Source: Saccharolobus solfataricus P2 (lineage in GTDB: Archaea; Thermoproteota; Thermoprotei_A; Sulfolobales; Sulfolobaceae). From it: a stretch of 64,000 bases of DNA. This document shows positions 1-64,000 of this stretch, in pieces; within the stretch, counting starts at the first letter, position 1, and every line of letters starts with the position of its first letter. Location: NCBI RefSeq assembly GCF_000007005.1, contig NC_002754.1; one strand, written 5' to 3'. The translations under genes and the position numbers were made by a program. The notes below the pieces were generated by a model. That model saw nothing but the letters and a program-made list of their open reading frames with translations. It was not told the origin of the DNA and did no database searches.

Positions 1-106
1 TTAAGGATTTAACTGGCTATATTTTGTATTGACAAAAGCTAATTCTCTTCGCATCTACTAAGAAAAAGACTATATAATGAATCAATAATTATGAGGTCCC
101 TTGAAA

Positions 107-265
107 TGGATAACATTGGTCTCCTTTGTGAATTCTAAAATGCGGTGGTAAAGATGTTAACATTGGTAATAGCATATCTCTGCTATTCCGTAGTTTTCAT
201 TGAGTTAAATTCGTAGCAATCTTTAATATAAAGTGAATTCACAATGGATAACCGTATGGCCCCCA
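107..265. mobile_element. Diverged SM4-like MITE
   Basis: Similar to the ~160-bp elements at 12834, 30644, 48519 and 57870; internal inverted repeat TTGTGAATTC/GAATTCACAA; ends approximate. Confidence 0.5.
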
Positions 266-395
266 ATATCACTTAAGCCGGATACTTTAATTATGTAAGA
301 TTTTTTTGGAAAAAAATTAAGAATTATAGCCTCTCTCTTTGTCATCGGCTAAGTCCATATGTTAAGTCGGACCTGAGGTGGGGACAAAGTACATG

Positions 396-579
396 TAGTA
401 GTTTTAGGAAATTCCCTTATCATAAAAAGTCAAAATATTTATTCATGTATTTATAAATATCTTTCATTGTACTTCTTAATATTATAGCTTATCAATAAAC
501 ATTTTTCATCTAACTAGGAAAGATTCATTATATATTTTTAACGTAACGTAAAAGTGTAACGATTTTCCTATAAATGCTA
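396..579. mobile_element. SM2-type MITE (184 bp)
   Basis: Imperfect TIR TAGTAGTTTTAGGAAA/TTTCCTATAAATGCTA, 6-bp TSD TACATG; near-identical copy at 43621-43804. Confidence 0.9.
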
Positions 580-691
580 TACATGAAAAGGCCAGATGAA
601 GACGCTAAGTCTATATGTTAAGTAGGAAAAATATATAAATACGTTAAATAATTTATACTAAATTGGAACAGTCGTTGTTCACTCCCTTGAC

Positions 692-1219
692 TCATAGCAA
701 AACACTAACTGAGCAAACCCTTCTGTACTGGCAAGCCTTACACAACAGAGGTGAGGGATTAACAACTGGAGGACTATCATCTTCTAAGCTCTCAACCAAC
801 TCGTTAACTACCTTACCTATATACTCAACGTGTTCTTTCCTAACCTCGATGTTTATCTTCCTCTCCTTATTCATCAATAACACAGTGTTCCTAACCCTAA
901 AACCGTTTCTCTCAGCTAAGTAAGCATAAGCTAACAACTGTATCCTGAAGTGATTGTAGAACCTTCTATAGAACGCCTTAATCTCTATTACGCTATCTTC
1001 AGTTAGAACGTCAACAATTCCATTCAATCCGCTATCCTTATCCCTCAAATGAACTTCGTAATATTTAGGTTCGGGAAAGTCCCTCACAATCTCCTTTAAA
1101 TTCACGTTCTTAGCTATCCTCTGACTATTCGTTATTGGCTCTTTCCATCCCATTTTCTTCCTTATCCAAGGTATGACCTTACATAAGGAATAGTCTTTTA
1201 AATCCGTTACACTAACCAT
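692..1219 (-). CDS. cas4: CRISPR-associated exonuclease Cas4
   Basis: N-terminal Cys plus C-terminal CxxCxxxxxC Fe-S ligands, RecB-like D..EIK and QLLAY motifs; follows cas2. Confidence 0.92.
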   Translation of the reverse strand: MVSVTDLKDYSLCKVIPWIRKKMGWKEPITNSQRIAKNVNLKEIVRDFPEPKYYEVHLRDKDSGLNGIVDVLTEDSVIEIKAFYRRFYNHFRIQLLAYAYLAERNGFRVRNTVLLMNKERKINIEVRKEHVEYIGKVVNELVESLEDDSPPVVNPSPLLCKACQYRRVCSVSVLL

Positions 1220-1473
1220 TCCTCTAATCCCTCCCTACCTATTACAATCCTCCTCTCCCAATCCCTTATGCCTAAAGGGATTATGTGAACTATGTCAGTA
1301 TTTGTGTCAACTATTAGCTTAACAACTCTGACTAAATCCTTAACCCTTTGACTGTCAATATCACCCTCAAAGGCACTTCTCTGAATCCTCTCCAATCCCA
1401 GTTTCTTCAAATTATTGGCTAGTTTATTTCTCTTACTGTCATCGGAAACGTCATATACTACCAATAATTTCAA
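1207..1473 (-). CDS. cas2: CRISPR-associated Cas2
   Basis: LVVYDVSDDSKRNKL...RIQRSAFEG signature, 88 aa. Confidence 0.97.
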   Translation of the reverse strand: MKLLVVYDVSDDSKRNKLANNLKKLGLERIQRSAFEGDIDSQRVKDLVRVVKLIVDTNTDIVHIIPLGIRDWERRIVIGREGLEEWLV

Positions 1474-2393
1474 TCACATCACCAACTTGAAACCCCTATA
1501 CTCCTTCCCCTCCCTTATACTTGACGCCAACTTTACCGCATGAGCCCTTATTGCTTGTATCAATGTTTTTGGATTATGATCACTCTCCTCCTTAACGTTC
1601 TCTTCCATTCCCTTCCTTATCAACTTAGCCAAATCTCCCCTACTGTTCTCCTCTATTAAACCCCCCTTAACCTTTAACCTAAAACCACTTCTGAGAGCCC
1701 TAACTAATAAGAAGTCAATGTATGGTTTAAACATTTCTGAGAAATCGTAAACTAGACTCTCATTTCCAGGTCTATCTTTGTGTATAAAGCCTAGGTAGGG
1801 GTCTAACCCAGCTATAACCAGATATTTGAAAATTGTGTTATAAAGTATTGCGTAAGAGTAGTTCAATGCCATATTAAATTGGTCAGTCCCATCCACATCT
1901 CTACCGTCAAATCCAATATCCTTGGGTAGCAGTTGAGATATGTTCTGCCAATACACTCTAGCAGCAGCCGGTTCATCCTTATCCAACAACTCCTTGTAAT
2001 CGTTCTTAGTTCCAGTTACCCTAGCCCAATACTTTAAGTGTACACTTTGGTTGTAAATCTTTGAACTTATAATCTCCTCTCCGTATCTATTGTCCTTCCT
2101 TACTACAATTGCCTCGTATTGAGCCTTCTTGGTCTTAACAGTCTCAGTTACGATAGAAGGTAATAATATCCCCCAAGGAGTCTCCCTAGAGTTCAAGAAC
2201 ATAACGCTTATACCATGAGTTAAGGCTAACGATAGGGCACTAGTTGAAATCGAACAAGACACAGTTATCAGTATTTCGTCGACTTCAGAAGGCGAAATCT
2301 CAACCTTCTTATCACCTTTCTTTATCACTAACATGTTCTTCTTGACGTAAACATATGCACCGTATTCAGATATTACTAAAGTCCTCACGCTTA

Positions 2394-2397
<4 letters not shown>
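1474..2397 (-). CDS. cas1: CRISPR-associated integrase Cas1
   Basis: EPAAARVYW, FNMALNYSY, GLDPYLGFIH, LVYDFSEMFKP motifs. Confidence 0.97.
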
Positions 2398-3242
<845 letters not shown>

Positions 3243-3298
3243 AATATAATAGCAGTTGAAAAATCTAAAAACCGTTTTAAGGAGGGGGGTAAAAGAAT

Positions 3299-3316
3299 TC
3301 CCGAATTTACTAGGGA
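3299..3316. promoter_or_regulatory. TCCC-N10-GGGA palindrome near the csa1 promoter (likely Csa3 site)
   Basis: TCCCGAATTTACTAGGGA; a related palindrome lies at 3518-3535. Confidence 0.6.
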
Positions 3317-3403
3317 TTAACCTAGAATTAAGAAGATCATCTCTATATAAAGATTAATAATTAAACTAGGGAAAAAACTTACTTCATCGTTAAGAGAATA
3401 GTC

Positions 3404-3440
<37 letters not shown>

Positions 3441-3517
3441 GGGGTCGTTTGATGTTAGTTTCTTAGGAGGTAGGGCGTTATCCTCAAATCATTACCTCCA
3501 TGAAGAATACCTTATCC

Positions 3518-3535
3518 TCCCGGGCTTAGTAGGGA
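3518..3535. promoter_or_regulatory. TCCC-N10-GGGA palindrome in the leader (likely Csa3 site)
   Basis: TCCCGGGCTTAGTAGGGA, upstream of the leader TATA box. Confidence 0.6.
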
Positions 3536-3633
3536 TTGAAAAAACTATAAAAAAATTGAAAACACAAACCAGAGAAAAGCTTATAAATAACTAAGGAGAA
3601 AATAAGAAATAGTAAGAGATTAATAAACCCTCA

Positions 3634-6600
3634 GATAATCTCTTATAGAATTGAAAGTTTGCCATTGCAGAATTATCGCCCAGAACAAATTTCTGATAAT
3701 CTCTTATAGAATTGAAAGATCATATATCTTGTATTCCGCATATTTAAATCTTTCTATCGATAATCTCTTATAGAATTGAAAGGCGGTTGAAGAAAAGTGC
3801 AGGATCACGGGGTCAGGACTGGATAATCTCTTATAGAATTGAAAGTAGACTATGCGTTATACTATGTCCGCAATGGCATTAGCGGATAATCTCTTATAGA
3901 ATTGAAAGTTGTATTTGTCGGTGGGTGAACTAACAAATATACGCCTTGATAATCTCTTATAGAATTGAAAGTCAATTTGTGAAACTTGTCCCGGCTCATT
4001 GGATTTGTTGGATAATCTCTTATAGAATTGAAAGATCAAGGGCAAATCGGGAGTCCAGGAGATTCTCGAAGCAGATAATCTCTTATAGAATTGAAAGCTT
4101 GAAATTACAGAAAAAATAACATTCATTTACCCTGTGGATAATCTCTTATAGAATTGAAAGATTCCAACGGCACTTCTTATTCTTTCACAGTTACGGGCTG
4201 ATAATCTCTTATAGAATTGAAAGCAGAATTAGCACGGTTAGTCGAGCAGTTAGAAATTTACTGATAATCTCTTATAGAATTGAAAGCTTTGAAGTACTCT
4301 TCTCTATGATACGACACCAATTCTCGATAATCTCTTATAGAATTGAAAGAAATTCTCGCAGAATTCTATCTACCGGACGATGTAGCATTGATAATCTCTT
4401 ATAGAATTGAAAGAAACCCGAACTTTTGCTATATATAGCATTTCGAACTTTTACGGATAATCTCTTATAGAATTGAAAGCGACACCAGTCGGTATTATCT
4501 CTTCTTCCTTCAAACCAAGATAATCTCTTATAGAATTGAAAGGAAAAGTTTGGCAGAAAAAGAGTCTGGCTTTGCCAGAAAGGGATAATCTCTTATAGAA
4601 TTGAAAGAAGATTGTGGCTATTGCCGCACCGGCGTAAGCGTATTCTTGATAATCTCTTATAGAATTGAAAGCCAAATGCCCGTGAAACATAAACATAATC
4701 TCCAGTAGACCGATAATCTCTTATAGAATTGAAAGGCTAATTCCAATGCTAAGTTATCTAGGGCAACAAACAATTGATAATCTCTTATAGAATTGAAAGT
4801 CACGTTTGCCGTACTCCACCAAAGATATGTATTGAAAGATAATCTCTTATAGAATTGAAAGGACTCGAAAGCCAAAGAGAACGAGAAATGGGACCGTAGA
4901 TAATCTCTTATAGAATTGAAAGAGCATAAGACCAAGCGCAATTGCGAGGTAATCAAAAAGGATAATCTCTTATAGAATTGAAAGACAACTCGTTCCTGGG
5001 TATCCCTGTTTTGTCTTCTAACGATAATCTCTTATAGAATTGAAAGTTTTGTCTCCAAATCGTTTGTCCAATCAAACTTAATTAAGATAATCTCTTATAG
5101 AATTGAAAGCCTTCAAACATAAGTTTGACAAATACGGTAGCCCCGCAGATAATCTCTTATAGAATTGAAAGTTTTATCCATTTGATCCCTTCCTTATAAT
5201 ACAGACCTATGATAATCTCTTATAGAATTGAAAGCAGATAGATTCCATAACTCACCTCGCCCAAGAAGACTGGATAATCTCTTATAGAATTGAAAGATAA
5301 AATAATCGTTCAATATTTCAATGAAACTGGTGTTATGGGATAATCTCTTATAGAATTGAAAGAAAAGCCAATCCCAAGATACATCATCGCAGAAATATTC
5401 AGATAATCTCTTATAGAATTGAAAGTTTTGATAACTAGATGTGGAACCGAAGTTTACTACTAGTTGATAATCTCTTATAGAATTGAAAGACAGTACCATC
5501 AAAATTAGGATAGCCGCCACAAACCAGATAATCTCTTATAGAATTGAAAGAAAGAAGCGATCAAAAAGCTGGATAAGGAGTTGAAGCAGGATAATCTCTT
5601 ATAGAATTGAAAGGGTTTCTCTCTTGTCGCCTCTGCCAGTGCATCATCTAGGATAATCTCTTATAGAATTGAAAGTCTTGTGTGGTGTTAACGATCTCGA
5701 ATCCTGGGGGTAGGATAATCTCTTATAGAATTGAAAGATAAAACATATGTATTGGTGCCTATAATTAATAGCCATCGATAATCTCTTATAGAATTGAAAG
5801 TCCAGTTTCCTTTGCAACATTATCTATAAACGTGTCCTTGATAATCTCTTATAGAATTGAAAGCTCACTATGTTTGCTGTCGAGAAGTTGAATAAGCAGT
5901 GATAATCTCTTATAGAATTGAAAGTCTCCTTTTCTTCTAAGCTAAGATAAGCCTGTTTAATAGATAATCTCTTATAGAATTGAAAGTTACCTCTACAACT
6001 CCCAGCTTCCTCTGTTGAATGCGGAGATAATCTCTTATAGAATTGAAAGTTCAATTTATGTGTTACTTTTAATAATTGTTTCACTGCCTGATAATCTCTT
6101 ATAGAATTGAAAGTCGGATATGTCAGTCTTGACGAATTCGTATGCGTCTCCTTGATAATCTCTTATAGAATTGAAAGAAATATAAACCATAAATCGTCAA
6201 CAATTAGACTAACATGATAATCTCTTATAGAATTGAAAGCATGGTGGGGGGGCGTCAAAAATTCAGAAATATTTTGCATGATAATCTCTTATAGAATTGA
6301 AAGAACTCCTTTGCAATCCTATATCTAGTGTAGCCGTCTAAGATAATCTCTTATAGAATTGAAAGCTGCTCCATCAAACGGCCCCGTGAGGGATACTATG
6401 AAGATAATCTCTTATAGAATTGAAAGAATTTGAACATAATTCGGCCTCGTCAGTTTTCCACAGATAGATAATCTCTTATAGAATTGAAAGTCCCTAACTT
6501 AGGTTGGGGTAAAGAAATAGAACATAGATGATAATCTCTTATAGAATTGAAAGTTTACTGACAACGCCATCATACTTACTAGCCCAACTAAGATAATCTC

Positions 6601-9600
6601 TTATAGAATTGAAAGGTCCATTCTCCATTTATCTCAACCTTATCACAAATTTGGAGATAATCTCTTATAGAATTGAAAGTCAGTTCTAGAAAGAATTATT
6701 AGCATTAGATCTTCTAGACTGATAATCTCTTATAGAATTGAAAGCTCTCTATCCCAGATGGAATTCCAAAGGATCAAGCAGGATAATCTCTTATAGAATT
6801 GAAAGATCTGAATTTCCTCAGCTTCCATTGCATAATTTATTCTAGATAATCTCTTATAGAATTGAAAGTATTTACCTTAATATTATGTATAATAGATAAG
6901 AGCTCCCTGATAATCTCTTATAGAATTGAAAGACTATGGACCTACTACAGGGCCTATCTGACTTTCTGTCGATAATCTCTTATAGAATTGAAAGTTATTG
7001 TCAGAAAAAGAAATTATACTCCGATTAATAGCGATAATCTCTTATAGAATTGAAAGGTCAAAATTGCCCAACCGAACGTTAGCAAAAATGCAGCACGATA
7101 ATCTCTTATAGAATTGAAAGTCCCTTTCAGATTTGCAATATGTTAGAGCGAGCTTCGCAAAGATAATCTCTTATAGAATTGAAAGGCTGAATTGTAAAAT
7201 TACGTTTATTACTTTCAGTCAACCGATAATCTCTTATAGAATTGAAAGGTTTTATTTATAAACGGCGGGTCTAGATAAAATACAGTTGATAATCTCTTAT
7301 AGAATTGAAAGTCACTCTTTCAGTCATCATTCTCTTTGCTGAGATTGCTCTGATAATCTCTTATAGAATTGAAAGGCGAAAACAATAGCAGGCGAAATAG
7401 AAGATAAAATGATAATCTCTTATAGAATTGAAAGGCAATAGACAATATAAGGAAGAGCTTACCACCTAGAGGCGATAATCTCTTATAGAATTGAAAGGCT
7501 TCTTGTCCCTGAACTCCTTCTTGAAATGGATTTATTGATAATCTCTTATAGAATTGAAAGTTTCGTATAAGGACCAGAACGGCAATACCCAAACTGTGAT
7601 AATCTCTTATAGAATTGAAAGCTACTACATCATCCTCTACCACGCCAAGCCAACAACCGATAATCTCTTATAGAATTGAAAGATCTAGCGTTGTCTCTGC
7701 CGTTATATATTTGAAAGTGTGATAATCTCTTATAGAATTGAAAGATCGCTGATCCAGAACCACGTGGCGAATACAGGAAGAACTAGATAATCTCTTATAG
7801 AATTGAAAGATCAAAAGTCCGCTATGGTCTAACGGTGTAAATAATTCTGATAATCTCTTATAGAATTGAAAGAATTGGATCCCTACGGTTGACGGATCAC
7901 CGAAAGTGTGATAATCTCTTATAGAATTGAAAGATCATATTTTGAATTCTCTTATACAGAAATCTTTGATATGATAATCTCTTATAGAATTGAAAGATAG
8001 CTATATATGGAAATGTTCCAGACGCGGAATATGTTGCGATAATCTCTTATAGAATTGAAAGAAGCCTACACAGGATAGGATACTCAAATTATATGAAAAT
8101 GATAATCTCTTATAGAATTGAAAGTTTGCGCATTTACTTTTGTATGAGCTAGGCTATTTACATCATGATAATCTCTTATAGAATTGAAAGCTGAAATATC
8201 CTTCAAATTGATTTGCCAATAAATTAAGATAATCTCTTATAGAATTGAAAGTGTTCTGTCGTTACTGTCGTAAAGCACGTCCTATTATGATAATCTCTTA
8301 TAGAATTGAAAGACAGTGCAGAAGTCTAATCCAAATTATTCTACTTTAGCGATAATCTCTTATAGAATTGAAAGTCCTTGGAGATGTTGATGTTTTATAC
8401 GGTATTATGTGAAGATAATCTCTTATAGAATTGAAAGGCACAATTCGCCAACGATTTCGGTTCGCTTTATACCTTGATAATCTCTTATAGAATTGAAAGC
8501 AAATTTCGGCGAAAATTGTACCGAATTTCGGCATTGCTGGGATAATCTCTTATAGAATTGAAAGAAGATCATGGTATTGATATTCAAAAACATTATTCAG
8601 AGTGGATAATCTCTTATAGAATTGAAAGATTAGAAAAGTTTAAGATTACGCATGCAAATATGTTTTTGATGATAATCTCTTATAGAATTGAAAGTTCTGT
8701 TTCGAAGAAAACCCGCCTCAGATTCATTATGGGGATAATCTCTTATAGAATTGAAAGAAATCAAACGGAAACTCCCCGGATATTATCATGTCTAAAGATA
8801 ATCTCTTATAGAATTGAAAGCCTCATCGTAAACATGCAATCTTGCATATTCAGTGTAGATAATCTCTTATAGAATTGAAAGGCGATATATGTTATAAGAG
8901 GAGAAGGGACTTTACCCCCTGATAATCTCTTATAGAATTGAAAGATATACATCGCCGGTTTTATAGCAACTGCACAGCAACAAATGATAATCTCTTATAG
9001 AATTGAAAGGAAGTTGCAAAAATTGCCAATGTTTTTTTCAAACGCGTGATAATCTCTTATAGAATTGAAAGATTTATGATGAAAATAGGAAATTTTTCAG
9101 AAGAATTATAGATAATCTCTTATAGAATTGAAAGAAAAGTTTAAATACCCGAAGCCACAAAGGTAAAAATAGATAATCTCTTATAGAATTGAAAGCGTTC
9201 TAGAGCTAAACGATGCATACGCGGTGGTACAACTAGATAATCTCTTATAGAATTGAAAGATTCGGGGAAAACTTATGCATTATAAGAAGAAGAGATATTT
9301 GATAATCTCTTATAGAATTGAAAGTCAAATAAGGAACAACTCTGGGTAAGCCCACAATACGCAAGATAATCTCTTATAGAATTGAAAGCTTAGCGTCTCA
9401 ACCTGAACCAAACTTCCTAGATCAACGATAATCTCTTATAGAATTGAAAGTAAACTAGATCCTTATATTTCACGTAAATGTAAAGGGGGATAATCTCTTA
9501 TAGAATTGAAAGTAAGGAGTAAGCTAGCACTAGCAATAGCGGTTGCAATAGATAATCTCTTATAGAATTGAAAGGTTCATCAGTTCTACCTTTTGGTCCA

Positions 9601-9637
9601 AAGGCTGATCCAAGAGAATCTCTTATAGAATTGAAAG
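3634..9637 (+). CRISPR. CRISPR array, 24-bp repeat GATAATCTCTTATAGAATTGAAAG, 96 repeats/95 spacers (hand count)
   Basis: Exact repeats with ~35-43 nt unique spacers; terminal repeat 9614-9637 has a T3>G change, which fixes orientation away from the leader. Confidence 0.99.
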
Positions 9638-9989
9638 ATCTTGATGATATTCAATGAAGTCCATTAGTACTTCCCCCCAAGGAGGTTGGAGAGAGGGAGA
9701 AAAAGAGTCGTTTGAGAGGTTGATAAATAGGATTATGAGGTTGGGAAGGGTTAGAGGGATGAGAGTGATTTTTGCAACGTATAAACCCCAAGATTTAAAT
9801 GATTTAATGTTAACGTTAACTAACTTAAAGATTGCATTGAGGGTTAAAGAAGACGCTTTAGATAGGATTAACATGAAGGAATAAGCTAAGTTGTTGCAAG
9901 CTTCACCACCAGGGTATGGAGCGTTGAGGACTTTCTCGTTAAAGGTGAGAGATCTGATATTCAGAAATGAGAAGTATCAAGATTCATGA
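9638..9989 (+). pseudogene. HerA/FtsK-family ATPase C-terminal relic
   Basis: ILMIFNEVH*YFP (decayed Walker B), frameshift in a C6 run, then RLGRVRGMRVIFATYKPQDL; second stop at 9882. Confidence 0.75.
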
Positions 9990-10013
9990 AGATTAGATAG
10001 ATCTTAGTAGTGT

Positions 10014-10646
10014 TTAGAAGGTAGTATTATTTCTAGTTAAAGTGCCAAGCACTGCCTTAGGTGTAAAATCCCTTCCATCATAGGTCCACACGCTATTTAA
10101 ACTGTAAGCGTATTCTAAAAACCTCCTTAACAAATTGTCATTTGGCAACTCATTATGCTATTCTCATTTCCTAAAACGATTAGTTTATACCTTGGTCTAG
10201 TAAAGGCAACGTTTAACCTCCTTCTATTGGTAACAAATCTCAAGCCATTAGTCGCGGTCACGCTAAAAATTATCACGTCTTTCTCCCTCCCTTGAAATGC
10301 GTCAACTGTGTTTACCTCAACATATGGCTTATAGTTTGCCAATTCTTGGTCTAACTTTCTCACTTGAGTTCTATAAGGCGATATAACTCCAACATCTTGT
10401 CCTATTAATTTGGATATAAGAAATTTAATGGCTTTCACGATTTCCTCTGCGACCTTGTAAGCTTTTCCTGAAGCTTGAATAGTATCTCCTTTCTTTAAGT
10501 ACTCGTAAGCTTCAGCCATATATTTTTCGGCAATTTCTAACCTCAATCTAATTCCTTCTTGTGGGTCATCCTTAGATATTTCTCTGATCAGTAGATCCTC
10601 TACGTCAATGCCTTTCTCTCTAGCCTTTTTTTATTAACTCTTCCAT
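10014..10646 (-). pseudogene. Chimera: PaREP1-like N-terminus fused to an SF1 (UPF1/DNA2-like) helicase C-terminus
   Basis: ATG at 10646 (MEELIKK..), +1 shift in an A7 run, AEKYMAEAYEYLKKGDTIQASGKAYK; then ISPYRTQV, TVDAFQGREKD, RRLNVAFTR; tail frameshifted. Confidence 0.75.
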
Positions 10647-11058
10647 AAGTAAATTAAGGTGAGACGGGGTTATAAATTAAAGCTCATATAATCATAACAT
10701 GACTCAAGCTTTCATTGTGAATTATAATTTATGATTAACATCCCAAGGAAAATTCTAGACTATGAAAATTTTATATTAAAAGGATCAAGAGAGCGAAAGT
10801 CTTCTCCCATGAGGAATATGGCTCCCTATACATTTTGCTGAATCCTTTAATTTTCTTAAATGCTAGGATAATAAATTTTCCTTGAACTAGAGTGTTAATT
10901 TGAAAGCAAATTCAATGTTAGCATTGTTGAAAATTTAAGCAATCCACAAAGCATTGAAAGCGTTAATGGGTGCAATTATAGGATAGTATTTTTGCGTAAA
11001 ATCCTAGAATGCGGGGTTTTGGCATACGTTAGTATTACTTATAAAATATAAATCTTGC

Positions 11059-11145
11059 TCTTTAAAATCTAACGATGTATAAAATCAAGTTAGCGACAGA
11101 CGCAGTAGTCTTAAACCAAATCTTTAAAATCTAACGATGTATAAA
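11059..11145. repeat. Two exact 25-bp direct repeats separated by 37 nt (CRISPR-like mini-array or operator pair)
   Basis: TCTTTAAAATCTAACGATGTATAAA at 11059-11083 and 11121-11145. Confidence 0.85.
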
Positions 11146-11282
11146 CTTCCTATCTTGTTCCTATTACTTTTAGAAGGATTCTGGAATCAATTTATCTTTT
11201 GCACTATAGGAAAATTGTGTATTAAAAAATTTTAAAATTAAGTTGGAATAATTTTTTATTCTTAAATCATTAAGGGTAGAAC

Positions 11283-12542
11283 ATGGAGGAACTTCTTACT
11301 TCGAATTTATTGGTTCAACAAGTTAAGAAGTTGTATAAAGTTGGTGAATTGTTGGGTTTAGATAGTGAGACTATAGATGTCCTTTCTCAACCAGAAAGGG
11401 TTATGCAAGTTAAGATACAGATTAGGAGTTCTGATGGTAAGTTAAGGACGTTTATTGGTTGGAGAAGTCAGCATAATTCAGCCTTGGGTCCATATAAGGG
11501 AGGAGTTAGATACGGTCCCAATGTTACACAAGATGAAGTAATAGCACTATCGATGATTATGACGTGGAAGAACTCCCTTTTATTACTACCCTATGGGGGA
11601 GGAAAGGGTGGGATAAGAGTAGATCCTAAGAAGCTAACATTAAAGGAATTGGAGGATTTGTCTAGGAAATACGTTCAATTGATTCACAAGTATTTGGGTA
11701 GTGATGTTGACATTCCTGCACCTGACATTAATACTAACCCGCAAACTATGGCTTGGTTCCTAGATGAATACATAAAGATAACTGGTAAAGTAGATTTCGC
11801 AGTGTTTACTGGTAAGCCTTCCGAGCTAGGTGGGATAGGTGTTAGACTCTACAGCACTGGGTTGGGTGTAGCGACAATAGCTAGAGATGCTGCTAATAAG
11901 TTTATAGGAGGAATTGAAGGATCAAGGGTTATAATTCAAGGGTTTGGAAACGTTGGTTTTTTTACCGCTAAATTCTTGAGCGAAATGGGGGCTAAAATAA
12001 TTGGAGTTAGCGATATTGGAGGAGGGGTAATTAATGAAAATGGAATAGACGTTAATAGGGCGTTGGAAGTTGTTCAGAGTACAGGTAGTGTTGTGAATTA
12101 CCTTGAGGGTAAAAAGGTTACGAATGAGGAGTTGTTAATAAGCGATTGTGATATATTGATTCCGGCTGCAGTGGAAAACGTTATAAATAAGTTTAATGCT
12201 CCGAAGGTTAGGGCAAAGCTTATTGTTGAAGGTGCAAATGGTCCATTGACTGCAGATGCTGATGAAATAATGAAGCAAAGGGGTGTAATAGTCATACCAG
12301 ACATTTTAGCTAACGCAGGGGGAGTTGTGGGTAGTTATGTGGAGTGGGCTAACAATAGGTCTGGTGGAATAATTAGTGATGAGGAGGCTAAGAAACTTAT
12401 TGTAGATAGAATGATAAATGCTTTTAATACTTTATACGATTTTCACAAGAGAAAGTTTGCTGATCAGGATTTGAGGACTGTAGCGATGGCTTTAGCTGTG
12501 GATAGAGTAGTAGGGGCAATGAAGGCGAGGGGTCTACTATAA
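11283..12542 (+). CDS. gdhA: Glutamate dehydrogenase
   Basis: [39 protein letters not shown] motifs. Confidence 0.97.
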
Positions 12543-12723
12543 TATGTTCTTCTTTTCTCAGTCTTAAACTTATGCTAGGTATTAGACAGCTATTTTTTTT
12601 TTGTGTTTGTTCACCTATCAAATATTTTTTACTAAGAGCTATATTATCTTATTTTAGAGAAATGATCAGAGATAATATTAGTTCTTCACACCTCTTAACT
12701 ATTGGTGAAAGTTCGACAATTTC

Positions 12724-12830
12724 TGCTTAGTTGGTACATTGAATACCTTATATACTATTTTACTATCTTCCTTTCAATTAATGATTGGATGTTCAATTAG
12801 ATCTATGATGCCTCTTAACTTTTAGTGAGA
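12724..12830 (-). mobile_element. Partial SM3-like MITE
   Basis: TGCTTAGTTG end and CTATCTTCCTTTCAATTAAT core match the reverse complement of 25159-25289. Confidence 0.5.
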
Positions 12831-12833
12831 ATG

Positions 12834-12995
12834 GGAGATTCAGATATCCATTGCGAATTCACTTTATTTTAAAGATTGCTACGAATTTAACTAAATGGAG
12901 GCGATTAACTAGCAGAGACACTCAATACCAATATTAACATTTTTTACAACGTATTATTAACAAATTACAATTCGCAAAGGAGAACTGAATCGTCC
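12834..12995. mobile_element. SM4-like MITE (~162 bp)
   Basis: ~23-bp imperfect TIR GATTCAGATATCCATTGCGAATT vs reverse-complemented GATTCAGTTCTCCTTTGCGAATT. Confidence 0.7.
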
Positions 12996-13180
12996 TGAAT
13001 GACTGATATGTTTACAAAGATCATTAAAATAGAATTTTTATAGTATTTTTATCAGATAACACTAGACTATAAATCTAATGGAAACAGTAACGTTACTCTA
13101 GTCCAGATGTTGGATCGTATTGTTAGCAAAGTAACGTTTTTAGATCTTCATGTTTCTCTAGGGTTAAGAAAAATCAGTTA

Positions 13181-13756
13181 CTAAACCATATATTTCAACA
13201 AACCCCCATCATCACTTACTTTACCGTATAAATCCAACAAATAATTAGGAATTTCAATCTCTCTACTAGTAACGCTTTTCACTATAATGAACTTAAAACC
13301 CCTAGTGCTCTTAATTAGCTTAATCATTGAGTGAGAAGTGTGTGAACCGAAAATCGAACCTTCTCTTTCCCTATCCATAAAGCTGAACAAGAACTTCCTG
13401 CCCTTAACTTTCCTCAATGACGAGACGATCTTAGTGTAGTTCTTTCTATAATGATAAGGATCAATAATAATTAAGTCGTTATCTCCCATTGAGTCTATAG
13501 TAATTGGCACATCTTCAGCCTTGAAAGCCCTCCTTATATACACCTCTGCGTGATTGTCGAAGATGTTTTGAAAACGCTCTATTAAGTAAGGATCTAATCC
13601 ACCTCTTTCGGAAACCACTACAACGTAAACTGGGGCTGAAATGGCTATAACTCTATGATAGAACGTTCTTAACAAATCGTTATCAGTTGAGAAGAACTCC
13701 ACAATTTCATCCCTCTTTATTATCTCGTCTAAAAAGGGAAAGCCAGTAGTTAACAC
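13181..13756 (-). CDS. Inactivated RadA/RecA-like protein of the dpo2 operon
   Basis: RecA-type N-terminus TTGFPFLD but no GxxxxGKT; translationally coupled to dpo2. Confidence 0.7.
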   Translation of the reverse strand: MLTTGFPFLDEIIKRDEIVEFFSTDNDLLRTFYHRVIAISAPVYVVVVSERGGLDPYLIERFQNIFDNHAEVYIRRAFKAEDVPITIDSMGDNDLIIIDPYHYRKNYTKIVSSLRKVKGRKFLFSFMDREREGSIFGSHTSHSMIKLIKSTRGFKFIIVKSVTSREIEIPNYLLDLYGKVSDDGGLLKYMV

Positions 13757-15408
13757 CTAGACATCACCTCTTCCACGTCTTCATAAACCCTCTTCAAGTA
13801 ATTGATGTAGTAATTTACGTCCCTTCCCATATAACCTAGCCTAGCCTCATAAAATCCCTTAATTCCCCTTACGTAAGGAACGTCCTTAATCCATATTACG
13901 TAATCTATTGGCTCACCGTTTATAGCCCTCTTTCTATAATGCTCGAATAAATCCCTAATCCTAAGCTTTTTAACGTCAGAACAAGTCTTAGCTGATGAGA
14001 ACTCCCTTAGCACGTCTTCCAAAAACGATTTAACGATATTGGGCATGTTCTCCCTTATTAGTCCCTTAGCTATCATTTCACCGTTCATGTTTGCAATATA
14101 TCTTGTAGGATATGGTGTATTGTTTCTGGTAATAGTGAAGATAATCCAATTGTAACGTTTATAATCCAGTCTTAACCCCGTTTCTTTCTCGACTTTCTCA
14201 ATGAATTTATCAACGTTATCACCCTTAACAACCAGTGAATCTATTATACCATGTAAAACCCTTAACCCCATCTCCTCAGCAATCTCCATTGTTCTCCTTA
14301 ACGTTTTCCTAGCTAAATATGTGACCATTTCGTATGCCTCAATCTTTCCAAACAAGGAATTCCTATAACCTAGATAGCCAAAAGAGGCTACTAAAATCCA
14401 CTTTATTGCCTCAGCTCTCTCTTCGTCAATTTTCTTCAATTCCGATTTTCTCTCTATCAACCACTGTAAGGCTTCTGGTATAATTCCCTTTTCCTTTAAG
14501 CAAATTGAGTGCAACTCAGTTTTTATATCATCACATGCTTCAACGGTTTCAGCTGAAATATTATGCTTTACAATTAAGGAGGGATACATTGAAGAGAAGT
14601 CAACTTGATAAACATTATCATAACATCCGGGCTGTGGGAAGAGTATTAGCCCACCCTTATCCACCATCATTATATCCTCTAATCTTCTCAATTTCTCAAC
14701 TCTAGGAACAACTTTAGGTATGATAATTCTTCTCTTAAATGCGACCCACGCTTCATTTATTGTTAACACTTTACCAATAGTGGCATAGGCTATTTCGTGA
14801 ATTGGTGTAAGCGAAATAAAGGACCACTCTATTAATCCCTTTGCCGAAACTGGGGACCTCTTCTTCTCAATTCTAATCTTAACGTTTGACTTTACGTAAT
14901 TGCAGGCTTCTCCTAAACATTCAGCGATATCGACCTCAACTTCAGGCTTTTCGTAAAATCTCCTAACCTCGTTATTTATTTTAACTTCAAACACTTTCCC
15001 TTTTAACGATTCACCGTACCAATCCAAGGGTACAACTCTTGCAATGGTTACCTTTGGAAATTCATCATCAGAAGAGCGAAATCTCCTAAATGGTTTTATC
15101 CCTAGGCGGTATAGCGTTTGAGATAGTACTGTTGGTGTTTCGTTCACGACGTTTAACCTTTTCCTCATGTAATAATAAGCGTCAAGGGATTCTACCTCAA
15201 AGCGATAAACCTTAACCTCTTTCCCATCTAACGTTTTCCACTTTTCCTTTTCGTAATATCTCACCTCTGGGTGCTGTAGTACTATATCTGGGTTATCTGT
15301 TATGGTGTAAACTGGGAAGGTTGTTCTGATAGTTTTCTCCTTGAAATTGCTTAGGAATAGTTTCACTCCTCCCTTGATTGGATAAGCGTCAAGTACGTAC
15401 TCCTCCAT
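13750..15408 (-). CDS. dpo2: Family B DNA polymerase PolB2 (Dpo2)
   Basis: VDFSSMYPS motif A, variant KWILVASFGY motif B, HGIIDS motif C with one Asp lost; likely start MEEYVLD at 15408. Confidence 0.93.
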   Translation of the reverse strand: MEEYVLDAYPIKGGVKLFLSNFKEKTIRTTFPVYTITDNPDIVLQHPEVRYYEKEKWKTLDGKEVKVYRFEVESLDAYYYMRKRLNVVNETPTVLSQTLYRLGIKPFRRFRSSDDEFPKVTIARVVPLDWYGESLKGKVFEVKINNEVRRFYEKPEVEVDIAECLGEACNYVKSNVKIRIEKKRSPVSAKGLIEWSFISLTPIHEIAYATIGKVLTINEAWVAFKRRIIIPKVVPRVEKLRRLEDIMMVDKGGLILFPQPGCYDNVYQVDFSSMYPSLIVKHNISAETVEACDDIKTELHSICLKEKGIIPEALQWLIERKSELKKIDEERAEAIKWILVASFGYLGYRNSLFGKIEAYEMVTYLARKTLRRTMEIAEEMGLRVLHGIIDSLVVKGDNVDKFIEKVEKETGLRLDYKRYNWIIFTITRNNTPYPTRYIANMNGEMIAKGLIRENMPNIVKSFLEDVLREFSSAKTCSDVKKLRIRDLFEHYRKRAINGEPIDYVIWIKDVPYVRGIKGFYEARLGYMGRDVNYYINYLKRVYEDVEEVMSRC

Positions 15409-15629
15409 TTCTCGCATTCCTCCGCCAAAGCCCAAATTAGCGCAAAGTAAACTAGGTTATAGGGATCAACCAGTTCGTCATATGATGCACTTTGAGTATA
15501 CCTTACTTTTTCCTTAACCCTTTCTAGTAAAAGGGATAATATGGGAGAGTGTAAGCGTTCTATAATTCTTTCCAGCTTTTCCAATTCTCTGTTCACCGCC
15601 ATGGTGTATGAGGGTTGTGTTCTTCCCAT
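15363..15629 (-). CDS. Small helical protein upstream of PolB2 (arCOG07300-like)
   Basis: MGRTQPSY start, 88 aa, overlaps the dpo2 start; matches the known PolB2 neighbourhood. Confidence 0.75.
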   Translation of the reverse strand: MGRTQPSYTMAVNRELEKLERIIERLHSPILSLLLERVKEKVRYTQSASYDELVDPYNLVYFALIWALAEECEKWRSTYLTLIQSREE

Positions 15630-15675
15630 GTGTTACATCTCTCCTCTGGTAAATTAAGTCTTTAGAGAGAATACT

Positions 15676-15681
15676 GAAAGT
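15676..15681 (-). promoter_or_regulatory. ANTTTC DNA-damage-response motif
   Basis: ACTTTC ~50 nt upstream of the operon's first ATG, upstream of a TTAATTTA TATA-like box. Confidence 0.5.
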
Positions 15682-16062
15682 GTAGGTTTTAACTTTTGTA
15701 GTTAAATATTAGGAAGATAGTATCTTAAAGAGAGTATTATCTTTTAATTATAGAAGAAAAAGTTTCGACAAGGTGTGAGAGTCTGTCCTAGCGGAATGTA
15801 TAGATACCCTATAAGGTATTTGCAATTATGAAGATCACTGTTGAGTAACTTAATTTATTGAGATGAAATACTTGTATTACCTTCCTTTCAATTAACCTTA
15901 GAGTGTTCAATTTTAGGTTTCTAATACCTCTTTGTGAGAGTTCAACACAAGATAAGAGGCCTATAAATATAAAGATATGTCGGACGACTATTATAGAAAC
16001 TTTTTTATAAAATTTGGTCAACACAAGTATAATATGGAAAAGAAAAAGAGGTGTAATAGTGA

Positions 16063-18558
16063 TTGAAAAGATATAATTACCTCATAATAGCTGTATTAGG
16101 GATTTTATTAGTTATTCTTTCCACCTTTACAACATCCCTATCAATTTTAAATCCATTTCTCGGAATTTGGTACTCTTCTGGTAACGTTAAAATTTTAAAC
16201 GAAATCGTTTCAATCCCTGGCTTAATCGGCAACGTAAATATATGCATAGATAGCAATGGAATAGCTCACATTTACGCAACCAATCCCGGCGACCTCTTTG
16301 TAGCTGAAGGCTATTACGAGGCTAGCCAGAGGTTGTTCGAAATGGAGCTACTTGGTCTTCTGTCCATGGGAAATTTAAGCTCTTGGGTTGGTTCTAAAGC
16401 CTTATCTTCAGACATCGCTATGCATTTAATAGGAATACCTCAGAACGCAATAATGAGCTCACAATACTTAGAACAGAATTATCCAACAATTTACTTTTAT
16501 CTGGAAGCCTTTTCTCAAGGTGTTAACGATTACATAAATACTCTAAACTATAGGAATTTGCCTTTAGAGTTCAAGTTATTAAACGTTAAGCCTTATTATT
16601 GGTCTCCCGTATACTCGTTAGCCATCGGTGAATACATGGCGTGGAGCTTAACTTCCGGCTTTAGCGAAGAACTTGAATCCGGGCTTCTTTACGCTTACTT
16701 TAACTACACTGAAATTAATGAAATTAACCCATATTATCCTCATTTCATAGATGGGAACCTCACTGTGGTCCCAGGTGATGGTACAGTTAACGGTTATAAT
16801 TTAACCGATCAAGGGATTTCACCTCAGTATCTGTGGTCGCTAAACTGGTATCAGCCATGGGCTACTGGTATTAGTAAAGATCAGTTAAAAGAGTTAGTAC
16901 CCCTAATGAAGTATGCCCTACTCAACATTTCGGATCCCTTTATCCCATTTCCGAAATTCGCAAGCAACTCATGGGTCATAACTTCCAACTTTTCCACTCA
17001 AGGTCCAATACTGGCTAATGACCCACATTTACCTTTATTCTCACCCTCATTGTGGATCCCATTACAGCTTATAGCAGCAATGTTTAATGTGACTGGTTGG
17101 TCATTAGTTGGTATACCCGGAGTACTAATTGGGCACACACCTTACACTGCATGGGGATTGACTACACCCGAAGGAAGCTCCTCAAACGCCTATCTGGAAA
17201 TACTGAGAGAGAACGGACTTGAATACTACTATAACGGCAAATGGTATTTAACAGGTGTGTATTATTATACATTAATGGGGAAAACATACACTGTCTACTA
17301 TACGAATAATGGACCGCTAGTAGCTAGGTATAAGAATTACGGAATAAGCTTGTATTGGTCTGCATGGAAGGAGCCTATTCTTACAGTAGTTTCCATAATT
17401 CTTTTAGACAGTTCAACGTCCTTTAGCGATCTAATAAACGCAGCAAGGTATTGGGTAATTCCTCCACAGAACTTGGCAATCGTAAGTAGGCACCACGCAG
17501 GGATAATCGTAGCTGGGCTATATCCGCTCATAAATGAGACCTTACCTAACGGAAAAAGCGTGTTGGTAGTAGGTGCAAGAATGCCATTAAACGGTACTAC
17601 TGCGAAATACGAACCAATTGGTTACATACCCTTCAAATACCTACCGCAGACGTTTGATCCCTTAAGGGGTTTCGCTTTCGCACCTAATCAGCCTACTGTT
17701 TGGATAAATTATCCATTCCCGTTCATTGGCGGATTCTGGAGCTCTGGTGGTAGGGCTGAGGACATTTATCATTATTTAGAGTATCAGCGATATGTTAACG
17801 TTAGCGATATGATGAAATTACAATCTAATGTAACCGATTATTGGGCATCACTACTTACTCCCCTTATAATAAAGGCTATAAACAATAACGTGAACGGCAG
17901 TATCCAAGAAGCTGCGTTAAACTATTTACGTAATTGGAACTTCACGTTTTACCAAAACGAGGTCGCGCCAACAATATATACTTATATAGTAGCTGAAATG
18001 GTGAACAATAGTATTGCGAAAATACTTAATAACACGGGTTTAGACATATTAGATATAGCTAGTATACCTTATATTGTACCTGACTTCATATACATTGCAC
18101 AAAACGATCCAACATCAACTTGGGTCAATGGGAACTTCACTAACTTAGTTAGGCAGTCTTTTATTAAAGCAATCTCGTTATTAGAAGAGAATTTAGGAGA
18201 CAATATAAGTCAATGGTATTGGGGAAGAGTACATTTCTTAGAAATTTACAACCCATTGGGATTAAAGGCACTTTCCGTTGGACCTATTCCAATATTTGGT
18301 GATCCTCATACGCTTGCAGTTGGTTCAACTCCCTATATTCCCACAGTTCCTTTACCTTACGTAACAGTAGGTTCATCGCTCAGGTTTATAGCTTCACCAT
18401 ACTCTTCACAATTCTACGGGATATTTCCGGGAGGTCCCTCAGAGAGTCTAGTTAGTGAGTTTAGGGAGAATCAATTACCCTTATGGCTATCCTTCAAATA
18501 CGTCTCCTATTCTGGGTATAATTACACTACAATAGCGAAAATATCATTAGAGCCGTGA
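16063..18558 (+). CDS. Penicillin acylase family Ntn hydrolase, membrane-anchored or secreted
   Basis: N-terminal hydrophobic helix; AHIYA, QRLFEM, SNSWVI (Ntn Ser), LANDPHL motifs. Confidence 0.92.
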   Translation: MKRYNYLIIAVLGILLVILSTFTTSLSILNPFLGIWYSSGNVKILNEIVSIPGLIGNVNICIDSNGIAHIYATNPGDLFVAEGYYEASQRLFEMELLGLLSMGNLSSWVGSKALSSDIAMHLIGIPQNAIMSSQYLEQNYPTIYFYLEAFSQGVNDYINTLNYRNLPLEFKLLNVKPYYWSPVYSLAIGEYMAWSLTSGFSEELESGLLYAYFNYTEINEINPYYPHFIDGNLTVVPGDGTVNGYNLTDQGISPQYLWSLNWYQPWATGISKDQLKELVPLMKYALLNISDPFIPFPKFASNSWVITSNFSTQGPILANDPHLPLFSPSLWIPLQLIAAMFNVTGWSLVGIPGVLIGHTPYTAWGLTTPEGSSSNAYLEILRENGLEYYYNGKWYLTGVYYYTLMGKTYTVYYTNNGPLVARYKNYGISLYWSAWKEPILTVVSIILLDSSTSFSDLINAARYWVIPPQNLAIVSRHHAGIIVAGLYPLINETLPNGKSVLVVGARMPLNGTTAKYEPIGYIPFKYLPQTFDPLRGFAFAPNQPTVWINYPFPFIGGFWSSGGRAEDIYHYLEYQRYVNVSDMMKLQSNVTDYWASLLTPLIIKAINNNVNGSIQEAALNYLRNWNFTFYQNEVAPTIYTYIVAEMVNNSIAKILNNTGLDILDIASIPYIVPDFIYIAQNDPTSTWVNGNFTNLVRQSFIKAISLLEENLGDNISQWYWGRVHFLEIYNPLGLKALSVGPIPIFGDPHTLAVGSTPYIPTVPLPYVTVGSSLRFIASPYSSQFYGIFPGGPSESLVSEFRENQLPLWLSFKYVSYSGYNYTTIAKISLEP

Positions 18559-18905
18559 TAGTGATGAAAGTTTCAAATATGATTTACATTATCATTTCAA
18601 TTGTACTAGCGTATATAATGCAAATCTTTGTATTGTATCCATTTACAGCCATAGTTGTAGGAGTACCATTAGGATTATTAAGCAGGAAATATTCAATGAT
18701 AGGAAGTTTTCTCATAGGGTTCTTGTCCTCGCTTTCCCTTTACCTAATTTACCCTATTGACGGCGTTAGTAGGATGGCAGAAATAATTGGACGATTAATT
18801 AACGCTAACCCATTTCTAGCTATACTTCTTTACCCACTAATTTATGGTACAATATCATTAATTAGTGCGCTATTATTCTATTATATAATTAGAGTAAGTA
18901 AATAA
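18555..18905 (+). CDS. Small membrane protein, coupled to the acylase gene
   Basis: Several hydrophobic segments; 4-nt overlap with upstream stop. Confidence 0.75.
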   Translation: MIVMKVSNMIYIIISIVLAYIMQIFVLYPFTAIVVGVPLGLLSRKYSMIGSFLIGFLSSLSLYLIYPIDGVSRMAEIIGRLINANPFLAILLYPLIYGTISLISALLFYYIIRVSK

Positions 18906-19142
18906 ATAATGTACTCTTGTTGGCTTTACGATAATCGTTTCTTTTTGTCTTATTTGGTGTTGTAGTAGTATTTTCTTACATAACCTATCTGTTATTCTCG
19001 TAATTTCTCACCTCTCCTTATCCCAAGGATGTGAAGAGGGAAGACTTTTACTCGTCCTTTTATTTATAACATTAATATCAGAGGATAATTCTATTAAAAT
19101 AGAGAAAACGCTTAATAATATTACTGATTTATTTTCAAAAGG

Positions 19143-19180
19143 ATGATTTTGGGTCTACCAGTGAGGGCGGAGTAGTTCAC
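19143..19180 (+). mobile_element. Solo ISC1225-type TIR abutting an IS200/IS605 right end
   Basis: ATGATTTTGGGTCTACC followed by GTGAGGGCGGAGTAGTTCAC. Confidence 0.7.
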
Positions 19181-19235
19181 TAATATTGAGTACAATCAGA
19201 TCAACGAACATATAATTAAGGGATTACGCTGAGAA

Positions 19236-19559
19236 ATGCCTAAAGCTAGTTTGCCTTACTATTCCGAAGTGTTGATAGGAGTTAGGAAATGTATGAACGT
19301 TTTAGTTACCAAGAGTTTGGTAGAGGTTAGAGAAACTGAAGACTACTCACTACTTTTCTTCCTAGGTGCATTCTTCGGAGCTTTCCTAGTATTGTTTGAA
19401 GCTAGAATTGCAAATTGCTGTACGTTTGGTCACATACTGTCCGGAAACCTACAGATGGTGATTTCGAGTTTCGCATTCCTAATTGCAGTAATGTTAGGAG
19501 TGTGGATAACTTTAAGCTTAGTGTTGAGACTGAGAATTAACAGCATAGGATATAGGTGA
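19236..19559 (+). pseudogene. YeeE/YedE sulfur-transporter fragment
   Basis: ARIANCCTFGHILSGNLQ resembles the GARIAxGCTxGHxxSG signature; N-terminus looks non-homologous. Confidence 0.55.
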
Positions 19560-19631
19560 ACTACTATATAGATGATAAGGGATACTTTCTCTCTTTATGG
19601 AAATATATATATAGCAATATCTTTTTTCCTT

Positions 19632-20885
19632 TCACTTTTTCCTATTCTCATGTGCTTTCACTTCCCTTAACGTTTCATACACTAAAATTCCTATAAATAG
19701 CGTAACAACACCTATTTCCAAAGAGTTTAAGCCGAGTGAAATCATGAATAGTGCTGAAAGTATTATTGCGAAAACTTGGATTACTGGAAAAGCGGGAGAT
19801 CTGAAACTTCCCCTTAGACCTTTCCTTCTGACAATTATGACTTCCAGACCAGTAAGCATATAGGAAAATATGATCCCGAAATTACTGGCTAACGCTATTG
19901 CCTCCACGTTCCCTAATAGTAGCGATGCTAACATTATCCCACCTACAACTAATAGCTCGTGTTTTACTGGTAATTGGAAATCCCTTGACAATTGCCTTAA
20001 AGTCCTTTCACTGGCAACAATGATGGATAAGGTTACGCTAATAGTTGCTAGGATTGCTGATATTGAAGTAATTAGGAACAACCATGTGGGAGCGTGAATT
20101 TGGGATAGGGCTAAGGAGAGAGGGGCTGAAGTTTGACCGTAATAGTACCAAGGCATTGCGTCAACCATGGAGAATATAACTGAGATATAGATTATTGAGG
20201 TTATTATTAACGACATCACAATCGCCCTTGGGATTACCTTTTCACCGTTTTTAGTTGATGGCGTTAGTGTGACAATTGTGTTAAAGCCGGAATAGGAGAA
20301 AAAGGCCAAATTCGACGTTGTCAATACTCCTTGTATTCCATGGGGAAACAACGGTACGAAATTATGTACTTTTATCCCTACTATAATGGGGATTGTTAAT
20401 GAGAAGAGTATTAGACTTGAAATGTTTATTATCACAAATATCGTATCGACTTCAGCAACTGTCCCTATCCCGAAATAGTCCAAAACCAGTAAGATTACGA
20501 TGAGTATCACAGCTAAAGTGTAGTAAAGCGTTTTGGGTAGACCAAATAGTAGGAGATAGCCCGAAAAGCCTAGAGCAGTTGCAGCTCCGCCAATTACATA
20601 TGATATTACCCTAAACCAACCCACTAGGAATCCGGACATTTCCCCTAAGGTCTTTAAGGTAAAACTGTAAACTCCTCCTTCAACGTCAGTGAAAATCGAG
20701 GATAATTCTGCACTATTTAATCCAATTGACATTGCGAAAATTGCAGTAAATATAAAGGCTATTATTGCTCCAGGCCCAGCGACGCTTATCGTCGAACCCG
20801 CCATAACGAATATACCAGCTCCTATTATGTTTCCTAAACCAATGAATAAAGCTTGCCAAAAGGTCAGTAGTTTCTTTTCACTCAT
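19632..20885 (-). CDS. APC-family amino acid permease
   Basis: GNIIGAGIF, GGVYSF, FFSYSGF motifs; ~12 TM segments. Confidence 0.92.
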   Translation of the reverse strand: MSEKKLLTFWQALFIGLGNIIGAGIFVMAGSTISVAGPGAIIAFIFTAIFAMSIGLNSAELSSIFTDVEGGVYSFTLKTLGEMSGFLVGWFRVISYVIGGAATALGFSGYLLLFGLPKTLYYTLAVILIVILLVLDYFGIGTVAEVDTIFVIINISSLILFSLTIPIIVGIKVHNFVPLFPHGIQGVLTTSNLAFFSYSGFNTIVTLTPSTKNGEKVIPRAIVMSLIITSIIYISVIFSMVDAMPWYYYGQTSAPLSLALSQIHAPTWLFLITSISAILATISVTLSIIVASERTLRQLSRDFQLPVKHELLVVGGIMLASLLLGNVEAIALASNFGIIFSYMLTGLEVIIVRRKGLRGSFRSPAFPVIQVFAIILSALFMISLGLNSLEIGVVTLFIGILVYETLREVKAHENRKK

Positions 20886-20990
20886 TGGTTTAACTAGTTT
20901 TCTCCAGTTTTAAATATCCATCTTTCAATTTTATATTAGATTTGGGAAAAAGCTTAAAAAAGGGAAATATCTTCCTTTAAATCGATAAAA

Positions 20991-22553
20991 ATGAATAAAT
21001 ATATTTTAGTTTCTGTATTATTAATCTTGGTAACTGTAAGTGGAGTTATAGGTTACCTAGTGGGAAGTACAAACCACGAAACTACGCAAACTATAGTACA
21101 AGGGCAAAAGATAATAGTATATCCACAGAGTGATCCTGCGAATTTAGGAAATGGTGAAGACTACCTAATAAACCCAGTATTTCCATATCACACGATAGCT
21201 GCACAATATGCCTATGTTACTCCAGGTGAAGGTTTAGTATTTATAGGAAATCCCTACATTTCTGGTAATGGCTATTTAGCAGGTGCTAAAGGGGCTGCAG
21301 TAGTTTCCTCAATGTTAGCCTACCAACCCTTAACTAGCTATAACTATTATCTGTATATTAATTCTCCGAGTTGCATTAACGTGGGTGGTGCAGTAAAGAC
21401 TGATTCCGCTACAGTTATGTATTTAGCATCAATGCTAAATGAACAATCTTCATTAAATAAGTCGTTATACTTCTTAGGGGATGTTGGCTTAGAAGGTTAC
21501 ATGTACTCAACTGGTGTTGTATACCAAAGGATTGTACAATTGTATGAGGGAGGAATTTATTACTTGGTAGTTCCTCAAATGATGGCTCTGGCTGAGGGTC
21601 AAAATTACCAAATGGCATTACAATTCGCTAAAGAGCATGGAGAAGTTTTGTATACAGTCTCATCAATACCACAAATTTATCAAATAGTAACACAATCACA
21701 ATTACCCCAACAAAAAGGTTACATTGATTTCCCAATCAATTTCAGTGCTGGTTTTCAGTACTTAAGCCAAATTTACAGTACGTTGTACAATGGAAGTATT
21801 AATGCTACTGCAAAGGCTATGGCTCAAAAGTATTGGAGTGAAGCTGAGAGTTTAGCAAAGAGTGGAAATTATACCACCTTTTACTTCTTACCGAACCCCG
21901 CAGTTAACGCAATTGAATTACTTTATCAGAACAATTATAATTTATCAGCTGAAGTTGATAAGGCAATTTTAGAAGCAAGTAATTTGAGCAATTTGTGGAA
22001 GATCGAAACTGCTAGCGAAGCTGCATATTTATTTACCGGTAATTTATCAGATAAGATATTGGCTAACGCTTGGGCTTCCTTGAGTTTGTCCATAAATGTA
22101 GGATCGTCCATTACACCCTATGGTTTCTATCGGGGATTGTATAATGCGTTTATAATTGATTTATACGCAGCTGAGTATGTTGATAGTGTTACCAACTCTC
22201 AATATGGTAACATTTCGCTACTATTACAAACGTATAGAAATCCTAACGTGATATATGACTTTGGTTTCTTCTCCAACTACTACGCTAAGATGAGTATAAA
22301 GTTTAGAGATTACTTCTTAAAGCAGTTGAACACTACGGATCAACAAGTAGTGTTGAATTCAATTTACTCATATATGGCAAACGAGACTCAAATACTTGAG
22401 AACGCAGCAGCCTATTACGATGGACCTTCAGTTGTCGGCTATTTAATGATGAGTCATGGAATGCAGACTCACAATTTGGCTCTACTTTACTATTCAATGC
22501 CCTTCACGAGGTTTGTCATGAATATGGAGGAGCTAACTTGGCAACTAGGATAA
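20991..22553 (+). CDS. Secreted protein with a degenerate Lon-type (S16, COG1750-like) protease domain
   Basis: Signal/anchor helix; TPGEGLVF..., [29 protein letters not shown] follow the Lon_C layout. Confidence 0.55.
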
Positions 22554-23180
22554 GGTAAGATTCTCTTTTTTATTTTTATTTGTTAATATAAATTCTATTG
22601 ATAACTTTATTCCCCTTATCATAGTATCTAAACTCATGGATGGAATAGATCGTTGTATTCTCGCGGCATATGACTCGTGTAAGGGAACGTGAATGAAACC
22701 ACCTAAGCTATTGTACTTTCTAGCTTCCCTAATTATGATGTACATTGCGTTATTACAAAGATAGCTACCAGCACTTAAGCTTAATTCAGCTGGTATTCCG
22801 TTTTCATTTAATAAGTCTACAAGGTCCTCTACTGGTATATTCGTAAAGATACCGTCTTGCCCTAAGGGGTCAATCTTCTCTCCCCTATACTTCTTTCCAG
22901 CGTTATCTCCTTCCCTTGAATACCTATAGTTTATGGCTATCTTCTCTGGAGTTATCTTCGCTCTACCCGGGGCTAAACCAATTCCCAAAGTTAATATTGG
23001 TTTCGTCTCCCTAATTTTCGTAACTATCACATCCTCTATCTTCTTATACTCAACTGGCAGTATCACACCTTTGACCTCTTCCTTTAATATGGTACTTCTA
23101 TTTAAGGCTTCAACAATTAACTGAGATGGATTTTCCTTGTATTCCAAAAAGGGTTCAAAACCAAACAAGAGAACTGTCAT
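22545..23180 (-). CDS. pcp: Pyroglutamyl-peptidase I
   Basis: [20 protein letters not shown] (catalytic Cys), GFIHVP. Confidence 0.95.
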
Positions 23181-23276
23181 ACTAATCTCTTTAACGCTCA
23201 GACTATTAACTTTATTTTTTTTTCTTTTCTCTCTCCTCTTACGAAGGTTGGGGAGAGTTTAGAAAAGACCTTTCTC

Positions 23277-23356
23277 TAGCATTTTGGAAAAGTTCTTAGA
23301 CTATGATCTAGTGGTATATCCTTTGCCTATAAGCCATAAACTTTCTGAAAGCACTA
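23277..23356. mobile_element. SM1-type MITE (80 bp)
   Basis: TAG...CTA ends, 2-bp TSD TC; copies at 29536, 42306, 43400. Confidence 0.9.
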
Positions 23357-23405
23357 TCGTTAAGCCGGAACATTCAGCAATTGCAGTTGCAAGTAGAAGT
23401 GTTAA

Positions 23406-24844
23406 CAGTGGTGTTTCACCAAATTATTTCATTTGAAAGATATAATATTAGTCCTTTCAAAAAGAGATTGATATAGAGAAAAACAATAAAATTATTATGA
23501 AACATAACATGTTAAGGTAATTTGCAAAAAATATAGCGTACAATTCTAATAATAAGAGGAGAATTCTGAATTTTTCTCACGTGGTGAAAACGACGTGCAT
23601 AGTCTCCTCTGAACACCGAGAAAGTTAGAGAAGCTTGACGAATGAATCGAAGGACAAAACCTTCTTACACGTGGACTTGAAGTTAAAGAGAAGATGATTC
23701 ACTAGATTCCACGCAGAATCCAGAACCGTGTAATAGAGGAACAAGAAGATCTTGTTACTCAACTTCCTAACATACCTTATCCTTGCCTTCCTAACCTTAA
23801 AACCCTCCTCAACCTGCCACCTCAACCTATAGAGTTCAGCCAGTTCATAGGGATCTCCCTCGAAGTTCGTCACGAACATAAAGTGCCTCGGCTTTCCCTT
23901 AACGTAAACCACATCGTAATAATAAAGCCCTTCAAATTTCAAGACCCTATACGCAACGTAAACCTTGTCCTTAACCTCGTATCTCTTCTCAACTAATGGA
24001 ACGTTAGATAGTTCCTTGAATCCCTTCAAGTTCGACTTTCCTCTCACAATGGTCTTCACGGGCATTTCCTTGATGACCCCTAGGTTCAAGAATCCGGCGT
24101 CAGCTACAACGTAATCTATTTCCATGTATTGGCTTACTTCCCTCACGCTCCTGAGTAGGAACTGTGATGGACTGTCGCTTCTCAAATCTGCTACCTCCAC
24201 TAGGAGGGGTAACCTTAAGGGATATACGAGGTCCAAGGATCTCATCTTTACTCCTTTTCTCTTCCAGTTGTAGAGTAGAAAGCCCTCTGCTTTTTCTTGT
24301 TCCTTTTCTCCCACGGTTAATCCGGTCTCATCTACAGCGACTACGTTGATCTCTCCCTTTACTTCTCTGTAGATTGGGTAGAACTTGAAGGTTCTCTGAC
24401 CTTTACTAATTACTTTCTCGCCTCGTCTTACTACCTTCAAGTAGTATTTTCCTCTGTTTCCGGTTAGCAAGGATGGTGCTGCTTTCACTATTTCCGGGTC
24501 TAGATCTTGAGAGATAACGTTAATATTGTTTGTTGCTAAATTTATAGCGAGGGACTTCAGCTCCGTTTTGGATACTTGTATGGTTTGCATAACGGAGTTA
24601 TGGAGTCCCTCGCTTTAACCTTTTCTTGTTCATCTCGTCCTTCCACCTACTTTCCTCTATTGATAATACTAGACAAATGGTATTACTCTTTATATATAAA
24701 CTCGTTTTCTGTTAGTTTCTTCAACAAATATGAAAATTTTTTGCTTCTTGTGTTGAAATAAGCCGATTTTTCTAACTCCGCTCTGATATTTTTCTCTTCC
24801 ATAGAAATTGTATCATTTTGAGTAAAATTGGTGAAACACCACTG
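23406..24844 (-). mobile_element. ISC1439 (1439 bp), intact
   Basis: TIR CAGTGGTGTTTCACCAA, 9-bp TSD AAGTGTTAA. Confidence 0.93.
23625..24590 (-). CDS. ISC1439 DDE transposase
   Basis: AVDETG, VVADAGF, YRLRWQVEEGFK motifs. Confidence 0.93.
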   Translation of the reverse strand: MQTIQVSKTELKSLAINLATNNINVISQDLDPEIVKAAPSLLTGNRGKYYLKVVRRGEKVISKGQRTFKFYPIYREVKGEINVVAVDETGLTVGEKEQEKAEGFLLYNWKRKGVKMRSLDLVYPLRLPLLVEVADLRSDSPSQFLLRSVREVSQYMEIDYVVADAGFLNLGVIKEMPVKTIVRGKSNLKGFKELSNVPLVEKRYEVKDKVYVAYRVLKFEGLYYYDVVYVKGKPRHFMFVTNFEGDPYELAELYRLRWQVEEGFKVRKARIRYVRKLSNKIFLFLYYTVLDSAWNLVNHLLFNFKSTCKKVLSFDSFVKLL

Positions 24845-25158
24845 AAGTGTTAACGTTTTATCAACTCCCATGATGATTGTCTTTATGGAAAACGTCTTCA
24901 TGGAGTTGGTACAAAAATATTTAAAAAAGGGGAAGACAGCTGTAGGCTATCGCGTAGACGTTAAGCACTTAATGTCAGTTGGTATTGGTAAGGAAATAAG
25001 AGTGAAAGCAACGCTAAAAGAGGTTAATGGTAGAAGGTTTAAGTTCGAGGTTGAAGCCTTTTACGAAGACAAGAAAATTGGTGAGGGATTTCATGAGAGG
25101 GTAATAATTTATGAGGTTGAATTCATGAAGAGGGTTTTATAATATTTCTCAGAACCTC

Positions 25159-25289
25159 TGCTTTGTGGACTTGTTGAATTTTTAGCAAACGTTTAAGATA
25201 TCTTACAGGCCTAAATTGTAGACCTTGAGATTAATTGAAAGGAAGATAATAGCGGTTTAGTTAGAAATATTCAACAGATCAACTAAGCA
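25159..25289. mobile_element. SM3-type MITE (131 bp)
   Basis: Imperfect TIR resembling the ISC1058 ends (TGCTTTGTGGA), 9-bp TSD CAGAACCTC. Confidence 0.85.
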
Positions 25290-25715
25290 CAGAACCTCTA
25301 AAACTTATGTGTAATTATATTTAGTATCTGACGTTTCAACGTTTACTGTTAGTAAATCCTCAGTATTATAACTGATCTTAGCTACGTCTTTTCTCTCAAG
25401 TTCTAAGTATAAGTCTTTCCTAATTCCCTTATTGAAACTGTGTTAGGGGTAATAGCTTAAGCAATGTAAGAAATCACCAATATCGTATTGTTGGGAGTGT
25501 TCTCATGCAGTCATCTTATTCGAACGGATTTCTATTATTTATTACGAGGCTTTATGTCCTAACCCATTTCTTTCGTCTCTTTATTAAGTAGCTTAATGAA
25601 GATATTAGTCCACAATCTTTACTAAAAGTATCTAACGGATCTTACAAAAATTACTCGAACTTAATCATAGTCGTAGAGATCAACATCTTCTTTTAACTCG
25701 GTAGGTTAATAGGAA

Positions 25716-26948
25716 TCATTCAAGAAGGAACCTGTATAGCGGTAGTACTTCTATATTAACTCCTTCTACTTGGATTTTCTCCTCTAGATCCCAAGTGATT
25801 ATTAGTAATTTTTTAGCCTTAGTTAGTCTATAACCTTCAATGAGCCCTCTAATTTCCCTATTTTCAATTTTATCACTAGTATAAGTTACTTGTATTAACC
25901 TAGAGTTCTTTTCGTCATAAAAGTCAACCTCATAATTATTCCTCATATAATATAATTTCTCCTCACCTTGTAATTCCCTCAAGAGTTTTATAGCTACTAG
26001 ATTCTCTATTATCCTTCCTTTATCCTTCCCTTTTATTGCTAAGTTTGAAACTATCCCAACATCAACCACATAAACTTTCTTGTTATAAGTAAGTCTTTGC
26101 TTCAATTTTTCACCGTATCTAGGTATAAAAAAGGTCAAGTATGCTTCTCTTAACCCGCTCGCCCATTTCTCTACAGTCCTCTTATTTAATCCTAATATCT
26201 TTGCGATACTCGAAAGTGAAATCTCATTAGAGTAATAAGAGATTACAGTCCTCGCAAACTCTCTGAACTTCTCTATCTCCCTAATTTTATACCTACTTAC
26301 AATATCTTTAAAGAGGATGTCATTGTAAATTACATTCACTTGTTCTTTCCCCAACATTAATGCTTCTGGAAAACCTCCAACTTCTGTGTATTTTTCCAAT
26401 TCATTTTTTAACGTCGAAATAACCCTAGTTGAAAAGTATTCTACTTTCACCTCTTTATACTTTAAATATTCCTGAAAAGAAAAAGGGAAAAGGATATAAT
26501 CGCTATGCCTACCAGTTAAATACGTAGCTAATTCTCCAGAAAGCATTTTAGAATTACTCCCAGTAATTATAAGCTTTTTAACATCCCTTAACCTTGAGAC
26601 AAAAAGCTCCCATCCTTTTACGTTATGAATCTCGTCTAAAACTATATAATCTACATCAACACCATAAAGTTCGTAAATTGCTTGTAAAACCTTATTAAGA
26701 TCGCCGATGTTAAGGTTATAAAATCTCTCATCGTCAAAGTTTACATAAGCGAATTTCTTTCTCTTGAGAAGAAGTAGGGAAAGTGTCGATTTCCCGGATC
26801 TTCTTACACCTAAGATTGCTAAAGCGTTTGGCACTTCTAAATACTTTAATAAGTTCGGTACGTCTCTTTCAACTAACTTCCTACTCATTTTCTCTTCTAA
26901 GACATCCCTCTGGTCACTAAGAACTCTCTTTATTTCTTCAATATACAT
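25716..26948 (-). CDS. AAA_14/DUF4143-type ATPase
   Basis: GVRRSGKST, LDEIH, ITGSNS, GGFPE, YVVDVG, ENLVA, EVDF motifs. Confidence 0.9.
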   Translation of the reverse strand: MYIEEIKRVLSDQRDVLEEKMSRKLVERDVPNLLKYLEVPNALAILGVRRSGKSTLSLLLLKRKKFAYVNFDDERFYNLNIGDLNKVLQAIYELYGVDVDYIVLDEIHNVKGWELFVSRLRDVKKLIITGSNSKMLSGELATYLTGRHSDYILFPFSFQEYLKYKEVKVEYFSTRVISTLKNELEKYTEVGGFPEALMLGKEQVNVIYNDILFKDIVSRYKIREIEKFREFARTVISYYSNEISLSSIAKILGLNKRTVEKWASGLREAYLTFFIPRYGEKLKQRLTYNKKVYVVDVGIVSNLAIKGKDKGRIIENLVAIKLLRELQGEEKLYYMRNNYEVDFYDEKNSRLIQVTYTSDKIENREIRGLIEGYRLTKAKKLLIITWDLEEKIQVEGVNIEVLPLYRFLLE

Positions 26949-27002
26949 GGTATATTATACTGCACCAAGTTATTTAAAAGTTGGTATATTATACTGCACC
27001 AA
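26948..27002. promoter_or_regulatory. Pair of 21-bp operator-like direct repeats flanking a TATA box
   Basis: TGGTATATTATACTGCACCAA at 26948 and 26982, with TTATTTAAAAG between them. Confidence 0.65.
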
Positions 27003-27099
27003 ATTACCTCTTCCTACCAGTAGGAAGATTATGATAATAATTCCCATAGCCATGCCTATAATTGATCCTACAACCACGTAGTTAATACTTTCCACTAAT

Positions 27100-27449
27100 G
27101 TTTCTTGAATAAGTTGATTAACAATTACAAATATCCAGAGCCAATTCAAAAGTATGGTAATATGGAAAGTATCCATATTATGTTATAATGGCAATTTTTT
27201 AATATTATCATCAAAGTTATTATCAGATTCTATCTTGTTCTTATCAATTTTATCAAAAATTTTAGATGCTATATAGTAAGTTCCTAAGGAATGTTCAAAT
27301 CTTGTATGCCTTATGGATGGAAATACCATGTATGCCATTCCATTCTGAATTATATGCCTTAACCTCTGAAAATAAGGATTGTCACCTCACTTAGACTCAA
27401 TTTTTATATTCCCATGTATAGGATCATTAATATACTTATACTTCTCCAT
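27100..27449 (-). pseudogene. HD-domain (COG1078, dNTP triphosphohydrolase-like) relic
   Basis: MEKYKYINDPIHGNI...[29 protein letters not shown] with stops and frameshifts; 3' limit approximate. Confidence 0.75.
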
Positions 27450-27488
27450 ATTCTTACCTTATAGATATATTAATTTTTAAATTAGGTA

Positions 27489-27921
27489 GGGGAGTGTTCT
27501 CATGCAGTCATCTTATTCGAGAAGTATTAGTAAAATTATATCATGCTAGAAACTTTTCACAATTAGTCGTTTCGATCGAGATGCAGCCAATGAATTAGAA
27601 CATGAAAACAGCCTCTGAAAAAGGTTTATTTGCGAGGGTTATGAGATCTTTTGCAGTAGTATTAGAATGGATCTCTAAAACCCTTGCACATAAGTTTTTC
27701 TAAAATATACTTGCTTATAGTCTGAAGGGCAACAACATTTCTAAAACTACACAAGACCTTTCCGTATGATAGGAATAGAGTCTTGCCCTTTAAAGTCTCA
27801 GAAAGTATAATGTCTTTGTTCAGATTTCTATATCTTAAACGTTAAACGAGCGTTTTTCCATACTACTCCAATATTTTTACAAACATTTTTTGAATCTCAT
27901 GACTGTTTGAGAACACTCCCC
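27489..27921. mobile_element. Degenerate TIR-bounded element (~430 bp)
   Basis: GGGGAGTGTTCTCA...GAC / GACTGTTTGAGAACACTCCCC inverted ends; solo end at ~25494; no TSD seen. Confidence 0.5.
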
Positions 27922-28172
27922 CAATACTTTATATCATAAACCTCGAGGGAAGGAAGGATAACAACAAGAAGCTTAACTAAAAAGAGATTATAACTTAATG
28001 AATAGATGCCATAATTTTTTATGGTAACGGAACATAAATTTCTTCATAGAATTATACTAAGCTAGACAATATTACGATTGACAGAAGATACTTAAATCCC
28101 CTCTTTACACCAAGTTACGCTGTTTATTCTTCACTTCTTCAAAAAAAGTTTCGTAGAAGAGGAAAAGCATAA

Positions 28173-29039
28173 CTACTTGATCACATGAGAAGCTATAACT
28201 TCTACCCCTTCCTCTTCAAGTTTCTTCTTCACTTTCTCATCCACAAAGTTCGCCACAACAAATATCTTTATCTTCTTATTCTTATACTTTGCAGAGAATA
28301 GCTTTTTTCTAACAATGATTTGATCATATGTCCCCTTATCCGCAAAATTCTTTATCTCAAACACATAAACATACTCATTCGTTTCATAAAAGTCTACCTC
28401 AAACACTTTACCCTTCTCTATTACTCCCTCATCATCAACTATCTTACCGTGAGCCACCTTCTTAGGGTCAACACTATGAAGTTCTAAAGATTTTCTATAA
28501 AGCTTTAGCATGGCCTTCTCCATGCCCTTTCCTGCCCTATTAGTAAAACTACCCAACTCTATCGAAAGTTTCTTAACTTCCCGACCCAATCTAAGCACAG
28601 CCTTTTGTAATGCTTCAATGGCTTCTCCCTGCTTTTTGACCGCCTCTTGTAAGGACTGAATAGCCTCGGTATGCTTATTCACAGTCTCTTGTAAGGATTG
28701 AGTAACTTGCTGTAGTGCTTGAATAGCCTTCCCTTGTTCTTTGACCGCCTCTTGTAAGGACTGAATAGCCTCGGTATGCTTATTCACAGTCTCTTGTAAG
28801 GATTGAGTAACTTGCTGTAGTGCTTGAATAGCCTTCCCTTGTTCTTTGACCGCCTCTTGTAAGGACTGAATAGCCTCGGTATGCTTATTCACAGTCTCTT
28901 GTAAAGCCCTTATAGCTTCACTGTTTTCTTCTAATTTCTTTATCACAATTTCGTCTTTAAGCCTGCCGTAAATTTTTTCAGCTAATACTGAAAGCAACTG
29001 AGGATTATTAAGTAACTCGTCAATAATTTTCTCACTCAT
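28173..29039 (-). CDS. Coiled-coil protein with a C-terminal PD-(D/E)XK nuclease domain
   Basis: 35-aa heptad repeats, then FEVDFY...VFEIKN. Confidence 0.8.
   Translation of the reverse strand: MSEKIIDELLNNPQLLSVLAEKIYGRLKDEIVIKKLEENSEAIRALQETVNKHTEAIQSLQEAVKEQGKAIQALQQVTQSLQETVNKHTEAIQSLQEAVKEQGKAIQALQQVTQSLQETVNKHTEAIQSLQEAVKKQGEAIEALQKAVLRLGREVKKLSIELGSFTNRAGKGMEKAMLKLYRKSLELHSVDPKKVAHGKIVDDEGVIEKGKVFEVDFYETNEYVYVFEIKNFADKGTYDQIIVRKKLFSAKYKNKKIKIFVVANFVDEKVKKKLEEEGVEVIASHVIK
28636..28904. repeat. Intragenic 105-bp tandem repeat, ~2.6 copies
   Basis: TTGACCGCCTCTTGTAAGG recurs at 28636, 28741, 28846. Confidence 0.92.
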
Positions 29040-29164
29040 ATTTGATTACTTTAAAAATGAGGATTATAAACCATTCGGAGCAATCAGAGGATTATTCTCT
29101 GTCAAGCTTTTAGACGACAAGATATTCCCTTTAGGTCTCATATTAGCTTAGAGAGGCAGTAGAC

Positions 29165-29420
29165 TTGCATTTAGACTGGGTTGAGGTTGATACTGTTGAT
29201 TCATTTCAAGGTGGGGAAAAAAATTTAGTAATGTTTTAGTGTTACTGCTACTAATCCTTAAATTCACTACAAATAAGCGTGTAGATTAAGCGTAGCTTTC
29301 ACACGACCAAAGTACAAACTAATTGTTCTGGGAAATGAGGAGTATATACTAAATTTAAAGGACGATAATTTAATCAAAACGTTTGTTAAGTATGCTTATA
29401 GTGAAAACAACGTATGGAGT
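29165..29420 (+). pseudogene. Second SF1 helicase C-terminal relic
   Basis: VEVDTVDSFQG..., VAFTRPKYKLIVLGNEE; paralogous to 10127-10430. Confidence 0.7.
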
Positions 29421-29535
29421 TTTGATAAGGATTTTATACGTAATGCTTTGTTGAATACTTCAATTTTCTAAGAGGTTAAGCTCATCAATTTTTCTTAAAT
29501 TCGAAATCAAGCGTTGATTTAAAAGTAAACTCCAC

Positions 29536-29614
29536 TAGTATTTTGGAAAAGTTCTTAGACTATAATCTAGTGGTATATCCTTTGCCTAAAGCTATAAACT
29601 TTCTGAAAGCACTA
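29536..29614. mobile_element. SM1-type MITE (79 bp)
   Basis: TSD AC; the uninterrupted flank is seen in reverse complement near 57370-57500. Confidence 0.9.
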
Positions 29615-29703
29615 ACGTTATCTCAGATAAAAATTGAAGAGATCCACAAAGCATATACGTAAATAACGTTTAAAGTATCAACCCTTTCTTGTCTTGATTT
29701 AAC

Positions 29704-30129
29704 TTATTTAATTTCGTTATACAGTTTGAGTGATAACTCATATACGTACTTTGCTGATTCTAATGCTTTTCTGCAATAACTTTCAGTATAAAGCTCTGTA
29801 GGAGGTATTCCTTCAACTTCGTCACCGTACATTGATGGTTCTCTCTCAGCCCTTAACCATCGTGAGATATAAGCTATATTTTCAGCTTCCTTTTTTAACC
29901 ATGATGGTAATCTATCCATATTTTCAACTAATATCTTACCCGGATCGTGGATCTTTCCATACTCAATTCCCAATAAGCGTAAAATTGCTTTTATAGACAA
30001 TTCAACTATTTCTTGTGAAGCTCTAACACAAAAAGCGTAATCCTTATCCTCATTAAGGCTAAGTTCCGCATACTTAATCCTTATTTTAGCTTCTCTTAAA
30101 TAACCTTCAGCAATTTCCTTACTATTCAT
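29704..30129 (-). CDS. HEPN-domain toxin
   Basis: ASQEIVELSIKAIL, KIHD, RAEREPSMY; coupled to MNT gene. Confidence 0.88.
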   Translation of the reverse strand: MNSKEIAEGYLREAKIRIKYAELSLNEDKDYAFCVRASQEIVELSIKAILRLLGIEYGKIHDPGKILVENMDRLPSWLKKEAENIAYISRWLRAEREPSMYGDEVEGIPPTELYTESYCRKALESAKYVYELSLKLYNEIK

Positions 30130-30589
30130 ACTTTATAACCTCTCCAGGTTTTACCTTAGTTAGTATCACATAATATATTCTCCCTTTCTTCTTCCTCACT
30201 GCACCTAGCTCCTCAAGTCTTTTTCTAACTCTCTCAAAAGTGTTTTTCATAACATCGTTTTTATCATAAAGTATCTTAGCATCAAACACTATGTCAATGT
30301 ATAGTGGTCTAAACTTAGTAGCTTTTTCAACATCAAGGAAAATTGGCGAAACGTAGGGATTATAACCCTTTTGCCTTAACTCCTTATATACAGTGAGATC
30401 TAGGATCTTTTCTACTTCAAAGAATTTTTTGAATACTTCATATCTATCTTCAATTTTATCAAGAACTATAAGCAAATCAATGTCACTATCTTTCCTCTGA
30501 TCCCCTCTAGCATAAGATCCAAAAAGGACGATGGAGACTAAGTTGTCACCGTAAACTTTCAGAAATGCTTCAACAATCTCTTTTTCCAT
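30122..30589 (-). CDS. Minimal nucleotidyltransferase (MNT) antitoxin
   Basis: LFGSYARGDQRKDSDIDLLIV. Confidence 0.92.
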   Translation of the reverse strand: MEKEIVEAFLKVYGDNLVSIVLFGSYARGDQRKDSDIDLLIVLDKIEDRYEVFKKFFEVEKILDLTVYKELRQKGYNPYVSPIFLDVEKATKFRPLYIDIVFDAKILYDKNDVMKNTFERVRKRLEELGAVRKKKGRIYYVILTKVKPGEVIKYE

Positions 30590-30643
30590 AGTAAAAGAGT
30601 ACTGATCTACTAATTTTATTTTTATTGCCTTTGTAGTAGTTGA

Positions 30644-32252
30644 GTGCGATTCATGTGTCTTCTGCGAATTGTAATTTGTAAATAATACGTTGTAAAAATG
30701 TTAACATTTGGTAAGCATGTTTCTCTACTAATTAGTTATCTTCGTTTAGTTAATTTCGTAGCTTCTTTGAAATAAAGTGAGTTCGCAATCAGTGGTGTTT
30801 CACCAATTTTACTCAAAATGATACAATTTCTATGGAAGAGAAAAATATCAGAGCGGAGTTAGAAAAATCGGCTTATTTCAACACAAGAAGCAAAAAATTT
30901 TCATATTTGTTGAAGAAACTAACAGAAAACGAGTTTATATATAAAGAGTAATACCATTTGTCTAGTATTATCAATAGAGGAAAGTAGGTGGAAGGACGAG
31001 ATGAACAAGAAAAGGTTAAAGCGAGGGACTCCATAACTCCGTTATGCAAACCATGATATTACCCAAAACGGAGCTGAAGTCCCTCGCTATAACTTTAGCA
31101 ACAAACAATATTAACGTTATCTCTCAAGATCTAGACCCGGAAATAGTGAAAGCAGCACCATCCTTGCTAACCGGAAACAGAGGAAAATACTACTTGAAGG
31201 TAGTAAGACGAGGCGAGAAAGTAATTAGTAAAGGTCAGAGAACCTTCAAGTTCTACCCAATCTACAGAGAAGTAAAGGGAGAGATCAACGTAGTCGCTGT
31301 AGATGAGACCGGATTAACCGTGGGAGAAAAGGAACAAGAAAAAGCAGAGGGCTTTCTACTCTACAACTTGGAAGAGAAAAGGAGTAAAGATGAGATCCTT
31401 GGACCTCGTATATCCCTTAAGGTACCCCTCTAGTGGAGGTAGCAGATTTGAGAAGCGACAGTCCATCACAGTTCCTACTCAGGAGCGTGAGGGAAGTAAG
31501 CCAATACATGGAAATAGATTACGTTGTAGCTGACGCCGGATTCTTGAACCTAGGGGTCATCAAGGAAATGCCCGTGAAGACCATTGTGAGAGGAAAGTCG
31601 AACTTGAAGGGATTCAAGGAACTATCTAACGTTCCATTAGTTGAGAAGAGATACGAGGTTAAGGACAAGGTTTACGTTGCGTATAGGGTCTTGAAATTTG
31701 AAGGGCTTTATTATTACGATGTGGTTTACGTTAAGGGAAAGCCGAGGCACTTTATGTTCGTGACGAACTTCGAGGGAGATCCCTATGAACTGGCTGAACT
31801 CTATAGGTTGAGGTGGCAGGTTGAGGAGGGTTTCAAGGTTAGGAAGGCAAGGATAAGGTATGTTAGGAAGTTGAGTAATAAGATCTTCTTGTTCCTCTAT
31901 TACACGGTTCTGGATTCTGCGTGGAATCTAGTGAATCATCTTCTCTTTAACTTCAAGTCCACGTGTAAGAAGGTTTTGTCCTTCGATTCATTCGTCAAGC
32001 TTCTCTAACTTTCTCGGTGTTCAGAGGAGACTATGCACGTCGTTTTCACCACGTGAGAAAAATTCAGAATTCTCCTCTTATTATTAGAATTGTACGCTAT
32101 ATTTTTTGCAAATTACCTTAACATGTTATGTTTCATAATAATTTTATTGTTTTTCTCTATATCAATCTCTTTTTGAAAGGACTAATATTATATCTTTCAA
32201 ATGAAATAATTTGGTGAAACACCACTGGTTCGCAATGGATATCTGAATCTCC
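30644..32252. mobile_element. SM4-like MITE interrupted by ISC1439
   Basis: The two flanks rejoin to a ~160-bp unit homologous to 57870-58030. Confidence 0.65.
30790..32227 (+). mobile_element. ISC1439 copy (1438 bp) with frameshifted transposase (31044-32008)
   Basis: Same TIR, 9-bp TSD GTTCGCAAT; +1,-1,-1 indels relative to the copy at 23406. Confidence 0.92.
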
Positions 32253-32299
32253 CTCATTAACACTTCAGAAAAAAGTAAGATTCAATTACCCATTAATTA

Positions 32300-32653
32300 G
32301 ATACTCCTCTCAACGTCTCTATACATATCTATAATCTGAATTAGCTGGTCCTTAGTAATTAGTCCTTTGTAATACATATCTATCGCATCTGCTATCTTAA
32401 TTGATACACTTCTTATTCTCCGTCCTCTAGTTGCAAAATAAATTGGAACAAAGAATCCCCACCCTAAGACCATACCCCTGCTATTATGTAACCATAGATG
32501 TCGGAGATGCTTGCAATTCCAGTTACCACTAGTTTACCCTCTACGAAAGAAAAATATAGATCCACTATTAGCGTCCCTACTAACCCTGCTATTAGTATAG
32601 TAATAAGTATTAGAATAATCCTAATTAACGGGTCTTTGATGAACTCTTTTGAT
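32300..32653 (-). pseudogene. Membrane-protein gene disrupted by the IS605 element (5' part near 38097-38132)
   Basis: Joining the flanks gives in-frame MVIISKEFIKDPLIRIILILITILIAGLVG... Confidence 0.55.
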
Positions 32654-32724
32654 AAAGGAAAGGCAAGCCTCGCCTCTTCTAGGGGCGGGGTAAAGCTTTT
32701 AAACTCAGAATACTTTAAAGTGTT

Positions 32725-33126
32725 GTGGAACTAAAATCTACAAGACATACAAAGTACCTATGCAACTACCATTTCGTATGGATACCAAAACATCGTAGAA
32801 ACACATTAGTCAACGAAATCGCCGAGTACACTAAAGAGGTACTGAAGTCCATTGCAGAAGAACTCGGTTGCGAAATAATAGCCCTTGAAGTAATGCCAGA
32901 TCACATACACCTCTTCGTAAACTGCCCACCAAGATACGCACCATCATATCTAGCAAACTACTTCAAGGGGAAATCGGCAAGACTTATCTTAAAGAAATTC
33001 CCACAACTGAATAAAGGGAAATTATGGACTAGAAGCTATTTCGTGGCAACAGCCGGTAACGTATCCAGTGAAGTTATCAAGAAGTACATAGAGGAACAGT
33101 GGAGGAAAGAAGGTGAAGAGGAGTAA
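32725..33126 (+). CDS. tnpA: IS200-type Y1 (HUH) transposase
   Basis: YHFVWIPK, MPDHIHLF, LWTRSYFVAT, IKKYIEEQ. Confidence 0.95.
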   Translation: MELKSTRHTKYLCNYHFVWIPKHRRNTLVNEIAEYTKEVLKSIAEELGCEIIALEVMPDHIHLFVNCPPRYAPSYLANYFKGKSARLILKKFPQLNKGKLWTRSYFVATAGNVSSEVIKKYIEEQWRKEGEEE

Positions 33127-34363
33127 CACTGTTAGGCTAGTAGTATCTAAAGAGCAACATGAAGTGTTAAAGAGGCTTGGTATAGCTACGGCTAAGTGTT
33201 GGAATGAGGTTAATTGGTTAAGGATGAAACAGTACAAGGAAGGAAAGAGAGTAGATTTTGGAATTACAGAGAAGGCAGTGTATGAAAAGTATAAGAGTGT
33301 GCTGAGGGTTAATGCGCAACAAGTAGCTAGGAAGAACGCCGAAGATTGGAGGAGCTTCTTCTCATTAACCCGTGAGAAGAAAGAGGGAAAACTACCCAGT
33401 TGGTTTAAACCGAGACCACCGGGTTATTGGAAAGATGGAAGATTAATCGTAATTATCAGAAATGATAGGTACACTGTGGATGAAAGGAATAGGGTGGTTT
33501 ATCTTAAGGATTTTAATCTCTCATTGAAGTTTAAGGGTAGGTTAAAGTGGCATGGGAAACAGGGTAGGCTGGAAATAATTTACGACGAGGCGAGAAAGAT
33601 CTGGTACGCACATATACCAGTTGAAGTTGAAACTGAGAAAGTTAAGGAAGGAATAAAGGCATCTATTGATTTAGGTATTGTGAACCTAGCCACGGTTTAT
33701 GTTGAGGACGGCTCGTGGTACTTATTCAAAGGTGGATCTGCTTTATCTCATTACGAGAACTACAGTAAGAGAATTACTATAGTTCAGAAGACTTTGCATA
33801 GACATAGGCAGAGGAGGAGTAGAAGGCTTAAGTTGCTTCACGAGAAGAGGAGTAGGTTCCTCAAACACGCCTTGAACAGTATGGTGAGGAGGATAATGGA
33901 AATACTGAGGGAGAAAAACGTTGGTGAGGTGGTTGTAGGTTATCCTAAAGAAATAGCTAAACATCATGGGAATAAGCTGACTGTTAACTTCTGGAATTAT
34001 TCGTATATAATAAAGAGGCTTGAGGATATTGGTGAGGAGTTGGGGATAAAAGTAATAACAGTGGACGAGGCATATACTTCTAAAACGTGTTCCTTGTGTG
34101 GGGAAGCCCATGAGGATGGACGTGTGAAAAGGGGATTATTTGTGTGTCCCCGCACAAGGAAGGCAATAAATGCGGACTTAAACGGAGCAATAAATATTCT
34201 ACATATCCCCGAGTCCCGAGGAAGCGAGGGCAACTTCCACAGAGGGATAGGGGTAATTGGGCTGAAGACCCAGCCCGTGACGTTGTCCGATTTGAGCAAA
34301 ATTAAAAACCATTATAATTACAGCATTTCTGATTATACTATTCTTCATTATATTCAGCCATAA
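33113..34363 (+). CDS. tnpB: TnpB RNA-guided nuclease, C-terminus replaced by ISC1212 sequence
   Basis: IDLG, Zn finger CSLCG, NADLNGAINI; native tail VVYRWTNRVGW... displaced to 35491. Confidence 0.9.
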   Translation: MKRSNTVRLVVSKEQHEVLKRLGIATAKCWNEVNWLRMKQYKEGKRVDFGITEKAVYEKYKSVLRVNAQQVARKNAEDWRSFFSLTREKKEGKLPSWFKPRPPGYWKDGRLIVIIRNDRYTVDERNRVVYLKDFNLSLKFKGRLKWHGKQGRLEIIYDEARKIWYAHIPVEVETEKVKEGIKASIDLGIVNLATVYVEDGSWYLFKGGSALSHYENYSKRITIVQKTLHRHRQRRSRRLKLLHEKRSRFLKHALNSMVRRIMEILREKNVGEVVVGYPKEIAKHHGNKLTVNFWNYSYIIKRLEDIGEELGIKVITVDEAYTSKTCSLCGEAHEDGRVKRGLFVCPRTRKAINADLNGAINILHIPESRGSEGNFHRGIGVIGLKTQPVTLSDLSKIKNHYNYSISDYTILHYIQP

Positions 34364-35490
34364 AGAATAATATAATATGTATTAATAAGGGAAAATACAG
34401 ATAATTGTACAATCTTGCAATAAAATTTGCCATAACAATAAGTAAACACGTAAACGAACCTCGTTAATTAACGAGTACCTTCGTCCTAATCCTCGTCGAA
34501 AGAATTTCGAGATCACGATAGAAGTTAAGGAAGAATACCTCCATAACCACTCCCCTTAAAGTTGTAGACGAAGCCTTACCTTCCCTAATCTCAACACCAC
34601 TACCCTCAACCGGAAGTCCAGCACTACCAACACCCTTAACTAAGACGTCCTCCCTAAAAATCCAAGCCCTATCAGCCATTAACTTAACGTTATCAAATGA
34701 AAAGGCTAGATCACTTAAATTGGCCAATCCAACCTTGAAGTCCCTAACGAAATTAGTCCTCCTTTCCACAAGATTACAGACCTTAAACCCGAAGTAGGAC
34801 TTACCGTGCTTCCTACCCCAACTACCCTTATACTTCCTAAAGGCTGTGAAGTTCTTGAGCTTGGAAGTAGTATAACCCATGAGGAGAAAAACGTCATTGA
34901 ACCCCATCTCCTTAAGGTCAAGTGAGATCTTCTCAAGACCGTTTTGAAGACTCCTCTTTCCGGGGTAGGCCTCACGGAAGAATGTGTCAATTATGTGGTA
35001 GTCCTCGAACCTATCGTTTTTTCTCTCCCAACTTCAAGTTCAAAGCCCTTTTCCCTATACTCGCTGATCACCTTGTCCAAAGCCTTGTTTAACTCATCCA
35101 TCAGTGTTGTTCTCATCGTCTCGCCCTCTTGAATAACTGTTTGTTGAAGTTTCTTGTAGAAGAAGAATACTGTGCTCTTTGGTGGAACTTTCCCGCCCAA
35201 GAAGTCCATAAACCTCTTACTGTCCCTAATTTCTCCCTCCAAGTTATTCCAAGAGATGTCGAAAACGAACTTGATTAGGAGGACTTTGAGGAGTAAGATG
35301 ACGTCCCACTTGGGCTTCTTGGAGTAAAGGGACTTAAGCTTACTCCTAAACGTTTCCCAAGGGAAGGATTTATCCACCTTGAGTAAGAGGTCCTTTTCAG
35401 TTGAAATTGCCTTTACCATAATATTATCTCATCCTAATTTCTTATTAATATTACTCATGAATTGCCATTTTAATCAACTTGGATAACGTC
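34279..35490 (-). mobile_element. ISC1212 (IS5 family, 1212 bp), transposase in split ORFs 34991-35419 and 34464-34907
   Basis: TIR GACGTTGTCCGATTTGA/TCAACTTGGATAACGTC, 4-bp TSD CCGT. Confidence 0.88.
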
Positions 35491-36527
35491 CCGTGGTCTA
35501 CCGCTGGACGAACAGAGTGGGGTGGGTGTCGAAAGCACTCACTAGCTATGAAGTGATGAGAATGAAGGCGGTAAACCGCAAACCTATGAACCGCTCTAAG
35601 GGAACCATTGCCCTTTACGGTAGACCCAAAATCACCTCCATAAAAATAAATCTATAGTATTAATAAGTGTTTCCTCAAGATTAAATATAAAATCCTTTAG
35701 ATCAGATAAATCGTCTAGAAAGCAGAGGATGAGCAGCAATCTAAACTCCTCTCTTGTCATGACGTTCTTAAACACGGTGTAAAGCGAGTAGAAGATCATG
35801 GCCAGCACGAAGATCAACTCGCGGAAGATGAACTTGGTGGAGCTCGTGAAGGGAAGGAAGGCCTTGATGTTCCTGTAAGACGTCTCAATGGGACTCCTAA
35901 CCTTGTTGTACAACTTCAGCACTTCCCTCTTGGGTAGGTCGAGGTTGGTCGCCCTCGCGAAGTACACCACGGTCTTCTTCCTCTTCTTAACGATTTCCTT
36001 ACCATACACCAGGAGTCTGAACTTGACCTGCTCTTCCTTCTTATACCTCTTACTGTTTGTCGTGTACTCTCCGTCGAACTCCTCGTAGATCTTCACGTCC
36101 CCCACAGGGACTCCTATCACGAACTTGAACTGCGATATGAACTTGAGGACTTCCACGGTGTAGAATCCCGCGTCCAAGGTTACGAGCCCCACCTTGAGGC
36201 CCATTCCCACAATTTGCTCCATGAGAAGCTTCACGATCTCATCCTTGCTCATCCCGTTAACTTGGGGAACGAAAGCTAGGAGGAGCACCATATTCTGATA
36301 CTTCGTGATCGCGGTAGCGTAGTTCCACGAGTTCCCCTTGGCTGAACTACCCAGTCCCTCCACCGGCTTACCATACCACGTCTTGGTTGTCCAGTCTATG
36401 GAGATGTCGACTTCCTTCACTCCCTTGAGTATCTCCATGGAAATCCTCCTCATGGACTCTAATAGCTTCTCGATCACCTCAGTTCCCTGCTCCTCCACGT
36501 AGTTCCTCACGGTCTGTGGTGACACGT

Positions 36528-37755
36528 GAGAGTGTCCGGAATGTAATTATCTGAACGAATAGATAAACAGAATGATAAATATTAATATTGCCAGAAGGGT
36601 AGGACCTGGATCACCGAGAAAAACTTTATAATGGAAAAATATCAAGACGAGAGGATTTACCTATCGCGCATAGCGTTGCTTGATCGCGAGGAGGCGCGTC
36701 TCAGAGCTGAACGGCTCTACGTCCTGGAGGAGTCCTCCGTTGGATCGCGAGGAACATCTTGATGTTGTAGATCACTCCCAGGACGTGAAGGAAGACGTCG
36801 TTCCTCCAGGTCGTGGTCCCGTAGGGCCTCCAGAACGCGTTCAGGTAGGTGCCGAAGAACTCCACGTGGGCCCTCAGGGTAGTGAAGGGCTTCTCCCGCG
36901 CTATGAGCTGTGTCGGGGAGGGAGAGAATCCCCTGTCCGCGATCTTAATCCCCTTGAGCGGTGACTTGAACCTCTTGTCCGAGAAGTTGGCCGGCTTCAC
37001 CGTGATGGACCTCACGAAGAGGGAGACGGAGATCACGGCTATGGCCTTGAGCCCGTAGTGCGAGACCCCTCTCTTCTTGGTCCACCTTCCCTCGAACCTC
37101 CTCTTGGTTCTCCCCAGGGAGAGCAGCTTCCTGGCCCTCTCCAGGTTACCTTCCCTCCTCTCCAGCTCCGCCTTCTCCCGAAAGGTCTCCACGCTCCTCT
37201 TCCCAGGAGGTAAGTCCAGTAGGAAGGAGTCCACTAGCCACGCCATGAAGTCCACGAGATGCGCGCTCGCAGGGAGGTAACTGGGTAGGCACTTCTCCTC
37301 AAGCTTGAAGGAAATCTCCAACAACTTCTTCCTCACCCCGTACAACCTGCCCACGAAGTCGTGCAGCGTGCTCTTCCCCACCTTCCTCCCCACGAACCAG
37401 GCCACGACCACGTTCACGTTAACCATTTTCACCGCGTCCCTATAGGAGCAAGAGTAGAGCACCATGACGATTAACAACTTCAAGTAAACCAGCGCGCCCT
37501 CGCCCAGAACCCTCTCCAAATCCATGGCGTCCAGCACGGGCTTGATCTCCGTTAACCATTTTTCCCTCCACGGCATATCCTCTATTGGGGGAAGAGGGTA
37601 GTACATCAGGTTTGGTATGTGTCTTAATGTTCTTGCCATGGTACTACCCTCTACTCCCATAACTTAAGTGTTACTCCAATTTAATCCAAGATAATGCTAA
37701 AAACCAATTTATTCTTGCCAATAAAAATTCAATTTTTTACATTCCGGACACTCTC
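36528..37755 (-). mobile_element. GC-rich IS5-family element (1228 bp, ISC1234-like)
   Basis: TIR GAGAGTGTCCGGAAT, TSD ACGT; element name inferred from length only. Confidence 0.8.
36701..37660 (-). CDS. DDE transposase of the nested IS5-like element
   Basis: LVDSFL, IADRGF, RAHVEFF motifs. Confidence 0.85.
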   Translation of the reverse strand: MGVEGSTMARTLRHIPNLMYYPLPPIEDMPWREKWLTEIKPVLDAMDLERVLGEGALVYLKLLIVMVLYSCSYRDAVKMVNVNVVVAWFVGRKVGKSTLHDFVGRLYGVRKKLLEISFKLEEKCLPSYLPASAHLVDFMAWLVDSFLLDLPPGKRSVETFREKAELERREGNLERARKLLSLGRTKRRFEGRWTKKRGVSHYGLKAIAVISVSLFVRSITVKPANFSDKRFKSPLKGIKIADRGFSPSPTQLIAREKPFTTLRAHVEFFGTYLNAFWRPYGTTTWRNDVFLHVLGVIYNIKMFLAIQRRTPPGRRAVQL

Positions 37756-38087
37756 ACGTTATACCCTTTGGACTTGCTTTCCACGGAGTCGTTCCACAAG
37801 CACGCGGAGACCAGAACTCTCGATACCTCCTCAGCCTTTCTTCCCTTGAAGCTCAACATGGAAAGTAATTTATACCCTACTTGTTGTATATTATTTTGGT
37901 GGGGAAGACCAGGTGTTATCACCTTGTCTTCACCACGTGATAATACCGGCTTCCTCACCTTAAATCTTTCTTCAATTAGTTGCGTTCTTGTTAAAGCTAT
38001 AAATTCTATTATTTTTCAGAATCTGATATTACCCAACCAAAATTATTTTTTGTAAAATGATTTTGGGTCTACCGTTTAGGGCGGTGA

Positions 38088-38193
38088 GGAGGTCAGATTA
38101 TGACCATTATATATTCTATATTCACAAACATATAAGCACAGGAGGTCAGATTATGACCATTATATATTCTATATTCACAAACATATAAGCACA
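38088..38193. repeat. Perfect 53-bp tandem duplication spanning the IS605 right-end junction
   Basis: GGAGGTCAGATTATGACC...AAGCACA at 38088 and 38141. Confidence 0.92.
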
Positions 38194-38386
38194 AAGGAAA
38201 GTTCAATTTCTGAACCGTATTAAATAACGTAACGGCAGTTATCTTATTTTTCCTTAGTAATAATGGAAAAACGTCAATATCTAGAAAGCTTTTTGATGCA
38301 ATTCTGGAGCGATATATATCAAGATCTCTGACCCTGCATCATAACTACTAGAAAGATTTATATATTACTTACACCTAAAATTTACT

Positions 38387-38620
38387 ATGGAAAGAATGAT
38401 ATCTAAGGTCACCAGGAACTTTCAAGTCACAATTCCTTATGAGATTAGAAAAGTGCTAGGAATAAAAGAGGGAGACTATATTGAGTTCGCAATAGAAAAC
38501 GGTAAGGTCATGATAAAACCTGTTAGAAAAGTTTGGTCAACTATTAGACTTGGAAGAGAAGTTACAGTGGAGGAGATTGAGGAAATCGCAAGTAAGGCCT
38601 TTAAAGATGATAGTAGTTGA
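38387..38620 (+). CDS. vapB: AbrB/SpoVT-type antitoxin (VapB)
   Basis: KVTRNFQVTIPYEIRKVLGIKEGD. Confidence 0.9.
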   Translation: MERMISKVTRNFQVTIPYEIRKVLGIKEGDYIEFAIENGKVMIKPVRKVWSTIRLGREVTVEEIEEIASKAFKDDSS

Positions 38621-38996
38621 TACGAATGTCCTAATTTACGCCACTCTTGAAGACAGCGAATTTCATACTCAAAGTCTAGAGATAATTGAGGGATCAGACA
38701 TAATAGTTCCCCAAATTGTAGTCTTCGAATACATAAAGGTACTATCTGAAATTGTACAGAACTTAGATTTCATAAAAACAAAAATCTCAGAGTTAAACAA
38801 TTTTGTCGTTGTTTGCGAAGACCTTAATACTATAGCACTAGCGTTGAGACTATTAGCAGAGTTAAAACTTTCACTGAAAGACATTAACGATATGATAATC
38901 TTAACCGCAGCAATTAAGACAAACAGCTCCATAGCCACATTTGATCAGAAGCTTAGAAAGATTGCAGACAAGAAGGGAGTTAAAGTTTTGCCTTGA
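38607..38996 (+). CDS. vapC: PIN-domain toxin VapC
   Basis: MIVVDTNVLI, VFEY, INDMII, ATFDQKL; overlaps vapB. Confidence 0.92.
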   Translation: MIVVDTNVLIYATLEDSEFHTQSLEIIEGSDIIVPQIVVFEYIKVLSEIVQNLDFIKTKISELNNFVVVCEDLNTIALALRLLAELKLSLKDINDMIILTAAIKTNSSIATFDQKLRKIADKKGVKVLP

Positions 38997-39021
38997 TTAT
39001 TTTTTAAAGTAACAGTCATTA

Positions 39022-39149
39022 AGCTTTGTGGGATTGTTGAATATTCATAAAGGGTTATGAGATGTCAATCTGAATTGTGCATCTTATCATTAATTGAAAG
39101 GAAGATAATAGTGGTTTAGTGTAAAAATATTCAACAGATCAACTAAGCA
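39022..39149. mobile_element. SM3-type MITE
   Basis: Homologous to 25159-25289; no TSD seen. Confidence 0.75.
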
Positions 39150-39838
39150 CAAGGATCGAGTCTGGGACAAATTAGTATAATGGGTTTCCAAATTTATATA
39201 GCATTTCGGGATTTTTAATCTAACGCTTTAGACCACAGTAGATCGTGAATCGCGACCCTCGCTAAGACCGTCAAGTGGATCCTCTCTTCTCTGACCTTAT
39301 TTATGATCCACCCTGTCCTCCTTTTAATGAAGATCAGAGCCTCTCACGCTTAAAATACTCCTCCAAATACTCCAGTGGGTTCTTCATGAACTTCAATATC
39401 ATCTCCCTCCACCTTTTCCCTCCCTTGATCGTAGCGTTAGGGTATCAAGTAGATCTCAGAATCAAGGAAATCATCCAGTGTAGACTTGCTATAGTACTTA
39501 TCAGCCCTCAAGAGTCCACTTGAACGCCAAGATCCCTCAGGACCTCGAGAACCATCTAATAAGCCTCCCTCTCACTCTTAAGCGAATAACCGTAAGCGAC
39601 AATCAAGTTACTACCCAAGTCAAAGATGAAGAAGGAGTACACGAAGTTCTCCCTTCCTTTATCTCTTCCTTGGATTTCTCTCTTTCACTCTTGTAATGCT
39701 TGGTCACTACTGGGGAACAGCCCGTCCATGGTCGCGTCAATCTTAAGGTCATCAACGGTCTTTGAGAGTAGGTTGTAGAGGATGACGAAGACGTGAGGTG
39801 GGAGTATAGTCTCTCTACTGTCTTGTGGCTTATCTCCT

Positions 39839-41021
39839 TATATAAAACATATTAGTCAGATCTGCGTATTACAGATCTGACTGGGGTTGAGGCCGTTGAT
39901 CTCCTTGGGCTTAGAGCTCGAGAGGGAGCTTGGCCTCCTCCAATTCGGACCGGAAGTTGGGCTTGAAGCCCGAATAAAACATAAGGGTGAGTATACATGG
40001 AGGCCCCAGTCGCCGGAATAGATGTTTCAAAAGATAAATTAGTAGTGTACTTCCAAGGTAAATACTATGAATTTCAAAATAATAAGCAAGGTTTTGAAGG
40101 AGTAAAGCAAGTCTTGCCAAAGGGTTGTAAAGTTGCTATAGAAAGTACTGGAATTTACCACATCAACTTGGCTAAGTACTTGGGTAAGGAGTACGACGTG
40201 AGGATTATTAATCCCCTCATACTCAAGAAGTTCAAGGACATTAGGGGTAAGAAGAGTGATAAGAATGACGCTAAAAAGCTCGCTGAACTAGTTATAAGTA
40301 TGGGCAGTGAGTTTACAACGAGTGAGGCTAAGGAGTTAACAAGCCAATGGGATTTTATCACAAGGAGCATTGTTAGGGTTAAGAATAGGCTAAGGAGAGA
40401 TTTAATACTTCTAGGCTATAAGGACAGTTTGTCCAAGAAGAACTTGAATGAGGTATTGAGGGGGGAGGATAATATAGTATTATCTGAGGTTAGGTTCCTC
40501 TTGGATGAGTTGGAGAGGCTTGAGGTTAGGAAGAGGGAGATTGAGGAAGAGCTTGAGGATCTTGTTCCTAAGGATAGTTTGATCTTCACGATTCCGGGTA
40601 TTGGCAGAACGTTGGGTTGTATAATTTTAGCAAGGGTTGGTGATGTTAAGCGTTTTGGTGACAAGAAGAGGTTTGTCGCTTATTGTGGTCTCGATCCTCT
40701 TGTTGAATCCAGTGGGAAGAGTGTTGTATCGAGAGGCATATCTAGGAGGGGTGATGCTGTTTTGAGGAGGGCTTTCTATCTTGCAGCTTTAACTGCTATC
40801 AAGGTTAATCCTATTATTAAGCGGTTTTATGAGGAGCACAAGGGGAATTTGAAGGGTAAAAAGTTGATTACTGCTTGTGCCAGGAAGCTTGCTGTTATTA
40901 CTTGGGCTGTGCTGTATTATAATAAGCCCTTTGATGCTAGCGAGTAAAGCAGGTGACATCACTTGAATAAGTAGTGTGTACTATGCTCGATTTTCACGGA
41001 AAGGTTTTTATACCGGAAGCT
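39839..41021 (+). mobile_element. IS110-family element (ISC1190-like)
   Basis: No TIR; inserted at a CTCCT core, deduced from the empty site in the 59637 copy. Confidence 0.85.
39997..40947 (+). CDS. IS110 DEDD recombinase/transposase
   Basis: GIDVSKD, IESTG, KSDKNDA, IPGIG, GLDPLVESSGK. Confidence 0.95.
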   Translation: MEAPVAGIDVSKDKLVVYFQGKYYEFQNNKQGFEGVKQVLPKGCKVAIESTGIYHINLAKYLGKEYDVRIINPLILKKFKDIRGKKSDKNDAKKLAELVISMGSEFTTSEAKELTSQWDFITRSIVRVKNRLRRDLILLGYKDSLSKKNLNEVLRGEDNIVLSEVRFLLDELERLEVRKREIEEELEDLVPKDSLIFTIPGIGRTLGCIILARVGDVKRFGDKKRFVAYCGLDPLVESSGKSVVSRGISRRGDAVLRRAFYLAALTAIKVNPIIKRFYEEHKGNLKGKKLITACARKLAVITWAVLYYNKPFDASE

Positions 41022-41406
41022 CCTTCGTTAGGTTCAGTAGTGATGCTAGTTCTGCGGTTTCCCTGTTGGATAAGCCTAGATATTCCTTGATTATCAGTAT
41101 GTATGCCTTCTCTTGTGGGGTTAGTTTGCTTTTTCTCCCTTGTTCTTTCTTGATCTTGACGAACTTTGCCTCCTCTAAGTCTTGCCTTAACTCTCGACCG
41201 AATCTTCTTAATCTGGCTAACCTCTCTTCTTCGCTCTCCTTATTGTTCTCTATCTTACTGAGCCTACTTTCCTTGTACAACTTGATCAAGTCCTCTATTG
41301 ACTCCTTGAAATTGTCGAAGTCTTTCTGAGTTAACTTCTTATTCATGTGTTCATGATAGAAAATAAGGGGTATCTAAAGTTTTTGTCCCAGAGTCCAAGT
41401 ATATAC

Positions 41407-42540
41407 CTGCTTTGTGGATTGCTTCAGAATTGTACAAAAAGTTTATAAATTATTCGTTTAAGTATTACCTATGGAAAAGAGTAAGTACAAGAGGGACTGG
41501 AGCAAGTACGACGAGAACGTCATAACTAGATATAAGTTGATGTTCCCCTTCTACGTATTCGAACATTGGTGGGACTTATTAGCAGAGGAGAACAGGAACG
41601 CTAGGACAAAGTATAAAGCTCCGAAGGAGTTCAACGAATTCCTAGCATTCTTACACATCTTCCTACCTTACAGAGCAATAGAAGGAGTATTGAGAGCCTT
41701 AGAACAATTGAAGATCATCCCCACAAGCCTCGACTACTCAACAATATGGGAGAGAGTGAGGAACATGAACATAACCTTCCCCGAGACAAGTGACGAACTT
41801 GAAGTAATTGCAGACGCTACCGGCATTAGCACAAACACGGGAGGACAATACATTGTTGCCAAGTGGGGTAAGACTAGGGATTCAAAATTCCTCAAGATCG
41901 AGATAGTAATGGACAATAACGAATTCAACGTGATAAACGCTGAGGTCACTAGCAACGAGGTTGAAAGTGCTGTAAAAACAGTTAAGGATCTTCAAGATAA
42001 GGGAAAGAAGGTCAAGAAGTTTTATGGAGATAAGGCATATGACGCCAATGAGGTTTACAAGACCGGAGTTGAGGTTGTAGTTCCTCCCAAGAAGAACGCT
42101 TCTACTAAACGCCATCTTGCTAGACGTAAGGCTGTGCGGGAGTTTAGGAAGTTGGGTTATGATCGTTGGAAGGAGGAGAAGGGTTATGGCGTTAGGTGGC
42201 GGGTCGAGTCCTTGTTCTCTGCGGTGAAGCGTACTTTTGGGGAATCGGTTAGACAAGTTTTGCTGGGCAAGTAGTTGAGGCTAAGCTCAAGTTCTGGGCT
42301 TACGCTAGTGCTTTCAGAAAGTTTATAGCTTTAGGCAAAGGATATACCACTAGATCATAGTCTAAGAACTTTTCCAAAATACTAGCGTGGATGGTTAACT
42401 TGGCGAATTCTGTAGTCGGTAGGGCTCCGGGCATTAGGGTGTAAGCTTGAGAAGAACGTTGAAATAAATATTAATTACTGAAAAATTAGTGTTATACAAT
42501 ATCGTTTTAATGAGACAAATTGAACGAATCAACAAAGTAG
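41407..42540 (+). mobile_element. ISC1058 (IS5 family); transposase 41471-42274 frameshifted, SM1 in its 3' end
   Basis: Ends CTGCTTTGT/ACAAAGTAG, 8-bp TSD GTATATAC; IADATG, YGDKAYD, RWRVESLFS. Confidence 0.88.
42306..42384. mobile_element. SM1-type MITE
   Basis: 79 bp, TSD GC, interrupts FWAY/AWM. Confidence 0.9.
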
Positions 42541-42585
42541 GTATATACCACAAAGTTTATAAAGCAAGACTTGAACAGCATAACG

Positions 42586-43083
42586 ATGTCAAAAAAAGAG
42601 AGTTATAAGGAGTTAGTTGAAAAATCAGATGTTAAAGTGCTGAAGCAAGTACAGCTTAAGGATGGATACTACGTAATGGAAGATAGGCATGTTTTAACAC
42701 ATAGCTTACTTCATAAAATAAAAACTTCGTTAGATGATACTAAAGTAATAACTACAGTTACACAACGCGATGACGGATCACTAAGAATTACTCTTTTCAT
42801 GTATAAGGTAGTCGGAGATAAGGATGAACAAGGGTTTTACACAATTAAGAGTAGGGGAATTTACATAAATATTAAGGGGGATAACGTAGAAATATTTGAA
42901 GGTGGACCTGCAGAAGTGAAATCACCGTTGATTGAGTCTAACCCGGGTGAAGAAAAAGAGGTGTTATTGAAGGCTATAACTAAAGGTACTGAGAACGAAA
43001 TGTTCTCTAGGTTCTTGGAAGTAAATGGATCATCAGGGCTTACAGATCTTGTAAAGAAAACTAATTTTCATAAGGTGACGTAA
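42586..43083 (+). CDS. Hypothetical protein (165 aa), probably leaderless
   Basis: TTTATAAA at 42556-42563, 22 nt before ATG 42586; no recognised motif. Confidence 0.7.
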   Translation: MSKKESYKELVEKSDVKVLKQVQLKDGYYVMEDRHVLTHSLLHKIKTSLDDTKVITTVTQRDDGSLRITLFMYKVVGDKDEQGFYTIKSRGIYINIKGDNVEIFEGGPAEVKSPLIESNPGEEKEVLLKAITKGTENEMFSRFLEVNGSSGLTDLVKKTNFHKVT

Positions 43084-43085
43084 TG

Positions 43086-43239
43086 ATGGCTGGGTTAGAT
43101 GAATGGACAACTGAAATATGTATTGACGGAGGTTGTGAAGATGCTTGTACCATAAGTTGAAGTTTACCCCCTTGGTACAGATGCAGCATGTTATGCAGGA
43201 TGTCTAGAACTCTGTGCAAGTAGTGTAGGCTGTGATTGA
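43086..43239 (+). pseudogene. Cys-rich 50-aa peptide with one extra A at ~43155 (halocin C8-like hairpin)
   Basis: Corrected: MAGLDEWTTEICIDGGCEDACTIVEVYPLGTDAACYAGCLELCASSVGCD; GGTGA RBS at 43074. Confidence 0.65.
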
Positions 43240-43277
43240 TTAAGCTTTCGCTATATAATCCCTAATTACAAAAGACC

Positions 43278-43310
43278 GAAAGCCCTACCCCTTCTAGGGG
43301 TGGGATAAGC
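43278..43310 (+). mobile_element. IS200/IS605 end-hairpin relic
   Basis: GCCCTACCCCTTCTAGGGGTGGG resembles the hairpin at 32665-32696. Confidence 0.6.
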
Positions 43311-43399
43311 GAAAGTCAACCTCCCAAGTTTACCACTATTAACTATTGGTTGGGCAGAGCTAAGATACTTGTTATCTCCAGCCAAGGTATATAGTTCCC

Positions 43400-43478
43400 T
43401 AGTGCTTTCAGAAAGTTTATAGCTTTAGGCAAAGGATATACCACTAGATCATAGTCTAAGAACTTTTCCAAAATACTA
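43400..43478. mobile_element. SM1-type MITE
   Basis: 79 bp; flanks CC/AC do not match, suggesting an adjacent deletion. Confidence 0.88.
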
Positions 43479-44160
43479 ACGTCAATTAAGAAAGTTCTAG
43501 CTAAGGTTGGCAGTAAGCCCGTAATGCGCGTCAATATAGGTTTTTCCTCAATCTATGTTACTCTATAAACGCTTGGACTGGCGAAGTAGTGGTTTCTCTT
43601 GCTAAAAGGCCTAACTCTGATAGTAGTTTTAGGAAATTCCCTTATCATAAAAAGTCAAAATATTTATCCATGTATTTATAAATATCTTTCATTGTACTTC
43701 TTAATATTATAGCTTATCAATAAACATTTCTCATCTAACCAGGAAAGATTCGTTATATATTTTTAACGTAACGTAAAAGTGTAACGATTTTCCTATAAAT
43801 GCTACTCTGAATCTGTTAAGTATTTCTTGAGGTACTTTAAGAGGCGTGTGGGTAGTGGTAGGGTTTACATGGTCATGGATAATTACTCTCCTCACAAGAC
43901 TAAGGGTACGCTTGAGGTTTGTTGCAGGAAGGGTATTCATCCCGTGTTTACTCCTCCTTACTCGCCTGAGCTTAATATGGCTGAGGCGGTCTTCAAGTCC
44001 CTCAAGAACTACATGAGCAATAAAATATTCTATACGATAGAAGACGTTAAAAACTGTATTAAACAGTTCTTTGAAGAAAATAAGTATAGATTTAATCTTA
44101 ATGCAATAACATACTTAGGATTAGATAAAATTGAGGTCTAAGAACTTTCTGGAAATACTA
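43479..44160 (+). mobile_element. 3' half of an IS630-family (ISC1048-like) element
   Basis: VMDNYSPH, PPYSPELNMAE; end AAGAACTTTCTGGAAATACTA resembles the SM1 end; interrupted by SM2. Confidence 0.82.
43621..43804. mobile_element. SM2-type MITE (184 bp)
   Basis: 6-bp TSD CTCTGA; copy of 396-579. Confidence 0.92.
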
Positions 44161-44284
44161 GTGGAGGAGCTCCTCAGATTCGTTGAAAATCATTTAGGTG
44201 GTGCACCGGATCTGATGAAAATGTTTAAGCTACGTTAAAGTAGAACAACTACTAATCAATCAAAAATCGCTATACCGTAAGGCT

Positions 44285-45400
44285 TTAGACTTTAAGCACT
44301 TTGTCAAAGTCGTATCCGTTAACTTTATATACATAAATTATAGACATACCAACGTACACTATCATCATTATGGGATTTCCTAATTTCATACCTATTTTAA
44401 GCAACTCATCGATTTTATTAATCCCCTTAACTTGCTGTATGTTTACTTTACTGGGTAAGGTTATATTATACCAACCCAAATTTTCAATTTCTTTCCTTAT
44501 TGTATCTAAATCTACCCCATCCTTTTCTATTCTATGATAGAGGTCCTTTATATTCTGTACAAACCTTACAGGTTTATCTACGGATGCTAGAAGAAATGGG
44601 AAATAGTTAACAGCCTTTTCTAAAGTCAGCTTTGTTCTCCTTAATAGCCAATGTGTATATCTCAACGCTATTAATAAATACTCCGTATTTGAGAACTGTG
44701 AAACCTCCCTAATCTCTAACCTGGTCTTTGATTTTAAAGTTAGGTTGCCCAATATCTTTTCTAAAAAGGTTAGTACGAAGTTCTCTCTTTCCTCATTTAA
44801 CTGAAGGACTCTAATCTCGTAGGGGTCTACTGAAATATCACCGAATTTTACTCCAAGCCTAGGCTTATTCTTTGTAAAGAAAAGGAAAGGGGCATAATAG
44901 CCCAGTTCATCCGAATAGGGTCTTATCGTAAGGTAGACCTTTATTCCTAAATATTCCGTTTCGAACTCCTTACCTGACACAGAATCAATTTTTTTAAATA
45001 CACTGAATATATCTGGAGTCTTGAAAGACCAAACGACAGGTAAGTTATCGTCGACCTCATCATTAGCCTCTTCCTCACTTCTCTTAATAACTTCCTTAAC
45101 TTTTTTCTCGATATTGGATTCTTTTACCTCTTCTAATAGTGCCTTTAGCCTGCCGTTATTAAAGTAGTCGTCGAACACTTTGTGGAATAAATAGGAAGCA
45201 TAGAATGCACCGTCCTTACGCTCCACTTCATCTAGCCCTTTTGTAACATCGCTGTATTTCTCATGGAGGGACTTCAAAGGTTCCACATCAAATGACTGAG
45301 AAATAACGTTAACTGCTGTAGCTAGATTGCTGAAAAATTTTTGCTGGTTCTTAACGTTTATTTCCCCATCAATTACAGTAGTGTAAACAATCATACTCAT
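44285..45400 (-). CDS. Hypothetical protein (371 aa)
   Basis: Long ORF with host-like composition; no motif recognised. Confidence 0.7.
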   Translation of the reverse strand: MSMIVYTTVIDGEINVKNQQKFFSNLATAVNVISQSFDVEPLKSLHEKYSDVTKGLDEVERKDGAFYASYLFHKVFDDYFNNGRLKALLEEVKESNIEKKVKEVIKRSEEEANDEVDDNLPVVWSFKTPDIFSVFKKIDSVSGKEFETEYLGIKVYLTIRPYSDELGYYAPFLFFTKNKPRLGVKFGDISVDPYEIRVLQLNEERENFVLTFLEKILGNLTLKSKTRLEIREVSQFSNTEYLLIALRYTHWLLRRTKLTLEKAVNYFPFLLASVDKPVRFVQNIKDLYHRIEKDGVDLDTIRKEIENLGWYNITLPSKVNIQQVKGINKIDELLKIGMKLGNPIMMIVYVGMSIIYVYKVNGYDFDKVLKV

Positions 45401-45607
45401 AGTTATACCTTCTGTAAAGGGGAAATTTAAGTATATATGAGACTGTTCTCAAGGTTTATTAAAGAGATAGTTCCTCACGTAGCTACAAACTCAAGTTACC
45501 TCTTCTATAGTTCAACTACGACGCAGAAATACCTCTATGACCTTATCGTACTTATATAAGCTCAGAGGTAATGGAGCTCTTTAAGCATAGGCTCTAAACT
45601 GTTTCGT

Positions 45608-46009
45608 CTATATGAGCTCAGAGATGACGTACTTTTTAGCTACGTCGTATTGTTTCTTATCCCCCGTTACCAATTTACTCCCCTTACATTCAGCCAGTGC
45701 AATATAAAGTGAATCATATACTGTGATTTTCTCGTTAACGGAAATCTCAATAGCTCTTTCAATTAAGTCAATGCTTTTGTTAACTGTAAGCAGTTGTGGT
45801 AAATACTCTTTAACAATAGTAATTGCCTTAATTACATCTTTCCCAGTTAATTCCCCAGTTAATACAGCTTTCTTCCATACTACGTTAGATACTTCCACTA
45901 ATGCGAAGTCTAATGTCTCAGCGTCTTTCAAAATCTCTCTAATCTTCTCCCATCCTTTCTCCTTAGTTACAAATTTAGCTAGGACAGATGCGTCAATTAT
46001 TATCCCTAT
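45608..46009 (-). CDS. vapC: PIN toxin VapC lacking a canonical start codon
   Basis: Open frame IGIIIDASVLAKF...LVEVSN...VYDSLYIALA...LVTGD; only ATA at the expected start. Confidence 0.75.
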   Translation of the reverse strand: MGIIIDASVLAKFVTKEKGWEKIREILKDAETLDFALVEVSNVVWKKAVLTGELTGKDVIKAITIVKEYLPQLLTVNKSIDLIERAIEISVNEKITVYDSLYIALAECKGSKLVTGDKKQYDVAKKYVISELI

Positions 46010-46214
46010 CTTCCCTCACCAAATCTGCACTATTTGACTTAGTTTCTGGCATTGTTTGGAGGATTTCATTAATCTTCTTTAAGATCTCCTCTTTCTTCAA
46101 TTCCTCAATTCTCTTTCTTATAAAGCTCTCTATCTCCTCATTCCACTTGACGTTATATTTCTCCATCTCCTCACGTAATTCCTTATCTAACCTTAAACTG
46201 TATACGGTTTTCAT
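45993..46214 (-). CDS. vapB: RHH-type antitoxin VapB
   Basis: MKTVYSLRLDKELREEM...WNEEIESFI; overlaps vapC. Confidence 0.82.
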   Translation of the reverse strand: MKTVYSLRLDKELREEMEKYNVKWNEEIESFIRKRIEELKKEEILKKINEILQTMPETKSNSADLVREDRDNN

Positions 46215-46374
46215 ATTATAATACACGTATACGGGAAATATAAACGTTTCTATCTCTGGTACATAGATTAAAATTGTAGCATTCTTTATTACCATCTGAT
46301 AAATCTAATCATAAGTTGAAAATAAATTTTTACTTTATTATATTAAAACAAAATTGTTATCCACACTCAGACAC

Positions 46375-46475
46375 AGTTTGCCAAAGTAGACTTACCAGAT
46401 CGTATAGGAACAAAGATTCTCTCCCCTATTGACACTTCTTCAGCTAAGCCAATGAAAAATGGGTCTATATCGGTA
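46375..46475 (-). pseudogene. Micro-deleted relic of the second P-loop region of the 1039-aa gene
   Basis: Matches 52775-52885 with several short deletions. Confidence 0.75.
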
Positions 46476-46499
46476 ACTGCTGAAGGACTCACCTTTTAC

Positions 46500-46669
46500 G
46501 GTAGACCCAAAAAATCATCTCCTTAAAGATAACATGATGTTCAAACACATAATACTAGCTTCCTCACCTTTAATTCTTATTATGCAATTTACTCTATTAT
46601 CCTCTTTAGCTGACAAGTATTATTCTAGGAAAATGATTTTGGGTCATTAGTGAGGACGAAGTAGTCTAC
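46500..46669. mobile_element. Internally deleted ISC1225-type element within an IS605-like right end
   Basis: CGGTAGACCCAAAAAATCA...ATGATTTTGGGTC, then GTGAGGACGAAGTAGTCTAC. Confidence 0.65.
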
Positions 46670-46772
46670 CTAGTAAGACTTTCAATTAAAGACTTATTCA
46701 TAGCGGTTAATCAAGTTGCTAAGGAAGAAGTTAAAGTAAGGTTAATTAAGGACTCCTCTATACATAAAAATC

Positions 46773-47453
46773 GTGAGATTCCTATTAGTTAGTGATATTC
46801 ACAAATCTTTTAACTTTTTTAGAGGACACGATGAGTCAGTTGCAGTGGACTGGTTATTAGAAGTTATAAGTGAGACTGAACCCGAGGTACTTATTTCAGC
46901 AGGGGATTGGGATGAAGGAATGACACTGGAGGACTTTAGGAGAATAAGTTCTAAAGTTAAGCTATTAACTATTTATGGTAATCATGAGAATTTCCCAGTA
47001 ATAATGAATTATGCTATGCCTAATAGTAAAGTTTTCGATATTTGTGGTTTAAAAATTGCTGGAATAAATGGGCTTATTGGTGAAAGAAGTTCAAAAGGAG
47101 TACCTTTAACTAAGCCTACAGAATTTATGAATGCAATTTATAAGATAAAAAATTCTGGAATAAAAGTAGATATTTTGATAGCTCATCAACCTCCATATAT
47201 CCCTGAAATATACCCTAAAATGAAAAAAGATGAATATAACGAATTAATGTTTGATGCAGTGGAATATTTAAAACCTAGATTATTCTTTAATGGGCACATG
47301 ACAGCAGGTTGTTATTCATATTACCAATTCCCTTCAGGGACATAATATCTTAGAGTTGATAGTTCTCAAACTTATAAATGTTATGGAATATTAGAAAACG
47401 ATAAAATTACAGTATATGAGGATGGTGAGGAGGTATTTTCTTTCAATCTTTAA
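46773..47453 (+). pseudogene. Calcineurin-like metallophosphoesterase with a premature TAA at 47343
   Basis: SDIH, AGDWD, YGNHE, AHQPP, FNGH; frame continues 35 codons to a stop at 47451-47453. Confidence 0.75.
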
Positions 47454-47586
47454 GTTTGTTATCTTGATTATCTTTAGTCTTTTACAAAAGAATAAGAAAA
47501 TCCCACTTGAAAGGGGTAGAGTATGTTAGAGAACTTGATATAATTTTGATATTTGATATCGAATAAGATGACTTTATGAGAACACT

Positions 47587-48518
47587 CTCAGATTATCGGT
47601 TCTTTTAGTAATATTTCTAGAATTTCACTTTAAGTGATTAATTTTTTATATATTTGGTTGGTAGTAGGTTTTACTAATATATAAAATTTTATAAAAAATA
47701 ATATTTTTGCCACTTTTTTCTATTTAGATATATTCTAATAACTGAATGGCATTTTACGTATTTTTCCTTCTCTTAAACAGTTTCTTAATCCCACCCAAAG
47801 ACTGATAAATATTTTTTATCAACCTTGATATCCTCTTGGCACCTAACTTCAAACCAAGGGAGTACTTGAACGAGAGGACCAAGAGAGGACCTTCAAGGTC
47901 ACAAAACCCTTATTCCTAACCCAAGTGAGGAAAGAACCCTTATCCAACCCCAACGCCTTTAACTCCCTAATCAAAACCCCAACAACGACTCTCCCATGAA
48001 GTTATTATGTCCTCTGAAGTATCATTTACATTAGTAGAGAAGAAGTACCTCTTACCCAAACCCTTATAATCATCTACTACAAGTAACTTTATGGGAACAC
48101 CTAGATACTCAACTAGGTATTCCCCTTGGGGGAACTCGCCAACGGGCACGGATCTACCACCCTCGTTGACCCGCGCGTTGGACTTGAGTTCCCCCACAGT
48201 ATCCTTTAAGAGAGCTTTGGAATTAACGTATCAAGAATCAAAAACCTTGCATACAACACTAAACTCCTTCTCGAGCATTGGCAAAGTTTCCAAGTATTCT
48301 TGTATTTTGGTCTTAAACTCAACTTCCTCTCCCTTAACACCTCAACAACCTTTTGTGGTATATACGGTATTATTGTTACTACGTAGGCCTCGTTTGCCCT
48401 CAAGTCTTTTACTGTAGTAAGAGTTGTATTGCCGGAATTTTATCCACACGATAATTTATTTGGTTAATTTTTAAAAGTTTTTAAGGTCTCCTCAAACTGC
48501 AAGGATTTTCCGATAAAT
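47587..48518 (-). mobile_element. Decayed ISH3/IS4-type (ISC1359-like) element
   Basis: Fragments RYFFSTN...SWESR(WDIE); approximate inverted ends around TTATCGG. Confidence 0.7.
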
Positions 48519-48650
48519 GCTATTTAAAGATTGTTACGAATTTAACTGAATGAAGGCGACTAACTAGCAGAGACACACAAATAACAATGTTAACATTTTT
48601 ACAACCACATTACTTACAAATTACAATTCGCAAAAGACACTTGAATCGCC
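48519..48650. mobile_element. Truncated SM4-like MITE
   Basis: Homologous to 12860-12995. Confidence 0.65.
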
Positions 48651-48711
48651 GGTGCTAACAGTTTCCGTTAAACCGTGAAATTTATATACTTTGTATGAAT
48701 ATTTAATTATA

Positions 48712-49292
48712 ATGTTAAAGCCATAAGGAAGTATGCCAAAGACTGGGAATATCCTACCGCACACTACAGAACTACGTAAAGAAAGGATACATAAAACCAA
48801 TTATACTACAGAGCGGAAAACAAAGATTCAGAGAAGAAGACATAGAGAGACTAATGGGAATTATTAGAAAAAGAAAAGTAATATTATACGCAAGAGTACC
48901 ATCTTCCACACAAAAAGACGAACTAGTAAACCAAGTAAAATATCTAGAGGAACAAGTCAAAGAATATGATCAAGTAATTAGTGACATAGGTTCCGGGTTA
49001 AACATGAAGAGAAAGGGGTTCTTGAAGCTGTTGAGAATGATATTAAACAACGAAGTATCACGCGTAGTTGTTGCCTACCCAGACAGACTTGTTAGGCTTC
49101 GAAATCTTAGAGGAAGTGTGCAAAGCACACAACTGCGAAATAGTAGTACTAAACCAGAAGGACAAAACACCAGAACAGGAGATGATTGAAGACCTAATCT
49201 CCATTCTGTTCTCATTCAGCGGAAAACTGTATGGCATGAGAAGTCACAAGTACGAAAAGGTGAAGAAATGTGTTGAAGAACTTAAGAATTAG
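48712..49292 (+). pseudogene. tnpA: IS607 serine recombinase TnpA, frameshifted
   Basis: ILYARVPSSTQK, DIGSGLNMKRKG, PDRLVR spread over three frames. Confidence 0.85.
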
Positions 49293-50472
49293 AAAATTTG
49301 AACCGGAAGAGAAATACGCATACTTCACGTACTCCATCAAGAACGACAAGAGGGAGAAGAGCAAAGAATTAATTAAAGAATACAGAACACTACTACAGAA
49401 AGCAATTGACTACTTGTGGAATTTAACGAAAATACAAGTAAGAAAGAACGGTAATTACAAGATAACACTACCGAAGAAGAGGGAGGTGTATAAACCACTT
49501 AGGGAAGAGTTGGAGAAGATCAATCACCTCGCGTCACACTACGTCGATAAGGCAATTAATGACGCATTCTCGATCTTGAAGTCGTGGAGGAAAAGGGCCA
49601 TAAAGGGGAGGGCATCAATTGGAAAACCAAGGGTGAAGAAGGCTTACGTTAGGATAAAGACGACTCTGAGGAAGGTTGTTGGGGAAAGCGTTAGAATAAC
49701 GGTAAGACCTTATGAGTACATCACCTTCTCGTGGAGTAAGTCATGGTTCTCAAGAAGGGTTAGGGAGTTGGAACTTGGTGAACCTGTAATTAAGGAGGAG
49801 AAAGTGTATTTGTCATTTCGTTACAAGTTACCTTGGGCAACACCAGTGAACTTCCTGGCCATTGACTCCAACCTTTATACTCTAGATGCTTATGATGGTG
49901 AGAAATTCGTTACAATCTCTCTGAAGCAGTTGTACTCCCTTAAGTACTCCATGGAGGTGAAGAGGGCTAAGGTGCAATCGTTTGCATCTAAGCACACGAA
50001 GAGGGGGAGAGAGTTGTTAAGGAAGTATTCACATAGGGAGAGGAATCGCGTTTTAGATTTTGTTCACAAGTTTGTAAATGCGTTACTGGACTTGTACCCC
50101 ATGACGTTTTTTGCTGTTGAAAAGCTTGATAAGGAGGGTATGTTTGTAGATGCTAATGAGTCTCTTTCGAGGAAGATTTCTTTAACGGTTTGGGGGAGTA
50201 TACACAGAGTGTTGAGGTATAAGGCTCCGCTTTACGGCTCCTTCGTGAAGGAAGTGAACCCACGCTTTACATCTAGGTCTTGCCCCAGATGTGGGTTTGT
50301 ATCCCGAAAGGTTGGTAAGACCTTTGAGTGTGAGAGGTGTGGGTTCAAGTTGGATAGGCAATTGAATGCTTCTCTAAACATATACCTCAAGATGTGCGGA
50401 TTCCCTCACATCCGTGAGGGTGGGGTTAGGGGTTATTCCGCTAATGGGGCGGAGAGGGATGAACGTCCGTGA
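49270..50472 (+). CDS. tnpB: TnpB (IS607 type)
   Basis: AIDSN, AVEKL, CPRCG...CERCG, LDRQLNASLNI. Confidence 0.9.
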   Translation: MLKNLRIRKFEPEEKYAYFTYSIKNDKREKSKELIKEYRTLLQKAIDYLWNLTKIQVRKNGNYKITLPKKREVYKPLREELEKINHLASHYVDKAINDAFSILKSWRKRAIKGRASIGKPRVKKAYVRIKTTLRKVVGESVRITVRPYEYITFSWSKSWFSRRVRELELGEPVIKEEKVYLSFRYKLPWATPVNFLAIDSNLYTLDAYDGEKFVTISLKQLYSLKYSMEVKRAKVQSFASKHTKRGRELLRKYSHRERNRVLDFVHKFVNALLDLYPMTFFAVEKLDKEGMFVDANESLSRKISLTVWGSIHRVLRYKAPLYGSFVKEVNPRFTSRSCPRCGFVSRKVGKTFECERCGFKLDRQLNASLNIYLKMCGFPHIREGGVRGYSANGAERDERP

Positions 50473-50554
50473 CTTTGGTGAAGCCCAAGGGCTGAGGATT
50501 GGATACAAATTCATGAAAATTCAATGAAGCCCAAACCCCTCTTCCCTATTTTAC

Positions 50555-53500
50555 TCATATAAAAAGTATAAGCGATGCGATGAACTTGTTTCTGTTTTCC
50601 TTAGCGTAAATTTTATCAAATATTTTATTTGTTACAAGCATCGGTATCCCTATTGTTTCGTTTTCTAAGTAGTCGTCTAACTCTGTCATCTCTATTCCTT
50701 TCCCTTTCAAGTAAAAGTAGGCTTTAAGAACTGGTATTAAGTACTCCTTTGTTAATAGCCTTGGTAGTACGCGTTCTATATCCGTAATAGGTCTACGTCC
50801 TATTCGTCTACTCTCAACTTCCTTAAAGAATTCCTCCTTTTCCTTCTCACCACCCATTAACGCCAAGGCTGCTTTGTAAAGAATCAATTTTCGCGACATG
50901 GGGATAGTTTCCTCAACCTCCTTATATAATAACAACTTAGATATGAGATATGCTAACCTTATGTTCTCTCTTATTGACCTATCATTTATTATATTAGCCT
51001 TAGACTGCAATTCCATAATATCCTGCAGTACTGTCTTATATTCATACCTTGATGCGAGAAGTGCACTGGCTAGTCTCACCTTATATATATCGAATAACAT
51101 TTTCGTTATTTCTTCCGTATTTTTCCCTTCTTTGCTAATAATTGCGTATCTACTATTAATGATCATATTTACATACTCTAAAGCTTTCTCAAAATCGCTC
51201 TTTTTGCCATAACTGTAAAACGTTGAAATGCCAGCCTTTATCCCGCAAAATCCGACAAGGTCGTTTATATATTTTAATATTAGATCTCTCCTATCCCACC
51301 ACATAGAAAATGCAACGTCGAATATAGTAGAAAGGATTTTATCGCTAATACTTCTTTGGGATTTGGTAAATTTTTCATATAGAATCTCTATATATTGATA
51401 GGAACGGCTAAATAAATCGATTTTCTGAATCTCTGAATATAATTTCTCTATATAGAGGAAGGTGATTAAAGAAGCATAGATGTCCACCGGGTCTCCTATT
51501 TTTTCAATCGGCAAGTCCTCAGCTAAAATCTCATATGGTATAAGTATCGGCTTTACTCCTAATTTGGCATAGTCCGAAATTTCAGCAATCCTTTCCAAAT
51601 GTTCCTTATTAATATAAGCTATACTGTAACGGACAAAGTGCATAAAAGTTATTTTCAGATAGTCGCGTATAAGTTCCTCATCTCTAGTCGTCAGTGCAGT
51701 GCTGTATATCTTGTTTTCGAATTTAGAGTATGTGAAAATATCACTGAAATACGTTTCGAACAGTTTAAGCACCCTAAACGCTCTCCTCAAACACTCTATA
51801 TCAGCACCTTTTGAAGACAATATCCGGTAAATAGAAGCGTAATAATCTATACTTAAGCGGTAAGAGGTTAATTTTTCCTCCTTTAATTTTTCTGGTAGTA
51901 GGAGAAAGCCGGCTATAGTAATTTTATCTTTTTTCTTATCAAATTCATCCTCAATTTTCTTTAAAGAGTTGCACACTTCAGGCAGTCTTCTGTCCAAATC
52001 AAGATCCAATTTATCCACTATATCCGGCTTATAGAGTAGTTTCTCTACAATAGGAGAATATCTACCTTGTGCAGTAGCTATAAAACCATTTAAATTGGCG
52101 ATAGCGACCTTAAAGGCCATTAGATTGTGAAAAAATACTTTCAATAAGTCATCTTCGAGCTTCTTCTCCTTAACCTCTTTGATGAGCTCATCCCTAACTT
52201 TTCGAAGAACCTCATTCTCCTTAGCTTTTATTTCCTTGTTTTCCTCTATTTTATAACCCATAAAATCGAATGCAGAGAACCATTTAACAAAGGTCTCGTC
52301 TATTTGCCTATTAAAGTACTTAAGTATTATCTCACTTACCCTTGGAGGAAAAGGCAAATATCTCTTGCCTAGAACTAGAAGAGGGAGGTAATTATCTATC
52401 AGTTCTTTATTGTTTCCGAAAATTGTGTTTATAATATATTTAGTCATATCTGACTTATATTCATCAATAATTTGGTCATCACTCATATTGTACTTTAATT
52501 TATAGAGACTATAGTAATAACGAGGTATCTCATAGGTGCCGACCCTTATATATTTGTTTTCCTTTAAATATTGATACTTGATGAAGTCATTAATATAAGT
52601 ATTTAAGTTTATTACTTTACAGGTTAAAGGTAGGGAAATGTAAATATCTTCTGTTAGGACTGCAATAAACCTTTTACTTTCCGAAGATAGTTTCTGCTTC
52701 AGTCCAAGTAAGTCATAATTATTATAGTCTACAACCTCAATATTCCCTAAATTAGCCATCGAGTAAACGTAGTTTGCTAAAGTAGACTTACCAGATCGTA
52801 TAGGACCAACAATACAAAGATTCTCTCCGCTAAGGAGTATTGACACTCCTTCTTCAGCTAAGCCAACGAAAAAGGGGTCTATATCAGAAATGTTTACCTT
52901 ATCTCCCATGGGTTTTATCTCTTTCTGATTAATCATTCTCTCTGCAGAACCAGGCAAAAGCTTGAGAACAGAATCGAGTCTGTAATATACCAACTCCTTC
53001 CAAGTTTCGCTTAACTCATCCCACGCAGTCTTAAAATCTATATCCCTCGGTACAACTTGTTGCAAGGCAAATATAACACTATCCTCCCCGCTTACATCTC
53101 CCTTAGGAAAAGAATAATACAACCTCTTTAACCCTAAGACAAACTCCAGTGTTTTGTCCAGCTTACCTTGGTTATATAGCTCAATGCCCTCGTTAACTAG
53201 CTTGGGTATAACAGTATAATAATTAGGCACGGCAACAGTGGAATACATCAAAATTTTTGAAACAGCTTTATCGTCCCTTATACCGCTATTATATATCTTT
53301 TTAATTGCATCTAAACTTTTCATGCTAACTACCTTTCCCGTTAAATCCAAGTTCAAGGACTGAAGGGATGGCGTATCAGCTATAGAAACCTTACCTAATA
53401 AAAGTTCTATTACATAACTTCTCCCTTCTATAATAGCCTTTTCCACTCCTTTAACCTTTTCCTTCCATTGGTTTAACTCCTCAATACTGACAAACTTCTT

Positions 53501-53656
53501 AGGTAGTTCGATAAATTGTATTCCGTTCTCTTCGCAATAACCCTCACAAGCCTTTTTTATCATCGTAGTCTTACCACTAAAGGGGAGACCTCCAATCAAT
53601 GCCTTATTTCTCCTAATCAATCTTCTGATCTCACTGACTTTGAGAATTTCCCTCAT
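50555..53656 (-). CDS. Large protein with two P-loop NTPase motifs and a long helical C-terminus
   Basis: GLPFSGKT and GPIRSGKS; likely start MREILK at 53656. Confidence 0.8.
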   Translation of the reverse strand: MREILKVSEIRRLIRRNKALIGGLPFSGKTTMIKKACEGYCEENGIQFIELPKKFVSIEELNQWKEKVKGVEKAIIEGRSYVIELLLGKVSIADTPSLQSLNLDLTGKVVSMKSLDAIKKIYNSGIRDDKAVSKILMYSTVAVPNYYTVIPKLVNEGIELYNQGKLDKTLEFVLGLKRLYYSFPKGDVSGEDSVIFALQQVVPRDIDFKTAWDELSETWKELVYYRLDSVLKLLPGSAERMINQKEIKPMGDKVNISDIDPFFVGLAEEGVSILLSGENLCIVGPIRSGKSTLANYVYSMANLGNIEVVDYNNYDLLGLKQKLSSESKRFIAVLTEDIYISLPLTCKVINLNTYINDFIKYQYLKENKYIRVGTYEIPRYYYSLYKLKYNMSDDQIIDEYKSDMTKYIINTIFGNNKELIDNYLPLLVLGKRYLPFPPRVSEIILKYFNRQIDETFVKWFSAFDFMGYKIEENKEIKAKENEVLRKVRDELIKEVKEKKLEDDLLKVFFHNLMAFKVAIANLNGFIATAQGRYSPIVEKLLYKPDIVDKLDLDLDRRLPEVCNSLKKIEDEFDKKKDKITIAGFLLLPEKLKEEKLTSYRLSIDYYASIYRILSSKGADIECLRRAFRVLKLFETYFSDIFTYSKFENKIYSTALTTRDEELIRDYLKITFMHFVRYSIAYINKEHLERIAEISDYAKLGVKPILIPYEILAEDLPIEKIGDPVDIYASLITFLYIEKLYSEIQKIDLFSRSYQYIEILYEKFTKSQRSISDKILSTIFDVAFSMWWDRRDLILKYINDLVGFCGIKAGISTFYSYGKKSDFEKALEYVNMIINSRYAIISKEGKNTEEITKMLFDIYKVRLASALLASRYEYKTVLQDIMELQSKANIINDRSIRENIRLAYLISKLLLYKEVEETIPMSRKLILYKAALALMGGEKEKEEFFKEVESRRIGRRPITDIERVLPRLLTKEYLIPVLKAYFYLKGKGIEMTELDDYLENETIGIPMLVTNKIFDKIYAKENRNKFIASLILFI

Positions 53657-53906
53657 GTTATAATAAAGTGTCAAAAATAGATTTTAACTATAACTGTTGG
53701 AATCCTAGAATGTTCTTTGATTCAACTCAACGATGTATAATTTCTCCATAAACGTTTATATTTCAGTGTTATCCACATTTTATGAACTGGTATCGAATTC
53801 ATTTGAAATTCAAACCTCTATAAGGAATAGCCTCAACGCGAACCCCCTAAAGTTGTTACTTTCGCTGATCTCTATACTTATATAGCAGTTTTTCGAACTT
53901 ATATTC

Positions 53907-54590
53907 ATGGCTGACGTTTTCATACAAATGCTTAGTGACGCTGTTACTGAGTACGCTAAGAGTTTAGTGGAGAAATCAAAGCAGGGTAAGAAGTTATCTG
54001 AGCAAGATTACCTATTTCTAATGATGTACTTGAACAGTAAAAGAACTGATGACTTAAGGCAAGATATGAATAAGAAGTTTGACGACCTCAAGAGTTACGT
54101 TGATAAGAGATTTGATGATACTAAGGCTGAAATCATAAGTGTCAAGGAAGACATAAAAGGCCTTAGAGACTATACGGAGAGGAAGTTTGACGAGTCGAGA
54201 GCGTACACAGACAAGAAATTCGAGGAAACTAATAAGAAAGTTGAGGATCTCAGACACTATGTCGATAACAAATTCGAGGAAACTAGAGTCTACACAGACA
54301 AGAAATTCGAGGAAACTAATAAGAAAGTTGAAGACCTTAGAAACTACGTTGACACTAAGTTTCAAGAACTAAGAACATATACAGACAAGAAATTCGAAGA
54401 GTCAAGGGCTTACACTGATGTTCAATTTGTTAAGTTTAAAGAGTACGTAGATAAGCAATTTGAGCACGTGGATACCAGGTTTAACGACTTACGTTCAGAT
54501 ATGGATTCAAAATTCAATGAGCTAAAGAATGATCTAAACTTGATCATAAAATTGTTAGTGGGGAAGGAAAAAGAAGAAGAAAAATCGTAG
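53907..54590 (+). CDS. Coiled-coil repeat protein (DxxF-type 11/7-residue repeats)
   Basis: YTDKKFEETNKKVEDLRxYVD repeats; 87-bp DNA duplication at ~54205-54350. Confidence 0.8.
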   Translation: MADVFIQMLSDAVTEYAKSLVEKSKQGKKLSEQDYLFLMMYLNSKRTDDLRQDMNKKFDDLKSYVDKRFDDTKAEIISVKEDIKGLRDYTERKFDESRAYTDKKFEETNKKVEDLRHYVDNKFEETRVYTDKKFEETNKKVEDLRNYVDTKFQELRTYTDKKFEESRAYTDVQFVKFKEYVDKQFEHVDTRFNDLRSDMDSKFNELKNDLNLIIKLLVGKEKEEEKS

Positions 54591-54919
54591 TCGTTCCACC
54601 AGCGTTCTAATTCAGTCTTATCTAATAGTGAAATTAATAATAGTAGGGGAATTACTTCTCATAAGTAAGCTCTCTTAAACAGAATTTACGTATTAGGGTA
54701 TGGTCATAAACACTGATAACATTATCGTCCATTTGAAATGCTTGCATTTATTATCACATTACTATCCATCAAATTCACTGGAGTCCTATAATTTAATTTA
54801 AGAAATTGAGAAGTGTAGAGTAATAGTTTAAGAGTTTTCGTAAAAGACTGAGAGTAGGTGAATTGTCCCTTGCTTAAGATTCTGTGCCTCATCAAGTATC
54901 AATATCGTATTGTCGGAGA

Positions 54920-55046
54920 TGCTTTGTGAGTTCTTGAGTTTTCACAACGGTTTAAGAGATTTGTAAACGGAAATTAACTCCTTGAGATTTTTGAAAGGAA
55001 AATAACATAGGTCCAGTTTAAAAATATCCAATATATCAACTAAGCA
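54920..55046. mobile_element. Diverged SM3-type MITE
   Basis: TGCTTTGTG...CAACTAAGCA ends. Confidence 0.65.
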
Positions 55047-55487
55047 TACTTTATTAATTTTGTTCATGTTCTTGTCAATAGTAAGACTTTATGTAAACAT
55101 TCCTATAAAGCTTAAACCTCAACAGTTTCAACAATAAGTATATCTCATTACTAATGCATATGAGGAAGAACTTCTGATCTTTTGTCTGAAATGCTGTAAC
55201 ACTTTACGTGATTTTCATTAAATTCCTTAAGCCTTAAATATTTACGTAAATTCTCCTCCACTAGACTACGCTAGTTATAAATATTAAAGAATGTATAATC
55301 TAAATATTATATATCTTACACCGAATCTGCTTGAATATTTTATAATTTATCTTATCTTCAGAAAATGTCGGTATGGTAGCGTTTTTCCTTCTAACCCTCT
55401 CTTCCTTTTTCAATGGTGAAAGAAGAAGAACTGCCACATTAGATTTTTTTAACATAAGTTAAAAGGTTAGTTTTCGTTAGTATTATT

Positions 55488-56021
55488 ATGGAAGTTGCCA
55501 CATTAGGAGGAGGTTGCTTTTGGTGCACAGAAGCAGTATATAAGAGAGTTAAGGGAGTGATAAGTGTTAAGCCAGGCTATTCTGGTGGTCACGTACCTAA
55601 TCCTACATATGAGGATGTGTGCACAGATACAACTGGACATGCGGAGGTAGTTCAGATAACCTTTGATTCCTCTATTATTTCATATAGGGAAATTCTGGAA
55701 ATCTTCTTCGAGATTCACGATCCTACTACGCTTAATAGGCAGGGAAACGATGTTGGAACACAATATAGGTCCATAATATTGTACCATAATGAAGAGCAGA
55801 GGAAAATAGCTGAGGAAATGATAAGAGAGGTTGAGAAAAGGATAGGAAAGAAAGTTGTGACTGAACTAAAGCCTTTCGAAGTATTTTACGAGGCAGAGGA
55901 TTATCATCACGATTTCTATGACAAACATAAGTACAATCCTTACTGTAGATTAGTTATAAGCCCTAAAGTAAAAAAATTTATGAAACTATTCCCTGATAAA
56001 GTTAAGATTCACGAAGGATAG
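55488..56021 (+). CDS. msrA: Peptide methionine sulfoxide reductase A
   Basis: GGGCFWC, GHAEVVQ, GTQYRS, AEDYHH. Confidence 0.97.
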
Positions 56022-57338
56022 GTGAGCTACCCCCTCATAAATGAGGGAGCTTCCTGCTTCACAGCTCTGCCATGCCAGAGTACTGGTAGAGGGCGGAGCT
56101 CCACACTAAGGGTCGCTCCGACCCCGATCCACGTAAGATGTTAAGAGAAGCATTATAGTCACGATCTGCAATCCAACCACAGTTGGGACAAACGAAAACA
56201 CGATCAGAAAGTGATAGATCTTCTTTTACGTACCCGCACTTAGCACAAGTTTTGGAAGTGTATGCTGGGTTGACCAGGATGAGTTTCTTTCCGTATTTTT
56301 CCAACTGATACTTAATCAAATCTCTAAGCTCGCTGAACGCGACGTCACTCAATCTCCTCCTCAGAGACCTTAATGACTTACCTATCAACTGCTTAACATG
56401 AATACCCTCCATGACTACAACGTCATAATGCTCAGCAAACCACTTACCCAACTTCATGTAAAGATCCGTTCTTAGATTCTTCAAATACTCATAAGCCCTA
56501 GCAAGCTTAACCTTAGCCTTAAACCAGTTATGAGAGAGGAATTTCTTCCTTGAAAGTTCTCTGTGTAGATGCTTCACTTTCCATAACGCTTTCTCGTAAG
56601 GTCTCAAATTAGGAAAATACTCACCATCTGACGTTACGATCAACTTTTCTACACCAACATCTATCGCCACTACCTTACCCGTGTTAGGTAACTTGGGGAA
56701 TTCGTGATCAACTACGAAAGTGATGTAAATCCTCTCAGATCTTGTTAGCTTCACTACCACTCTCTTTACTTTGTCAAGGGGAAAGTCTCGGTGAACTATT
56801 ACCTTGAACGTACCAAGATTTGATAGTTTAAGCGTTATTAGTTTCTTCTTGCTTCCTTTTCTTATTTCTCTAACTTGAAGTATTTTCCAACCGTACTGGG
56901 GATAGACTAGGGAGTAGTGCTTGTGAGGTTTCTTTTCTTTCGGGAAATGTGCTAAACCTTCAAAGAACCTCTTCTTAGCTTCGTAGTAACGGTCAGCTAC
57001 TTGTTGAACTACTTGCGAGTAGAGTTGCTTATACTCATCATCTTGTTTTCTCAGATCTAGAGCCAACTGTCTTAACTCAGTTCGTGTTAGTCCTTTCCCA
57101 TCCCTTTGGTAAAAGTATATGTCTGCCCACCTTAAGGTGTTGTAGATTTTGCACGCTGACTTCAACTGGGCCTTTAACGCCCTAAGGGTTTGTTCGTCAG
57201 TGTATGCACGGAAGCGAAACCCTAAGGTGGGCATTGATGTGTATTTCGTTATTTTCCTATTTTTAACTTTTCTACAAAGGGATCCGCCTCAAAGAGAAGT
57301 TTTCCGCTCCCTTTGAACCCCCGTCTGTTATAAGGTAG
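56022..57338 (-). mobile_element. IS1341-group element (ISC1316-like, tnpB only)
   Basis: Right end ...GTAGCTCAC abuts the msrA stop; hairpin left end near 57280-57325; ~1316 bp. Confidence 0.85.
56059..57234 (-). CDS. tnpB: TnpB (IS1341 type)
   Basis: AIDVG, VMEG, CAKCG...[15 protein letters not shown]. Confidence 0.93.
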
Positions 57339-57869
57339 TTAAGTATAATATAACGAGAAAACTCCTACATTCTTGCTTTATGGATCTCTTCAATCTTTAT
57401 CTGAGTTAACGTGGATTTTACTTTTAAATTAACGCTTGATTTCGAATTTAAGAAAAATTGATGAGCTTAGCATCTTAAAAAATTGAAGTATTCAACAAAG
57501 CACCTACATTCCTTTTTTTAAGAGTAAATAATTATGATTTCCGCTATAAAGACAAAGCGTGTCTGATACCGAGAATGACTATCTTACTAATCTGCGTAAA
57601 CCTCATTGAACGTTTGCAATTTCTATCTTATTCAAAAGTGACCGAGAAAATTATTTTTATTCTTTATACAGTTTGACGATTTATTGGGTTATTGAGAGCA
57701 TCTAAGGATCATTACAAACGTAAACTGTACACCTTGAGGTTAATTGATAATGAGAGTACGTAACAGTTAAGTGGGAAAAGGCTCAACAACTGACCTCGCT
57801 CTAAAGGCTTTTCATTTTTGTAAAAATTATCTTTCATATTTATTAATCTCCTCCCTTAGAATTGGTAAG

Positions 57870-58030
57870 GGTGATTCAAGTCTTCTTTATGGATTGTAAT
57901 TTGTAAATAACTTTTCTGTAAAAATGTTAATATTGGTAATCATGCATCTCTGATAGTTAGTTGTCTTCATTTAGTTAATTTAGTAGCTTCTTTGAAATAA
58001 AGTGAGTTCACAATTGGTATCTGAATTCCC
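57870..58030. mobile_element. SM4-like MITE
   Basis: GGTGATTCA...TGAATTCCC ends; homologous to 30644-30789 plus 32228-32252. Confidence 0.65.
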
Positions 58031-58280
58031 CCGATGCAAGAAAAGCAATGCTTTACTTAGAAATAACAGAGAATATATAAGCAATATTATGGAAACTAGA
58101 ATTTATTATTCACAATTAAACCAATATTACAAAAATTTCTAGTACTCATGGTCCTCTTTGCAATTATCATGAAAAGATTCTAAATAATTAAATCTTTTGA
58201 GCAGAATATTAATTTAAACTTAAGAATAGCACTTATATCTATCATAAAGATTATTAACCAGTTTTAACAATCTTTAAAAT

Positions 58281-59546
58281 ATGAAGTCCCTTGTTGAGAG
58301 TTCCAGACATAAAAGATATCTTAGGATCCTTCCAATTCTCTTTTTCCTGTATATTGTAAACTTCCTAGACAGAGTAAATATTTCATATGCAATAGATGCT
58401 CATATGTTCCAATATTTAGGTGTCCCAACTAGACAAGTTGGTATAATTGCTTCTCTCGCATCATCCCTATTCTTTATAGGGTATTTCATTCCTCAAATTT
58501 TCTCTAACTTGGGTATCAATAGGTATGGTGTTAGAAAAATATTTCTAGCAGCATTTACGGTCTGGGGAATAATTACCATATTGACAGGATTTGTTTCCTC
58601 GGTATCACAAGTTTACGTATTAAGATTTTTACTTGGAATAGCTGAAGGACCTTTCTTTGCTGGCGTTATGTTTTATCTTAGTCTGTGGTTTTTAAAGCCG
58701 GAGAGAGCTACAGCTAATAGTTTTTTCACTGCAGCAATTCCCGTTTCTGGAATATTTGGTGGACTAATAGCTGGTGCCATATTTGCAACATATGGCGATT
58801 ACCCTGGTTGGAGGTACCTTTTCATATATGAAGGTATATTAGCAATTATTGGTGGGATATTAGCATATTTTATTCTAACTGACTTTCCTAAAGATGCAAA
58901 ATGGTTAAGTAATGAGGAAAAAATTGCTATTCAAAATGCGTTTAAAGAGGAAGAAACGGAAAAGGTAAACGTTAAATGGACCAAGGCGTTAACTAATAGG
59001 GATGTAATAATCCTTGCTATTGTATATTTTCTAGGAGTAACAAGTCTTTATGGTTATTCTATTTGGCTTCCATCTATTATAAGTTCATTTGGAAAAGTTA
59101 ACGCGACTGTTGCAAGCTTCTTATCGGTAATACCATATGTAATAGCTTCAATTTCACTAATATTTATAGCGCATTTAGCTGATCGAACCCAAAGGCACAG
59201 ATCTATTACCTCCATAGTATTTATAATTGCTGGTGTCGGCTTGGGTTTAAGTGCATTAACGCAGAATATATTTGTTCTATCGTTTATCTTCTTCGCAATA
59301 GCTGCAATTGGAATATACAGTTTTATAGCTACATTTTGGGCAGTTCCACAGAAGTTTTTACATGGTGATGCAGCTGCAGCAGCAATAGGTCTTATAAATG
59401 CAGTAGGTAACTTAGGAGGAATTGTGGGACCTATAGTAGTGGGATTTCTGAAGTCATTCACTGGATCTTTTATAGATGGAGTCTACATGATGGCACTATT
59501 CTCTTTCCTAGCAGGTTTGGTTATACTGCTCATAAGGAGAAGCTAA
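58281..59546 (+). CDS. MFS transporter (anion:cation symporter family)
   Basis: [37 protein letters not shown]. Confidence 0.93.
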
Positions 59547-59636
59547 TTCTTTTGAATATAATTAATTCCGTATTCCTCTATAAATTTGTTATTAGCAACA
59601 GCATGTCATTTTTATAAAAAGTTTTTTGATCCCTGT

Positions 59637-60679
59637 GACTCTGGGACAAAAACTTTAGATACCCCTTATTTTGTATCATGAACACATGAATAAGAAGTTA
59701 ACTCAGAAAGACTTCGACAATTTCAAGGAGTCAATAGAGGACTTGATCAAGTTGCACAAGGAAAGTAGGCTCAGTAAGATAGAGAACAATAAGGAGAGCG
59801 AAGAAGAGAGGTTAGCCAGATTAAGAAGATTCGGTCGAGAGTTAAGACTTAGAGGAGGCAAAGTTCGTCAAGATCAAGAAAGAACAAGGGAGAAAAAGCA
59901 AACTAACCCCACAAGAGAAGGCATACATACTGATAATCAAGGAATATCTAGGCTTATCCAACAGGGAAACCGCAGAACTAGCATTACTACTGAACCTAAC
60001 GAAGGAGGAGATAAGCCACAAGACAGTAGAGAGACTATACTCCCACCCCACATCTTCGTCATCCTCTACAACCTACTCTCAAAGACCGCTAGTGGCCTCA
60101 AGGTGGTCATGGACAGGACAGGTTATTCCCTAGTAGTAACCAAGCATTAAAGGAGTGAAAGGGAGAAGTCTGGGGAAGATGTGAAGGAAGGAGTTCGCGT
60201 ACTCCTTCTTCATCTTTGACTTGGGTAGTAACTTGATTGTCGCTTACGGTTATTCGCTTAAGAGTGAGAGGGAGGCTTATGAGATGGTCCTCGAGGTCCT
60301 GAGGGATCTTGGTGTAAAGGTTGACTCCTTGAGGGCTGACAAGTACTATAGCAAGTCTATACTGGATGACTTCCCTGATTCTGAGAACTTGATACCCTAA
60401 CGCTACGATCAAGGGAGGGAAAAGGTGGAGGGAGATGATATTGAAGTTCATGAAGAACCCACTGGAGTATTTGGAGGAGTATTTTAAGCGTGAGAGGCTC
60501 TGATCTTCATTAAAAGGAGGACAGGGTGGATCATAAATAAGGTCAGGGAAGAGAGGATCCACTTGACGGTCTTAGCGAGGGTCGCGATTCACGATCTACT
60601 GTGGTCTAAAGCGCTAGATTAAAAATCCCGAAATGCTATATAAATTTGGAAACCCATTAGACTAATTTGTCCCAGACTC
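59637..60679 (+). mobile_element. ISC1043-like element (1043 bp), transposase frameshifted
   Basis: TIR GACTCTGGGACAAA; no intact ORF. Confidence 0.87.
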
Positions 60680-60899
60680 TCAAAATTTTCTTAGACCTTG
60701 GCTGTAAGAGCTGGGTCAGTACCCTCGGGACTGGGGGATCTTAAGCCTGTGGAGAGAAAACCCTCCGTAACCTCTCTTTCACACGGGGTATTAGAGAACG
60801 ATTCCGTTCGATGGAACCTCAGCTGTGGGTGAAGGGGGATCGAGGTTTCTCTGAGAAGCAGGAAATCTTCACCGCGAGGTGGAGATACCCCGCCCTTAG

Positions 60900-62124
60900 C
60901 GGTAGACCCAAAATCACCTCCATAAAAATAAATCTATAGTATTAATAAGTGTTTTCTCAAGATTAAATATAAAATCCTTTAGATCAGATAAATCGTCTAG
61001 AAAGCAGAGGATGAGCAGCAATCTAAACTCCTCTCTTGTCATGACGTTCTTAAACACGGTGTAAAGCGAGTAGAAGATCATGGCCAGCACGAAGATCAAC
61101 TCGCGGAAGATGAACTTGGTGGAGCTCGTGAAGGGAAGGAAGGCCTTGATGTTCCTGTAAGACGTCTCAATGGGACTCCTAACCTTGTTGTACAACTTCA
61201 GCACTTCCCTCTTGGGTAGGTCGAGGTTGGTCGCCCTCGCGAAGTACACCACGGTCTTCTTCCTCTTCTTAACGATTTCCTTACCATACACCAGGAGTCT
61301 GAACTTGACCTGCTCTTCCTTCTTATGCCTCTTACTGTTTGTCGTGTACTCTCCGTCGAACTCCTCGTAGATCTTCACGTCCCCCACAGGGACTCCTATC
61401 ACGAACTTGAACTGCGATATGAACTTGAGGACTTCCACGGTGTAGAATCCCGCGTCCAAGGTTACGAGCCCCACCTTGAGGCCCATTCCCACAATTTGCT
61501 CCATGAGAAGCTTCACGATCTCATCCTTGCTCATCCCGTTAACTTGGGGAACGAAAGCTAGGAGGAGCACCATATTCTGATACTTCGTGGTCGCGGTAGC
61601 GTAGTTCCACGAGTTCCCCTTGGCTGAACTACCCAGTCCCTCCACCGGCTTACCATACCACGTCTTGGTTGTCCAGTCTATGGAGATGTCGACTTCCTTC
61701 ACTCCCTTGAGTATCTCCATGGAAATCCTCCTCATGGACTCTAATAGCTTCTCGATCACCTCAGTTCCCTGCTCCTCCACGTAGTTCCTCACGGTCTGTG
61801 GTGACACGTTATACCCTTTGGACTTGCTTTCCACGGAGTCGTTCCACAAGCACGCGGAGACCAGAACTCTCGATACCTCCTCAGCCTTTCTTCCCTTGAA
61901 GCTCAACATGGAAAGTAATTTATACCCTACTTGTTGTATATTATTTTGGTGGGGAAGACCAGGTGTTATCACCTTGTCTTCACCACGTGATAATACCGGT
62001 TTCCTCACCTTAAATCTTTCTTCAATTAGTTGCGTTCTTGTTAAAGCTATAAATTCTATTATTTTTCAGAATCTGATATTACCCAACCAAAATTATTTTT
62101 TGTAAAATGATTTTGGGTCTACCG
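60900..62124 (-). mobile_element. ISC1225, intact (1225 bp)
   Basis: TIR CGGTAGACCCAAAATCA, TSD TTAG. Confidence 0.93.
60914..62008 (-). CDS. ISC1225 DDE transposase
   Basis: ISIDWT, TLDAGFY, RSPIETSYR. Confidence 0.92.
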   Translation of the reverse strand: MRKPVLSRGEDKVITPGLPHQNNIQQVGYKLLSMLSFKGRKAEEVSRVLVSACLWNDSVESKSKGYNVSPQTVRNYVEEQGTEVIEKLLESMRRISMEILKGVKEVDISIDWTTKTWYGKPVEGLGSSAKGNSWNYATATTKYQNMVLLLAFVPQVNGMSKDEIVKLLMEQIVGMGLKVGLVTLDAGFYTVEVLKFISQFKFVIGVPVGDVKIYEEFDGEYTTNSKRHKKEEQVKFRLLVYGKEIVKKRKKTVVYFARATNLDLPKREVLKLYNKVRSPIETSYRNIKAFLPFTSSTKFIFRELIFVLAMIFYSLYTVFKNVMTREEFRLLLILCFLDDLSDLKDFIFNLEKTLINTIDLFLWR

Positions 62125-62186
62125 TTAGGACGGGGTAGTTCACCGTAAGAATGTAACGATTTTCTAAAAAGTTTATTGGTGGTTTC

Positions 62187-62927
62187 TCACTCACCATGAC
62201 ACTTCACGTCCATCTCCTTTATATCTAAACTTCCATATCCTCTAGTTACTTTTCTCCCCCAGCCTATTCTCATTGAAAAAATCATAGTCTTAAGTAATAA
62301 ATATAAGGAATCCTTTCCACACTCATTCAACTCTTTATTATCGAAAGCTAAATACGTCTTGAACGTAATACCCTTATTTATAGCTAAGAACTTTATAGGA
62401 ATTGGTTTAACATTGTATTCGTCTTTAGCTCCATTATAATGCGGAGTTATTATATCATACGTTAAGACGTTCTTACCATCTATGGGGTATGCGTTGAAGA
62501 AAATCACCTTTCCCATCTTTCCTTCATCACCGTATAAACAAGATTCTACTTTATCGTTACTGGTTACTTCTTTAAAATAATTCTTCACAATCCCCTTTAT
62601 TTCGGATCCGGCAATATAAGGAGTATCTAGTATCATATCCCATGCTAGTGGAACTTCTGTTATGAAATATATTGGACTCCAACCCGTTAGCAATTTACTT
62701 AGAGTTATAAAGGTAATTTTCACATAACACAATCCCGATCTATCTAAAGCTCTTTCCACATCATCGAGGTAAGATTTTATAAGATTGTATCGTGGTGTGA
62801 AATTTACTAAATTCTCCATTGTATTGTCTTTCGCTAACTTCTGTCCTTTTTCTTTAAGATTAGTCATATATTCAGATATTATTCTAAGTAACTGATTACC
62901 TCTTTGTCTTTCCATAATTATCGACAC
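62187..62927 (-). CDS. cmr6: Type III-B RAMP subunit Cmr6
   Basis: PYIAGSEIKG, GKVIFFNAYP, DIITPHY, PIPIKFL, GWGRKVTRGYG. Confidence 0.9.
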   Translation of the reverse strand: MSIIMERQRGNQLLRIISEYMTNLKEKGQKLAKDNTMENLVNFTPRYNLIKSYLDDVERALDRSGLCYVKITFITLSKLLTGWSPIYFITEVPLAWDMILDTPYIAGSEIKGIVKNYFKEVTSNDKVESCLYGDEGKMGKVIFFNAYPIDGKNVLTYDIITPHYNGAKDEYNVKPIPIKFLAINKGITFKTYLAFDNKELNECGKDSLYLLLKTMIFSMRIGWGRKVTRGYGSLDIKEMDVKCHGE

Positions 62928-64000
62928 TCTTTCATTATATTATCCTTTAATGCAGTAGTATAAACTTGAATCAATTTGCTCACATTATCTGGGAAGGATA
63001 GATCCTTGTTATTTATAGCAAGCTCTTTTTCTTTGTCGAAGAGATAACTATCAGCTTTATTCATGCTAATTATTTCCTTTAACGGTACTATGTGAATTGT
63101 TCTACCATCATGTATGCCTATGTGTACTAAGTTATCGAGGGCTTCTTCGTTATCCTTAAGAGACAAGAACGGCAATATGGAAATGGTGTAACTGTTATTA
63201 CTTGTTCTTATCGGTGAAATGATAAACATTGATTCTCTTTTAACGTCAGTAAGTTTAGAGCCTTCCAGTTTATAATATCCAGAAGGAGAGCGTAAATAAT
63301 GCACTTGTTTATTTGCCCTTTTATCATATCTTTCAATAATTTTGATGTTACCGCTTTTCTTTAAATTTTCGAAGAGATCTTCAATTTCCTTTCTAACGTT
63401 ATTCTCTCCCACCTTTTCCTTTATTTCGACATCGCGTATATCTGTTAGCGTAGTGGATACCGTTATACTTGCGTTCCTCGGCAATCCGTAAATCCATGTG
63501 TGTATGTGAGGTGCAGGATCTCTGATATTAGATTTAAAGGAACTCTTTAGGACAGATTTATGTATGACGTTAAGTACATCGATGATATCGTTTTTATTAC
63601 AAGCCTCTATAATTTGAATTCTGTCTGGGCCGTTGCTTTCAGTTAAAGGAGCCAGAGGAACGTGAGATTCCTCCCAACCATTTATCCTATTACAACCTTT
63701 TTCTATTTCGCGGAACTTCTCATAAAACTTATTGAATGCATCTATTATTTTACCTTCTATAACTGAACTACATATATCCTTAGCTACAGTATCATTACAT
63801 TCAGCCGGAATAAATCTACCGAAACCCCTATTGGGGCTAAATCCTATACCCAAAAAGGCTATGGTGATTAAAACTCCTCCGACTACTATTTCGTCATATT
63901 TAGGATCGTCATTACTTCTGAAGATTTCTAGCGTGAAATTCATATCTCTTGGAATTAAATTTTCCTGCTCTTTGCCTCTAATTATAACGTTTACTCTGTT
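62918..64000 (-). CDS. cmr1: Type III-B RAMP subunit Cmr1 (5' end outside the window)
   Basis: GIGFSPNRGFG, YGLPR, RESMFIIS; frame open to the window edge. Confidence 0.82.
   Translation of the reverse strand, partial: NRVNVIIRGKEQENLIPRDMNFTLEIFRSNDDPKYDEIVVGGVLITIAFLGIGFSPNRGFGRFIPAECNDTVAKDICSSVIEGKIIDAFNKFYEKFREIEKGCNRINGWEESHVPLAPLTESNGPDRIQIIEACNKNDIIDVLNVIHKSVLKSSFKSNIRDPAPHIHTWIYGLPRNASITVSTTLTDIRDVEIKEKVGENNVRKEIEDLFENLKKSGNIKIIERYDKRANKQVHYLRSPSGYYKLEGSKLTDVKRESMFIISPIRTSNNSYTISILPFLSLKDNEEALDNLVHIGIHDGRTIHIVPLKEIISMNKADSYLFDKEKELAINNKDLSFPDNVSKLIQVYTTALKDNIMKECR

Follow-up and report, generated by a model that had tools for sequence, protein, structure and literature searches.

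To our knowledge, the antagonism factors known in Sulfolobales are large proteins only (the sulfolobicins and the SSV toxin B310), and we know of no small peptide toxin with a cognate protector described in this order. The sulfolobicins are larger, vesicle-associated proteins. B310 is encoded by the virus and has about 34 kDa (PMC8628083). The halocin C8 family is recognised by the TIGR04449 domain (halocin_C8_dom), by the HalI domain PF22862 (Hac8_like_N, the HalI immunity domain) and by a single Tat-exported precursor of 283 aa that undergoes cleavage, and halC8 has HalR and HalT1-3 as its neighbours (bioRxiv 10.64898/2026.07.27.741052).

The locus considered here lies in a stretch of 64,000 nucleotides of the Saccharolobus solfataricus P2 genome (contig NC_002754.1; hereafter, the window), in which the original prediction saw an orphan gene followed by a hidden, halocin-C8-like Cys-rich peptide. 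That a real, unannotated gene for a Cys-rich peptide belongs behind the gene of the 165-aa protein was correctly recognised: the frame goes far beyond chance, and intact 61-codon homologues occupy the same position in other Sulfolobaceae. In the window itself, this gene is almost certainly a pseudogene, i.e., the decayed copy of a real gene for a peptide of 61 residues with eight cysteines.

The locus in the window and its intact relatives

The large gene of the module, intact in the ORF listing, occupies positions 42586-43083 on the plus strand and encodes 165 aa plus the TAA, which is present at 43081-43083 as had been stated; NCBI places the start at TTG 42571, which gives a protein of 170 aa (HFC64_01830). 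The GGTGA Shine-Dalgarno-like motif, also rightly reported ahead of a short Cys-rich frame, is found among the final codons of the large gene at 43075-43079 (plus strand); the ATG homologous to that of the peptide gene follows 6 nt downstream. A 25-codon ORF at 43083-43160 reads MMAGLDEWTTEICIDGGCEDACTIS and then stops. Outside the module, an IS5-like insertion sequence (41399-42548, plus strand; 28-nt imperfect terminal inverted repeats; DDE transposase at 41471-42274) ends 37 nt short of the large gene's ATG, and a solo 84-nt IS fragment (43399-43482, plus strand), 99% identical to the internal IS segment 42305-42388, is located downstream of the peptide remnant. The locus sits in an IS-dense stretch, with IS110, IS630-like and TnpB genes as well as a PIN gene nearby.

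When 37 related loci were compared, seven were found to carry an uninterrupted 61-codon ORF that begins 2 nt past the TAA of the large gene, behind the GGTGA motif, and in two further loci this ORF is open until an assembly gap or the contig end. Four distinct natural intact alleles could be distinguished, namely P0018 (locus L004), P0019 (L006-L008 and L033-L035), P0023 (L005) and P0024 (L036/L037); natural intact alleles were the queries for every search of the peptide family, and at no point was a stop codon of the broken window copy read through. The junction (TAA, 2 nt, ATG) and the upstream GGTGA are conserved in all intact alleles, and in every one of them the two genes are in different frames, as separate cistrons. 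The alignments show that 43086-43265 of the window is the second cistron, now decayed, of a two-gene operon that is confined to Sulfolobaceae; judging from the junction, this operon is translationally coupled, and its second gene is dead in the window.

The intact peptide is well defined, with 39 of its 61 residues invariant across the four alleles (eight Cys and three Trp included) and no indels. Its cysteines follow the pattern C12-x4-C17-x3-C21-x2-C24-x10-C35-x3-C39-x3-C43-x5-C49, so that the eight invariant positions are mirrored (12, 17, 21 and 24 on one side; 35, 39, 43 and 49 on the other) about the invariant turn ACTICWSLPPG, and the tail motif IDW.FS..DP is common to all four alleles. 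With 8-10 acidic and 0-1 basic residues, the peptide is strongly anionic. On direct reading, its N-terminus (MPGLDEW…) has neither an RR motif nor a hydrophobic core, and the peptide contains no signal peptide, Tat motif or TM segment, in agreement with the earlier remark that no signal peptide was visible.

Lesions of the window copy were determined by DNA alignment with the nearest intact allele (L036). The first piece of the pseudogene (43086-43160, plus strand), aligned with the intact alleles, corresponds to codons 1-25 in the ancestral frame, and at its end the conserved Cys codon 24 has changed to Ser (43155-43157) and the invariant Trp codon 25 to the stop TGA (43158-43160). The second piece (43161-43239, plus strand) corresponds to codons 26-49, reading SLPP and then GTDAACYAGCLELCASSVGC; with one extra base within the Pro-Pro run (43167-43173) and a 5-nt gap after 43233, it is in a different frame from the first piece and ends at an out-of-frame TGA (43237-43239). 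In the decayed remnant of the C-terminal tail (43240-43265, plus strand), aligned at the DNA level with the ancestral …IDWAFS..DP and stop, a stop stands in place of a second Trp codon (43241-43243) and 2 nt are missing; the ancestral stop aligns with 43263-43265, and homology to the other loci ends about there. Because there are at least six lesions, two of which are nonsense changes, this is genuine decay and not an error of sequencing, so that of the two options offered originally (broken or mis-sequenced) only the former is retained.

Several details of the original prediction follow from the same lesions. Dropping one A near 43155 does yield the quoted peptide string, as we could reproduce; however, the pattern of seven Cys with C-x13-C and a central Pro is an artefact of the wrong junction, where the splice reads …CTIVEVYPLG… instead of the …CTICWSLPPG… of the intact alleles, which carry eight Cys. 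Damage by a single indel or by two compensating ones is not compatible with at least six lesions relative to L036. It is true that in the window the second half is in frame with the large gene (42586-43239 is 654 nt), but this is a by-product of the lesions and no evidence of a fusion, and a single precursor of 217 aa is contradicted by all intact alleles, in which TAA plus 2 nt separates two cistrons in different frames. The feature merits annotation as a pseudogene beside a retained orphan partner, and the halocin C8 label should be dropped.

Divergence and loss of the peptide gene

Two of the intact loci, L004 and L006, are approximately 99% identical across about 2.6 kb of flanks, and their peptide genes differ at 13 of 183 nt (Fisher p = 7e-8). 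From codon 124 of the large gene to codon 59 of the peptide gene there are 18 nucleotide changes, with 17 replacements and no clean synonymous change, and the replacements hit partner residues 124-131 and the inter-Cys positions of the peptide; the local excess of substitutions in this hot spot is roughly 9-fold. A recombination tract was considered as the origin of the hot spot and rejected, as the tract is free of clean synonymous differences. Since a tract from a divergent allele would bring synonymous differences with it, selection for replacement in both genes together is preferred, and the pattern argues for positive selection on both genes together at L004/L006, a signal drawn from four alleles and mainly from this one close pair.

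Over the six allele pairs, the peptide has w values between 0.36 and 7; three pairs are above 1, and the more distant pairs are at 0.36-0.66. Most of the replacements are conservative. The dN of the peptide is 1.2-7.2 times that of the partner in these six pairs, and the w of the partner is 0.23-0.36 in five of them and 1.31 for the near-identical L004/L006.

At least four or five separate losses of the peptide gene can be counted. In class B (18 loci, one clade) the peptide gene breaks off after codon 20, at one breakpoint common to the clade, and the ATG is mostly gone; Rfam and tRNA scans of the breakpoint region found nothing. In class C the peptide is deleted, with the breakpoint within the last three codons of the partner, and this loss is an independent one, because class C groups with intact loci in the tree. 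Decayed copies of the peptide gene are present in the window, in A. manzaensis and in Metallosphaera.

Despite the loss of the peptide, the partner gene stays intact and constrained, under purifying selection: in class B its pooled pN/pS is 0.26, and the median w over 73 pairs is 0.24. Clear disruption of the partner is confined to L024 and L026, whose peptide gene was already dead. At two loci with an intact peptide, the canonical ATG of the partner has changed, being ATA in L005 and missing in L036, for which an upstream GTG is called as the start.

Relatives, predicted folds and genomic neighbourhood

The 165-aa protein of the window is 100% identical to P0001/P0025 and to S. solfataricus HFC64_01830, and its relatives, at 68-82% identity, form 16 other clusters, which come from Acidianus manzaensis, Metallosphaera hakonensis, Sulfolobaceae MAGs and acid hot-spring metagenomes. 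It is therefore a member of a small Sulfolobaceae family and not the orphan it had been taken for. A profile built from 12 diverse members gave no remote relatives among 4,784 candidates, and by these searches the family is small, closed and confined to Sulfolobaceae. The large protein (about 166 aa, soluble, Cys-free) has no Pfam, NCBIfam, PADLOC, PHROG or PDB match above threshold, and at E<=1 Pfam returned zero families for the 165-aa protein. Its N-terminus, MSKKESYKELVEKSDVKV…, was read directly and contains neither an RR motif nor a hydrophobic core. The AF2 model (a beta-meander followed by helices) is of low confidence, with a pLDDT of 52, and Foldseek gave no fold match in the PDB. 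The VapW antitoxin (PDB 9kan_B), with the VapD/Cas2-type ferredoxin fold (PMC11980593), was rejected as a relative, as the match reached only E = 0.13 and its fold is incompatible with the predicted one. We presume that the large gene encodes a binding or neutralising partner, retained in S. solfataricus as an orphan.

For the peptide, a HMMER profile run exhaustively against 1.84 billion representative proteins recovered its own cluster only, with no haloarchaeal or other relative. Three weak matches to long repeat proteins were judged to be artefacts of composition or repeats. In one of these, a secreted repeat protein of Aquilegia (P0021), C-x2-C-x2-LPPG-x3-AC-x3-C occurs four times, near-identical to the turn motif of the peptide; this likeness is structural analogy and not homology, one short motif being summed over four repeats. 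Pfam scans of the two window pieces, scanned separately, were empty, and NCBIfam, run at E<=10 on a natural intact allele, listed only TIGR04117 at E = 4.3. Apart from this line, family scans of the large protein, the window pieces and the intact alleles gave only sub-threshold lines (DUF5545 at E = 0.016, below the cut-off, and phrog_13166 at E = 0.076), and neither protein has a known defence, toxin or antitoxin family in Pfam, NCBIfam, PADLOC or PHROGs.

A search against a HalC8-like profile, which had been proposed as a check of the prediction, was run with a natural intact allele, and TIGR04449 gave no match even at E<=10. PF22862 does not match the 165-aa protein (Pfam, E<=1), and neighbours of the halC8 kind (HalR, HalT1-3 or an ABC transporter) are absent at the module loci. 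The tests for TIGR04449, PF22862, Tat export and a single precursor all fail and the HMMER search shows no halocin relative, so that, on these sequence comparisons, membership of the module in the halocin C8 family can be considered already refuted.

In a twin-CX3C hairpin, two C-x3-C pairs are spaced on two antiparallel helices. The peptide has C17-x3-C21-x13-C35-x3-C39 invariant in the four alleles, which gives two C-x3-C pairs joined by a loop within the expected range of about 11-16 residues, and its AF2 model (mean pLDDT 56.7, from an alignment of three sequences) comprises a helix at 4-25, a loop and a helix at 32-45. Foldseek of this model against the PDB returned nothing at E<=0.001; one line was the copper storage protein Csp3, with 33% identity, E of about 6 and a TM of 0.34. 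A PDB sequence search with the peptide gave only E>0.4, and no metal-binding family was matched significantly in Pfam, NCBIfam, PDB sequences or Foldseek.

The neighbourhoods of the module are variable and without conservation. Conflict genes and mobile elements abound in them, with VapBC, Csx1, HEPN/NTase, an SLFN-like helicase, an AAA_5 ATPase and IS elements or their remnants at various loci. Among the related loci examined there is no conserved transporter near the module and no conserved metal-resistance gene, and no viral or plasmid copy was found in the plasmid and phage collections (DNA and protein) or in two scans of viral contigs.

Function of the pair and comparison with known systems

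The pair shows the three hallmarks by which conflict modules evolve: an invariant Cys scaffold with a fast-changing surface, coincident change of the partner, and repeated loss of the effector with the protector retained. Our preferred reading, held tentatively and with somewhat less than even confidence, is that of a new effector/neutraliser conflict module, dead in the window apart from its retained orphan partner. As the evolution of the two genes resembles that of a toxin/protector pair, the toxin/immunity part of the original prediction survives, but the halocin C8 identity and the fused precursor do not. The peptide would fold as a helix-turn-helix hairpin with two Cys stripes facing each other, likely as a four-rung ladder (C24-C35, C21-C39, C17-C43 and C12-C49) of disulfides or possibly with metal, and it would be the fast-evolving effector of the module. 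The large protein would bind and neutralise its cognate peptide, and its residues 124-131 would form a specificity patch that varies in step with the peptide. Lineages losing the effector would keep the neutraliser, as with orphan immunity genes, and in S. solfataricus, where the peptide gene is dead, only the orphan partner would still be functional.

Regarding the site of action, we slightly prefer an archaeocin-like peptide that is exported or carried by vesicles to a toxin that acts only inside the cell, because the partner was kept for long without the peptide and because a peptide with so few basic residues would be near-neutral and hydrophobic at an external pH of 2-3; an intracellular toxin-antitoxin pair is nearly as likely, since there is no signal peptide or transporter. 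The most far-reaching form of the exported alternative, i.e., a leaderless, disulfide-laddered small archaeocin, the first in thermoacidophilic Crenarchaeota (Thermoproteota), with a co-evolving cytoplasmic immunity protein that persists as an orphan in many Sulfolobaceae including S. solfataricus, seems unlikely to us as a whole.

Some observations speak against the conflict reading as such. Most antimicrobial peptides differ from this strongly anionic one; the long persistence of the large gene in the absence of the peptide could mean no more than that it has a function of its own, with the peptide as a dispensable accessory; and there is no signal peptide, no transporter and no match to a defence or toxin-antitoxin model, while the structure models are of low confidence and the fold searches empty.

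It is rather unlikely, in our estimate, that the pair is a wholly intracellular toxin-antitoxin or abortive-infection-like system, in which the peptide would act in its producer with the large protein as antitoxin and nothing would be exported. The order of the genes with the neutraliser first and their tight coupling are typical of type II TA operons, the signal peptide and transporter are absent, the module adjoins VapBC and defence genes, and the peptide and the partner patch change together; moreover, the effector can be lost, and no locus with an intact effector has a clearly destroyed neutraliser, with the altered ATG in L005 and L036 to be kept in mind. However, no TA family of PADLOC or Pfam is matched (VapW reached only E = 0.13, with an incompatible fold), and an antitoxin without its toxin would be expected to decay, whereas the large gene is under purifying selection across the class B clade (dS up to about 0.13) and in at least three other lineages.

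The peptide could also serve the large protein as an accessory subunit or regulator outside any conflict, with the actual function in the large protein and its own fast evolution reflecting weak constraint, which we find distinctly unlikely. The retention and constraint of the large gene without the peptide would fit such a role, as would the w of 0.36-0.66 in the distant pairs and the mostly conservative replacements, but relaxation alone hardly explains the invariant 39-residue scaffold together with a roughly 9-fold, all-non-synonymous excess, nor the coincident change in the partner patch.

The main non-conflict rival would be metal binding by the Cys-lined helices, and we think it improbable. 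Here, a small metal or redox protein, possibly dimerising to a four-helix bundle, would bind Cu, Zn, Cd or Fe-S through its Cys-lined hairpin, with the large protein as chaperone or regulator and the pair as a dispensable accessory of metal-rich acid springs. Eight invariant Cys on two predicted helices, with many acidic and almost no basic residues, would suit this, the hosts are metal-tolerant acidophiles (e.g., Metallosphaera and Acidianus), Csp3 is listed by Foldseek at 33% identity (but with E of about 6), and accessory metal genes often have a patchy distribution. Yet metal-binding families give no significant sequence or fold match, metal-resistance neighbours are not conserved, and one would not expect the scaffold of a metal site to undergo such a burst of replacements, at inter-Cys residues as well as in the partner, between loci that are nearly identical.

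A halocin-C8-type precursor with an N-terminal immunity part and a cleaved C-terminal Cys-rich halocin, broken by two indels or sequencing errors, has next to no chance of being correct, as it shares only the general layout (protective part upstream, small Cys-rich part downstream) and the accident that the second piece is in frame with the large gene in the window, against the missing TIGR04449, PF22862 and Tat motif, the two cistrons in different frames in all intact alleles, at least six lesions instead of two, the exhaustive HMMER search without a halocin-like relative, and the absence of HalR and HalT1-3.

We regard the two-gene family as an uncharacterised, lineage-restricted candidate conflict module, represented by four natural intact alleles (61 aa plus a 166-aa partner). 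Testing would be cheap, as these natural alleles and genetically tractable Sulfolobus hosts exist.

Among described systems, halocin C8 and its precursor ProC8 resemble the module by analogy: they are archaeal, a protective part precedes a Cys-rich peptide, and a logic of killing plus self-protection is conceivable here as well. However, ProC8 is one cleaved precursor of 283 aa with a Tat signal, whereas two cistrons are present here, and it belongs to haloarchaea, while the module is found in another phylum and habitat, with homology undetectable by exhaustive HMMER.

Type II TA operons are closer in layout. The module consists of two small, co-oriented, adjacent genes with a coupled junction (stop, 2 nt and ATG, with the SD-like motif), and it shares with these operons the small bicistronic structure, the neutraliser in first position, the translational coupling and the adjoining VapBC and defence genes. 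It differs from them in that no family is matched, in that the putative antitoxin outlives the toxin for long evolutionary times, and in its Cys-ladder peptide effector, which is unlike the known type II toxins.

Considering the form of the peptide, the alpha-hairpinin plant defence peptides and the twin-CX3C small Tim proteins carry their C-x3-C pairs on two antiparallel helices joined by a short turn; the peptide shares the C-x3-C pairs, and its low-confidence model predicts a helix-loop-helix. In contrast to them, the peptide has eight Cys with four possible rungs and a hydrophobic conserved tail, is archaeal and lacks a signal peptide, so that the relation would be one of analogy only, with a putative pairing of the cysteines.

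The orphan immunity genes of bacteriocin and polymorphic-toxin systems show a similar evolution, in which the effector is repeatedly lost, truncated or displaced while the protector stays under purifying selection, and they also lie in variable regions rich in mobile elements, although in the module the gene of the putative protector precedes that of the effector and there is no linked secretion apparatus. Finally, B310 is encoded by a virus, whereas for the module no viral or plasmid copy was found, but both B310 and the sulfolobicins share with it the host group and the setting of strain against strain in acid hot springs.

Decay of the peptide gene and alterations of its partner

In the decayed copies of the peptide gene in the window (43158-43160) and in A. 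manzaensis (L001, approximately 6576-6578), the codon for the invariant Trp25 is TGA, and the A. manzaensis copy carries a second TGA at Trp7. The common TGA could have been inherited from an ancestral lesion, or a G-to-A change could have recurred; in the tree of the large gene, the two loci are not grouped together.

Alterations were also present in the large gene, whose canonical ATG is affected at two loci that have kept the peptide gene intact (L005 4001-4045, L036 242-260). In the former, ATA replaces ATG and a start codon follows only 16 codons further downstream, as GTG; the latter has a GTG start upstream; start-codon flexibility, errors of the metagenome-assembled genomes or early decay of the partner are possible explanations. 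At L024 (contig Ga0326758_100558), where the peptide gene is already dead, the large gene is disrupted as well: in the chimeric ORF P0017, residues 1-68 of the large protein are fused to a RidA/YjgF-like domain (PF01042), and the remaining C-terminal fragment of 95 aa lies elsewhere on the contig.

Loci with a truncated or deleted peptide gene

The 18 metagenome loci of class B (L009-L026), in which the peptide gene is truncated, have one breakpoint in common, after peptide codon 20 (e.g., L014 3557-4203), which joins new sequence of approximately 100 nt and a gene for a 180-aa protein with two TM segments, for which no Pfam match was found; an additional rearrangement is present in the subclade L009-L012. 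Since the cassette of large gene and peptide remnant lies in differing genomic contexts among these loci, mobility of the cassette is suggested. The class C loci (L029-L032), which have a deletion of the peptide gene, share a cluster of three conserved genes behind the large gene (e.g., L029 4602-7255). It encodes a QueC-family protein (PF06508) between proteins of 278 aa and 357 aa and could be a defence-type cluster.

IS-derived sequence around the two-gene remnant

An IS5-like element on the plus strand (41399-42548), with 28-nt imperfect inverted repeats and a DDE transposase (41471-42274), ends 37 nt before the large gene, and an 84-nt repeat of its internal segment 42305-42388 (99% identical), possibly a MITE-like solo copy, is present at 43399-43482; thus, the two-gene remnant is bracketed by IS-derived repeats. 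A short imperfect palindrome rich in G+C (43283-43304, CCCTACCCC-TTCT-AGGGGTGGG) lies directly beyond the point where homology ends; it could form a terminator-like hairpin or mark where a repeat element ends. Elsewhere in the window, G+C is clearly elevated in two blocks, at 0.51 (36001-38000) and 0.48 (60001-62000) versus an average of about 0.36; genes for structural RNAs or DNA of foreign origin are possible explanations.

A plant protein resembling the peptide turn

The invariant turn of the archaeal peptide is resembled by P0021, a plant secreted protein of Aquilegia coerulea (PIA28743.1) with four tandem modules C-x2-C-x2-LPPG-x3-AC-x3-C, each repeat being 39% identical over 31 residues. 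This likeness is probably a convergent Cys-stapled hairpin rather than homology.
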